NCBI GenBank assembly: GCA_951406725.2
Contig: OX597828.1
Coordinates: 39,494,001-39,558,000 of the forward strand
Direction: 5' to 3'
DNA length: 64,000 nucleotides
From: Octopus vulgaris
Taxonomy: Eukaryota
Shown: positions 1 through 64,000 of the stretch, one piece after another
Numbering within the stretch: position 1 is the stretch's first letter
How the letters are laid out: each line of letters opens with the position of its first letter
The notes under the pieces: generated by a model
Seen by the model: only the letters and a program-made list of their open reading frames with translations
The model's database searches: none
What the model was told of the DNA's origin: nothing
Made by a program: the position numbers and the translations under genes

Positions 1-3000
1 TCGGATACTAGTAACGTGAATCTGGTTAAAGAACATAAACCCACAAATGCTGTTAAGCTGGGATGCATGTTTGGCCTGATATAATTTTAATGGAAATCAG
101 AAAATTTTGCTATAAATACAAGTCATCTCGGATTCGAATGAATAAGATATTGATTATTCACCAACTTCTGACGTGTGGAGCGAGAATGGAATGTATGTAT
201 CATGTACGTTAACAAAAGCCTTTAGTACTTGACGAGTTATCTGCTCTTACATTTCTGAATCTCTGTAAGCATTTACTTTAAATCTGTGAGAATAACATCC
301 AGTCATGTCGGAGGTAAGTAGAGATTCATCCATTTTTTATTTCCTCAGAAATTGAAGATAATTATATACTTCACTTTTGTGTATCTGTTTTCACCTTATA
401 GGATAGTTTGCTCTTAGATAATTTTCTGTACACTCTGTTTATGTGACTGCACGTTTCGATCAATTATAGATAACTTTCCTCTGCTATTTGGACATCTGGG
501 TTTCAATGAGTGAATTTAACTCCATCTCATCATAAGTCCTGTATGCATAGGCAGTTACATATGAACTACATTTTATCAATTCTGTGCTGATAAAAATCTA
601 GCTTCTCTAAATTTGAATGATTATACTATCGTTGGAGTTCGAGTCACAAACTGGAAGGAAAGTTAATCAGATATTCTGTGCTAGCTGATAAGGATATTTC
701 TCGAGGTTGTACCCACGAAGCACTTCATAACATGGGGTGTTAGATCGGACGGCGTGACGGTCCTGGAAAATATTTCTGAATAGCCTTTGTCTCCCGGTTA
801 GAATAAATTATAGTTGTGAGGATAAGTCACCTCTATTGAACACATTTGTTCACTTTCTGGTGGCGATCACCAGTTTTTACGCTGTATAAAAAAATAAGCT
901 GCTTCTTTCACTATTTATCTCCCCTTAATTTTAGTTCCTTTTTTTATATAACTAAATTGCAGTGGCAATCAGAGCATCAAGAAATTATATTTTTTTCAAC
1001 CAAAGACCTAACTGAAATGCTTGCGACATTTTATTCAATCAGTTATTGTTAGATCTTGATCAATTGCTAATTACGGAGGTATTACGTTGAGAATGGAATG
1101 TAAATTTCATGACTCAGAAATATAACCGGAGTTGTCTCCCGTACTTTCAAGGTAATTGAAAACTATTTTTTTTTATTCTTTTAACTTATCTGTACCTTGT
1201 ATTTCAAATTGTTCGAAAAAGGCTGAATATATCTACAGAACAATGTTATTTCTTAGCGTAGAACGTTCGTTACATAATTATAACAGGTTGCAGATAAATA
1301 GCGTTTTTTGTCGGCAGTACGATATGAAAAGTTATTTCCCCTTACATTCTTGAATAAGTCTAACCGGTTACAACACTTGAAATCATTGTAGCTTGTTCTC
1401 ACTGCAGCCCCTAATAAGGACTGTGCTTCACCGTTTTTTGGTTTTTTTTAAGGCTTATGTATTTTATAAGCAGCTGGAGAAACCCTGGTACCCATATTTT
1501 ACTATTTGCTAGATAGTTTTCCTCAACGAAGTCACTGTGTTTTGATGATGTCGACTGAAACGAGGTTGTCGTGTATCGGCTGTTGGATGTTTTTCAGATC
1601 TTTGTTCATAGGAAACGGTGCAATTCTGGTGGTGTGTGTCGTTGCGGGAGGGATGAGACATCAGTATAGAAAGTGTAGCCACACATCAAACCTGATGCAG
1701 CAGACTTAAGCTCAAAAGAACGGTTGAGGATTTTTTTGTGGGAAGAGGAGGAGGTTTCTGGCAGTGTATATGCATCCGATAAGAGAACTGAAGCCATTTC
1801 AGCTGCTATTGGCAGCAAGTAATCAGCCACAGATGTTCTTGTGTAGACGTTGGAGGAGGGGCTAAAGAAGATAGTATTATATTTTGTGAGATCTCAACAA
1901 CTGAGGACATTCATGTATTAGGGTTTCATTGGTAAATCACTTGGACAATCCAAGATAATGACTAAGATACACCAGCTCCAACCTGATAACCGAATCCCAG
2001 AATGGCTGTGTGGTTAAGGAGTTTGCTTTACAACCCAAATGATTTTAGGTTCAGTGCTGCTGCACAGCATGGTGTGGGCGTATTTTCTACTATAGCTTTA
2101 GATCACCCAAGCCTTATGAGTGGAATTGGTAGACAGAAGCTGTATGGAAAGCCCATCATGTGCGCGAGTGTCTAAATTGTCTTTCCTACTTCTTAAATAA
2201 GATGGTCTGAGTCAAAAAGCAGTGTTGTCGTACTTACATTCTTGGTAAATATTATGCCCAGTAACAGTGCATTCTCAAAGCAGTGGAATAAAAAAAAACC
2301 TTCATAAAAAGATAAAGGTCAGTGTCGGGAAGGGCATCCAGCTATAAAAATACCTCACTTATCCATACATGTACAAAAGGTGCTAATCTAACAGATTGTT
2401 CATTTATTCATATAACATCTCATTCTACACTGGTTGAAAAAGAAACATTTTCAATACAGTTTAATTTTCTTTGTCGTTTTTGTTTTTTTAAATTTAAGTT
2501 TAAGGAATTTTGTCATATGGTGCAAACTACTCTCCAATTGAAGACAAGAGGCTTGAGTAATTTACCAGATTTTTTTTTCTTTGATTATTGATACAAATCG
2601 AGAGAGAGATTCAAAATTCTTAAAAGAAATCTGACAAACAAATAAGGTTTCGAAAATTTAATATCTTCATAATGAAGTGAACAGACTTATATATATACAT
2701 CTCTTGGAGTGGTTGGCATTAGGAAGAAACCTTGCCATATCAGATTGGAGCCTGGTGCAGCCACCTGGCTTGCCAGTCCTCAGTCAAACCATCCAATCCA
2801 TGCCAGCATGGAAAGCAGACGTTAAATGATGATGATATATATACAAAACACACACACACAATATATACATTTATACACACATTCTTTATAGCTGTCCACT
2901 GATGATGATGATTAACATCCTCAAGACGATGTTCCAATCTTTGAGGTGTTGCTTCAGTTGTAGATGTAATATGCAGATGTTTGGTTGGAAGAGGACATTA

Positions 3001-5897
3001 CTTTATATTCTTTGCATCCTCCCAAAAGTAAGATGTCAAAGTGAATGACAAGTAGCAATGTCTTCCATCCTTGAAAGTTTTGATGTTTTACTTTTTCACA
3101 AGATAGCATGCACACAGACACACACACAATATCCATTTATAATCATTTATTTAAGATACAAAAATAGAGGCACAGCAGCTTCATATGTTGATGTTTTATT
3201 GTTTTTTGTTTTTTTTTAGTAATTGCTTATTAATAGCATCAGAAAAAAGAAGCAGATTGAATTGTTAATAGTTACTGATGTAAAAAAAAAAAAAGTTTCA
3301 ATGTAGTTAGGTTGGTGGGAGAAGGAATTATGAAACTAATGAGATGTAGTATACTACTCTACAGAGGCTAAATTGTAGGGCAGTGGATTGGCGCTCCTTC
3401 AATCCTGAGTTCCAATCCTGCTGAGACAAATTTTGCCCACCACCCTTCCAAAGTTGATGAAGTAGCAGTCAAGTACTGGAGTTGATCTAATTGATTGTGT
3501 GGCATTTTGCTTATATTGGGAATTGCTATTTATAAGAAATCCAGATCTACATTAATACAAAAGTACTAAAAAAAAAAGAAAAATGTGTGATCAATAAGTT
3601 TCAAGTGAAGATTATGATCACCTTGCATGAATACAAATAGCATTAAAAAAAATCTGATTTTGATTAATCTTGAATTTTAATTGAAGGACATAATCAATTT
3701 AATCAACCTCAATACCTGACTGGTGCTAATTTCATTGCTTCCCTCTCACCAGATGTAGGAACGAAATTGTTCCAATCACAATATTTGATAACAAGGAGTA
3801 ATCATCCAACATCATATCAATGAAAATATTTAGAGGAAGTCTCTGCATATATTATGTGAAAATAAATAATTTATTAAATAACTAAACTCCTTCAAATTTT
3901 ATACAAAGCAAACAGGAAGGAAAAAAAAAAAAAATGGTAGTAGAAATATGTTGGCAATGAGAAACATTATTCAACTCTAAAAATGGGATGAATTATCTGA
4001 AAACTCATCTCAAACATTCAATTTAAGTTCACTTAAATATTTCACTGTGTAGCTAGGCAAATTTAACTTAGCTCTAATTTTAATACAAAAATACTTGTTG
4101 CTATCTTATCCCTACCACAGACAGGACAAGGATATTATAATGGGCATCGCTACCCACTCCATCCATCAAAAATATTTCTAACTATAGTTTTTTTTTTTTT
4201 CCTGTTTTAAATGGTTTGGTCAAGAGAAACCTTCCAGATATAGTGCAGTTTATGTTTCTGAAAAACTAACTGCAAGAAAAATATTGGCAGGGAAGAAATT
4301 GTAAAGATTTGAAGCTCTGTGAAAGAAGGACAAAATGTATAGTCCAGAGTCGAAACAAAATGCCCTAAGTGGAATTGATCTCATGATCTACAAGCAGCTC
4401 TGTTCATGCCTCATCCCAGTCTTATTCTTCCCTAAATAATCATTTACAGAATTCCTTTTCATTTAAGGGTTTATCATAGGCATCACACTCATTGTTGTAA
4501 CATTTGCTTTTTCATGCTTGCATAGATCAGATGAGACTACTCTGGGGCAGAGTTTTCCACGGCCAGATATCCTTCCTGTTGCCAACCCTTACTTGTATCC
4601 AAGCAAGGCAATAAATCTCCCAGTCTATCGAACAACGGCCAGCCCGCACATGGTTACACAAAGAACCGGAAACAAACAGCACAGTCTGAATTAGACTTTT
4701 GTTTACAAAGATTGTGCAATATGTCAAGAAGCTTGGACATGCTTCACTGCAGTGGACAAGTGAAGCATTTGGGTTTCACTCAGAAACCACTGGTCAACTT
4801 GAGGTAATAGCAGCAGACATTTGCCCAGCATACCATGCAGTGGGGCTGATACTGGAACTACAGGACTGTGAAGCGATTTGCACCTACATAACTATATTCT
4901 CCTGATTTACTACAATTTTGATATCATGTGTGAATCTGTTTAACATATATTCTAAAAATATATTCAGAATTCCACTAAAGACTTGGTCTTAAGTCTCACT
5001 GCTCAAAACCGGTACTGAGGTAGTTATACCAAGTGTCCAATAGTCACAGGTTTATAAACTTATATATTGGAGTGTGGAATTATCATTACTTCACCTATCA
5101 ATCTGCCATATATATACACAAATAATACTCAGAAGTAAAGGTGAATTTGTAATTTTAATTTCATCAGGATAATAAGTCTTATTTCTAATTAAGATAAAAT
5201 GGGAAAGAACTGCTTTAAAATGAAATTGATGTTATTTTGGTTGTTCCTTCTAAAGCTCGGCAGGTGCTGCAATAGCCATATTTTGCTTGTTTTATCAAGC
5301 AAGTGCAATTCACTTTAGCTGCCAGGCAGGCTGTTACTCTAAGACCTGACTTGCATAATAAAATAGCCTTTTTGTAGTTAGATGTTATAACTAGTTTGAT
5401 TCCCAGTGTTATTTGTCATTATAATTTCATTGTAAAGAGTTATTTTGACTATTTACAATGAACAACATTTAAAATTACACTGTTGAAATAAAAGTGAATA
5501 TACAAACATACGTGTCTTACATAGCCAAAGCAACAACCACAAAGCACTTTCATACAATGTAAGGAAGGATTAACAACTTGGATTTTGATAAGATGTGAAT
5601 GTTGTGATGATATTCAACAGAATTTACATTTTAAGCAATTGTTTTCATTAAAATATGTTATACTAATTTTGCTTATATTAGGAATGACAGATTATTTCCA
5701 TTTGTAAGTAATTACAATTTTAATGATGTTTAGTCCAGGTAAGATAACAATGAAGTGTTAAGAAATCTGCTTTTAGATATCTAAAAAATTAATCAGATTG
5801 ATATAGCTTCTTCAGTTTGTGTTAAAGGTGCTAATTTGTTACAAGAAAATTAAAGATGACTTCAATTCCAGTCTTCATATTACAGACATTTCATCAT

Positions 5898-6002
5898 TCA
5901 CAAACCAGAAACTGACAAAGACCAGAGTCCAATTGTACTCAGCCAGATAATTTCTTCGAATTTACTTTTGTGTTTCATATGAATATGTTCCAGGAAGCCA
6001 TC
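5898..6002 (-). CDS. Bcl-2 family protein, coding exon 2 (end of BH2 and hydrophobic tail)
   Basis: Pyrimidine-rich acceptor (ttttattttccttaatgcag) followed by DGFLEHIHMKHKSKFEEIIWLSTIGLWSLSVSGL-stop. It joins exon 1 in phase 0 to give GGW|DGFLE (compare MCL1 GW|DGFVEF). The C-terminus is hydrophobic like a tail anchor. Intron 6003-12689. Confidence 0.88.
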   Translation of the reverse strand, partial: DGFLEHIHMKHKSKFEEIIWLSTIGLWSLSVSGL

Positions 6003-6899
6003 CTGCATTAAGGAAAATAAAAACATATAAGAAAATAGAATACAAAAAATAGAAAAATATGCAATTTTGGAAACTAGAGTGCTCTTAAGAAAGGTATTTC
6101 TATCTTTTCCACACAAAAGAAGCTTAAGGTTGAGATGGGTAACATAAACCTTTAACATTCAGATTACTCTGCCAAATATAATACTTATCTGTTCACAATG
6201 TTTTGAATTAAGCAAACCTTACCTCATAGCTTTGAGATTTCAACGTGACTATTTTTAGAATGACATTGTAGGGCAGGTGTGAGAGGCTAGATCTGGCTGA
6301 TATAAATATAAAACTGGTAGAATATTTTGGCTTGATATGGCCTGTTTAAATGTTCAAAGGTTAAGGCAGTCAGCAGTTTTTCACTTTTATTTTAGGGACA
6401 CTGCATGACAATAGTGTGTTCTGTGAATGATACCCCACAAAAGCAGGAAATTCTCCCTGACAACCACTAAAGCTAACAAGAATGCAAAATTAGCCAAGCA
6501 AGAATTGAGAAAAAGAAAAGTGAAAGCTTTGTATCTTGCAGCCACATTTTATGAATATATTTTAAATACATAAAATTGTTCCAGTCACTTCAAAGAGTGA
6601 ATCTTTTGAAAGCTGCTATTTTGCTAGAAATAGTAACCAAATATCCCTTAAATCACATCATTCTTTTTTTATTTAAAGAACATTAGATAATGTAGTCAGA
6701 GACAGCCCTCAAAGGATGGTTGGTCATAAATGGAAGCCTTTGACCATAGGTCTGTACTGTCAGGGTTGCCCTGGGGCTAAGCAATAATATATCAATTCCT
6801 AACAAACGTTTAATTGTTCCTTTAATTGTTAATATCTGAAATTTCTATAGAGGTGTATAGGCTTGCTCGAAACATCAAAGACTTCTTCCAATTTTCCAG

Positions 6900-7420
6900 A
6901 GGGTCAAACTTTCCATGGCAAGGAGCAATTGTTGGGAGTCCCTGAAATTCTAACATCTTCAAGAGAACAGCAAGCCATGGCTGTTTACCAAGCAGTGAAG
7001 AAATGAGGTATAACTGACAAAATTCAGGCACTTTGCTCAGATACGACAGCAAGCAACACAGGTCAAGTGAATGATGCCAGTACAAATCTAGAAAAGTTGT
7101 TCAATCGCAACCTGTTGTACTTCCCTTGCCATCATCACAATTTTGAGTTAGTTTTTAGGAGCTGTTTTGACTCACTGATGGGAGCAACTTCTGGTCCAGA
7201 CATGGCATTTTTCAAAAGATTTAGAGAAACTTGGACGAAACTCAAGAAGATTTACATAACTAGTAGCAATGAAGTGACTGATGATGTCTGCTCTACCATT
7301 CTTGAATACCACCTTTGTATGCAGAAACAACAACGAAATGATTACTGAGAATTGTTGGAGTTAATAATGATCTTTATTGGCAGCATTCCAAAGAACGGGA
7401 CATCGTTTCATACAATTGGC
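6900..7420 (+). mobile_element. Degenerate DNA transposase fragment (hAT/hATm-like)
   Basis: Frameshifted DT-ASNTG...LEKLFNRNLLYFPCHHHNFELVFRSCFD...SGPDMAFFKRFRETW with a CxxH-type motif; lies in the Bcl-2-like intron. Confidence 0.6.
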
Positions 7421-7869
7421 CTTTTCTCATTACAAAGGACTTGTATCAAAATGTTACAATGTACCACAGTTCTGATAGTCCACTCTGATACCCCAAATTC
7501 TTTAGCAATGGACCTCATTGATCTGGGGTTTTCATCAATAATGTTTTGAATGTTGTATAAATTCTGGTGTCCTTTTAGTGTTTGAGCGTTGTGAATATTT
7601 TTTTCTCTTTGATACAGAATGAAACATTATCATCACATGCCTCCAATTCCAACCAAAATTTATGTACAAATGATCTTGCAACACTGTGGCTTGCATGTAT
7701 ATTCATTTCTTGAGTTAGCATGATAAATTGAAAGGTTTATCAAAAAAAAAAAAAAGCTACATTAAATAATTTGAAGGTGTAATGAACTAAAAACAAAATG
7801 TCCTCAAATACCCCTCGCACCCTGTACAAGACATTTGTCCAATGAGCTGCACAGTGGTATTAAATTTAA

Positions 7870-8095
7870 AAGGCGGCGAGCTGGCAGAAACGTTAGCATG
7901 CCGGGCGAAATGCTTAGCGGTATTTCGTCTGCGTTACGTTGTGAGTTCAAATTCTGTCGAGGTCGACTTTGCCTTTCATCCTTTCGGGGTCGATAAATTA
8001 AGTACCAGTTACGCACTGGGGTCGATGTAATCGACTTAATACCTATGTCTGTCCTTGTTTGTCCCCTCTGTGTTTAGCCCCTTGTGGGCAATAAA
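7870..8095 (+). mobile_element. tRNA-derived SINE family B (representative copy)
   Basis: aaggcggcgagctggcagaaacgttagc...gagttcaaattc (B box)...gcctttcatcctttcggggtcgataaa. Further copies at ~18724-19121(-), 26270-26460, 28160-28370, 30091-30320, 37661-37888(-), 46833-47090(-), 54790-54998(-) and 59690-59890. Confidence 0.9.
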
Positions 8096-9599
8096 TAGGT
8101 ACTAAATTTAAAAACCAGATAGTAACAGAGGGAATTTAACAACAAAATTTCTGTACTGACAAGGAATAGAACAACATGGGGCAATAGCAGTATAGATCTA
8201 TACACACATCATCAGCAAGCAAAACTACAAAAGAAGTAAACATTTTGAAAATAATCTAATAAAAATTTTTAAAAACGAAGCTGTTGTAGAAAATTTTTTT
8301 AACAAGGTCCCAAAAATAAGGTGTGATGAGGGGGATTTATACTAAGAAAAAACAACGATGAAGAGATAACATTTGTAACACTTTTTAAATAGAATGGTCA
8401 CAGTTGAAACTTTCAGAAAAATGCATTTTTTGCACTTTTAAGTGCTCTCAAGTGTATGCACAATGAGTGCAAATCCTAGTCTGTGCAAAGGACAGACTGG
8501 TTATTTTCAAGTCTGAAAATGTCCTGTTTCAGCTATGTGTGACTAGTGATTTCTGAATTTAAAAAAAGAAATAGTTTAAGCTCTGGTTTTAGTCGCATTG
8601 TGTGACGGCTTTTGACAAGTATGCTATAGCACTTGGCCAACCGAAACCTTTTGAGTGGATTTGGTAGACGGAAATTGAAGGCTTGTCGTGCACACGCGTG
8701 AAACCACTGCTACCACTTGGTAACTGGTGTTAGTTTGTTTATGTTCCTCACAACTTAGTAGTGAAAAAAAGAACCATGGTTAAGTACCAGGTTTAGAAAA
8801 GAAAATTTACTGGGATCGATTTGTTCAACTAAACCCTTCAAGGCAGTTCCCTAACATGACTGCAACAAAAGGTAAAACATCTGGAATGAGACATTTTCAG
8901 AGCACAGGAAAATAGTGGCTTTAGGATCTATTATACACTTCAGTGAAAAACGTTCCACATATGGCCATTTTGTATATTATCTTGAGCGCTATGTATTGTT
9001 CTCGATTATGTACCGTGTCTTTTCTTTGTTAGACGGTAAGGTATTTGGCTGTTGAGTCTAGCAGGTCGGGCAACCACAGAGACGCCCTTGCTGGTTTGTT
9101 TTTTTGCGTAGTTTAGCCCAAGTAACGAATGAATATATGTCAGCCAACCTGAAGAGAGACGCGATTCGTCTGCTGCGCAAGAAGATAAACTGATATGCCG
9201 TGCGTGGGTAGATGAGAATGCAAACGCTTCGGACCAAGCCTCTAGTAATACGATGATGCAAAAATTCGCAATTGTTAACAGACTATTCATTTCGGCTAAG
9301 AATTAGGAGAGGTCGGAAAGTATGACGTTAACACATTCAAGAGAATACGTGACTGCTGGCAGATACATCGCCACCACCATCGACAAGAAGGCAATTCTGC
9401 TTTATACATGACATATAAAACCTCTTCATAACTTTATTATTATTTTATTATTATTTTAATTTTCAGAAATTTCTGGTGAATTTCTTTCTGTTCTACACAC
9501 GAGAATTCATACGACTATGAAATCTGTTTAAGTTTTCGAAATTTTATAAAATTTTAAAAAATTAGTTTAAATTTTTGGCTTAAATTCCAGTATTAGACC

Positions 9600-9720
9600 A
9601 TCTTTCGTCTCAAGTAGACCTTTCCGTCGATTTCCGTAAAAATTTTTTTTTTTTTTTACATATGGGCTTGCGGGAACTTTTGAAGTAATGAGAGCGAAAG
9701 GTCTACTAGAGACGAAAGAT
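9600..9720. mobile_element. Small MITE-like inverted repeat
   Basis: atctttcgtctcaagtagaccttt ... aaaggtctactagagacgaaagat (24-bp IR, 1 indel). Confidence 0.55.
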
Positions 9721-12689
9721 CGCCGACCATTAAATGCTCAGAGTAATGATTAAATTTTAGGTTCTGTTTGGTAACCGACAATTTCCGTTTCAAAAATAAA
9801 GTCAATTCGGCAAGATTTCAAGGCGAAATTGTAGCAATTTTAAAAAATGTTTGAAATACTAAGTGACAGATGTAATTAGATCTAGATCTACTCAAAACAG
9901 GATGTAAAAATGCTAAGAGCTAAGAAAGGAAACGAAAATTCACAAATATGAATTTCTACTCTTGTGTTAGTTACAGTGTGTGTGTTTATATATATACATG
10001 GGCGAAACAATATTTATTGTCGGATTTATGGATAAAATATTTATATATTTATCTAGAGAGTAGTATAGTTTTCGTTAAGTAATTGCCTCGTGTGAGTGTG
10101 TGTGTGTTTTAAAGCTAAAACAATGAAAGTTATGAGAAATAAGGTTTAGATGGCTTCTTTTGGAAATTTACAGAGCAATCAACACCTCTTCTCCGTAAAT
10201 TTCCAGAAGTGGTCTTTACTCTGAAATACTGAAAATTCCAAGTGACAGTACTAACCATCGACCTATACTTAGAAATAGAATTTTACTTAATTTACTATCG
10301 TCGAAAATGAGTGTTTAAAACTGAGACAAGGAAAAAAAAAAAATCAGCGAACACAACTCCTTTGCTATTTATATTTGGTTTTAAATAAATAATTCGATAA
10401 ATTAGGTCGGTCAAAATGTAAAGGAAAGTAATAACGGCAATTAAAATAATTTGGATTGTAGACTAATTTTACTCTCTTTTTGCAACCCAGAATAAAATTG
10501 GAGACTAAATCCGGTTTGGTAGCCTGCAAGTCTGGTTTTAATTTGATAACGAATCTGCCCATCCCACGAACTAATGAGAAAGTGGGAGAACTTCTACGTG
10601 GCAGCAATGATCCGCTAGAAATAGCAGCAAAATCTCACTCAGTACACCTCTCGGCCTCTTAAAAAAGAGAATATAAGTTTGGTAATATGATCTTGGATAG
10701 ATTAAGATAGATATTCACAGCTGGGGTGGCTTTGATCGTAAGCCTGCACGATCAATGCTCAAAACCGGAGCTAAGCTGCAACAACAAAGGCCTTGCAAAA
10801 AGCTACCCCCACACATTTGATGTGCTCGGTTGGCTCCACGTCACATATAATCAATGTTCTTTGTGTGACTGCGACTGAACTGACTTTTATACTCAACAAT
10901 CGATAATCAAAGTATCGAAGTCAAGGAAAATGATGAGTGTGTGTGTGTGTGCTTAGCAACAATAAGCAAAGAGAGAGAGATAGGGAAAATTGGTGAAATA
11001 TATATCAAGGAAAAGATTCCGCCCAAACTTTTAAACTTTATACATAAAGACGAGCGAACAGCTTATATTGTCGTTTGACTTGTTAAAAACCGAAGCCAAA
11101 TGTCCCTCAAACCAGTGTAACGTAGTCCTAGATATAGTGGGGGGAAAATAAAGATAAAAAGGAAGGCTGAAACAGCTTTATTGTCGGGTTATAATTCTAA
11201 AGTGCTATTAAATATACCGACAATAAAACTGGTTTGGTTAGGAAAAAAATTGCAGCCAAATCTCCATGGAATTAAGTCGTATTCTCTTAAAAATAAAATA
11301 TAATAATAGACGCATCGGATCATCTAAATCCTATACAACAAATTAAAAATAGTCTAAATATATGACGGGGTGGCCTTTGTCTGGAAAGTCTAATCATAGG
11401 ACTGAACTAATAGGATGACTTGGAACTAAACAACCACCACCCGATATAAAAAGAGGAGAGATAACTAATTATAGTTTGATTTGTATTGTGAATTTAAAAA
11501 ATTTTTTTCCGTTAATTATTTAAAAGAATTTAGATTGCTTGATATGGATATATTGTCAGACACAATCAAGCAAGGTCGACAACAGTAATTAACGGTCATA
11601 TAAAGTAACAGGGTATTAAGAGATTTCACTGCTATTTCAAGCAGGTCGAACGACTACGTTGAGGCAAGAACAAAATTTTTTTTTAAAAGGGGGAGGGGGT
11701 TGTGTGGAAAGGAATATATAGTTTATTGTTAATTGGCAATTATTTTGTCGGGAATGCGAAATCGAACTGAGTAGGGTTCGAACTCCATAACATAAAGCGA
11801 GGCGCCATAATGACATTAATTAGTGCAATATCATCCCCCTAACGTACTTCAATACTATTTGTATAATAATAAACTGTTTGTATATTAGGTACAGCATAAA
11901 GAAACAAAAGTTTGTGTGAGTGAGAGATTTCATATGAGAATAAAGATCTACAATATTTTTCGCACTTGGTACGTTATGCCGTCAATTAAAATATATTAAA
12001 TAATTAGGACTGTTTTACTGGTCCGTTTTGTAAGAAAAAGTGTTAAAGAATATATTATATAATGCTATTGTAAAACAATTTTTTACAGATAGACTTGCTA
12101 ATTGCTTTTTAATTTCAACTATAATATTTAAAGATAAACAACACCAATTTCGTTTATACTTTCATGATATGTCTGGAAAGTATTTTTATTCAATAAATTA
12201 AATGTGTTTATTTTCTTTTAAAACATGGGAGCAGAATTCTATTTAAGCAATGCCATATATGACCCCTCATAGCACATCTCACAACTGCCCCCGTTTGTTT
12301 GTCAGTCTGGTCTATTCAGATTTTTTGATATCTTTCTTCCCCATTAACACATTTAATTTGTTGGGATTTAAGCCAAAATTTAGGACTTGTTTATATTTCA
12401 AACTGTGATTTCTTTTTTAAATTCGAAAAAGTGACACAAAAAAATTTTTTTACAGTCGTGTAGTTTTCTGTATTAAGAATACAAATTCGTAAAATACTAC
12501 CAAGATAGTTATGAGAGATTATATGGCGTGCTTAAAGCAGAATTTCTCTCCGTAAAATAAATAAATAAAGGCCCATACAATTCTCAAAGCTTGTATTTTG
12601 TTTACTAAATCAGATCTCTAATATTTTATTTCACGTACAAAAAAAACATGAATTTTAAAAATAATTATATATAAAAAATTAAACCTCAC

Positions 12690-13205
12690 CCATCCGCCGT
12701 TATCATTTATCCATATGTCGATCTTGTGGTCTCTAAAGATTTTTATCAAGATTTGGTTATAATGTTCCCAGGAAAGGTCATGCTTTTTTGCTCGCTGATC
12801 TTCCGCCAAAAGGGCCAACATAATGAAAACCATAGAGATACGACGCCAATGCAGATTTTTCCGATCCTCCAGGATGGTGTCCACAACGCAACGATAGGCC
12901 TTTTGTATTGTAAATTCATCAGCAACTTCGCCTAACAATTGGGCAACGTTTTTATGCAGAGCATCTCTGTAAGTGTTGTAAATCTCTAATACTGATTTTC
13001 TCATGCCTGCACAAATGTCGGACTCGGGTTTCGAGATAAAGTGACCTTTATCGAAGTTTAACACCATGTCTTTGACAATTTTGGGCACTTCTTTTCTACA
13101 AAATTTCAGATTTTCTTCATTATCCATGTGCATTACCGATTGAAAGGGGTCCATAACAGGCGAGGAGTTAATACTACAAAAGATATTCGTCAGAACAGAG
13201 ACCAT
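12690..13205 (-). CDS. Bcl-2 family multidomain protein (Mcl-1/Bfl-1-like), coding exon 1
   Basis: First in-frame ATG at 13205 (the ORF-track start at 13268 is TTG). 172 codons include a BH4-like helix (IVKDMVL), a BH3-position helix (ICAGMRKSVLEI), BH1-like LEDRKNLHWRRISMVF and BH2 WINDNGGW. A GTGAGG donor follows immediately at 12689, the phase-0 intron position typical of Bcl-2/Mcl-1 genes. Confidence 0.9.
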
Positions 13206-13313
13206 CTTGAGGGATATTAACTGAGCGCCTGTTAAACTTTTTGAGGGAAACGATAAGAGCTTACTCAATGTAAACGCTTGCGACTTTAGAAGCGATTAAT
13301 GAAAGCTTTCTCT

Positions 13314-13346
13314 CTTTATATAAGAGTCCGCCTTTCTGATTGGCTG
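13314..13346 (-). promoter_or_regulatory. Core promoter of the Bcl-2-like gene (CCAAT box, GC-like box, TATA box)
   Basis: Minus strand reads cagCCAATcagaaAGGCGGactctTATATAAAG; TATA at 13322-13314, about 110 bp upstream of the ATG. Confidence 0.75.
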
Positions 13347-15422
13347 TTTTGGTTTGTTTGTTTTTTACACACACACACACATATACATAATATATATACA
13401 CTATATAGTCATACTTTTATTTGTATACACACACACACACACACACATGAATGAAAACACGCATGCGCACTTATAAATTTATTTTGTAAACAAAACAATT
13501 ATTTTCTGCAAGTTAATGCAGACAACCCCAAAACTATAAGTGAAAAAGAATTTTCCGTTTTTTTTTTTTTTTGCTAACCCCGTCATTATTTGTAAATGAG
13601 AGTAAGTTCCCGTGACGGAAGTCTGGAATATGTCACCAACATATGTTGGACTTTCTCCGTTTTGAAAAGGAATTTTCAAATGCCCATGGGTGTGTTTGGC
13701 TGTTCCAACGCCCAAGTCCCGCCATCGTCCACTATTAACGCTGCGAGCGTTTTGGTTAACTTTAATAAGTTCCGTTGACCCTTATGGTGTGCGACCAAAT
13801 GTAGAATACTTATGTGATTAAGTATGCAGTAACAGTTGTATGAAAGAAATTAAACGAAGTTAAAATTGAAAAAAAATTAATTAAATTAATTTACTCTCCG
13901 CGAAAATTGGTTCAATTTTTTTTTTCACCAGCGCTTCAAAATGATAGATTAGATCGGCGGGGATTTTTCCAATTTACTCTTTTACTCTTTTACTTGTTTC
14001 AGTCATTTGACTGCGGCCATGCTGGAGCACCACCTTTTAGTACTTATTCTATCGGTCTCTTTTTGCCGAACCGCTAGGTGACGGGGACCTAAACACACCA
14101 GCATCGGTTGTCAAGCAATGCTAGGGGGACAAACACAGACACACAAACACACACACATATACATATATATACATATATACGACAGGCTTCTTTCAGTTTC
14201 CGTCTACCAAATCCACTCACAAGGCATTGGTCGGCCCGGGGCTATAGCAGAAGGCACTTGCCCAAGATGCCACGCAGTGGGACTGAACCCGCAACCGTGT
14301 GGTTGGTTAGCAAGCTACTTTATTTTTTTTTACGCTTCGCCCTCGGAAATGATAGAGGAAAGCATTTTAAGAAAAAAAACATTTTGAAAATCTGGGGGGT
14401 TTTTTTTCAATTCCCCTGCTCCCACCATGGGGTCGAATTTGGTCTTTTTTTTTTTTTTTTTGCACTCCGCACTTTAAAACGATGGGAGAAGTCTTTTCGT
14501 TAAAAACGAATTTGGAAAATACTTCCAGACGAAAAAGTGAAAGGAAGCCTGGCTGTTGTTTGTAGCACATCCCACGACGACGTGATACCTTCCGCGTTTC
14601 TCTCCCCCTCCCCGGCACCAAGCGAGTCCGCGTGTATATGTTTGTGTGTCTTTAAGGAAAATAAATATATATTTACTAACAGAAAAGTATTCTATTAAAA
14701 ATAAATGGAAAATTTATGGCTTTTTCAACCCCACATCCTTTGTGTCTATAATTTCAAAACAGTGAAGTGTCATTGCTGGGATTTATCCACAGTGATTTTT
14801 AAAAAGTATGTTGAAGACATTTTATTTTAATAGCATATTTTTCTGTTAGTGAATATGTTTTTTCCTACATGCATACATACACACTCTCACAGACTCAGTT
14901 GGTGGGGGTTAAAAATTTAAATTACAAAATTTTTTAATGGTTGCTTAAATCCCTACAAACGGACTACTCTTGGACTAAAAACTTCTGCATTATCATTCCA
15001 TAAAATGTGTTTATGGGAAGAAAAATGTTGAGAAACATCAATACTTGTCAGAGTGACAAAGAAACATGGAAGGTACCAGGTGGTCGTGGGACGTGTTAGA
15101 AACAACAGCTAAATCTCCCATAAATCATACACCTTTTAGTCTGAAAATATTTTCAAATTTTTTTTTTTTAACAAAGAGGCTTTTCCCATCGTTTTTAAGT
15201 AATTAGAGCAATCAATTCACCAAAATCAGTCTGGAGGTGGGAGAAGTGGGGTGTGAAAAAATCATAAATTTTCAAACATTTCTTTTTCTCATAAAAACCT
15301 TCCTCACCATCTATCATTTGAAAAATGCCACCCCTAAATGCCACACATTCACTCATATGCCTATATATATTGTTTTATTTTTTACTTCCTTTAATACATA
15401 CATACATACATACATACATACA

Positions 15423-15469
<47 letters not shown>

Positions 15470-16139
15470 ATGTATGTCTAGACACTGGCGTGGATCTGTG
15501 GTAAGAAGTTTACTTCTCAACCACATGATTCTGGGCTCAGTCCAACTGCGTGGCACCTTGGGCAAGTGTCATCTACTTTATCCTTGGGCTATCCAAGGAT
15601 AAAGTATGAATGGATTTAGGAGATGGAAACTTAAAGAAACCTTTTGTAATGACTTTTGGCATTATATCATACTTGAGAAGAAGACCCATCAAGCTGAGTA
15701 AAATCACAGTCATGGCAGATACTAGTGTCACACAAATGGCACACACACACACAGAGGCATAGACACTCTCTCTCACTTTCTCCCCATTCCTCACCCTCTT
15801 TTACAATCCTATATCTCTCTCCCCCCCTACACACTCAATGATACTATAAAAAGAGACGAACACTCTCAAACAAATTCAAGTCTGAAGATTCTACTAGAGT
15901 AGATGCAAGCGCTAATATATGATTTAGAAAATCATGTGACATTTTGATAAAAATCTGTAAATGTATAACCATCCAGATTTCTGAGTACCTTATTTTTTCT
16001 AATATATACCTGTACATCACCTCCAAACCTTCTAATATATATATATATATATGTAGAGAGAGAGAGAGAGAGAGAGACAGAAACAGAGGGAAACTAGCTT
16101 TGTATGTGGAAGGAGCACAGGTACAATAAAAGCTGAAAA

Positions 16140-16720
16140 TGTGTAGAAAATAGACTCCTTCAACTGCCAGGGGTGCAAGCTAGAGGTAGTAGATAGCTTC
16201 CATTATCTAGGTGACCAAGTTAGTAGTGGAGGTGGATGCTCCAAGTGCATAGCTGTGAGAATAAGTTTAGGCTGGGCAAAGATCAGAGAGCTCCTACCAC
16301 TGCTGGCAACAAAGGGCCTCTCTCTCATAGTGAAACACAAATTGTTTGATGCCTGTGTGCGAACAGCTATGCTGTATGGCAGTGAAACATAGGTTATGAC
16401 AGCTGAGGACATGCGTAGGCTTGAGAGAAACGAAGAGTATGCTTCCCTGGATGTGCAATGTCAGTGTGCTTGTTCGACAGAGTGTAAGCATCTTGAGAGA
16501 AAAGTTAGGCATAAGAGGAATCGGATGTGGTGTGCAAGAGAAACAACTGCACTGGCATGGTCATGTGATGTGTATGGACGAGGACAGTTGTATAAAGAAG
16601 TGCCAATCTCTAACTGAAGACATGGAACAAGGTGGTGAAGCATGATCTTCATACTTTGAACTTCATGGAGGCAATGACTGGTGACCAAGACCCTAACCCT
16701 TTATAACCACAATAACAGCA
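16140..16720 (+). mobile_element. RTE-clade LINE 3' fragment (end of RT ORF)
   Basis: EVVDSFHYLGDQVSSGGG...GWAKIRELLPLL...CVRTAMLYGSET...MCNVS...LREKLGIRGI...WHGHVM, with stops and frameshifts. Confidence 0.85.
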
Positions 16721-19700
16721 TGCCTCTTCATTTCTTGAGTAAGCTGAGGGTCTGCCATTATTATTTTCTGAAACAAAGATTATACAGAGTTGGCAAAATT
16801 GCAGCAATGACCCCAAAACATTGTATGTCCTCAAGTACTTTACACACCCTGTATATGTGAGTGTGTGTGTGTGTATTTATGTATTAATTATTAGTGACAG
16901 AAGCACAGAAACTAATTTTACCAAAAGCTAATCTTCTTCATATCTAATTGAATGTGGATGTCTTGTTAGAACACATAAAGAACACAAGAACACTTTATGA
17001 CAAAAAAAAAAGATTTCATTGTCTAAGTTTTTATGAATAGAATGTAATATTTCAAATTATTCTTTCAAACTTGAAATTAATGAGATTAAAAATTGTGAAT
17101 AGAATGTCGTATTTGAAATTAAGCTTCAATGGGTCAGTAACAAAATACACACACATACACACACGCACAGGTGCAGGCATGGCTGTGTGATAAGAAGTTT
17201 GCTTCCCAACCACTTGGTAGCAGGTTCAGTCCCACTGTGTGACACCTTGAGTAAGTACTTTCTACTATGGCTCAGGCCAACAAAAGCCTTATGAATGGAT
17301 TTGGTAGACTGAAATTATATATATATACACACGCACACACACACATATACATACATGTGTGTGTGTGTATGTGTCTCTGTGTTTGTTCCACATGACTGTT
17401 TGACAACCACTGTTGGTGTGATTATGCCTCTGTAACTTTGCAGTTTGGCAAAAGAGACCAATAGAATAAGCACCAGGATTAAAAAACTAATACAAAGTGT
17501 GATTGATGCATTCAATTAGAATTCTTCGAGCTGTTGTCTCAGCATGACTGTAGTCTAAATGATTGGAACACACCCACAAACACACACTCACACTCACACA
17601 CACACACATTCATTCATACATACATACATTCATATGAAACATTTTTAATTTTAGAAATCTATATGAAGAAATTGATCAGATAATGCAGAATGTGAAATTG
17701 TTTTATCACTGTGATACTTTGACCAGTGAGTAATGTCTATGATATTCAGAATGGATAACCAGTATATTTTATTATGAAGGAACCTTGATGCAGATAAGTT
17801 TGTACGTAATGAAGCTTAGATAACATTTGAAGGTTATTTCTGATTTTTTTTTTATTTTAAAGGCTTGTTATGCATCTAAAATTTTGAGGGTGTGGCTTTG
17901 CAAGCCTGTGGTTTGGGATTCAGTCCCAGTACATGGCACCTTGAGTAAGCGTCTTCTACACCAGCCCAACCAACACCTTGTGAATGAATTTGGCAGATGG
18001 AAACTGCATGGAAGCCCAAGATGTGTGTGTGTGTGTGTGTGTATGTTGTAGTGGGAATGCAGAAACAGTATCATGGGTAAACAAAACATTTAGATCCAGT
18101 GTCATGCATGTTTGTTTATGTCCCTGTAAATTAATAGTTCAGCAAAAATGTGAACAGAATAAATACTAGTACTCAAAAATTATTGTGCCCAATTTGTTCA
18201 CCTAAACCCTTCAAGGCAGTGACCCAGCATGGCTATTGTAACTATCTGTATAGTACTATCTATTAGATATCTACATAGAACTGTCTATAAGATATAGTAC
18301 TATCTATAAATGTACAATTATCTACATATCTGACTATCTATGTATTTGTCTATGTATCTATCTGATTATCTAAGAATCAGGCAATGGATTAGCAGAACCA
18401 TGTGATTGATTGACTAAGCCTTGATGTATTTGTTCTGACTTACCTTGTTTTATGTTCAAACCCCACTGAGGTCAGATTTGGTTCTCATCCTTCCCAAGGC
18501 TGATAAAACAACAGCCAGGGCAGTAGAATGCCTTGCAATATGGGTTGTCACTTAAGTATGCAGCCTACATGGCCATTTACACTTTAGCATGTGGTCTACC
18601 CGACCATTTGTACTTTAGTGTGTCATCTAACTATACCCTAACTCCTAACCCTAACCCAGATCAGGTTGTTTCACAGCATAAACTACAGATATTCCAGTAG
18701 ACTGCATGTTAAAGTAGCACGGAGTATTATTTTCTACTCTAGACACAAGGCCCAAAATTTTGGGGGAGGGGGCCAGTCGATTAGATTGACCCCAATATGC
18801 AACTAGTGCTTAATTTATCGACCCTGAAAGGATAAAAGGCAAAGTTTACCACGGCAGAATTTGAACTCAGAACGTAAAGACAGACAAAATACCTATTTCT
18901 TTACTACCCACAAGGGGCTAAACACAGAGGGGACAAACAAGGACAGACATAGGTATTAAGTCGATTACATCGACCCCAGTGCGTAACTGGTACTTAATTT
19001 ATCGACCCCGAAAGGATGAAAGGCAAAGTCGACCTCGGCGGAATTTGAACTCACAACGTAACGCAGACGAAATACCGCTAAGCATTTCGCCCGGCGTGCT
19101 AACATTTCTGCCAGCTCGCTACCTTAAAGTAACACCCAATATTGTTTGAGTTCTTTATGTTCTTTGTTCAAATCTCACTGAAATCCGCCTTCCCGTTCAT
19201 ACTTCCCAAGTTCATGACATAAGATACTAGTATGGGATACTGGATTGTTAGAATTGTTAAAACATCAGACTAAATGCTCGGTAGAATTTGTTCCAACTCT
19301 TTATATTCTGAGTTTTACTTCAACAACGCTAGTATCCAAGCTATTTCAGCCTCTGCCCTTTCTATTTTGGATAACATTGGTGACATTAAAAGGGAAGACC
19401 TGCTGCATGCCCAAGCATGTAACCTGGTAAGGAACTTTCCAGATGCAAATTTACGGTTTCACATGATCAGATGTCTTAAATAATGTATGTGCATATGTAT
19501 CTTTTATCTTTTTTACTTCTTTCAGTCATTAGTCAGAAACATTACTGGGGCATTGCCTTGAAATAATTTTAGTTGAATAGATCAACCCCAGTACACACAC
19601 ACATATATACATATATATATGATAGGCTTCTGTTCAGTTTCTGCCTACCAAATCCACTCACAAGACTTTGGACAGCTTGAGGTTATAATAGAAGACACTT

Positions 19701-20165
19701 GCCCAAGGTGCCATGCAGTAGAACTGAACCCAGTACCGTGTGATTGGGAAGCAAACTTCTTACCACACAGCAACACCGGCATATATTCATCTCTAAAAAT
19801 CAATTTTAGGTTGCTATTTTAAAGAAATTTAAAAATAACAACAGAGTATTTTCTCATGGGAAGATCAATACTAAGAGTCAAATTTGTTATGAAGTTCATA
19901 CTGACTGTAACTATAAGCTTTGCCTAATGGCCTACTTGAATAGCCAGATAGGACGACTGATTTTTAAATCCTCAGACAGCCAGATCTTAACAACTCCTTT
20001 ACATGTGGTTGCACTGAAACCCTGTCAAACTTATGTTTGAAGGTTATGTATTCAGTGGTTGTGGTGATTGGATTCAGTCGAATATGAATTTAGGTTTATT
20101 TGAAGCTTGGAGTAACTTACTTTGTGATTCTACATTGTAATATATATATATATATAATATATAAT

Positions 20166-20227
<62 letters not shown>

Positions 20228-20480
20228 CAGTCAGATAGATAGACAGATATGTAGATAGATGGATAGATAGATAGACAGACAGATAGGTTGATAGAAATAT
20301 AGATAGATAGATAGATAGACAGTCAGATAGGTAGATAGACAGATAGGTAGATAGATAGATAGACAGATAGATAGATAGACAGATAGGTAGATAGATGGAT
20401 AGATAGATAGACATACAGATAGGTTGATAGATAGACAGGTAGGTAGGTAGGTAGGTAGATAGATAGACTGATAGATAGAT
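20166..20480. repeat. (GATA)n/(GACA)n compound microsatellite
   Basis: About 300 bp of gata/gaca/ggta tetramers. Confidence 0.97.
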
Positions 20481-20648
20481 TAGAAATAAAGCTGAGAATA
20501 TCGCTTTAAAAAAATCTTTCCAATATTTCTTTGCCAACCTGACCTACTTGAAACTTTAATTTTTTCTCCTCACAAATCAAGGATATTAACTATTTCACTG
20601 TAAAAATAGCCTCAAAAGCTATCAGACAAAAAGACCAAAGAATATTAA

Positions 20649-20842
20649 TACGTCACGTCACACGTGAATGAATGCTGGCATTCAACGTGAAACATTAAAA
20701 ATGGGTGCGGGTATAAGTATTGTACATATAGTGCGAGTAGGTGTATTGAAATATACATATAATACATAGACACACCTGCTCACACACACACATGTATGTA
20801 TAACATATATACATACATACATACGCATTCTTTATCACGTGA
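20649..20842 (+). promoter_or_regulatory. CRE/ATF-half-site and E-box cluster (putative promoter of BH3-only candidate)
   Basis: ACGTCA twice (20650-20660), CACGTG (20661-20666) and TCACGTGA (20835-20842) in a CpG-retaining stretch. Confidence 0.4.
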
Positions 20843-20859
20843 TGCCGTCACGAGTTATC

Positions 20860-21144
20860 GTTCTTGATATTTTTTCTTTTCTGCTTCATAATTTATTTAT
20901 TTTTTTACATCACGATTCTTGTTATTCTTCGATGTCTTCCAAGAAAGTCGTCTCGTGTGTAACATCTTGTCGTTCGGAAAGCTTTATACGTCTTCCTCTT
21001 AACGGATCCTGTTGATACACAACACAGTAACAGCTCCTGTAAGTCGATTTACTCTTTATTTTGTTTATAATTTCCTTTTTTCCAATATCCAATATCGGTT
21101 TTAATTTATTTCTGATTTTTTTTGACAAGCTACCACCTGTCCAG
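20860..21144 (+). other. Probable first (5'UTR) exon of the BH3-only candidate; 5' end approximate
   Basis: CpG-retaining unique sequence ending at a strong donor CAG|GTATGT (21145), downstream of a CRE/E-box cluster. Confidence 0.45.
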
Positions 21145-21556
21145 GTATGTTTAGTCATTATATATTTTTAAGTGTTTTAATTTTTATTGTTCCTTTCTAA
21201 TTCTAAGTATTTCACTATTAACTTGTAGCTTTCAAGTATAACTATGTTTTACTAAGAAGAAAATATTTAATTTATTTTTGGAGTTGTATGGGTTTTAATC
21301 AGTCTTTTTCGAAAATCTACTATTTCCGCGTCTACCGTAACTTGGAGTTGTTATTTTTCTTACATTGACATATGTCTTCTTAAAAGAATGATCGAATTAT
21401 CGACCTAAACCGAACGATTACTATTGGGAATTAAAACTTGTTTTGCCTGATTGTCAATTTATACTTTGTATTGTCTTCGCGCACTTGACATTCCTCAACA
21501 TGGCTGGGTTTTTCCTCGATAGATTCACTTTCACATCTTTTATTTTTGATCGCCAA

Positions 21557-21653
<97 letters not shown>

Positions 21654-23953
21654 GTTTTATTTTACTAAAGGTATTCCAGTGATGGCCACCTCGTTTACTT
21701 TGGATGTGGTGGTCTTTAAGATTATTCTATCTAATGTGTACCAGTCTTTATTTTAATGTGATGGAGTTTGATTTAGGCGAAATTTGGTTGCAATTTTTAG
21801 CAGGTCGAGTGATTACATAGATGCTGTTTCTCAATCCTAGCTCTTGACCATGTTAACTAGTCCCTTTTCTGGACCCAGTCTAGCCACCAGCCGCGCGCTA
21901 TTTTCATATCTGTCTATAGTAGTTATTGGAATTAGTGAGACATAATCCTCTAGGTCGTCGTCGTGTTGCCGGCTTCGTAAGTCTATACGAAGAAGTAACA
22001 CCCTATATTCTCTTTTGACTTTTTTTCTCGTCTTTTATGACAATCCTTGTCTTGTTTTCTATTATAATTCATTCACATCTAGGATACTCTACCTTACAAG
22101 AATATTAAATTGATCTCCAATACTTAGTTGAATAGAATTTTATTTTAACGACACCGGAAAACAAAACTTGGTTCAATGGTATTTGAACTCTCAAGGTAAA
22201 GGGCTGTAAAAAAAAAATTGCATTTTATCCAACCTTCTAATGAAAATCCAAAGCTTAGCTGATGCATTCCTTTGCAGAATTCTTTTCACTTAATACCGAT
22301 TAACAATGGTTGCTATTTTTAACCGTTCAATAAGCCCCTTGTTAGCTCACATTTTATGTATATGGTACTGTGGTATGTAGTAAATTCTCAGTTCATTGTT
22401 TCTCATTTACCCCACAAAGTTGTTTTGGAAATGCATGAATGTCATAACAGCACAGATATTATAAAATTATTTTTCGTCAATGACACTTGTTTTAAAAATT
22501 CCTGAAATATAGTTCTTAAGAAACAGTGGTGAATGTATCAACAAGCAGAGACAACATTGTTCAGATCCAGAAAAAGACCACCTCTCTGATCAGTTTGTGT
22601 TGTACTACAAAGCTATTTGCAACCTGCATGCAGGGACTACAGCTCTCATCCTTGGCTCAGGTGCATCTGTTTCACACTCAAACATTTTACATTAAAATAC
22701 ACTGAAAATGAGTCCCTCACTAACACATAACCAGTGCCATCTTAAAGGAAGGACATGCTCAGGGATCCCACGAGTCTCCAGGCTGAATTCTAATCTAAAT
22801 ATGTTTGTACTCCAATGCATTGTTTCCTAAATACTGTTGAGACTACTCTGATAACAACTGCTGCCCCACAGATGGAATGTATTGTTTGTGTCCCTCATAC
22901 AAACAACCACAGCTGCTGACCTCCTGTGAACTAGCCAGCTGTATAAGTGATGCTCCAGTTTCTCCTTTTCCCCTCCTCTCATCATATTTGAGATCTCTAA
23001 CTCACTAGCACTTTACTCTGTCCTCTTTTCCTCTGAACTGTATCCCTCTTGAATTCCCACTTCTCCCTAGGTTCACAACTCAAGATATTCTGGTATGATT
23101 TGAGAGAGATTTGACTACAAATTCTAGCAGGTTGAGTGACCCAGAGGCTTCCTTGTGCATTTTCTTTAGAGGTATCAACTTACAAATGTTCATACTGAAC
23201 AATAATCTCATTGGCACTGCATTTTAAAAATACTTAATTTGAAGTGTTTGATGCATCTGAGCAGAACATACTAAATGCATTATAATATTTAGCATTGTAC
23301 TTCTATCTACATCCGGGATCAACAACTTCTCATCATTTTAATGCTACACTTAGATGGAGCAGTGGGGGTCATATTTGCCCATAGTCCACATATATATTAC
23401 ATAATCTTACATATAAAAATTTCCCCTTGTATCTCCCTCCCATTGTCATCACTGGTAATATGTATGTGCAACAAAGGACACGCTGAATAGCCTTCAACAA
23501 CCCACAAATGCATTAGATTTTAAACATGTTTAGAAATGGTCTGCGTCCCATAGAGAACATCTCAATGGTTACATGTGGGCCACCTCCCCATGTGTTGTCA
23601 ACCTCTGTTCTACATCATCAACTCAAAGCCTGCTTCATCTTTTGGCTTCATCTTTTGTCTGCAGGTTTGATAGAGCAAGTAACAATGATACACTTGTGAT
23701 ATCTAGTTGCAGTCTTTACATTTTTGTATTCTAAGTTCAAATCTCAGTGTTGACTTTACCTTCTGGAACAATGATACTAGTCTCATGAACTCCCTTCCTC
23801 CAAATCTTGAACCCTAACATAATTAAGAATCAAGACTAGAGTGGGATTTGGTTCAAATAACAACAGATTCTTATCTTCTTCCATAAGTAAAATAACACAG
23901 TATTTCAAAATTAATGTCCTATAATTTCTTATATGTCTTTATTTTATTTACAG

Positions 23954-24018
23954 ATTTTGATACACTTTCAAAACAAAGGAAAATTCTGTTCAGAAAATCT
24001 GGAAGAAAAGTTTATTTG
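23954..24018 (+). other. Probable 5'UTR exon of the BH3-only candidate
   Basis: Acceptor tctttattttatttacag| and donor G|gtaaat flank a 65-nt unique segment upstream of the coding exon. Confidence 0.5.
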
Positions 24019-25079
24019 GTAAATAAAAATGAATATATTAAAATTTTTTTCTCTCTAGAATCTAATTTTTAAGCTAAAGAGTTTACATTTTTTTAGCTTG
24101 AAAACACTCTTGGTCTTAATATACAAACTTCATGTTTTAGAGTGGTCTACATTAAAATCTTCTGTCAGAATTTTATGTTAACTTATGTTTCTAATATTAG
24201 GCTTATGACTGTGGCCATGCTGGGGCACTGCCTTGAAGAACTTTTTCTCCCTTTTTTTTTTAGTTGAACGAATTGATACCAGATTTTTGTTTTAAGTCTG
24301 GTACTTATTTTATTGGTGTCTTTTACTGAACCACTAAGCTGCACACCAACACCAATTGTCAAGTGGCAGTGGGGAACAAACACTGACACATATACACCAC
24401 ACATACATGTATATATATATATGTACACGACCTTCTTTTCAGTTTCTGTTTACCAAATCCACTCATAAGGTTTTGGTCAGCTTGAGACTATTGTAGAAGA
24501 CACTTGCCCAAGGTGCCACACTGTGGGATTGAGCCTGGAACCCTGTAATTGGGAAGCAGACTCCTCACACATCCACAAACTCAAATATGATGTCTTCAAT
24601 ATAGCATTTTTTAAAGAAAAGCTCTGCTCCCCACTCTCTCTCTGTATATATCCTTAAAAATGTTTTAGCCCGAAGGCCGCGGCCATGCTGGGGCACCACC
24701 GCTGTGAAACAGTCGTACTGCATCACCTCTGGATATCCTGTCGCTTATTTTGAAGTTGTACGGATAACACCGCACTCATTTTTGGTGCTTTTTAAAGTGT
24801 AGAAACATCAGTTAGTTACACCATCATCCTCATTTAACGTCCAGTTTCCATGCTGGCACAGGTTGGATGGTTTAACATGGAGCTGACCACCTGGGTTGCT
24901 GTCCAGATTGTAATTGTCTGTTGTGGCATGGTTTCTATGGCTGGATGCCTTTCCTAATACCAACCGTTTTATAGAGGGTGCTGCATTTATGCTGCACTGG
25001 CATAAGTGCATTTCAGGTAACACCAGAAGAAAGCAATTTTGCTTAGCTTGGCATATCTTCTCAAGTACAGCAAAACGCT

Positions 25080-25350
25080 ACAACTACCGGTCCCTTTTCA
25101 TTTCCTCAGTGAAGCCCAGCATCTAAAGATCCTTTCCCACCACTTTGTCCCACATCTTCCTGGGTCTACCCCCTCCACAGATTCTCTCTGCTATTAGAGC
25201 TCAGCACTTCTTTTTGCAGCTGTCCTCATCCATATGCATCACATGACCAAACCAATGCAGCCTTCCCCCTTGCATACAACATCTGATACTTTTTATACCC
25301 AATTTTCCTCTTAAATCATTTACACTTTGTCATGCATGCACACTACGTTG
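25080..25350 (-). mobile_element. RTE-clade LINE 3' remnant
   Basis: Reverse strand resembles the 16.4-16.7 kb copy (LHWFGHVMHMDEDSC...GRPRKMWD). Confidence 0.65.
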
Positions 25351-25611
25351 AGTTTTGGACCAGCATTTTATGTATGCATAGCATTAGTTATATTGATATA
25401 GCTTCAGGAATGCTTGTTAGTTAATTTTTCAAGTTATCACATTTGATGAGGATTTCAGAAAAACTATTTATGTTAGAAATGACTTTGACAATGTATCATT
25501 CAAGAAATGTGAGCTTCACTTTCTACAGTATTATCCATTTCTTTATTTTTGTAGGATTGACTTCTGAACTAATATTGTATAAGAAATACATATATATAGT
25601 TATATATATAT

Positions 25612-25887
25612 ATGTCTGGAGAAAATTGCTACGTGTGTTCTTCCCAAATGGCTAATCCTGCTGATCTGAATATGGCTGTTGACCCAGATAATTCTGGAAG
25701 TAGTTCAGAATCTAGTCCAGATGTCAACATATATGACCACTGTGGACAGATTCTCCGGCTCCTGGGCGACAGTTTTTATTGGATGACATGTGGTAGAAAA
25801 CTTCAGTTGATTGCCGACAAATTTTATTGTGTACAGATATTACTTCGCCTAACATTGCAAGATGCCATGCCCTATTCACCCATTTAA
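25612..25887 (+). CDS. Candidate BH3-only protein with two tandem BH3 motifs (91 aa)
   Basis: Non-repetitive ORF just 3' of a strong acceptor (ctttatttttgtag|25555), with an in-frame stop upstream of the ATG. A Ser/Asp/Pro-rich N-terminus is followed by CGQILRLLGDSFY (25741-25779) and CGRKLQLIADKFY (25789-25827), both fitting LxxxG/ADxF. A long AU-rich region follows. Confidence 0.72.
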   Translation: MSGENCYVCSSQMANPADLNMAVDPDNSGSSSESSPDVNIYDHCGQILRLLGDSFYWMTCGRKLQLIADKFYCVQILLRLTLQDAMPYSPI

Positions 25888-28800
25888 CCATGGCTGTGAA
25901 ATATTTTTTAAAAGTTGACTGTTAGGGCACTTACGGTTTTTTGTTTTTTTTGGGGGATGTGGGGGGTTTTCAATTTTTAAAAACAAATTTCTTTTTAATA
26001 TTTTATCATTTCAGTGTGAGAGTATCTTTCTCTGAGATGTTCTTCTGTTTTTAATACATAAGTATTTATGTTCACTTAAAATTGATTTAAGAAAAAATTT
26101 CTGATACCCTTTCATTGGGGATTTGTGCTTTTTTTTTTCTTTTTTGTTTTTTAATGAAAATATTCTTAATAGTGATATTCACTATTTAAAGTATGTAAAT
26201 GTGTAGCTCATCACCTATTTAATCTCACTTTAATATTTTTGCCTCTATCAAGGTGGCAAGCTGGTAGAATCACACATCAGGCAGAATGCTTAGCAGCATT
26301 TTGTCCAGCTTTACATTCGGAATCCAAATTTCACCAGGGTCAACTTTGCCTTTCATCCTTTCGGGGTCGATAAAATAAGTACCAGTTGAGTATTGGGGGT
26401 CGATGTAATCGACTAGCCCCTCCTCCAAAATTGCTGGCCTTGTGCCAAAATTTTAAACCAATATTGTTACCTCTTTCTACTACCCTGCTTGCTGGTAGAT
26501 TATTATTATTTTAATTGAAACAACTATATTTTGAGTGTAGACTCAATAAAATTCCATATATGGTAAAGAAATTACAAAAATGTATGAAAGATATGTAAAC
26601 TAAGGTCATTTAATATTATCATTCATAAATTTACATGTAACATCTTTTCTGTGTGAAGGCTTCTGCCTCTAATTGTTATGCACAATGGCTCTGCCACTAA
26701 AATTGTTACTAATGAGATTGTTGGTTAAATTAGTTTAAGATGCTTCTACACAATAGCTGAAAAGCATTGCCTTGTCAAATTGTTTTTAAGGGCAATTTTG
26801 TTGATGAAATATTGTATCCTGTGAATATTTGATTAACAGGAGAAATCATACGCAATGCTAATTTATTAAACCTTTTCTATTTTACTGTCCTGTGATATCT
26901 CTAATTTATTATATGTATTTATTTTTAGTAATGCTTTATTTAAAAATTATTTTTTTTAAGTATTTCAATTCTGAGCTGCTGCTAACCTTCACATAAAACG
27001 ATTTTATCTTGCACCAGTAGACTGTTTACATTTTTGCAGCAGTTCAACCACTAGGTTCGCCACCCCTTCCCCCAAAGAATACCATATACTTGGTATGAAA
27101 GCTTTCAGTAATAAGTTATAGTGTCCCTTCCCGAAACACTTCTAGCAAAACTAAAATAGTCCCTGCTGCTTCTGAACAGAATATTCCCCATCCACCCCAC
27201 TGACCTTCACTGCTTTTCTCCCCCCCCCCACTCTGTCTCTTTAAAGCTCTTACTAAATCATATTAGTCAGTCTTCCTTTTCCGTAACTAATTTTTTTTTT
27301 TCATCTTTAAAATATTTATTAAAACCGCTTCTATTGGTCATTTTATCATTTTAAAATATATGAGATGTACTTGTTTATTACCTTGACAGTGTTTACCGTT
27401 TTAAAAAATTAAATTAGAAAATTGGACAAAACAGAGAACAGAATTGAAAAATTAAAAAGAAAGAGAAAAAAGAAAAACCCAAACAATTCACTGCTTTGGG
27501 TTGAAAAGTTGGGCATGCTGGGAAACCTCTCTAATGGCTATTGAGGCCAGCATGTTTGTAGCATTGCCACGGGTGATGGCGAGGCTGATGCACTGGAACA
27601 TATTTTCCCATGTGTTTTTTACAAACACTGATCTCACCAACTTCACTGTCATTGTTGTTCTTCTAACTAGGAACAAAAAGGAAACACAAGTATTGATTGT
27701 CCCCTACTCATATAGATTACTCTAACCAACAAACCAACCAAGCACCAACACTCTCACTGAAAAGAATTGAGTCACTGGGCTTGTCATACAGTGTAATTCT
27801 CATGGCCAAGCAATGCTTGGAGTGGACTAGTGCTCTAGCCTACTATGAGCTTTGCATTGTGTGTTGCCTTAAAGTGGTTATCTAGCCGAAATTACAAACT
27901 AGTCTAACTTCGTTATAGAGTGGTTGACATTAAGAATATTCAACCAGTAAATATTTACTCTACCAGCCCTAGTTTCTCCCAAATATATTATGAAAATAAC
28001 AAATACAAGCCACATATTTCATATTCGTTTTTTGCATCTTTGTCTGGATGAGACAGCAGGCTGAAATGTTTTAGTGGTGTTCCATGTCTAAAAGCATATC
28101 CTAAATACTTTTTTTTTTTGTTATTATTTATTGTTCTTATCATTAGGGCAGTGAAAAGCAGCGAGCTAGCAGAAATGTTAGCATGCCAAGCAAAATGCTT
28201 AGCAGTATTGTTTATCTTTATGTTCTGAGTTCAAATTCTGCTGAGGTCAACTTTGCCTTCCATCCTCTAGGAGTTGATGAAATAAATACCAGTTGAACAT
28301 TGGGGTTAATATAATTGACTTATCTTGTCCCCTGAAAATGCTGGTCCTGTGCCAAAATTTGAAATCCTTATTATTAGGGCATTGAGTTTGCAGAATCATT
28401 AGAGCATCAGAAAAATGGTTCTGGTCTTTTAGGTTCTGTCTTCAAGTCTTACTTTAGTTAACTTTACCTTTCAACTGTCCAAGGTTGAAAAAATAAAGCA
28501 CTAGTCAAATACTGAGGTTGATCTGATCAACTAACCCCTCCCCTCAAAATTGATGGCCTTCTGCCTACATCAGAAACTACTATTGCTAGTGTGGGAGACT
28601 GACAGAGCTATTAAATACCTAGCAGTATTTGTTCTGGCTCTTTACATTCAGAGTTCAAATCCCACAAAGGTCAGCTTTATCTTTCATCCCTCTGGGGTTG
28701 ATATGACTTTCTCTCCCCTTAAAAATTGATGGTCTTGCTCCTAAATTAGAAATATTTGTTATAACCAATGGTAAGAGTTAGCAATGGCCAAATTGGTTAG

Positions 28801-29462
28801 TGTGTCCAAGAAACACTTCTTTGCAGTATTTAGCTAATGTCTCTTCATGTTCCCAGTTCAACCCCAGTCAATAAAATAAGCATCATTTAAGTATTGATTT
28901 TTTTTTGTTGTTGTCTAAAGCTGTCCCAAAATTTGAGATCCAGTTTCTGTGTTAGAAATCATAATTTTGTTTGACCCTTGTATTTATCTTGTTCACAACA
29001 ACAAAAAGAAAAAAAATTTTTTAACTCTCCAAAACATGTGTAGCTTAATTTGGATTAATTCTGAGATTATATTTCAACAGCTTTTTACCACAGCCAAATA
29101 CGACATGTTTATGCCTGTCTTTTTTACATTCTAAGAAGTTTGGAAGATTTGTTAATTGTTCATCTGTCAAAACTTTTCAAGTATTAACATAGGGCACAGG
29201 CATGGCTGTGTGGTTAGTAACTTTGCTTTGCAACTGCATCAGCACTTTTAGACAACTGCCTTCTGACATAACCTTGAGAGTGATCTCTGGTTGACAGAAA
29301 GTTGTATCGAATTCTGCTGGAGTGATCATTCATTTTAATCCGTCTTTTGGTGTTAACGCCACCACCTGACCCGTGGGCATTCACTGTGTTGTAAGCATTT
29401 GGGTCAGGTTTTCACTTCAAGGAAAACTTTTCTATTTGCTCCTCTGATTGTCATTAATAAAA

Positions 29463-29493
<31 letters not shown>

Positions 29494-29826
29494 AAAAAAA
29501 ATTTTAATGCTAAAGAATATAAGAACCCTCCCCCCCACCAAATTCACTTGGAAGTTTTTGTTATTTTTAAAAGAGCAGCCAAAAAATAATGACTCAGAAC
29601 AATATCTTATTGGTTCAAAATCCTTTTAAGGCTGAAAAAACAATATGCATTTTTTTTTTCTTTATGCATCCGGTTTGTGTTAAAGTACCATATACAAACG
29701 ATCCCACCCTATCATTGTATGAAAGTATTTGTAAGATGGGAATTCTTGTCACCTCATTTTTCTTTACATGTTCCTATCTGTTATTTGCTGCTGTATCAAA
29801 CTGACTCCATGAAAACAAATTTTATA

Positions 29827-29890
29827 AATAAACAATTAAAAAACACTCTTGTTTTTTCTTTTCTATTTTTGTGATATGTGATAGAATAAA
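29827..29890 (+). terminator. Candidate polyadenylation signals for the BH3-only transcript
   Basis: AATAAA at 29827 and 29885, each followed by T/GT-rich sequence, near the end of a ~4 kb AU-rich region. Confidence 0.3.
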
Positions 29891-30366
29891 TGTTATGTAG
29901 TGATATTTTGTCCTCGACACAGATGCAGGTATTAGGAAAAAAAGAAACCTATTTTGACATTAAATGTTATTTCTTGCTAAACAAGCCATGTTTGCCTAAC
30001 GACAGTGTAATGTTTGTGAGTAACACACCATTCTACAAATTTGTTGATAGTGTTTAGGTGTGTGTGTGCACATATATATATATATATATAAAGGCGGCGA
30101 GCTGGCAGAAACGTTAGCATGCCGGGCGAAATGCGTGGCTGTTTTTCGTCTGCCGCTACATTCTGAGTTCAAATTCCGCCGAGGTCGACTTTGCCTTTCA
30201 TCTTTTCAGGGTCGATAAATTAAGTACCAGTTGCGCACTGGGGGTCGATGTAATCGACTTAATCCCTTTGTCCTTGTTTGTCCTCTCTGTGTTTAGCCCC
30301 TTGTGAGTAGTAAAGAAATATATATATATATATATATATTAGAGAGAGAGAGGTTGCAAAAATATG

Positions 30367-30400
<34 letters not shown>

Positions 30401-32154
30401 GTTATTATAAAGTGTCATAAGTCCAAAACACTGCTTTTTTTCAGAAAACAAAAAATAATAGTTTCACCATTCCATTTCTTTTCCCATTAGCAACAGTTTC
30501 AGTGAAGTAATAATACTTTGTTGGGTGCATAAAATCGTAACTCCATGCATTTATGATATTTTCAGTCAGAAATATTTTTATAAAACTGTTGTATGTGGGG
30601 CTTACTACACTTTTGAAAAATGCTAAACCGTTGTACTACACTTCGACAATTTTAATCTGAAGCAGCTGGAGATACGATAGTTTGACCAAAAAAACTGGCT
30701 ATTGCAAGCAAAATTAAATATTGGAAAAAAATGCATTTGGCCAAATTTGGACATACAACAGTTTAACATAATAGCAATGATATATATTAAACAAAATGGG
30801 TTGCTTATAAGGAATTAAACGACTTAAAGACAAATTAATAGAGGTCACTAAAGTGACCGAGAGTACTAATTAGTACCAGTATTGCTAGAAATAAGAGACA
30901 AAACAACTCATAATTAATGCCTGATAAGAGGAGGTAAGCCCTTAGCAGATATAGCCAAATCGATGATTTGGGATTTTAATACAGGGCACCTTAATCCTCA
31001 TCAGTGACTCTTACCACCTATGGTTAAACTCAACTCCCTCTATCAGTCTTATAAGAATACGGTTGAAACACATGCAGTGACTTCAAAATGGTGAAAGTAT
31101 AAACTATAAAATGGGTGGCTTGTCAGCAATTAACTTAAAGGCAAATTAATAGACATCACTAAAGAGATAGAGGGTACAGGTACCTTTCAAATGTTGCTTG
31201 AGAAGACCTGTCAAGCCAAGTGAAATTGTATTTGTAGCCGATGCTGGTATCACCCGTGACGGTGGCAAGTTAGAAGCATCTTTTGAGTGTTAAGCCTCAC
31301 AGAGGCAATGGCGAATGACAGACTTTTGGCATTATGCTGTACTTGAGAAAAAGATCCAACATGCCAAGTAAAATTGCAGTCGTGGCAGATACTGGTGTCA
31401 CAGAAATGACACCTGTGCCAGTGTCATGTAAAAGTACCCATTACACTCTTGTGGTTGGCATTAGGAAGGGCATCCAGCCATAGAAACCATGCTAAATCAG
31501 ACTGGAGTCTGGTGCAGACTTCCAGTTTGCCAGCCTTGGTGAAACCTTTGACCCATGCCACCATGGACAATGAACATCAAATGATGATGATGATGATGAC
31601 AAGGCACAGCCATGGTTATGAAGCTTACTTGCAATGATGTGGTCTAGAGTTCAGGTCCACAGTGTGGCACCTTGAGCAAGTGTCTGCTATTATAGCCTTG
31701 GATCAACCAGTATTTTGTGAGCAAATTTGATAGATGGAAACTTGAAAGCCCATTCTGTGTGTATATGTGTGTGATTTTGTGACTGCCCCCCCACCAACAT
31801 CACTGTTTGTTTATGTCCTTGTAACTTAGCAATTCAGCAAAAGAGACTGAGAAAATAATTACTAGTGTCAGTTTGTTCAACTAAATCATTCAGGGTAGTG
31901 CTCTAGCATGGCCACAGTCCAATGTCTGAAACAAGTAAAAGATAAAGATATATATATATATATATAGGTGCAGGAGTGGCTGTGTGGTAAGTAGCTTGCT
32001 TACCAACCACATGGTTCCGGGTCCAGTCCCACTGTGTGGCACCTTGCGCAAGTGTCTTCTACTATAGCCTCAAGTAAACCAAAGTGGATATGGTAGACGG
32101 AAACAGAAAGAACCCTGTCATATATGTATGTGTATATATATATATAGAGAGAGA

Positions 32155-32960
32155 GAGGTTGGACAAAATAATGGAAACACTGAGCATCATAGCATCGTAA
32201 TTTTGAAATATCTATAAAAATCATCAAAAGCTTGTTTATTTTTATGTTTTTTTTATTTATTATTAGGCATGGCTATGTAGTAAGAAGTATGCTTTTCAGG
32301 TTCAGACCTCATGTTTGGCACCTTGAATAAATGTCTTCAACTATAGCTCCAGGTAGACCAAAGCCTTGTGAGTGTGAGTGGAAACTTTAAAAAAAAAAAA
32401 TCATTGATATCAATATGTGTGTGTTTTTTGTGTGATAGTTTGATTGCCACCACGTGTGTGTGTGTGAGTCTTTACATACACATATATATACACAAACGGA
32501 GTGGTTGGCGTTAGGAAGGGCATCCAGCTGTAGAAACATTGCCAGATTAGACTGGAGCCTGGTGCAGCCTTCTGGCTTCCCAGAACCCCGGTCGAACCGT
32601 CCAACCCATGCTAGCATGGAGAACGGACGTTAAACGACAATGATGATGATGATGATGATGAAACATGCAGGAAGTAAATAGATACCTTTAATTTTCAAAA
32701 TTTCTAATCAAAGCGTCTTAATATGTTTTCAGTGGTGTAGAATTTACAATGTAATTATTCTTTTTCATTCCAGGTGCCATTCTATTAAACATTTGTGAAG
32801 AGAAACCATGCCACGCACAAAAAATTCAGCAGAACTGTCAGATTTTCAAAGAGGTCGTATTGTTGGGCAATCTGAGGCTGATCTTAGCCAGCAAAAAATT
32901 GCTGAAAATCTTCAAATTCCTCTTGCTACTGTTAATAGAATTATAGTGCAATTAAAAAGC
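32155..32960 (+). mobile_element. Tc1-like transposon left end and N-terminal HTH, interrupted by SINEs
   Basis: TIR-like gaggttggacaaaataatggaaacac at ~32156; [23 protein letters not shown]...[20 protein letters not shown] (32808-32990) is a Tc1-type paired HTH. Confidence 0.75.
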
Positions 32961-33391
32961 CGCTTGCTAGATCAGCTGGTTATCAAATAAAGCTCAATAT
33001 TCTTCTAGCCATTGCTCATCGTCTCTTTTAAATATATAAATCTATATAAATCCAAGATTAACTTGATGTATTACTGTCCGATGATGGCTGCAAGTATTTG
33101 TGAACCTTGGAAGTCATTGGCGGAAACTTTGAAATCACTGTCAATACGATTCTTGTTATATGTACTCAATAAAAGTATGGAGTAATCCTTCAGATTAATA
33201 TAAAATTGTTTTCATTATAACTGAATATAAAAACATATATATTTATATAGATATATTTGTGTGTGTGTGCGTAAAGTAAATATTCATAGGTATATATATA
33301 TGTATATGAATAGTCATATGTATTATATATATTTATATATCATAAATAAGATATGTATATATATAACGTATGTATTATATATAATATATAG

Positions 33392-33460
<69 letters not shown>

Positions 33461-33462
<2 letters not shown>

Positions 33463-34115
33463 TAAATTAGAAAAAAACTACCTTTTATCAATTCAAAATG
33501 AACAATTAAAATACACCATCTAGAAAATTACATATAATAGAAATATTAAAATTAAAATAACAATAAAATACCGATGATTAAGTAAATTACAAAAAAAATA
33601 ATAAAGACGTTTAATTGGTAGAATAACGACATGTGTTTCGAGGCTATATTTAAGAAATGATTATAGTAAAAATATTAATTAATAGTAGTAGTAAAATCAC
33701 TTCGATATAAATATAGCCACTCATCAGGTTAAAAATAAACTAGAATAATAAAATAATTAATTAATAAATATACTTTAAAATATATATATATATATAAATA
33801 AATTAGAAAAAAACTACCTTTTATCAATTCAAAATGAACAACTAAAATACACCATCTAGAAAATTACATATAATAGAAATATTAAAATTAAAATAACAAT
33901 AAAATACCGATGATAAAGTAAATTACAAAAAAAATAATAAAGACGTTTAATTGGTAGAATAACGACATGTGTTTCGAGGCTATATTTAAGAAATGATTAT
34001 AGTAAAAAAATTAATTAATAGTAGTAGTAAAATCACTTCGATATAAATATAGCCACTCATCAGGTTAAAAATAAACTAGAATAATAAAATAATTAATTAA
34101 TTAATATACTTTAAT
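33461..34115 (-). repeat. Tandem 336-bp duplication, each unit with a type I hammerhead ribozyme (Penelope pLTR/retrozyme-like)
   Basis: Near-identical units with period 336 (tcatcag at 33721 and 34057). The minus strand reads UAAC-CUGAUGA-GUGGCUAUAUUU...AAAUAUAGCCUC-GAAA-CACAUGUC-GUUA. Confidence 0.75.
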
Positions 34116-34627
34116 ATATATAAGATACTAAATATACATTAAGTGAAAACTAAAAACAATACTTAAATTATTCAATACTTTAAAATTAATTAATATACAC
34201 AATGCTAGTACAAGTCATTAATATTGTAATCAAAATAAGAAATGGTTCAAATATAGACAAACTCATTAAATAAGCTAGCTATATAATTAATATATATGTG
34301 TAGTATCTATAGATTTAATATATCACTCTATAATTTAGTTGACTAAATATCATCTAATATAATACCTAATTATCTTAAATTTAATACTACTTAATATATA
34401 TATACCACCTAATTTCACACATACACTACATAGGGTCCATAGTGCGTCAGAGCCCCCACAAATGTTCACCTTCTTGCCTAATGTGATCCCGGAGCAATCT
34501 CTTAGACTGTTTCGGTATTATGTGTCAAAAGTGAAACAATAACATCTCTATTGTAATGTGAGATAATAGTGACAGTTTTAATAGTTTCACTATTAATACT
34601 TTTACTATGAACATAGTATATACACAG

Positions 34628-35001
<374 letters not shown>

Positions 35002-35069
35002 AATAATATATAAATATATATGCATATATACATACATATATCTACATACCTACATATATATGTATATAT

Positions 35070-35646
35070 GGGTACACGACATCAAAAAAACGTTGAACTC
35101 AATGAGAAATGAAAACAGAAAAACAAAAACATAGAAACGAACTTTTTTTCAAACAACTAAAAAAACAGAGAAACGAGACACACAACATAAAGAATATTCC
35201 CTTCATCAGTTGTCCCCTGTTTCATCTACTCCGCGTTTTGAAGGTAAGGACAAGACGTGACTTCATTGAAACAGTCCTTTCCGCAAAGCAAATTAAATAA
35301 AATTTGGTATCTTTTGCGGAGGGTGAAAGTGGTAACCAGAACAGGAGAGGAAGAACAAGACAGTGAAAACAGTAAAAGACAGAACAATGAGGATAAAAGA
35401 GTAAAAACAAATGATGAGGGTTGTTAAGGCAAGACGATGGAAAAGTTATTCTGAATGTTCAAGGAGACGAGCTTATGAAGAGACAGGATTAGTCTTTGTG
35501 AAGGTAGTAGGCGGAAAGGTGGATTCCCTCTCATCACGTGTCGGCAACAAGAGTGTTGAGGAGGAGAAAAAAGTTCGTTTCTATATTTTTGTTTTTATGT
35601 TTTCATTCCTCATCATATTCAATGTTTTTTTGATGTCCTGTACCCA
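35070..35646. mobile_element. MITE-like element with ~80-bp imperfect terminal inverted repeats
   Basis: gggtacacgacatcaaaaaaacgttgaa...aaacgaactttttt versus aaaaaagttcgtttc...ttcaatgtttttttgatgtcctgtaccc, flanked by TA repeats. Confidence 0.7.
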
Positions 35647-35670
35647 TATATGCATGTATATATACATATC

Positions 35671-36330
35671 CGTTCGTGGCCGTTTGCCAGCTCTGTCTGG
35701 CCCCGTGTCGGTGGCACGTAAAAGCACCATCCGTCCGTGTCTGTTGCCAGCCTCGGCTGGCCCCCGTGCCGGTGACACGTAAAAGCACCGTCCGCTCGTG
35801 GCCGTTTGCCAGCTCTGTCTGGGAACCGTGTCAGTGGCACGTAAAAGCACCATCTGTTCGCGTCCGTTGCCAGCCTCAGCTGGCCCCCGTACCAGTGACA
35901 CGTAAAAGCACCATCCGTTCATGGCCGTTTGCCAGCTCTGTCTGGCCCCGTGTCGGTGGCACGTAAAAGCACCATCCGTCCGTGTCCGTTGCTGGCCCCC
36001 GTGCCGGTGACACGTAAAAGCACCGTCTGCTCATGGCCGTTTGCCAGCTCTGTCTGGCAACCGTGTCGGTGGCACGTAAAAGCACCATCCGTTCGCGTCC
36101 GTTGCCAGCCTCGGCTGGGCCCCGTGCCAGTGACATGTAAAAGCACCGTCCATTCGTGGCCGGTTGCCAGCTCTGTCTGGCCCCGTGTCGGTGGCACGTA
36201 AAAGCACCATCCGTTCGTGTCCGTTGCCAGCATCGCCTGGCCCCGTGCCGGTGACACATAAAAGCACCATCCGTTCGTGGCCGTTCGCCAGCTCTGTCTG
36301 GCACCTGTGCAGGTGGCACGTAAAAAACAC
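35671..36330 (+). repeat. GC-rich minisatellite (~60-bp unit, ~11 copies) amplified from a SINE internal segment
   Basis: Repeated ggtg(g/a)cacgtaaaagcacc core with two alternating spacer variants; runs directly into a SINE 3' part (36330-36497). Confidence 0.9.
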
Positions 36331-36559
36331 CCACTACACTCGCGGAGTGGTTGGCGTTAGGAAGGGCATCCAGCCGTAGAAACACTGCCAGATCTGACTG
36401 GGCCTGACGAAGCCTTCCAGCTTCACAGACCCCAGTTGACCCGTCCAACCCATGCTAGCATGGAAAACGGACGCTAAACGATGATGATGATGATGATATG
36501 CATATATTTATATATTATTTATATTATTATATGATCAAATGCCACACATCCTTTTCCAA

Positions 36560-36960
<401 letters not shown>

Positions 36961-38551
36961 TGGCTGATGACAGTACCGCCTGATTGAAACTCGTGCCAGT
37001 GGAACATTAAAAGCACATCCAAGCGTGGGGTGTAACCAGCTCACTTATGAGTACCCCTAATTCATTGGAAAATAAACTTTGCATGCAAAGACCTATTGAG
37101 GCAAGTGAAATCAAATCAAAATCACTGATGTGGCCGAGGACAGTACTGCCTGGTTGGCACTCATGCCAGTGGAACGTTAAAAGCACACCCGAGTGTGATC
37201 GTTGCCAGGGCAAGAGATTGGCTCAAATGCCGGTGGCATGTAAAAAGCACCATTCAGGTGTGATCATTGCCAGCATCGTCTTACTGGCACATGTACAGGT
37301 GGCAGGTGAAAAACAACATTCGAGCGTGGTCATTGCCAGTGCCGCCAGACTGGCTCCCATACTGGTAGCATGTAAAAAACTCCTTTTGAGCATGATCATT
37401 GCCAGAATTGCTTGGCTGGCCCTCGTGCCAGTGGCACGTAAAAGCACCCATTATATTCTCAGAGTGGTTGGCATTAGGAGGGGCATCTATCTGTAGAAAC
37501 TTTGCCAGATCAGATTGAGCCTGGTGCAGCCTTCTGGCTCACAAGTCCTCAGTTAAACAGTCCAACCCATGCAAGCATGGAAAGCAGATGTTAAATGACA
37601 GCGATGATAAATATATATGTGTGTGTGGGTATTCATGTATATCTGTGTACATATATATATATTTCTTTACTACCCACAAGGGGCTAAACATAGAGGGGAC
37701 AAACAAGGACAGACAAAGGGATTAAGTCGATTACATCGACCCCAGTGCGTAACTGGTACTTAATTTATCGACCCCGAAAGGATGAAAGGCAAAGTCGACC
37801 TCGGCGGAATTTGAACTCGGAACGTAACGACAGACGAAATACTGCTCCGAATTTCGCCCAGCGTGCTAACGTTTCTACCAGCTCGCCGCTGTGTACATAT
37901 ATATAGATGTATATATACTCTTTTTTTTTACTTGTTCCAGTCATTTGACTGCAGCCATGCTGGAGTACCGCCTTTTAGTCGAGCAAATCGACTCCAGGAC
38001 TTATTCTTTGTAAGCCTAGTACTTATTCTATCAGTCTCTTTTGCCGAACCACTAATTAACGGGGACGTAAATATACCAGCATCAGTTGTCAAGCGATGTT
38101 GGCGGGACAAACACAGACACAAACACACACACACATACATACATATATATATACATACACGACAGGCTTCTTTCAGTTTCCGTCTACTAAATCCACTCAC
38201 AAGGCTTTGGTCGACCCGAGGCTATAGTAGAAGACACTTTCCCAAGGTGCCACACAGTGGGACTGAACCCGGAACTGTGTGGTTGGTAAGCAAGCTACTT
38301 ATCACACAGCCACTCCTGCGCCTATATATATATATTATTTTATTTTCATTTATTTTATTTTATCTAGTCTCAGCTCACGAGCTGTGGCCATGCTGGGGCA
38401 CTGTCATATATATATATGTGTGTGTGTTTGTGTGAATATATATATATATATATATATATATACCATATATATACCATATATATACATATATATATATATA
38501 TACATACATATATATACATATATATATATATATACATACATATATATGTAT

Positions 38552-38593
<42 letters not shown>

Positions 38594-39409
38594 GTGCAGG
38601 AGTGGCTGTGTGGTAAGTAGCTTGCTTACCAACCACATGGTTCTGTGTTCAGTCCCATTGCATGGCACCTTGGGCAAGTGTCTTCTACTATAGCCTCAGG
38701 CTGACCAAAGCCTTGTGAATGGATTTAGTAGAAGGAAACTGAAAGAAGCCTGTTGTATATATGTGTGTGTGTGTATGTTGCTTTTTATGTGTGTGGTTTG
38801 TGGGTGGAGATGTTTGAGTCATGCAGGCCTGGTGAGTCATCAAAATTCTCATAGAATGCGAGCCCGGAGCAATCTCTTTTGGTATTACGTGTCAAAAGTG
38901 AAACAATAACATCTCTATTGTAATGTGAGATAATAGTAACAGTTTCAATAGTTTCACTATTAATACTTTCGCTATGAAAGTAGTATATACATAGTGATGT
39001 GGCTATTAAAATTCATAACAATGTGTGTAAAATGTGGAAGGGTGTGCCTCTCAGTTGGAAGTCTATAAAGACATGTTAAGAGAGTGCATATGGTGGCACC
39101 TGTTTTTCCTGCCAGCCAGCGCAGTTGTCTAGTATGTAACTGGGCAGGGCTTAAAAGTCATATAAAGGCATCACATGGCAACTATGCTATTTTAATCCCG
39201 AGTCATGCCAGGTATCTCTGCTAGTATATATATATATATATACACAGACACACACACATATATACCTGTGGTAAGAAGCTTGCTTCCCAACCACATAGTA
39301 CCAGGTTGAGTCCTTCTGTGTGGCACCTTGCGTAAGTGTCTTCTACTGTACTCTCAGGCTGACCAAAACCTTTCGAGTGGATTTGGTAGATAGAAACTGA
39401 AAGAAGCGT

Positions 39410-39455
<46 letters not shown>

Positions 39456-40191
39456 GCACCAACCGATCGTGGCCGTTGCCAGCCTCGCCTGGCACCTATG
39501 CTGGTGGCACGTAAAAAACACCTACTACACTCACTGAGTGGTTAGCGTTAGGAAGGGCATCCAGCTGTAGAAACACTGCCAGATCAGACTGGGCCTGGTG
39601 CAGCCTCCTGGCTTCCCAGACCCCAGTCGAACCGTCCAACCCATGCTAGCATGGAAAGCGGACGTTAAACGATGGTGATGATATATATAAATATATATGT
39701 ATATATATGTTTGTGTATCTGAGTTTGTCCCTCCACCCTCACTTGACAACTGACATTAGTGTGTTTTCGTCCCCGTAACTTAGCGGTTTGGCAAAAGAAA
39801 CTGATAGAATAAGTACTATGCTTACAAAGAATAAGTCCTGGGATCAATTTGTTCGACTAAATGTGATGCTCCAGCATAACCACAGTCAAATGACTGAAAC
39901 CAATAAAAGAATACACACACACACATATATAAAATTATAATGTATATATATATATAATATTATCATTGTGGCTGAGTTCCATCTATATCATAATATATAT
40001 CTCTATTTGTTCCTTTATTTTACTTTTCCCTTCAAACATACCAGTTGCTCCTGGTTTACTTTCATACCATTGTTTTCCTCTCAATCTCATTATATGTATG
40101 CGTGTGTATGTATATATGCACATACATATTGATATATCTATAAAAACTATATATCTATTGATATATTTACACATGTCCATACATGCATATG

Positions 40192-41047
40192 TACGAGGAG
40201 TTACCCAAAAGAAACTGGAATTTTGCCATATTATTTTATTCACTTAGTTTTATATGTTTACACTTTTACAACCTTCAAAGTATTCTCCATTTGAAACAAT
40301 GCATCGGTCCAGACACATTTTCCATTTACCAAAGCAGGCCTGCAACACTTGCAAAGTGATGCGTTTTAACGCCTCCAGCATCTTTTCTTCATATCTGCAA
40401 ATTCAGTAGCACCAACTTTTGTCACCAGTGATGACCTTAGGAAAAAAAAAAGATCCAGATCAAATTCTAATTGTTCTTTCAGTTCACAACACGCATTCAG
40501 TTGTAACTGCCTTTGATCTTCCATAAGCAAGCAAGGCACGGATTTTGCCACAACTCTTTTCATTTGTAATTCCTCGCTCCCAATTCATTGGCAGGAGCTC
40601 CACAAAACACCAGTCATATCAAGAAGTTCATCAATTGCTTGGTGATGGTCCTCCATGATCAGTTCATGAATTTTCAAGATGTTTGCATTCATTTGAGAGG
40701 TTGATGGTTGTCCTGAACGAAATTGGTCTTCAAGCGACAAGTGACCATTCCTAAAGCATGCAAACCACTTGTAAACTTGTGCTTTGCTCATGGTAGCATC
40801 CTTGTGAGCTGTTTGAAGCATTACAACCGTTTTGGCTGCCATTTTATGTAGCAGAAAGTAGACAAACATGGAAGAAGCATTGTAAAACAAAGACACACTA
40901 TGTGGCAGTATGAACTCACCCACTGCCACCAGTTAACAGACTGATGCCTGAGGGTTGCATCAAGTGGCTTGTAACAGCAGAAGCCTGAACTACAATAGGT
41001 TTGTCCCATAGAGATCGTCTCCAGTTACTTTTCGGTACTCCCTTGTA
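40192..41047 (-). mobile_element. Internally deleted mariner element
   Basis: TA-flanked imperfect TIRs (tacgaggagttacccaaaagaaactgg / ccagttacttttcggtactcccttgta); decayed transposase VYKWFACFRNGHLSLEDQFRSGQPSTS...MKRVVAKSVPCLL. Confidence 0.85.
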
Positions 41048-43029
41048 TATGTCTGTCTGTCTGTATGTATTTGATTTGTGTAACTTTGTCCATTTTTTTC
41101 ATCATTGTTTTTGTATACATTCGCTGCTTTCTTCAAAGGAATCTAATGCTCTTAGCTTAGTTTTTCCTTGGGGCTGGCCAGATTGGAGCAATCTCAAGAA
41201 TAATCAGCCAAAATTGCGAGGATAATCTGGTACTTGACTGAGGAAAGAAAACTTTGAATGACCCGTCCTCGTTTTCTTTGTATCGTCTATCTGGATGTTT
41301 TGTTGACCCTTTTTGTATCACCTAGCTGTTTGGATGTTTTGCGTTCTTGTCCCATTTTATATTTTAGATATATATATATTCACCATTGGAACTCACACAC
41401 AAGGTACAGAAAACTTATATATACACCATTCTGCTTAAATAATAGAACTGCAAATACAATATCTTTACGTATCTCATATCTGATTTCATTCCTCCACTTC
41501 ACTCTGTATCTCATATCTTCTCTATAATAACTATTACTTAAACTTGATATTATTTTATGTAACACATATTGTCCACTGGATGCTTCAAATCACACAGGCA
41601 AGTTTGAAATCTGCCTTGTAAAAATTTCCGTGTCTATAGTCCTTTAGGCCAGTTTTTCATTTCTCCTTCATGTTATGCATTTTTGTTTTGTTTTGCAGCC
41701 CTAAGGCTTTTTTGCTGTATGTGTATTATTAATCATTTTGTCAATGTGTGGCTCCAAGCCTTTATTCTGTTTATTGTTTTGTCCATCGTCCATACACTAA
41801 CAGTCTTGTCTTGAGTCCGTCTCATTTTGTTATGTTTTAGTCCCATTCTTGGCAAGTTTTGATAATGGCCGAAAATGTGCTTGATCCTCTGACCGATAAC
41901 TGAAGAGGAGTTGGTGACCTTCTGTGGAGAGATGTGAAGTGAGATAGAGAAAGTGGTTATTGAAGGTACGCGAGTGCGAAAATGACCAGTGTGTGTGTGT
42001 GTTTATGTGAGTGATGTCTGTGTGAGGAAGTGAAGTCAACAGGTTAGTAGCAGAAGTTAGATTTAGAGGTCAAGAGGCGAGGTGATGTGTGTGAATACAT
42101 TAGTGTTGCCATGTTTAAATGTTATATTACATTATATTATGATGACCACCCTCAGTGAGTACCTGGTATTGTTGGGGCAGCCAGTTAGTCACCATTGTGA
42201 TAATGCCATATAGCTGGTAGTCCAAGGGCTACACATAAGGAGAGCTAAGAGAGCAAATGTTATAGGTGACTTGATCAACCAGCCATTCTTGAGTTGCAAA
42301 TGGCCATGTGGGAGAGGCCAGAGTCCTGCTGGAACATGTACTGCCTTCATTGGGCAATGTTACCAATCCGGAGCTTGACTACTATGTGTGACACCTTGAA
42401 GCTATTGGAATTTGGTGTGACTCTCTATGGAACTATTTGTCATTCCATATCTTCATCTTTTGGTCCTGGTTGAAGTTCTCATTGGAGAAGCACCAGAGGA
42501 TGACAAGTTTCTCAGAATGCTTCAGCTTGTTCAGCAACAGCAAGTACTTTAACTAGATTACCTGATGCTCTTGGAGCTTGTTTGCCCTCTCTACTTCACA
42601 TAAGACTTGTTCCTGAATGTCCTTGTGCACACACAAACACACACATTATACATATAATATTTTTTAATATGTCAACCTAGGGTAGTAAAATGTGCACAAT
42701 GTTATATCTATTGAAATGTGTCTTACTACAAAGGCTAGCTGAAGTGTCAGGAATATTCTGATTGAAGGATAGCAACAAATGTAGAAGCAAAGCGTTCTTA
42801 ATGTGTAGAAAGGGCTGTGCTCTCTTCTAAGGGTAGCAAAGTGTGTAAAATGTGATGACTATCAACTGGTTAATTAAGTAGCTGATATATAACACACTGA
42901 CTGACCAAAGCTTTGTGAGTGAACTTGATAGACAGAAGCTAAAAGAAGCCCCTTGTGTGTGTCTGTGTCTCCTTGTTTTGATATTGTGCAACTAATGACA
43001 TTACTACTGTGTTTTATTGCTCATGGCTC

Positions 43030-43790
43030 ATCATCAAACAGGCCATATTACTAAAAAAATTCAATGAAATTTTTCATTAGGTGTGCCATTCAGAAAGTCC
43101 CATTGCTTTTTGTCCACAACTGCTCTATGTATTTGGGTTGTCAGATAAATTCATTTTATTTATTTATTTTAATCTTTTCCAATATTATTTCATCCCCAGT
43201 TACAATTTGATGCCTAAAAGTAGCATTTCAAGAATTTGGCAACAGTTGTTTGCAAATGTTTACAAGTCATTGAGCCTAGGCCTTGGTCAGTTCATGAGAG
43301 ACTTCTCTACTGCATCTGTTCAAAAGGCCGACCTTATGGAGGTATCAATTGATAGTGCTTTGTGAAGGACCAAGTTCTGCCAATAGTGTATGAGTGCTTG
43401 TGCCATTTCAAGCAAGGCCTCATTTTCCACTACAGAAAGTCTCCCTGACCTTGTTTTTTTTTTTTTGAGGTTGATGTTACCTTCCTTGAGATGTCTGAAC
43501 CAAATTTGTGCCATATGTTTGCCCACAGTCCCTGGGCCTTCTAAGACATCATTAGTTTTTTTTTGCCACTGCTGTTGTATCCGGTCCTTTTTTTTTTCAC
43601 AGATAATGCAAAATGGCTATAATTGCAATTTTTTCATTACTCATTGTCAATTAGAGAATAAAGAATGAACAATTCAGCAATGATTGGACAATAAGTTGAA
43701 TCAAATTAATGATATAACATGGAAATATAAGCTGTGAAAAATCATCGGTGAAAATAAAAAAAAAAAACCCAAAAACTTTTGACTCAACTT
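43030..43790 (-). mobile_element. Mariner remnant
   Basis: AQIWFRHLKEGNINLK..RSGRLSVVENEALLEM (mariner HTH and linker); boundaries approximate. Confidence 0.65.
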
Positions 43791-44110
43791 CTTCAATGTA
43801 GTTTTAGATATACACAATGCCTGAAAATTAGATGAGATGGTCACAACTGGAATAACAGTTGACTAGGTGTTGATGCCATTGCTGCTGACCTAGCTGAAAT
43901 AACAAAAAGATTTTAAAATATCTTACAAGAAAACTAAATATTTTATTGATAAACTCGAATGTGAATGAGTGAATGGAAAAATGGCTGGAAAATGGAAATT
44001 TTTTTTTTGAAATTTAATTTCTTTAATGTGTTTTTTTTTTTTATTTATCTTCAAATGATGAGTGATGACTTTAGTTCAGTAACTCCTCTTCTATGTCTCT
44101 CTTGTTTCTT

Positions 44111-44335
44111 TTAATCATCATTGCTGAAGTTAGTGCGCAGAGGTACAATAGCTTGTGAGACATCTTTAGCCATTTCTGACTGCAGGCTGTTGGCTGCATG
44201 AGAAAGCTGAAGTGCAGCATCAGGATGTGCAGTGCCAGGTAACAATGTGCACTCTCGCTCTAACATCAATGCCATTGCATCAAGCAGCTCAAGGAATCCA
44301 AATGAAAGGGCAGCTCGTCTCAGACGATTCAACTC
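44111..44335 (-). CDS. INTS14: Integrator complex subunit 14 (VWA9), terminal coding exon
   Basis: ttcag|ELNRLRRAALSFGFLELLDAMALMLERECTLLPGTAHPDAALQLSHAA...PLRTNF-stop; recognisably the INTS14 C-terminus (human, from memory: ELNRLRKAALAFGFLDLL...LERECTLLPETAHPDAAFQL). Confidence 0.93.
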   Translation of the reverse strand, partial: ELNRLRRAALSFGFLELLDAMALMLERECTLLPGTAHPDAALQLSHAANSLQSEMAKDVSQAIVPLRTNFSNDD

Positions 44336-46526
44336 CTGAAAATAAAATTACAATAAGTGAAAATCTTTTTCTAATAAAAAGGAAAAAAAACAAAATGAAA
44401 TTTGTTAAGCTTATTTCTTGCAAGTGCACAGTTAATATTTTCTTCTTGTTTTTAATTCAATTTTTCCTTTTACAACTATTTTACTACATTAAACATGGGT
44501 TGAGTGGTTCTGAAAATTTAGACATTTGTCAGAAACATATACCTAGCAATTGAATCTCCTTCATAAAGCTTAAAGTAAGAATATTTCCACATGATACTGA
44601 TGTGTGCTGTGCCTCCCCATGTCTCAGAATATAGAGCCAGTCATCATGTTTGAAATCAAGTTTTGAAGTCACTTTTAGATCAGCTATCCAGCACTTTAAT
44701 TATTCTGAATGCCTGAAGCTTATTCTTACAAGACAAGAGACTTAAAATGTGTGGTTTCAATATCTAGGATGGTAAGATGAGATTCTTTTGTTGTCTTGTC
44801 ACTATATTTCTGTAAAAAATACACTGTCTTTGTTTTAAATGATTTTGAAAATATTCAAGAATTTATAAAAATAACTTGAACAATTAAAAGGATAAAGACC
44901 CTCTTTGGTCATGAATGACCATGGGATTGCACCTAGAAAGTAACCTTCTGAGGCACAAGTCCAGGCAAGGTGGTTAATAGAAGACCAACAATCTCCCATT
45001 CATACCAGTCTGCCCTCTCCACACCACCAATGTTATCCAAAGGAAAAGCAAAGGCCAATACAGCTTGGTACCATCTCAACTCATTTCTACAGCTAAGTGA
45101 ACTAGAGCAATGTGAAATGAAGTGTCTTACTCAAGAACATAATACACAACCTAGTCTGGGAATCAAACTCACTACCTCATGATTGTGAGTTTGATGCTCT
45201 AACCAGTGCGTCATGCACCTTCACAACTTAACCATTATTAGCCTGGAATATAAATTAACACGTAATTTTGATGGAAGGTTTTAACATGTATTTCTACAAA
45301 TCGTTTAACGTCCACTTTCCATGCTAGCATGGGTTGGATGATTTGACTGAGGACTGGCGAACCAGATGGCTGCACCAAGCTCCATTCTGATCGGGCAGAG
45401 TTTCTACAGCTGGATGCCTTTCCTAATGCCAACCACTCTGAGAGTGTAGTGGGTGCTTTTATGTGCCACTGGCACGAGGGCCAGTCAGGCGGTACTGGCA
45501 ACGGCCATGCTCAAATGGTGTTTTTTACGTGCCACCTGCACAGGAACCAGTCCAGTGGCACTGGCAACAAACTCATGGAATTTTTTAATCATAGAGCTAG
45601 GAATGGCCTCAGTGGGTTGGTATCAAAAGGGTTGAAGGAAGGTAAGTACACTGTAAAGTGGTTGGTGTCTAGAAACCAAACCAAAAATGTTTTATACCAG
45701 TGAAACATGGTCCTCAGGCTTAACTAGGTTGGCAGTAATTCTAAATAAGAACTGATTTGGCCATCCAAGCCATACAGGCATGGAAAGTGGGTGTATGATG
45801 ATGACAACGACGATGACGATAATGATGAAGATAGAGTGATTTATGTTTGAAGCTATCACAAAAGTATCACAAATATTTTGTGTGTAGAATAATATGCTCC
45901 AGGTAACTAACAACAATAATAAATATGCATAAAAAGCAAACTGTTCATGAAGTACACATGGCCAGACAATTTCTCCTCATTAATCAATAAATATCAATAT
46001 AGGCCTCTACAGTTTAGCTAAGCTATTAAACTTAAAATCAATAAGGAATTATCAATTCTTTTTTTCCATAGGAAAGTAGGAAAACAAACTAAATTATAGC
46101 TAAATGAAATTATAAAGTAATTATTGTTTTTAACGTTTCAACTGTATTAATGAAAATATCATAAACATAAAAATTCAGTAACAAAGTTAGCTTTAATTCT
46201 ACCAACTGGTTACCAACATTTTATCCAAATCAGGCAAAACATTCTGGACATTCATGTAAAATTTCCGCTTTGCCATCAAAAGAAATGCTCTCTTTTGTAA
46301 CAAAAGCAAAAACTTGGAGACTTGCAAAAACGCTTGTATTGTAAAGCAGTAATTACGCGTAGGAGTGGGTGTGTGGTAAGTAGCTTGCTTACCAACCACA
46401 TGGTTCCGGGTTTAGTCCCACTGTGTGGCACCTTGAGCAAGTGTCTTCTACTATAGCCTCGAGCCAACCAAAGCCTTGTGAGTGGATTTGGTAGATGGAA
46501 ACTGAAAGAAGCTCGTTGTATATATG

Positions 46527-46557
<31 letters not shown>

Positions 46558-49500
46558 GTGTATATATATATATATATATACACATATATATATACATATA
46601 TATTGATAAAAATGGTAAGACAACAAAAGAATGAAAGAGACCTCGATATTATGTAAATAGAGAAATTCATTTGTAAATGTGACAATTATTTGGTAGCCAT
46701 GATAAAACTTCGAGTTTTGGATGTCGGGTTGGAAACCCATACCGGCATCTCTTCAGTTATCGGGCCATCGAAAAAATGGCCAGATAGCTGAAGAGATGGC
46801 GCCATGGATTTCCACCTTGGCATCCGAAACTCAGAACGTAAAGACAGACAAAATACCTATTTCTTTACTACCCACAAGGGGCTAAACACAGAGAGGACAA
46901 ACAAGGACACACAAACGGATTAAGTCGATTACATCAACTCCAGTGCATAACTGGTAGTTAATTTATCGACCCCAAAAGGATGAAAGGCAAAGTTGACCTC
47001 GGCGGAATTTGAACTCAGAACATAACGGCAGACGAAATACTGCTAAGCACTTCGCCCAGCGTGCTAACGTTTCTGCCAGCTCACCGCCTTTCATCAATTT
47101 TCTGCTGATTCTTAACAACCTCTGTTGTGTATTCCTTCTTTTACACTAACAATTAGTGACAAGATCTTCTATCCTACACCATTTTCTGTGCATCCTGTGT
47201 CTTATACTATAGTCTCAGATGAACCAAAGCCTTGCGAGTGAAATTTGATTGTTATTGTTTAGCCCCAGTTCAGCTTTGATTGAGCAGATCTATGATCAAA
47301 GAGATTCCAACCTTGACCATCCTGTCCCTTTTAGGAGTCAAGGTAAACATTATCTGATGTATAATTTTCTTTTGTAAAAAGTACTGGTGCCACATAAGAA
47401 GCACCCAGTACACTCTGTAGAGTGGTTGGCATCAGGAAGAGCATCTAACTGCAGTTCCTGGTCATGTCAGCTTCTGTCAAACTGTCCAATCCATACCAGC
47501 ATGAAAAACAAATGTTAAATGGTGATGATGATGAAGACAGTAGAGTGTCTTCTACTAGCAGGTCAAGCATCCTTTAACTCTTTAGCATTCAAATTACTCT
47601 GCCAAATTTAAAGCTTATTAATTCATATTGTTTTGGATTAATCATGTACTGTCTCATAGCTTTGAGATTTTGATGATATTATTGTCTATTTTTAGAATGG
47701 CATTGTAGGATAGGTGTGAGTGGTTAAGTGTGAGAGATTAGATCACGTCAGTTTGAACATAAAACAGGAGGCATATTATGCTAAATAGATATGCTTGAAT
47801 AGGGGAGTACAATTTGAAGGACTTTGCTATCTATTTCTAGCAAATCAAGCAAATATGTAGACAGGATGTGGGGGAAACCCAGATGAAGAAATATTGTTTT
47901 TGACTTGGGGCTGTAATCTGTTGCCTGAATCAACTTCACCACCTAATCTTTGGTTGCCATCATTCAGACCTGATCTTCAGTCTGAGGATAACTTTCTCCT
48001 ACATGCCTAGGGAACCTTTAAAAGAGTCACTTGTGCTGCCTTTACTCCCCTGCATGGCTGTGTGGTAAGAAGTTTGCTTCCCAACCATATGGTTCCAGGT
48101 TCAACCCCATTGTGTGGCACCATGGGCAAGTGTTTTCTACTATAACCTTGGGCTGACCAAAACCTTGTGAATGGATTTGGTAGACGGAAACTGAAAAAAG
48201 CCCATCATATATATGCATGTATAAATATTTATGTGTATGTGCCTTTGTGTCTGTGTTTACATCCCTGTAACCTAGCAGTTCAGCAAGGGGGATCACTAGA
48301 ATAAGTACCTAGCTTTACAAAAAAATAAAAAGTACTAGGGTTGATTTGTTCAACTAACATTCTTCAAGGTGGTGCCCCTGCATGGCCACAGCCTAATGAC
48401 CGAAACAAATAGAAGATAGAGTATCCCATGTCCAACTAAGAACATTCTTCAAAGTATTTCCCCCTACCCTTTCAAGTAACCTGTGGAGATACATAGCTCA
48501 GTGGTTAGGGCATTGGACTCATGATCGTAAGAGAGCAAAGCACTTTATTTCATGTTGTTCCAGTCCACTCAGCGGGCAAAAATGAGTAATTTTGCAATGG
48601 ACTGGTGTCCCATTCAGATGAGGAATAAATACGCCATGAAACTGGCCCTTATGAGCTAGTATGACTCTCCTACCCTGATGTAATCTCCAGGGATACAGGC
48701 ATCCAGCAACAGGACCTCCGTAATGCTATGATGGACCGTGAAGTCTGGCGTAGCATGGTAAATTCCATTGTCTCAACCACGGTCGAACAATGATGATGAT
48801 GATGACGACTCAAGAATGTAACTCTACTTTGCTTTTTTCAAGTAACCTCTATAACCCTCTTGAAGTAAGTTTCCACTCAATGTGCCAGCCACTCACATGT
48901 GTTAGTGTTCCTAGGTAAAGTGATCTGTTCATTTGATATTTTTCTCTATTCATTGTCGCTCAAGTTTACATTATATACACAACAGCTTTGTTATTTTTCC
49001 CTCTCACCCATAGCCAGTTTTCCTCAAAATTTACTGACAGTGTCTGTATTATTGTGATACAGTCACGCTTTGCCTGTTTAAATTTTCACACACTCTAAGA
49101 ATATCAAAACAAATTTTTTTGTGTACAGACCTACATATCAACTGAACTATGTTCAATCCCTCCTACCACACTTAGACCAAGGACAAGAGACATGTTTGTC
49201 ATGTTAAGTTTAAGTACGTTAACAACAGCTGGCTGCACACATCACAGCCATGAGCCAAACAGGAATTCTCTCTTTTGTAGCTCAACTTTCTAGAAATAGC
49301 AGCCAAACCACCTTCAAGCTAACCCCCATCATCTTAAAAATAAAAAAAAAAAGCACATACTGGATAGTGTAGTCCTGGGTAGACAATGCCTGAAGAAATG
49401 TTTTAAAAGTGAAAATACAGGATGGTTGTGGCTGGAATGCCACAATCAATGGGACTGTTTTATCAGGGCTGATTTAGGATTTAAACAGCAGCAACAATTA

Positions 49501-50649
49501 CAAAGGTAAAAAAAATAGGTCATGTAAGTCTTACTGGTGTCTCTCTCTCTTATTAATAGACAACTGTCCCTCACCCTAGGGCCCAATATTTTTTTGACTA
49601 CTACAATATATATACTCTCCTTTGATAATATAAAAAAAGATTAATGTCATCATGACATAACAAGGTCCTTTCATTATTACATCAACTGCATGGACAAAAT
49701 GTCAATTTTTAAAAAATTAAACACCAATATCAAATATAAGAGAGAGAGAGAGAGAGAGAGAAGAAAAGTAAAAAAAGAAATGTTGATGGCAGTTATTCTA
49801 AACAACCTGTTTTCCTTTCAGTTTATTTAGGTTAAAACACACAAAGGAAGAAAAAACAACCTAACAACCAATGTGTACTGGTAAGCAGCTTTAGATATTA
49901 TAAATGTAAACTTGATATCCTTGTTTGCAATAGAAAAAGAAATATAACCACCACCTACCACACATTCATCCACTTAGTGACACACTATACAAATAACAAA
50001 TACCAGGAAAGAGAGAGAGGGAGAGGGAGAGAGAGGAAGAGAGGGGGAGAGAGAGAGGGAGAGAGAGAGAGAGAGGGAGAGAGAGAGAGAGAGAAGCTTT
50101 CCTTTAGATAAGAATGAAAGGCAAGTACCTACATTGTTGTTGTTGTCATTTAACATCCACTTTCAGTCCTGGCATGGGTTGGATGGTTTGATAAGGAGCT
50201 AGCCAGCCGGGAAGCTGTCCATACTCCAATTGTCTGTTGCAGCATGGTTTCTACGGCCGGCCGGATGGATAGAATTCATTGATGCCATCACCAGTTCCAT
50301 GCCAAATATGTTTCCACAGAAGACTGGAAACAAAGAACACCACTAGTATGATGGTGATGTTTGTTTACAACCCATGCCAGCATGGAAAGCAGACGTTAAA
50401 TGACGATGATGATGACGATATCACATGATGTCAACACAAGGAGATACTAACACAGTCACACATGCATACACATAATCACACACACACACACACACAAGTG
50501 CACACACATTGGGCTTCTTTCAGTTTTTGTCTTACCAAATCCACCCAGAAGGGTCTGGCCAGCTTGGGGCTACAGCAGAAGACACTTTCCCAGGATATCA
50601 CACAATGGGACTGGACCTGAAACCCTGTGGTTGGGAAGCAAACAGCTAT

Positions 50650-51250
50650 TGAAGATTTTCTTATAATTATGGCTTTTGGGAGAAGTCTATCTTGGTTAGA
50701 AATGTTTGATAGATAAAGGTTTCCCCAACAGCCATAAGAAAATCTTCAAGAGATGCTCTGTGAAAGTTTCCTACAGCTGTAGTCCAAATATGCTAAACTC
50801 ATGTAAGCAACCAAGATGCCTACTCGAAATTGCAACTTTAGGAATCCAGATATTTGCCCACAAGACCAGGCATGCATGGTTAGCTCAGTCATCTACAAAA
50901 CCGAAACTGATCTCTGTTCTGCTAAATAAAGGAACCAAAAAAAGAAACAAAAAAAAAAAGTATATTGGATTGCATCAAAATGATTTCACAAGATGTGCCA
51001 ACCATCAGTCTTCTTTCAAGCACATAGACTAAAAGTACAAAGCCAACAAGCTATATATCTGGGACCTGACAAACAACAGTATATAACATACTGTCAAGTG
51101 GAGCATCACAGAGAGATCTAGGTCATACATTAACAAATCTAAAAATGCAGGTTCTGCATAGTAGAAAGAATATACTTCCCTGCTAAACCAACCTTCAGAT
51201 GCCCTCTACCCACCTCACCAGAGGAGACAATCAGTTTAATCCATTTTAGC
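50650..51250 (+). mobile_element. Penelope-like retroelement remnant (RT C-terminus and GIY-YIG endonuclease)
   Basis: IDKGFPNSHKKIFKRCSVKVSYSCSPNM...KYIGL...CANHQSSFK...YIWDL...KWSI, typical of the PLE C-terminus. Confidence 0.75.
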
Positions 51251-51849
51251 CTTACCCTACCATTCAACTAACCCAACTAAGCATAGTTATTTTTGATGGA
51301 TGCACTCAATATCAACAGTATTCTTCCTTAAAACAATTGATGGGACATAACCTTTATCCCCCATTTACTTAACATCTTTTGTAATTTTTCTCTCCTTTTT
51401 TTTTCCTTCTCACATTTCGTCATGGAATATCTGAATCATGCGAACCTGAATAATTGCCAGAACAAGCATAGTAGGCTATACAAGTCAGCTCAATTACTGC
51501 ACTATCAAACATGAAACTTGAAGCAGGTCACATACATCTCTTGCATAATCCTCCTCCTTTAATGTCTGTTTTCCATGTTGGTATTAAATAATACTTAACT
51601 CTTACTGCATTGAGTACATTTTTGTTGATCCTACCAACAAAAAAATCAAACAGTACACTATTTTATATACACATACAAACTATATATATCAATATATATA
51701 TATATATACACACTAGGGTAGGGTAGGTGACTGCTTATTCTGATCATTTGTCTTTTAGTTTCCTGTAGCTTTGCTCTCTTTTACAAATCCAGTGAACATA
51801 CATATACTTCCTATTTCAAAGAAATTCGAACAATAGATATAAGACCTAA

Positions 51850-52540
51850 GTTAAAAAGATTCTCAACAATTTAACTTCTCTGGTTGACATTAAGACACCT
51901 ACCCCTAATAGGGGCCTTAACTCCCATATTTTAGAGCTCCATGACCGCCATTTTTCAGGAGCAAAATCCTTTTAACAGGTTCAATAAGACTGGAATTTTG
52001 GAATCTTCGCATAAAGATCATTAGTATGGGATACATGTGTCATGATTAGAATTGTTTTAGGGTTTGTAAAGCGGGAAAGAACCCGCACCTGCAATTTTGA
52101 TGAAATTCCAATCATAGGTATTCCAGTTCATTAGAGAAAATATAACAGGAAAGTCTAATTCTTCAATTGCATGTAATACGGGCAACGCCAGGTATCTCTG
52201 CTAGTATTATATATATGTATGTATGTATGCCTGTATATATGATATAATAGCTTCACTTTAATAGTTTCAGTATTAAAGTGAAACTATTAAAGTGAAAATA
52301 TTTGACATTACAATAGAGAGATGTTATTGTGTCACTTTTGACACGTAATACTGAAATAGTAGAGGAGATATGATATTGCTCTGGGCTCGCACTAGGCAAG
52401 AAGTTAAAAAGTTTTTGGCCTATGACACTACATGGACCCTAAGTAAGGCATGTGTAAAATTTGAATGAAATTGGTTGTGTAGTTCTCAAGTTTTAGGGAT
52501 TCACACGGACACACATTCTCATCTTTATATATATATAGAT
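51850..52540. mobile_element. Helitron-like termini (3' end on +, 5' end on -)
   Basis: cgggcaacgccaggtatctctgCTAG|t at 52180-52205 (similar end at ~39198-39225). The minus strand from 52540 reads aTCtatatatatataaagatgagaatg. Related internal sequence occurs at 34490-34630 and 38865-39000. Confidence 0.55.
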
Positions 52541-53659
52541 ATATGTGTGTATATATACATACATATATATATACTCTTTTATTCTTTTACTTGTTTAAGT
52601 CATTTGACTGCAGCCATGCTGGAGCACTGTCTTAAAGGGTTTTAGTTGAAGAAATTGACCCACAGTACATATTCTTTGTAAGCCTAGTACTTGTTCTACT
52701 GGTCTCTTTTGTTGAGCCACTAAGTTATGCTGACATAAAGACATAAACACATCAATATTGGTTGTCAAGTGATGGTGGGTGGACAAACACAGACACAAAT
52801 CTATAAATATAAACACACATGAATACACACACACACACGCATGCGCGCGCCCACACGCTCACACACACACACATGTATATATACGACAGACTCTTTTCAG
52901 TTTCTGCCTACCAAATACACTCACAAGGCTTTGGTTGGTTTGAGGCTATAGTAGAAAACACTTACGCAAAGTGCCATGCAGTGGGACTGAACCCGGAACC
53001 ATGTGGTTGGGAACTAAGCTTCTTACCACACAGCCATGCCTGTGCCTGTATAGATGCCATGCTTGAGAAGGAGACCCATAAAGCCAAGTGAAATTGTAGT
53101 TGTGGCAGATACTGGTGTCATGCAACTGGCACCCATACTGGTGGCACGTAAAAGCACCCATTACACTCTTAGAGTGGTTGGTGTCAGGAAGGGCATCCAA
53201 TCGTAGAAACCATGCGAAATCAGACTGAAGTCTGGTGCAGCCCCTCAGCTTGCCAGTCCAACCCATGCCAGAATGGACAACAGACATTAAAAGATGATGA
53301 TGATAATCATCATCATTATCATCATCATCGTTTAACGTCCGTTTTCCATGCTAGCATGGGTTGGACGGTTCAACTGGGGTCTGGGAAGCCAGAAGGCTGC
53401 GCCAGGCCCAGTCTGATCTGGCAACGTTTCTACAGCTGGATGCCCTTACTAACGCCAACCACTCCGTGAGTGTAGTGGATGCTTTTTATGTGCCACCTGC
53501 ACAGGTGCCAGACCAAGCTGGCAACAGCCACAATCGGATGGTGCCTTTTACGTGCCACCGGCATGGAGGCCAGTCAGGGCGGGGCTGGCAACGAACACGT
53601 TCGGATGGTTTTCCTACGTGCCACCGGCACTGGTATCACAGCTACAATTTCCATATATA

Positions 53660-54003
53660 AAAGGGTAAAGACCCCCTTCGGTCATGAATGACCATGGGAT
53701 TGCACCTAGAAAGTTACCTTCCTAGTTACAAGTCCGGGCAAGGTTGTTTATGGAAGGCCAGCAGTCGCCCATGCATACCAGCCTCCCCTCTCCACGCCAC
53801 CAGTGTTATCCAAGGGAAAGACAAAGGTCGATACAGCTTGGCACCAGTGACGTCGCAACTCATTTCTACAGCTGAGTGAACTGGAGCAACGTGAAATAAA
53901 GTGCCTTGCTCGAGAACACAACACGCAGCCCGGTCCGGGATTCGAGCTCACAACCTCACGATCGTAAGCTCGATGCTCTAACCACTGAGCCATGCGCCTT
54001 CAC
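53660..54003 (-). mobile_element. tRNA-derived SINE family D (V-domain-like body)
   Basis: ggctcagtggttagagc...tcgaatcccgg head, then gagcaaggcacttta...ctcagctgtagaaatgag. Other copies at 44888-45225(-) and 56170-56500(+). Confidence 0.85.
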
Positions 54004-54399
54004 AATTTCCATATATATATATATCAATATCAGTAAGTGCATGCATGTGTGATGATAATATATACATTAATATCAGTATGTGCATGTGTGTGTGCGTGTG
54101 TGTGTGTGCGTGTGTGTGTGTGTGTGTATGCATATGTGAGTGCATTTATGGATGTTTTGCTGAAACTGTGTGCTACACAGTGGTTGTGTTGTCATTTTCC
54201 CTGTCAGCAAATCATCTGCTGCCTTTAAGTGTGTGTAGACATGTGAAATATGATATCCTTTACTTGTAAAAATGCCTCATCAAGATATTCATCTAACTCA
54301 TGAATGAATATATATATATGTATCCCCTTCCCCCTTAGTGTAAATCTTTGAAGATGAGACTTGAATATTCATAAAATAATACAGTTAATATGCATTCAC

Positions 54400-54465
54400 C
54401 TTATAGAATTGCTGCTGTTTATCTGGCAGTTTTCTCGCATGGCGCAGAACTTTTTGTAGGTCAGC
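54400..54465 (-). CDS. INTS14: INTS14 penultimate coding exon
   Basis: tatag|ADLQKVLRHARKLPDKQQQFYK|gtgaat; 66 nt, phase 0 on both sides, matching human TDVQKILRNARKLPEKTQTFYK. Earlier exons were not found in the window. Confidence 0.92.
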
Positions 54466-55249
54466 CTATAAATAAATAGAAGAAAGATTATTGTTAATAC
54501 TAGTGAGAGAAAAACAAACCAATAACAGCAAGAATTTTAATAGCAATAACAACAGTAGCTACAACAATATGCTCATGGAGGGACATATAGCAATAACAAT
54601 ATGTTCATGGAGGGACATATAAATATGGTTGCTCAACCTGCAAGAAACAGTAGCTAAATCTCAATCATATAACTTACTATCTTAAAAAAAAATGTACTGA
54701 TTTTTACGTCATGAAAACTAGAAACTTTGAAAGAAGATGAAATAATTCATTTTTAACATTTGAACCCGAAGCAGATGAAGCTTGAGATAATGGCTTCAAA
54801 TTTTGGCGCAAGTTGTTGGGGAGGTGGGTAGTCGATAATATTGACCCCAGTACTCAACTGGCACTTATATTATTGACCGAAAAAGGGACGAAAGGCAAAG
54901 TTGACCTCGGCAGAATTTGAACTCAGAACGTAAAGTCGGACGAAATGCCGCTAAGCATTTTGTTCGATGTACAAACAATTCTGCCAGCTCGCCACCTTAG
55001 ATAACTTTTTCAAATTTTTGCACAATGAACTGAGAACATAAAGACAGATGAAATGCCACTAAGTATTTTGCCCAGCATGCTAATGCTTCAGCCAAGTCAC
55101 TGCCTTAATAAAGCAATAGGTAATAGTGTGTAAATATTAGGTTAAAAACCCTTTGGATAAAAAAATAAAGCCAAAAACTTCCTGTGGATAGAGAAATTGA
55201 AAAGACTACTTTGGTCCAATAGTAGAACATCTGTCATGTTAATAGATAT

Positions 55250-56772
55250 GGGTTTGTGTCCCATGGGCAGCCTTCAACTTTTTCTATCCACAAGGGATTT
55301 TTAACCCCAAATTTACATGCTGTTATTTGTAGCTATGGGCAGTGAGTGTTATTTCTTTATTGTTTATGCTTGAAATGTATAGGAAATAGCTATTATTTTC
55401 TTTAAACTTTGCTTTTGCAATCCCAGTAATGACATTTTGATGCTACAATATTCTACAACATTCTAGATAGATTCAATGCTGAATAGACGAGACAGAATTT
55501 TCTAGAACTTTCAAGCATAATCTAGAATTTTCTAGAACTTTCAAGCATAGTCTAGAATTTTCTAGAACTTTCAAGCATAGTCTAGAATTTTCTAGAACTT
55601 TCAAGAACAGTCTAGAATTTTCTAGAACTTTCAAGCATAGTCTAGAATTTTCTAGAACTTTCAAGAACAGTCTAGAATCTACTAGAACTTCTAAGAATAG
55701 TCTGGAATACTCTAGAACTTTTGAATTAGAACAGTTTAAAATTTCCTAGAACTTTCAAGAATAGTCTGGAATTTGCTAGAACTTTCCAACAGTATAAATG
55801 ATAACTTGGATACAGGACTCTTAAGCTCACATATTCAGGTTCATTCCAGCTGCCTAAATACAATTATCAGAGATGGCATCAAGAGGCTGTAAGCATTTGG
55901 CAGATGCTTTTTACTGTCTGTGGCCAATTTATCAAGATAAAAGCAAAAAAGTATTTTGTGGTAGCAACTGCCAAGACATGTTAGGCTTATAAGGCATATT
56001 TTAATATTCCTGTTGGGGATCAAGACAAATTCTGGGAACTTCATTTCATACGTAAAACACTACAAAAATACTCCAGAAGGTAAAATGTACAATTTTTGCT
56101 TGCCTCAATAGTAAAATTTTATATTATAAAATACATCAGTTATGAAATATGTTAAGAGAGCCTTTTGATGCATGATTCAGTGGTAAGAGCATCAGGCTCA
56201 CAATCATGAGGTAGTGAGTTCAATTCCCAGACCAAGTTGTGTGTTGTGCTCTTGAGTAAGATACTTTGTTTCACATTGTTCCAGTTTCACTCAGCTGTAC
56301 AAATGAGTTGCAACGTCACCAGTGCCAAGCTGGCCTTTGCTTTTCCTTTGGATAACATTGGTGGCATGGAAAGGGGAGGCTGGTATGCATGGGTGACTCT
56401 GGTCTTTGATAAACAACCTTGCCTGGACTTGTGCCTTGGGGGTGGGGGAACTTTCTATGTGCAATCTCATGGTCATTCATGACCAAAGGGGGTCCTTACA
56501 CGTTAGTCATAGGTAAGTTAAATTTATTTTTTCTTATTGACAACTTCATTTTTGCTCTTTTGCAGGATGGTATAAAGAGAGAAAAGAGAGCCACGATGTT
56601 TGCTATCACAAGAATTTGGCGTGAATTGACTAACCACTCAAACAGTTGCTACTTCTGCTTGATGGACTCTTCCAAAAGACCAGGCTAGTAAGAATATCTA
56701 GTGCCATGTATCCAGATCTTCCATTGTCCATCATCCTGGTGAAACACTCCCGACTTCCTTGGACAAGAGAGA

Positions 56773-56810
<38 letters not shown>

Positions 56811-58150
56811 AGAGGTATCAAACATATTCAGGAGAGAGTAGCAAGTCAGGTGAGGTGGGAGATGTACATACACAGCAAATTTAGAGGTGAAGCTAAGGAA
56901 AGATAAAGCTGCATTACTCCAACCAAGAAGACTCTAAAGACTTGATCAAAGACCTTGGTCTTATAAAGTCCATTGCCAAACTTCTGACATCTAAAGTGCA
57001 AGTCACAAACAAGTGGAAGCATCACCTGGGTTTTTCAAGGTTCTTCACTTGTTGAAATGGATTCTGCTTCAGCCAAAATGTGACGAGTCTATTCGAGGCA
57101 ACTGGAATTGCCTGAAGAGGTACCAAATGTGTGGAACCTCTTCATTGACAGTTCAGCCAAGAGTTCAAAGCTGTGTTGCATCATAATGAGAAAAAGTATC
57201 TGCCTCTTCCTCTGGCTGATTTAGTGTGTCACAAGATAATGGAAAAAAAAACCAAAAAAAAAAAAACCCAGCTTCAAGATCTTACTAGATGCTTTGAAGC
57301 ATAATGAGTATGCTGGGAGATTTATCAGTAATTTTACAATAATGATTATCTTGATGGGTCTTTGAAATAATTTAACCAAGTTTCATTGTTATTGTTTCGC
57401 CATTGGGACAACAGAGACATGGTCACCCATCACAGATGGCACTGGTTACAACAGACAAAGTTCCCTGTGGGAAGGAAGAAGGTCAAGTGAGGGCCATCAG
57501 TGAGCTTCTGTAAGGTGTTGCTCTCACCTCTGCACATAAAAGTGGGTCTTATGAAACAATCTGTCATGGTACTTCATAAGAAATTTGTAGTCCTTAAGTA
57601 CTTTGAAGATATCTTCCCTAAGTTATCTGAGGCAAAAATAAAGCAGGTGTTTTTGTCAGACCATAAAGAAGGTCTTGGAGTGCCTGAAATTCCCCAAGAT
57701 GTTCAGTTACAAGGAGAAAGTAACATTGTTAAAGGAATTCAGGGCTTCCTAAGCAATCACAAGGTAGAAAATTACATGGAACTGGTTGAGACTCTGATGA
57801 AGAACTGCAACAAAATGGGCAGCAAGATGTCCCTGATAAATTGAAGGAAAACATGGGAAAATACTAAGGGAATATTAAGTGTTTCTACCAGAATATGCTA
57901 GACTTAGAAGTCATTGCTAAGAAGTATTTAAAGAAAAATATGATGGCGTACTAATTTTGAGGGCTGATTACATAAAAGCCTTCAAAAATGAAATCTTGCA
58001 AATCTACTCATTTCTTAACTCTAATGTTTGCTTTTATACAACTTAATTATAAATACATATTAAATTTGATTTATATGTTGTTGTTGTTTTTGTCTGAAAA
58101 TGTGCAAACACATAAACACTTTGTAAATAACACCACCCAGGAATAAAAAG
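55250..58150 (+). mobile_element. Decayed intron-containing DNA transposon, probably CMC/Chapaev3-like
   Basis: ATG 55873 (MASRGCKH...), a GT-AG intron (~56080-56565), IWRELTNHSNSCYFC, YPDLP, LFIDSS, KVLLSPLHIKVGLMKQ, FPKLSEAK and GFLSNHKVENY. The family assignment is from recollection of these motifs; boundaries are approximate. Confidence 0.65.
55494..55786. repeat. 30-bp tandem repeat made of heat-shock-element pentamers
   Basis: Unit tctagaattttctagaactttcaagcatag; about 6 near-perfect copies followed by about 4 degenerate ones. Confidence 0.95.
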
Positions 58151-58639
58151 TGGGTTACATTAAGTTAATCTGATCCTTGATACATTAGTTGAAACATTAG
58201 CTGAAAGACAAACCCACATACAGTGATAACAGTTGGAATGCTTTTCAATCATAGCTCTTCTTGATCAAAGCTGACCTGGGGTTATATCAACCAGCAACAA
58301 CAATAAGCAAAAAGACAGCCACAGATATTTGTTGAAATGACATCTAAATGTTGAAAAATTAAACAAAAAACTAAATATTTAGACAGTTACTAAGATAAGA
58401 TGTTTGTACAAGGGAGGGAAATGACAGGCAAATTAAAGGAAGAAAAATAACACAAATACAAAAAGAAGAAAAATCCTGCAGGCAGACAAATAGTTTATAA
58501 AGAACAGAGGGAAGAGACAGTGGTCTTAGTTAAGTAGTGAGGTGGGATGAAGGAGGCTGTACGACAACATAGAAGGAGGGAGGGTGGAAAGAAATGAGAG
58601 GAATCTAATTGTATGTTAGTGAAGGATATAATTTACTAA

Positions 58640-58910
58640 GTAGCTTAAATTTCAGTTGTAAGTTGACTAAGTTAAAACTGTTCTGGGGAGATGATCCATA
58701 AACTTAGCAAATTTGTATGTTACTGAGGATAATAATTTGGAAAGTATTTTAAATCTCTCCAATTAATCTTAGCTAAGTTGACCCAATGAGGTGTCCCATA
58801 AACTTAGCAAATTGGGTGTTACTGAGTGAGGTCTTTAATCTGGAAGGTATTTCTAATCTTTCTGGGTTTAGCCCTAGCTAAGTTGACCCAAGGAGATGGC
58901 CTCTAATCTT
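58640..58910. repeat. Degenerate ~85-90 bp tandem repeat (about 3 copies)
   Basis: Recurring ctaagttgacccaa...ccataaacttagcaaatt...tgttactgag. Confidence 0.6.
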
Positions 58911-59154
58911 ACCATATCAAATAACCCCACCATTTAACCCACTGGATAATTACAAAATGTGGAAATGAAAAAGTGTTGGGAAAAATACTTTGCGGTATTT
59001 AGTTCTTTTTTTCTTTTTATATTCTGAGTTAAAATTTTGCCATAGATAACTTTACTATCTTTCTGAAGTTAATAAAATAAAATCCCAGTCAGGTACTGGG
59101 GTATAATGATGTAATTGAGTATACCCACCCACAAATTGTGAGGCCTTGAGCCTA

Positions 59155-59520
59155 TACTCTTTTACTTGTTTCAGTCATTTGACTGCGACCATGCAGGAGC
59201 ACCGCCTTTAGTCGAGCAACTTGACCCCAGGACTTATTCTTTGTAAGCCCAGTACTTATTCTATCGGTGTCTTTTGCCGAACCGCTAAGTAACGGGGACA
59301 TAAACACACCAGCATTGGTTGTCAACACAGACACACACATATATATATACATATATACGACGGGCTTCTTTCAGTTTCCGTCTACCAAATCCACTCACAA
59401 GGCTTTGGTCGGCCTGAGGCTATAGTAGAAGACACTTGCCCAAGGTGCTACGCAGTGGGACTGAACCTGGAACCATGTGGTTGGTAAGCAAGCTACTTAC
59501 CACACAGCCACTCCCGCGCC
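59155..59520 (-). mobile_element. tRNA-derived SINE family A with CORE-like segment (representative copy)
   Basis: ggagtggctgtgtggtaag (A box)...ggttcagtccc (B box)...caccttgggcaagtgtctt...ggaaactgaaagaagcccgtcg plus a microsatellite. More than 15 copies, e.g. 13985-14320(-), 17170-17570, 37920-38322(-), 38595-38755, 46360-46520, 48050-48415, 52575-53048(-) and 61690-62090(-). Confidence 0.9.
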
Positions 59521-62500
59521 TATGCTGGAAATCAATATCATTTGTTACAGTCTTTAAGTATTTTTACTGTATTATTTATTATCATCCACATCAGAGAGTC
59601 ACATGCACTGGAAAATGATAGGATCAGATATGAAAGAACCAGTTGACCTATGTTAAGTCTATTTTGCCCCCACTATATATATATCCAAGCGAATTGTTAG
59701 CACACCAGACAAAAGGCTTAGCAGCATTTTGTTTGTCTTTACATTCTGAGTCCAAATTCTACTAAGGTTGACTTTGCCTTTCATCTTTTTGGGGTCAATA
59801 AAATAAGTACCAGTTGCACACGGCAGTTGATGTAGTTGACCAGCCTCTCCCATAAAATTTCAGGCTTTGTGCCTATAAGAGAAAGGATTATATGTCTATA
59901 TGAGGCATGGTCATGTAGTTAAGAAATTCACTTCAGAATCACATGGTTTAGGATTGCTTCCAACTACATGGACCCTGTTAGCTGGTGTCTTCTATTATAG
60001 ATGCTGGTTGATCAATGTTTTGCGAATGAAATTTTGTAGATAGAAACTGGAAGAAGTTCATAGTATAAGTATGTTTTATATGTGTATGGATGAGAGAACA
60101 TGTATGTATTTCCTTTGTCTAAACATCTGTATATTGATTGCAAATAAAAATTCACCATCATACAAATGGTACCATTTGGCTATGCCTCTCAGCAAAAGTA
60201 TGTCTGGTAGTTGAACTGTTCTTTGTTCAAAGGACAAGAGGAAAGAGGCGAGGTCTGGTGAGGAGAAGAGCATCCAGCTATAGAAAAATCTATCTTAACA
60301 ACTTGTGCTTGATCCAGACAAGCATGGAAAAGTCGATGTGAAAACTATGATGATGATGATAACAACAATGACGATAATGATGAAGAACTTTCTAAACAAA
60401 ATATTAGACTTATAAGCCCTAAAATTCACTCTATAATTGCCCATATAGTGTAATGGTTATGAGTGTGGATTACTAACCCCAAGATTCCGAGTTCAATTCC
60501 AGGGAGTGCCTTGAATAAATAACAATAATAATAATGAGTGGTTGTATAAAGTCAACATAACGTGACAGTCCCGTAGAGGGAATTACATCACCGCTATATA
60601 GCCCTAAGAAGCATCAACGCTTCCTGTCGGCTTTGACACATTTGCTGTGTCCTTATATTTGCAATGGGGAGACAAGCACCCTCACCAGCTAGGACTAGCA
60701 ACCTGGAGACATGCATGTTTCTGGGTCTTGCCCGACGTCAGTCCATTGTGGCGTGTCCTCGCTAGCAGTGATACCTACCAAGCCCTTGCAAATATATCTA
60801 TTCACAGTGAAATTTATTCACTGGTGGTGGTGGCGGCAGCAGCAGCAACAGCAACAACAACAACAACAACATTATTATTATTATTAATAATAAAGATAAC
60901 ATCAGCAAAAAATTCCTTAGGAATGAGAACCCAGGGTTGGGTTCAAAATTCTACCAGGACACCTGATAAAGGCTAGAGAGTAAATAATGTAAATGATGTA
61001 CATAATAGAACATAATAGGTGCAGGTATGGCTGCATGGTGTGGTAAGAAGCTTGCTCCCCAACCACATGATTCCAGGTTCAGTCCCACTGCATGGTGTAC
61101 CTTGGGCAACTGTCTTCTACAATAGCCTCAGGCCAACCAAAGCTTTGTGAGTGGATGGAAACTGAAAGAAGCCTGTCATATATATATATATATTTTTTTA
61201 CATGCAACGCATCATAAAGCCTGCTGCTAGGTTGCTTGTGTTTGATTTTCATGTTTTCTGTTTTTTATTCTAAGGTGGTGGGGTGTGATTTGGGGGTAGA
61301 TTTGTTTGATATTCCTGGCAGGTGACAAAACTGGCTTGGTTTCCATTGTTGTTATTTGTATTTCTCACATTACATTATGCTTACGTCTTTTAGTTAAGCA
61401 AATTTTCTTTCTCATTTCTTTTTGTTTCAATAGCAATTGAAATAAACCTGAATGACTTGCTGTCTGGTGTTAACAAAGATGTCATTGCAAAGCCTTCACT
61501 TAATATTTTTTTCCCTGAGCTGCGCGTGTGTGCGTGTGTGTGTCTATATATATATATTCTATTCAGGGCAACAAAATCTATGTGACCATCACCTGCCTTG
61601 GCTGCAACGGCAGCTGCTGAGACCACTACTGAGTCATCATTGTTGTTATCATAACCACCACTACCGTCGTCATCATCATTTCATCTCCTATCTTTTACTT
61701 GATTCAGTCCTTAGACTGTGGCCATGCTGGGTCATCACCTTGAAGAATTTTTAGTTGAATGTATCAACCCTAGTGTTTACTTTTTCTAAGCCTGGTATTT
61801 ATTCTATCATTCCCTTTTGCCGAACTGTTAAGTTACGACGCTGTAAACACACCAACATTGGTTGTCAAGTGGTGATGGAGGAACAAATACAGATACATAC
61901 ACACACACACATGTATACGATGGGCTTCTTTCAGTTTCTGTCTACCAAATCCACTCACAAGGCTTTGGTTGGTCTGAGGCTGTAGTACAAGATACATGCC
62001 CAAGATGCCACGCAGTGGGACTGAACCTGGAACCATGTGGTTGGGAAGCAAGCTTCTTACCACACAGCCACGCCTGTGCCTAATGCATGCCCACTTTTCC
62101 ATGCTTGCATGGGTCAGATGGAATTTGTTGAAGTAGATTTTCTATGGCTGGTTGCTCTTCCTGTCACCAACTCTCACCTGTTTCCAAGCAACATATCTCC
62201 CCATGGCCAGACATGTTTTTCACAGAAGACTGGGAATGGAAAACCTTACTTGTATGGCAGTGATGTTCATTTACAATCAATGTATGATGTCAAGACAAGA
62301 GTACACACACATGTATATATATTTGTAGACAGACAGACAGACAGACAGACAGATAGATAGATATGACAGGCTTCTTTCAGTTTCAGAAACTGAAAGACAC
62401 CTGTGATATCTGTCTATTACAGGGCTTTGGTCAGCCTAGGTTGATGGTAGGATAGACTTGCCCAAGGTGCTGCGCAGTGATGATGTTGTTGGGGGAGCAA

Positions 62501-64000
62501 GCTTCTCTACCTCACAGCCATTCTTGCTCCTGTCTAACAAAAGCACCAAATGATGTTATAGCTATTACTCAACCACAAAAATTGACATGATGGAAATTAA
62601 AGCCTTTTCTTTTTTCTCCAGAGATTCAAAAGAAATGGCAGTTTGGTTGAGTTATGAAGGAGTTGGTCAAAATGTCTTATGATATTTATTCTGGAACTGT
62701 GCATTCTGAGTTCAAACTCTACCAAGGTCATCTTTGCCTTTTATCCTTCTGGTATAGATAAATCAATAGTTCTTAATAGAGGTCCATATGACCTTTGGAG
62801 ATCCTTATGATCCTTGGAGGTCCATATAAAATCTCATTGTCAAATTTTATGTGCAATAATTTAGTTATATTTCCTACAACACACATAACACATTTTTTCT
62901 ACACAATTCCTAACACCATTTAACTATAAAAATATAATAGGATTTTTTAAAAACATTGAATGGTTATGAGGCTCCAGTAAAGTAGGATAGGAATTAAAGG
63001 GGTCAAGAGGTAAAAAAAAAAAAGGTTTAGAACCACTGAGATAAATGATGTGCCTTCTAGGATTAGTGGAAATGTTACCTCATTGGAGGGAATGCCTTGC
63101 TGTAGGTGTTCATCTTCTTTGCATTTTGATTACAAGGTCAGCTATGGCCTAGGGGCCTAATAAGCAGAATTAATCTGTTGCCCAGTTTCATATCATCACA
63201 TGGCTCTTGGGTACTTTAAAGGAGTTTATTTTGCTGCAAGCCTTCAGATTAGGCCTCCAGTTTGAGGATACCTCTCCCTTCTTCTCTTACCAGACTCAGA
63301 AGCACTATAAAGCAGTGGTTCTCAATCATTTTTTGTCTATGGACCCCTTTTATTCCTATTTTACACTTAAATGGACTATCCTAGCCATTTGATGTTTAAA
63401 AAAAATCATATTATATTTTTATAATTAAATATTAATAGGAATTGTATAAAAAATCTGAAAACTGCAGGTATAAGTTGCTCCCCATTCACTCCATCCTGCC
63501 CCCTTTCTCAACATAGACCTAGGACTGACTATGCTAGATACTATCCTGGAAGTTGAGGGGAAATCCATAACCCTGGATAGGGGCCCATTCCAAGTACTGT
63601 CAGCAGGAGCCAGTTGAATCAATGACATAGGTAAGGCAGAGCTGTTATGTACCATATGTGCTTTAGGAATTAATAAATTTCTTTTCTGAGATAATGAATA
63701 ATGTGTTCAACATTATAGAATTTTCAAAAACAATTAGAGACTATTAAATATGATGCCTTTTTTTTGGATAACCCATTCAAATGGCCTAGCATTGACCTGG
63801 GTTCCTTGTGGCTGCCGTTACTGAAGAATTGAACTAAAATGCCCTCATCTGCTTTGTTTAGGAAAACAGGATTTCTAAGTGCATTATCTTAAGATAAGGT
63901 ACATATCTGAACATTGTCCAAACCTCATAATCTAAATCATATATCTTTGACAAATATCTAATCTTATCCCATTCTATTGTATCTTATCTTCATTAATATT

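Follow-up and report, generated by a model that had tools for sequence, protein, structure and literature searches.

A spliced and conserved octopus gene encodes a candidate BH3-only protein with two BH3-like motifs

A spliced gene of Octopus vulgaris encodes a 91-aa protein with two BH3-like motifs. We consider it probable, at roughly 0.7, that the product is a disordered protein of the BH3-only class which folds into the groove of survival-promoting Bcl-2 proteins and likely acts as a death trigger, where binding and killing, and with them any pro-apoptotic activity, are what we infer. The gene lies in a 64-kb window, by which we mean the whole stretch of DNA analyzed, and positions are counted from its first base. 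An initial annotation, made from the bases alone, had proposed a BH3-only candidate here, and this reading is supported by a spliced transcript, a kept frame, and the presence of both motifs in 6/6 relatives.

Four sequencing runs were compared over positions 21700-30040: X1, X3, and X5, which come from three studies and are presumed to be RNA, and X2, which is DNA. The presumption fits the GT-AG joint described below and the region 21700-22536, where X1, X3, and X5 have zero depth and the DNA run has cover. A junction of 24018 to 25555, predicted by the initial annotation, is found in 3/3 presumed RNA runs and in 0/1 DNA runs, and the predicted coverage to about 29.9 kb agrees with presumed-RNA contigs that end at 29843, 29805, and 29707. 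Spliced transcript contigs span the ORF, the transcript on which that annotation had made its reading depend, and contigs covering 25500-27500 are present in 20 of the 24 listed runs. The X1 contig carries 98 further bases upstream of 23954, which fits an upstream exon, and the donor at 21144 within a CpG-rich stretch likely marks this candidate exon 1. Ahead of 25612, candidate exon 1, exon 2, and the 5' part of exon 3 all lack an ATG. The features of the gene are as follows.

20401..21600, no strand: CpG-rich promoter-like stretch around candidate exon 1 (CpG observed/expected 1.12-1.24 versus 0.43 for the window)
21047..21144, + strand: candidate non-coding exon 1, donor CCAG/GTATGT, without ATG (98 extra bases on the X1 contig, donor context)
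23954..24018, + strand: non-coding exon 2, 65 nt, without ATG (contigs)
24019..25554, + strand: GT-AG intron, 1536 nt (skipped in 3/3 presumed RNA runs and 0/1 DNA runs)
25555..29843, + strand: last exon, with a 57-nt part of the 5' UTR, the CDS, and a 3' UTR of about 4 kb; end approximate (contig ends; AATAAA at 29827)
25612..25887, + strand: 91-aa CDS with both motifs, wholly inside the last exon (transcript contigs, exact NCBI/UniRef match, single copy)

Translation of 25612-25887(+) yields the same protein that the initial annotation had read, and the upstream stop and splice acceptor that it described are also present: an in-frame TAG lies at 25597-25599, leaving an open frame of 95 aa, and the acceptor is a pyrimidine-rich AG ending at 25554. 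The gene is single-copy in the 2.8-Gb genome (G000), where the window lies on contig C15. NCBI and UniRef already contain the 91-aa protein as a prediction, along with a 79-aa form starting at Met13. An AT microsatellite at 25584-25611 abuts the start codon and makes for a weak start context, and distant relatives have N-terminal extensions where the octopus gene has the upstream stop. High-copy interspersed repeats lie inside the 3' UTR at 26200-26460 and 28150-28900, where depth spikes are seen, and AU-rich elements in this UTR are not in excess (16 versus 16.9 expected). Elsewhere in the window there is a GC-rich tandem array at 35668-36325 with about 11 copies of a 61-bp unit, and the ORFs at 40585-40869(-) and 57551-57844(+) resemble, by eye, what we take to be fragments of DNA-transposon transposases.

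The protein divides into five parts, for which the numbers of invariant positions refer to an alignment of 7 sequences.

25612..25647, + strand: N-terminal segment with CxxC, residues 1-12 (6/12 positions invariant, including C6 and C9)
25648..25740, + strand: acidic Ser-rich linker, residues 13-43, predicted disordered (3/31 invariant; pLDDT 45-50)
25741..25779, + strand: BH3-like motif A, residues 44-56, with L48, G52, D53, and F55 (8/13 invariant)
25789..25827, + strand: BH3-like motif B, residues 60-72, with L64, A68, D69, and F71, BMF-like (7/13 invariant; BMF peptide PDB matches)
25828..25857, + strand: hydrophobic helical tail, residues 73-82, without Asp (sequence and AF2)

The region before motif A has a net charge of -5 to -8 and a polar or charged share of 58-67% across the 7 sequences. 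An AF2 model built from only these sequences (overall pLDDT 55, pTM 0.24) gives coil over residues 1-39 at pLDDT 45-50 and, at low confidence, helices at 40-60 and 63-85 with a break at 61-62. This predicted coil-plus-helices picture is consistent with a disordered protein with helical motifs.

In the accessible text of PMC10107002, the minimal BH3 motif is L-X3-[GAS]-D. The initial annotation had seen two BH3-consensus motifs 16 residues apart, and a pattern scan of the protein recovers them in all 7 sequences, each of which has L-x3-[GA]-D-x-F-Y twice at that spacing. Motifs A and B each have a small residue three positions before the Leu and a hydrophobic residue at all four pocket positions. 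The loose ("core") and strict patterns used in counting such motifs were composed after the sequence had been seen. Since the loose core pattern has 17 matches in the window, out of 127,996 six-frame positions, a single motif means little. The strict pattern has 3 matches in the window, namely motif A, motif B, and one within a neighboring Bcl-2-family gene. When the protein was shuffled 100,000 times at constant composition, two loose core matches appeared in 41 shuffles and two strict ones in 0.

At the DNA level, motifs A and B have 24/39 bases in common, a level that was reached by 0/500 codon shuffles. Judged from this comparison, motifs A and B are an old duplication, and because duplicated motifs are not independent, the two-motif statistics overstate their independence. 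The internal duplication proposed by the initial annotation is thus borne out for A and B and falls away for a "third echo" that it had included, residues 73-82, which has 17/39 and 13/39 bases in common with the two motifs, a chance level. The missing Asp and this chance-level identity rule out the echo as a BH3, and it is better read as the hydrophobic tail.

The orthologue in O. bimaculoides, P0002, is 95% identical and is named only "Uncharacterized protein." Five other relatives (P0009 and P0014-P0017) are 38-47% identical and probably come from other cephalopods. The alignment comprises the octopus protein and these 6 relatives, without P0011, a longer form of P0009; since P0017 is a shorter form of P0015, it holds only about 3 deep lineages. 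Conservation of the frame and of the Leu and Asp residues, on which the initial annotation had staked its reading, is found in 6/6 relatives. Invariant positions make up 9/10 of the BH3 core, 9/19 of the other positions in 44-72, 3/31 of the linker, and 0/9 of the C-terminal end. The invariant non-core residues include Q46, Y56-W57-M58-T59, R62, and Y72, which could form a different binding surface. Separate constraints are suggested by the invariants particular to each motif, Q46 for A and R62 for B.

This pattern bears on whether the reading frame is a gene at all. A chance ORF within a non-coding RNA or untranslated region is highly improbable as an explanation: the frame is short, has a weak start context after the AT microsatellite, and is followed by about 4 kb of 3' UTR, as such an ORF might be, but the frame is retained in relatives that are about 44% identical, together with the N-terminus and both motifs, and every substitution relative to O. 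bimaculoides falls in residues 1-43, with zero in 44-91.

Relatives outside this group were found neither among 1.84 billion representatives searched with the single sequence nor in a profile search (12 candidates), and a metagenome scan with the alignment gave 236 pattern matches, none of them confirmed. Three of the five matches of the sequence search (P0007, P0008, and P0010) are long repetitive proteins that matched only in the low-complexity linker and were dropped, and the loci L002, L009-L012, and L014-L017 in G000 were set aside as noise at E > 1.

Assignment of the protein to the BH3-only class depends on its motifs and on what it lacks. The pattern L-X3-[GAS]-D with four hydrophobics and a small residue occurs twice in 7/7 sequences. 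The protein has 91 aa and no PF00452 match, in keeping with the absence of any other BH motif or Bcl-2 fold, and Pfam and profile comparison find no BH1, BH2, or helical bundle of multi-domain Bcl-2 proteins (PF00452) in 7/7 sequences. The long BH3 consensus, as given in a figure legend of PMC10107002, also has acidic and hydrophilic positions at the flanks, and these are not matched: the residue after the Asp is Ser, Lys, or Arg where the consensus is acidic, and the last motif residue is Tyr where it is hydrophilic. BMF likewise departs from the consensus at the residue after the Asp.

None of the 7 sequences has a match in Pfam, and a profile built from them matches nothing in the PDB. The BMF family profile PF15185 matches 0/7 sequences at E up to 10, and its search of G000 skips this locus; the Noxa family profile PF15150 also matches 0/7. 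Among 177,635 PDB sequences, the only matches to motif B are the BMF BH3 peptides 8iqm_B and 5tzq_C, at E values of 1.1 and 1.4 that are not significant, so that the BMF likeness that the initial annotation had seen in motif B is weakly borne out. Motif A, which it had likened to Noxa, has 0 PDB matches. In the ESM Atlas, the named neighbors of the octopus protein, P0001, and of P0017 (47% identical) are BMF, PXT1, Noxa, Bim, Puma, Bik, and a Bak fragment, with scores of 0.76-0.84, including 0.80 and 0.77 for Noxa. The top three for P0001 are unnamed clusters, and BMF clusters are the best named ones. Because these scores do not reach the bar of 0.9 and lie in a range that shuffled proteins often attain, we treat this likeness as a lead only; the structure matches that the Atlas gives for P0001 are short helices that also stay below its naming bar. 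No further BH3-only gene turned up when G000 was searched with PF08945, PF15185, and PF10514, a result that does not establish the absence of such genes.

BH3 motifs can originate by convergence or by chance, as noted in the accessible text of PMC10107002. It is worth weighing whether the product is a small helical-repeat protein, possibly sensitive to metals or redox state through its CxxC and other Cys residues and acting on a non-Bcl-2 partner, in which the BH3 appearance is a coincidence doubled by duplication. We rate this as quite unlikely. It accommodates the lack of a significant family match as well as the invariant N-terminal CxxC (C6, C9) and the invariant YWMT between the motifs, for which BH3 biology alone gives no explanation, and duplication turns one chance event (one strict match in 165 of 100,000 shuffles, or one loose match in 3,902 of 100,000) into two motifs. 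It is harder to reconcile with conservation that peaks at the BH3 core positions of both copies (9/10), with Atlas and PDB leads that point to BH3 families only, and with linkage to a Bcl-2-family gene.

This Bcl-2-family gene, which the initial annotation had not mentioned, adjoins the twin-motif gene head to head, with start codons 12,407 bp apart. The neighboring ORF at 12618-13205(-) matches PF00452 at E 1e-8, and the coding exons of the gene are the following.

12690..13205, - strand: coding exon 1, with BH1 HWRR instead of NWGR (PF00452 E 1e-8; equals P0012 letter for letter)
5898..6002, - strand: coding exon 2, hydrophobic C-terminus (product of the gene equals P0012)

PF00452 has 6 matches in the 2.8 Gb of G000, and a placement this close has a rough chance of 5e-5 when judged by distance or of 3-6e-4 when judged by gene adjacency, figures computed after the fact and subject to the caveat that the neighbor may itself have attracted attention to the window. 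Linkage to a Bcl-2-family gene at this low rough chance supports a role in the Bcl-2 pathway. An origin of the twin-motif gene from its neighbor was considered and found no support in profile comparison, in which the profile of the twin-motif family matched neither the neighbor nor P0018 (probability 0.3%). The neighbor has a strict BH3-like motif at about 12909-12947(-), residues 87-99, past the usual BH3 position, and these residues are its best, non-significant, profile match to motif A. The frame of the neighbor runs 23 codons into the intron (12618-12689, -) before a stop, and a record with such an intron-read-through C-terminus, P0006, hints at an isoform without exon 2.

The neighbor has HWRR as its BH1 in 5/5 relatives, where P0018 and P0019 have NWGR. 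Replacing the Gly of BH1 with Arg would be expected to close the groove, and loss of this Gly should hinder ordinary BH3 binding, as for Bcl-2 and Bcl-xL. Because the Gly is lost, the neighbor is not an obvious receptor, and it may represent a Bcl-2 protein whose groove is closed or altered. Its best PDB match is at E 7e-4 only, and its AF2 model (pLDDT 42) is too poor for a fold search. The best candidate receptor, as judged from its sequence, is P0018, which is Bcl-xL-like with an intact NWGR (E 4e-37); P0019 is a second protein with NWGR in the genome, which also has a weakly Bax-like exon (E 0.035). A complex prediction for residues 36-86 with the exon-1 domain of P0018, run without alignments and by a method unproven on peptides and disordered chains, scored 0.03 against a mark of 0.34 and was counted neither for nor against binding. 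A further PF00452 match with an unusual BH1, L005 (G000:C15:58713848-58714072), lies 19 Mb off on the same contig, and L007 has no PDB match at E 0.001.

The neighbor also raises the question of whether the protein is a true BH3 ligand whose main job is something other than killing, in that it would tune one Bcl-2 protein, such as this divergent neighbor, in autophagy, calcium handling, or protein turnover. A non-standard groove, with HWRR in 5/5 relatives and its gene head to head with the ligand gene, could pair with a non-standard ligand; contigs of the twin-motif gene occur in many presumed RNA runs from several studies, and BH3-like ligands with autophagy roles are known, as in Beclin-1 (PMC7022251). 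The motifs, however, fit the standard consensus suited to an NWGR groove, the neighbor's groove is the one expected to be closed, and each gene has a CpG-rich promoter-like region of its own, the two lying about 6-8 kb apart, which makes a shared bidirectional promoter unlikely. We regard such a role as unlikely on balance.

A disordered BH3-only protein that triggers death would be expected to work as follows. L48/L64, L51/I67, F55/F71, and C44/C60 would fill the four hydrophobic pockets of the groove, and D53/D69 would pair with the Arg of NWGR in P0018 and P0019; the conserved ionic contact of the BH3 Asp with this Arg is described in PMC7022251. Occupancy of the groove would free Bax/Bak-type effectors and lead to permeabilized mitochondria. 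Having a second motif likely lets the protein engage more kinds of partner or increases its avidity; the hydrophobic tail, a possible membrane-targeting segment, may direct the protein to membranes. The steps after permeabilization are uncertain in molluscs, in that the accessible text of PMC11463336 states that APAF-1 was not found in molluscs, and that of PMC9389742 reports Apaf1 in a bobtail squid.

On an ideal helix, the 16-residue spacing sets the faces of the two motifs about 160 degrees and 24 A apart, and for this reason two Bcl-2 partners could be held at once. Use of one motif at a time is at least as plausible, since the AF2 helix breaks at 61-62 and the flanks of the motifs overlap. 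A bolder version of the main reading, conceivable and still doubtful, would make the protein a bivalent BH3 adaptor that sits in two grooves, neutralizing two survival proteins or bridging one to Bax/Bak, with the CxxC as a metal or redox switch, an old linkage with the divergent Bcl-2 gene, and the standing of a first working molluscan BH3-only protein.

In the accessible text of a 2013 paper on mussel, a 2017 paper on Pacific oyster, and a 2022 paper on oysters, no BH3-only protein had been identified in bivalves or molluscs (PMC3634015, PMC5550854, PMC8917759), and one of the three suggests a simpler molluscan death network for lack of such proteins. A bobtail squid paper, where accessible, lists Bnip3 as BH3-only and Bid as absent (PMC9389742). 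Suraweera et al. (2022) describe BH3-only proteins as "potentially present" in Lophotrochozoa, and the legend of their Fig. 5a names O. bimaculoides, oysters, scallop, and limpet, found by in-silico BLAST seeded with human Bim, Bad, and Bmf (PMC8998228, accessible part). Given the BMF likeness of motif B, the O. bimaculoides entry may be P0002. For these candidates the accessible part of that paper shows the BH3 region alone, with no mention of a twin motif, gene structure, or linkage. Our literature search, whose coverage leaves most subscription journals outside, found no description of this gene or its twin motif, and a search by accession and motif string returned none.

The gene is a concrete, expressed, and conserved molluscan BH3-only candidate. 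A conserved back-to-back BH3 pair would be a new design, with a bearing on the origin of BH3 motifs and on bivalent BH3 mimetics, and the two short peptides can be tested against the Bcl-xL-like protein of the same genome.

Noxa has a hydrophobic segment after its BH3, as does the octopus protein. Mouse Noxa (PMAIP1, PF15150) is further alike in being a small protein with two BH3 motifs that arose by duplication, and the initial annotation's use of it as a two-BH3 precedent is in print: according to the accessible text of a review, all known BH3-only proteins except mouse Noxa carry one BH3 (PMC4905168). The same text indicates that the mouse duplicated a whole two-exon gene and that human Noxa has one motif, whereas in the octopus gene a 16-residue unit is doubled inside one exon and kept across distant lineages that are about 44% identical. 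The octopus protein also differs from Noxa in having no PF15150 match, and no full p53 site was found in 13.2-25.6 kb with up to 3 mismatches. With vertebrate BMF (PF15185), motif B equals the BMF BH3 peptide at 8/13 motif positions, but the octopus protein has 91 aa, two motifs, and no PF15185 match. Because there is no similarity outside the motif, the resemblance to BMF is likely convergent, and by family profile the protein is not an orthologue of BMF or Noxa. It resembles other lineage-specific proteins in being recognized solely by a short BH3 motif (PMC8998228, PMC10107002, PMC7456325); no sequence similarity between these and the octopus protein was found, Sayonara among them being a coiled-coil protein, and a second BH3 is not described for them in the accessible text of those papers.

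What the first reader, a model, noticed from the sequence alone, without database searches (positions are those of the whole stretch)
55494..55875. Tandem array of perfect heat-shock elements directly upstream of a transposase TATA box
Seen: each intact 30-bp unit contains aGAAt-tTTCt-aGAAc-tTTCa, four perfectly phased inverted nGAAn pentamers. About 10 units end ~7 bp before TATAAAT (55793) and ~85 bp before the transposase ATG (55873). Established: three or more alternating nGAAn units form a high-affinity HSF1 site, and transposon-borne HSE arrays are known to rewire heat-shock responses in nematodes and plants. Inference: a heat-inducible transposon promoter that, in an INTS14 intron in antisense orientation, could drive stress-induced antisense RNA or act as an enhancer. 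The 5' units are far more homogeneous than the decayed transposase.
Basis: partly seen in the sequence, partly recalled or inferred. Interest (0 to 1): 0.7.

Follow-up and report, generated by a model that had tools for sequence, protein, structure and literature searches.

The report
Heat-shock repeat in dead Chapaev transposon
A real run of heat-shock-factor binding motifs sits in the promoter of a long-dead cut-and-paste transposon inside an intron of the INTS14 gene; it looks like an old transposon promoter motif that was later copied in tandem, and nothing yet shows that it controls anything.

Summary
The array is real: 9.6 units of 30 bp at 55494-55786. Six 5' units each hold 4-5 perfect phased nGAAn pentamers (Markov simulations average 0.02 such sites per 64 kb). 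TATAAAT (55793) and ATG (55873) are where stated, but the four units nearest the TATA box are degenerate. The element is a dead two-exon Chapaev3 (CMC) transposon, close to the horizontally transferred Merrow family. It lies antisense to INTS14, about 1 kb upstream of its penultimate exon, inside a presumed intron. The coding DNA has decayed (18.5% at second codon positions against a fish-type Merrow copy, 7 frameshifts in 525 nt), while the six 5' units differ by 4.7%. They were therefore amplified after the element died, and HSE cores show no sign of selection (p=0.79). Three complete Chapaev3 relatives from other families lack HSEs; the Merrow 5' end could not be obtained. Best reading: an ancestral HSE-TATA transposase promoter, later expanded as a minisatellite. 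It should bind HSF in vitro; an effect on INTS14 is unshown. This is a new member of a known kind (transposon-borne HSE arrays, as in Helitrons); no Chapaev case turned up in the literature searches.

The parts
55112..55334 (.). About 200-bp element with inverted arms (MITE-like) abutting or interrupting the transposon's left end; edges uncertain by about 12 bp
   Evidence: Arms 55121-55165 and 55279-55325, 81% over 47 nt; arms extend to about 55112 and 55334
55327..55360 (+). Remnant of the left terminal inverted repeat of the Chapaev3 element; the true terminus and target-site duplication are not resolved
   Evidence: Aligns with the reverse complement of the element's right end and with both ends of complete relative L003
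55445..55469 (.). Degenerate five-pentamer HSE-like run 5' of the array
   Evidence: Mismatches 1,0,1,0,1 against alternating GAA/TTC; also picked up as a repeat-family member
55494..55673 (.). Six near-identical 30-bp units, each with 4-5 perfect phased nGAAn pentamers; all 36 pentamers have at most 1 mismatch; recently amplified
   Evidence: mean pairwise difference 4.7%; units 2, 3 and 5 identical, units 4 and 6 identical
55674..55786 (.). About four older, degenerate units, with a 4-bp register shift near 55724-55737; one perfect 3-pentamer HSE at 55748-55762
55793..55799 (+). TATA box (TATAAAT) of the transposase gene; start site inferred near 55823-55830
   Evidence: Sequence and spacing; function not tested
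55873..56079 (+). Transposase exon 1, broken by a frameshift, a stop and a deletion
   Evidence: tblastn of P0154: residues 1-13 at 92%, 16-59 at 73% in another frame
56080..56565 (+). GT-AG intron in the E-G-W codons, where Garfield reads E-G-W-Y-R-G-E-K-R; holds a SINE-like insert at 56169-56499
   Evidence: the insert is 81.5% identical to two other copies in the window
56566..58018 (+). Transposase exon 2, dead: repeated frame switches and stops, an AG microsatellite at 56766-56814; first catalytic-region motif LFIDSS and the LH motif recognisable, H(4)H deleted, last acidic-residue motif decayed
58131..58164 (+). Right end resembling the Merrow 3' terminus; terminal GTG not intact
   Evidence: Compared by eye with Fig S6 of PMC4079192; the 3' non-coding part is 76% identical to L006 over 97 nt
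54400..54465 (-). INTS14 penultimate coding exon (22 aa), 1,029 bp from the array
   Evidence: PF20504 positions 11-32, E 2e-10; AG and GT flanks
44111..44335 (-). INTS14 last coding exon
   Evidence: PF20504 E 1e-32; matches residues 433-512 of INTS14 in PDB 6sn1_B

Best explanation
The array is the promoter-proximal part of a dead Merrow-like Chapaev3 DNA transposon. Step 1 (inferred): the active ancestor carried a short HSE-like lattice just upstream of its TATA box, giving HSF-driven, stress-inducible transposase expression. Step 2 (shown): this copy inserted antisense to INTS14, took a SINE-like insert in its intron and decayed. Step 3 (strongly inferred from unit identities): long afterwards, one or two 30-bp units at the 5' side were amplified in tandem by slippage or unequal exchange, helped by their near-palindromic 10-bp period; this made six uniform units. 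Step 4 (inferred from HSF biochemistry, recalled): naked DNA would bind several HSF trimers cooperatively. In the cell it is most likely silent, or gives at most a short heat-induced non-coding transcript across the dead transposase, with no selected role for INTS14.
For: The array lies between the left inverted-repeat remnant and the TATA/ATG. A separate degenerate HSE-like run at 55445 and the degenerate 3' units suggest the motif is as old as the element. Family: P0154 (562 aa, Myxocyprinus; equal to Merrow's 78+484 aa in Table 1 of PMC4079192) ranks first of 91 fetched proteins of 450 aa or more against the element. Decay against L006: 29/18.5/33% at codon positions 1/2/3, against 26/13/52% between two intact families; 0 of 15 CpG kept; 7 of 9 indels shift the frame. 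Units 1-6 differ by 4.7%. Core against flank changes 9/96 and 7/64, p=0.79. The array folds better than 200 of 200 shuffles (z -3.2). A rough length budget leaves under about 200 bp in the 2,451-bp lamprey Merrow for array-equivalent DNA, less than the 293 bp here. Precedent: Helitron1_CE transposase promoters carry many HSEs and are HSF-1-induced (PMC6927752, section 5 and passages).
Against: The ancestral HSE is not shown: 0 of 3 complete Chapaev3 relatives (L002-L004) have any perfect or one-mismatch HSE, or a TATAWAW, between left end and ATG. They belong to other families, but they show it is not a Chapaev3-wide trait. The amplified units differ from the unit consensus by only 1-2 of 30 bases, fewer than 15-20% decay predicts; ongoing conversion could explain this, but so could selection. 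The selection test rests on 16 changes. The element lies inside a housekeeping gene that is probably transcribed, and bound HSEs are enriched within genes (PMC2936546), which favours real binding.
Confidence: 0.6

Rival explanations
1. One reading: the array is a working, HSF-bound element that drives heat-induced antisense RNA, or acts as an enhancer, and so regulates INTS14.
For: 36 consecutive pentamers with at most 1 mismatch, an intact TATAAAT, and an antisense position 1 kb from an exon. Decayed Helitron fragments give heat inducibility to neighbouring genes (PMC6927752). HSE-bearing Alu elements have been linked to antisense down-regulation (review PMC9032817, passage).
Against: No sign of selection on cores. 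The units nearest the TATA box are the degenerate ones. Most strong genomic HSEs are unbound in vivo. The element has lost all 15 CpGs shared with L006, as expected of methylated DNA. No minus-strand TATA lies between the array and the exon. AATAAA signals at 57637 and 58142 could end a transcript inside the element.
Confidence: 0.15
2. The long array belonged to the active master element of this host's family and is spread over many genomic copies, kept uniform by conversion. The family would then seed strong HSE clusters genome-wide, as Helitrons do in Caenorhabditis.
For: The array is internal to the element. The 30-bp unit recurs in both uniform and degenerate parts (units 7 and 9 are 4 and 2 changes from the consensus), so several units predate the last expansion.
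Against: There is no second copy in the 64-kb window. The length budget of lamprey Merrow is too small for ten units (rough). Identical adjacent units point to local amplification. A translation of the array found no protein-database hit (weak evidence).
Confidence: 0.15
3. A chance near-palindromic minisatellite that arose in this copy after insertion, with no ancestral HSE.
For: 0.3% of 10-mers in this window would give an HSE lattice if repeated. The window has many other young tandem repeats. The three relatives lack HSEs.
Against: It ends 6 bp before the TATA box, where a promoter element belongs. A separate degenerate HSE-like run lies 25 bp upstream. 0 of 63,600 30-mers give four pentamers.
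Confidence: 0.07
4. The repeats are subterminal transposase-binding sites of the CACTA/CMC type and resemble HSEs by accident.
For: Subterminal repeats are usual in CACTA elements (recalled); relative L005 has a 164-bp tandem array at its right end.
Against: The motif is absent from the right end (57900-58170), starts about 170 bp inside the left repeat remnant, and runs up to the TATA box.
Confidence: 0.03

Closest known systems
Merrow family of Chapaev3 (CMC) DNA transposons (Zhang et al. 2014, PMC4079192; sections 3, 7, 14, 16 and the supplementary PDF read)
   Same: Two-exon transposase of the same layout, similar right end, 69% DNA identity in coding and 76% in 3' non-coding DNA to L006, whose protein is 98% identical to sturgeon and sucker proteins
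   Different: Below the paper's 80% cut-off; termini decayed; an HSE array is not mentioned in the parts read; the hosts listed are lampreys, fishes and a dragonfly
Helitron-borne HSE clusters of Caenorhabditis (PMC6927752, section 5 and passages; PMC6765114, passages)
   Same: Tandem overlapping HSEs in a transposase promoter, kept in decayed copies
   Different: There a rolling-circle element, hundreds of loci, with HSF-1 binding and induction shown; here a cut-and-paste element, one locus, untested
ONSEN retrotransposon of Arabidopsis (seen only as cited in PMC6927752)
   Same: Transposon that confers heat responsiveness
   Different: An active LTR retrotransposon; this copy is a dead DNA transposon with a minisatellite
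HSE-bearing Alu elements and antisense transcription (as reviewed in PMC9032817, passage)
   Same: Intragenic mobile-element HSE that might drive antisense RNA
   Different: Single sites in SINEs with some functional data; here a tandem array without data

Membership tests
Heat-shock element (HSE) | Three or more alternating nGAAn pentamers in phase (definition recalled) | tested here: met
   Six sites of 4-5 pentamers and one of 3
Heat-shock element (HSE) | Bound by HSF in cells and conferring heat induction | not testable with these tools
   Needs ChIP/CUT&RUN and PRO-seq; fewer than 15% of strong motifs are bound in Drosophila
Chapaev3 (CMC) transposons | Transposase homologous to Chapaev3 | tested here: met
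   tblastn matches from residue 1 to 562 of P0154; same motifs as the Garfield translation in Fig S1 (by eye)
Chapaev3 (CMC) transposons | C(2)C, LH and H(4)H motifs and DDE triad | tested here: inconclusive
   LH and LFIDSS are kept; C(2)C is broken by a frameshift, H(4)H is deleted, and the later acidic motifs are decayed
Chapaev3 (CMC) transposons | Terminal inverted repeats with 5'-CAC and GTG-3' ends | tested here: inconclusive
   Internal parts of the repeats align; neither terminal triplet is intact, and the left end is obscured by the MITE-like element
Chapaev3 (CMC) transposons | 3-bp TWA target-site duplication | tested here: inconclusive
   TTA follows the likely right end; the left copy cannot be placed
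Merrow family | Transposase in two exons | tested here: met
   GT-AG intron 56080-56565; Merrow and Garfield have two exons
Merrow family | At least 80% DNA identity over 300 bp to a family member (criterion of PMC4079192) | tested here: not met
   69% over 554 columns to L006; decay accounts for much of the gap, so it is filed as Merrow-like, not Merrow
Transposon-borne HSE arrays (Helitron type) | Array present in the family consensus and in many copies | tested here: inconclusive
   Absent in 3 of 3 complete relatives from other families; no Merrow 5' end or second host copy was available

The most novel reading that the evidence does not exclude
Merrow-like Chapaev3 transposons use an HSE-plus-TATA promoter. 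Because HSF and its site are conserved across animals, this would be a host-independent, stress-triggered switch that helps explain their jumps between lampreys, fishes, insects and this host. The motif also expands easily as a minisatellite, so dead copies would keep creating strong HSF landing sites of variable length, here one that fires antisense into INTS14.
Probability: 0.2. Interest if true: 0.7.

Novelty: new member of a known kind. Interest (0 to 1): 0.35.

Why it matters
Transposon-borne HSE arrays are known from Helitrons and plant retrotransposons. A Chapaev/CMC case did not appear in the listings of searches for Chapaev with heat shock, HSE with DNA transposon, minisatellite with HSE or octopus with HSF; those papers were seen mostly as listings, and the library lacks most subscription journals. 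If the motif is in the Merrow consensus, it gives a testable answer to how a widely transferred element is transcribed in unrelated hosts, an alternative to the 'blurry promoter' idea (PMC5570127, PMC6446368; abstract starts only). As a single decayed copy it is mainly an example of a regulatory motif amplified by tandem-repeat turnover.

Tried and rejected
Looking for the 5' end of close relatives. The genome-contig scan gave 6 loci from 11 pattern matches; only L006 is close, and it lacks the 5' end. tblastn and blastn against plasmids and phages found nothing. The Merrow paper's supplement shows only about 35 terminal bases. The Anolis paper (PMC3014272, passages read) has no readable supplement; consensus sequences there might bear on the claim. 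Translations of the array found no database hit and only Atlas scores of 0.83 or less; it is not treated as coding. A word-index search with the window's own transposase fragment found nothing; the full HMMER search found 210. Pfam has no family for the transposase. Names for the unnamed representatives could not be looked up. No upstream INTS14 exon was found by motif search or Pfam (frames under 20 aa or over 60% repeat-masked were left out, as were those wholly inside the transposon). STAT/BCL6-type TTC-N3-GAA occurs only twice in the array against 9 TTC-N2-GAA, so that reading was dropped. The bacterial promoter scan is irrelevant here. The search was swamped by an author name. PMC6004678 (passages) and PMC13282606 (passages and one supplement search) held no usable sequence. 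No fold or complex prediction was run.

Full report
Observation. TRF reports a 30-bp repeat at 55494-55786 with 9.6 copies and 85% matches. Read in 5-bp steps, the first six units each give four perfect alternating GAA/TTC pentamers, and two of them give five. Every one of their 36 pentamers has at most one mismatch. The register runs unbroken to 55723, with the key G kept in 44 of 46 pentamers; it then shifts by 4 bp. The last four or so units are degenerate but hold one perfect three-pentamer site at 55748. Seven of the window's eight perfect sites lie here. In 100 Markov simulations the mean count of four-pentamer sites was 0.02 per 64 kb. Counting the array as one event, 0 of 63,600 other 30-mers would give four pentamers when repeated, though 0.3% of 10-mers would. 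TATAAAT starts 6 bp after the array and the ATG lies 80 bp after the start of the TATA box. The last four-to-five-pentamer site ends 124 bp before the TATA box.

The element. The longest open piece (57491-57841) found 210 relatives, and long ones mapped across 55916-57835. A scan of prokaryotic genome assemblies returned six contigs with such transposases, evidently eukaryotic contaminants. L006 is 69% identical to the window in coding DNA and 76% in 3' non-coding DNA. Its protein is 98% identical to sturgeon and sucker proteins of 484 and 562 aa, and 93% to a lamprey one. These lengths match Merrow's exons of 78 and 484 aa in Zhang et al. 2014 (PMC4079192). The 562-aa protein ranks first of 91 against the window. 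The window has a GT-AG intron at 56080-56565, and Merrow and Garfield are the two-exon Chapaev3 families. The right end resembles the Merrow terminus in Fig S6 (by eye). Sequence at 55327-55360 aligns with the inverted right end and with both ends of the complete relative L003, so the array is inside the element. The outermost left end is obscured by a 200-bp inverted-arm element; termini and target-site duplication are unresolved. Identity is below the paper's 80% family cut-off, so I call it Merrow-like. The host is an animal; its interspersed repeats look octopus-like to me, which is recalled and not tested. O. vulgaris is reported to have 22 CACTA-Mirage-Chapaev families covering 4.1 Mb (PMC13282606 supplement).

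Age. Against L006 the copy differs at 29, 18.5 and 33% of first, second and third codon positions; two intact families differ at 26, 13 and 52%. The flat profile, the loss of 15 of 15 CpGs and 7 frameshifting indels among 9 in 525 nt mark neutral decay. A SINE-like insert in the intron is 81.5% identical to two other window copies, so the element is older than that insert. The six 5' units differ by 4.7% on average; units 2, 3 and 5 are identical, as are 4 and 6. They were multiplied long after the transposase died. The array forms hairpins more readily than 200 of 200 shuffles, which is a plausible aid to slippage. Changes are not rarer in cores than in flanks (9 of 96 against 7 of 64, p=0.79); units 1, 3, 5 and 6 were left out as near-duplicates, and units 8 and 10 were scored over 20 bases only. 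The test is weak. One result cuts the other way: the amplified units are only 1-2 bases from the unit consensus, closer than the element's general decay predicts.

Is the motif ancestral? It is not shown. For: its position against the TATA box, a separate degenerate run at 55445-55469, and degenerate units that look as old as the element. My recollection, from no call and unverified, is that fish Merrow copies have a short run of a similar 10-bp motif just before the TATA box. Against generality: 0 of 3 complete relatives (L002, L003, L004, left ends placed by eye) have an HSE or TATAWAW before the ATG; they are other families. A rough length budget (2,451 bp total, about 1,690 coding) leaves too little room for ten units in lamprey Merrow, which fits a short ancestral motif that expanded locally.

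Host gene. Two INTS14 exons lie on the minus strand, at 54400-54465 and 44111-44335. They cover the last 100 or so residues, so the rest of the gene must lie to the right. No further exon was found up to 64000, so the intron is inferred and over 9.5 kb long. The transposon promoter points away from the near exon, antisense to the gene.

Mechanism and rivals. The most likely history is an HSF-driven transposase promoter (inferred), insertion and decay (shown), late tandem expansion (strongly inferred), and strong HSF binding to naked DNA (expected from HSF biochemistry, recalled). Occupancy in cells is uncertain: fewer than 15% of strong HSEs are bound in Drosophila, although bound ones are enriched in genes (PMC2936546, passages). 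I give this reading 0.6, a working regulatory role on INTS14 0.15, a family-wide long array 0.15, a chance minisatellite 0.07 and transposase-binding repeats 0.03.

Comparison and verdict. It works like, at best, the Helitron HSE clusters of Caenorhabditis (PMC6927752, PMC6765114); membership in that kind needs binding and a family-wide presence, neither of which could be tested. No Chapaev example appeared in the search listings. It is a new member of a known kind, interest 0.35. The bold reading, a portable HSE promoter aiding Merrow's horizontal transfers, has probability about 0.2 and would merit 0.7. One consensus alignment would largely settle it.

Noticed in passing
L001-L006 (GTDB contigs of 0.9-3.4 kb): Animal-type Chapaev3 transposons sit in six prokaryotic genome assemblies, probably as contamination. 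L003 is a complete element with termini and an intact 566-aa ORF; L006, in an isolate assembly, encodes a piece 98-100% identical to fish Merrow-type proteins.
   Followed up: partly
window 55112-55334: MITE-like element with about 45-bp inverted arms at the transposon's left end; no second copy in the window.
   Followed up: partly
window 12621-13295, minus strand: 225-aa open frame with a Bcl-2 family domain (PF00452, E 1.4e-8), ending at a likely splice donor.
   Followed up: no
window 40489-40932, minus strand: Decayed transposase remnant that looks mariner-like (label recalled; hit by P0104). It holds the window's only other perfect three-pentamer HSE (40662), at chance level.
   Followed up: no
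window 35668-36325 and 33444-34134: A 61-bp minisatellite of about 11 copies and a 336-bp duplication at 96% identity, showing that young tandem amplification is common here.
   Followed up: no
L005 926-1883: 164-bp tandem array (5.8 copies) in the right subterminal region of a Chapaev3 element.
   Followed up: no
L004 1-60 and 2684-3421: A sequence like the element's own terminal repeat lies about 170 bp outside its left end, and a different transposase-like frame abuts its right end on the minus strand.
   Followed up: no
window 58609-58917: Diverged direct duplication with period about 104 bp (70% identity), just right of the transposon.
   Followed up: no
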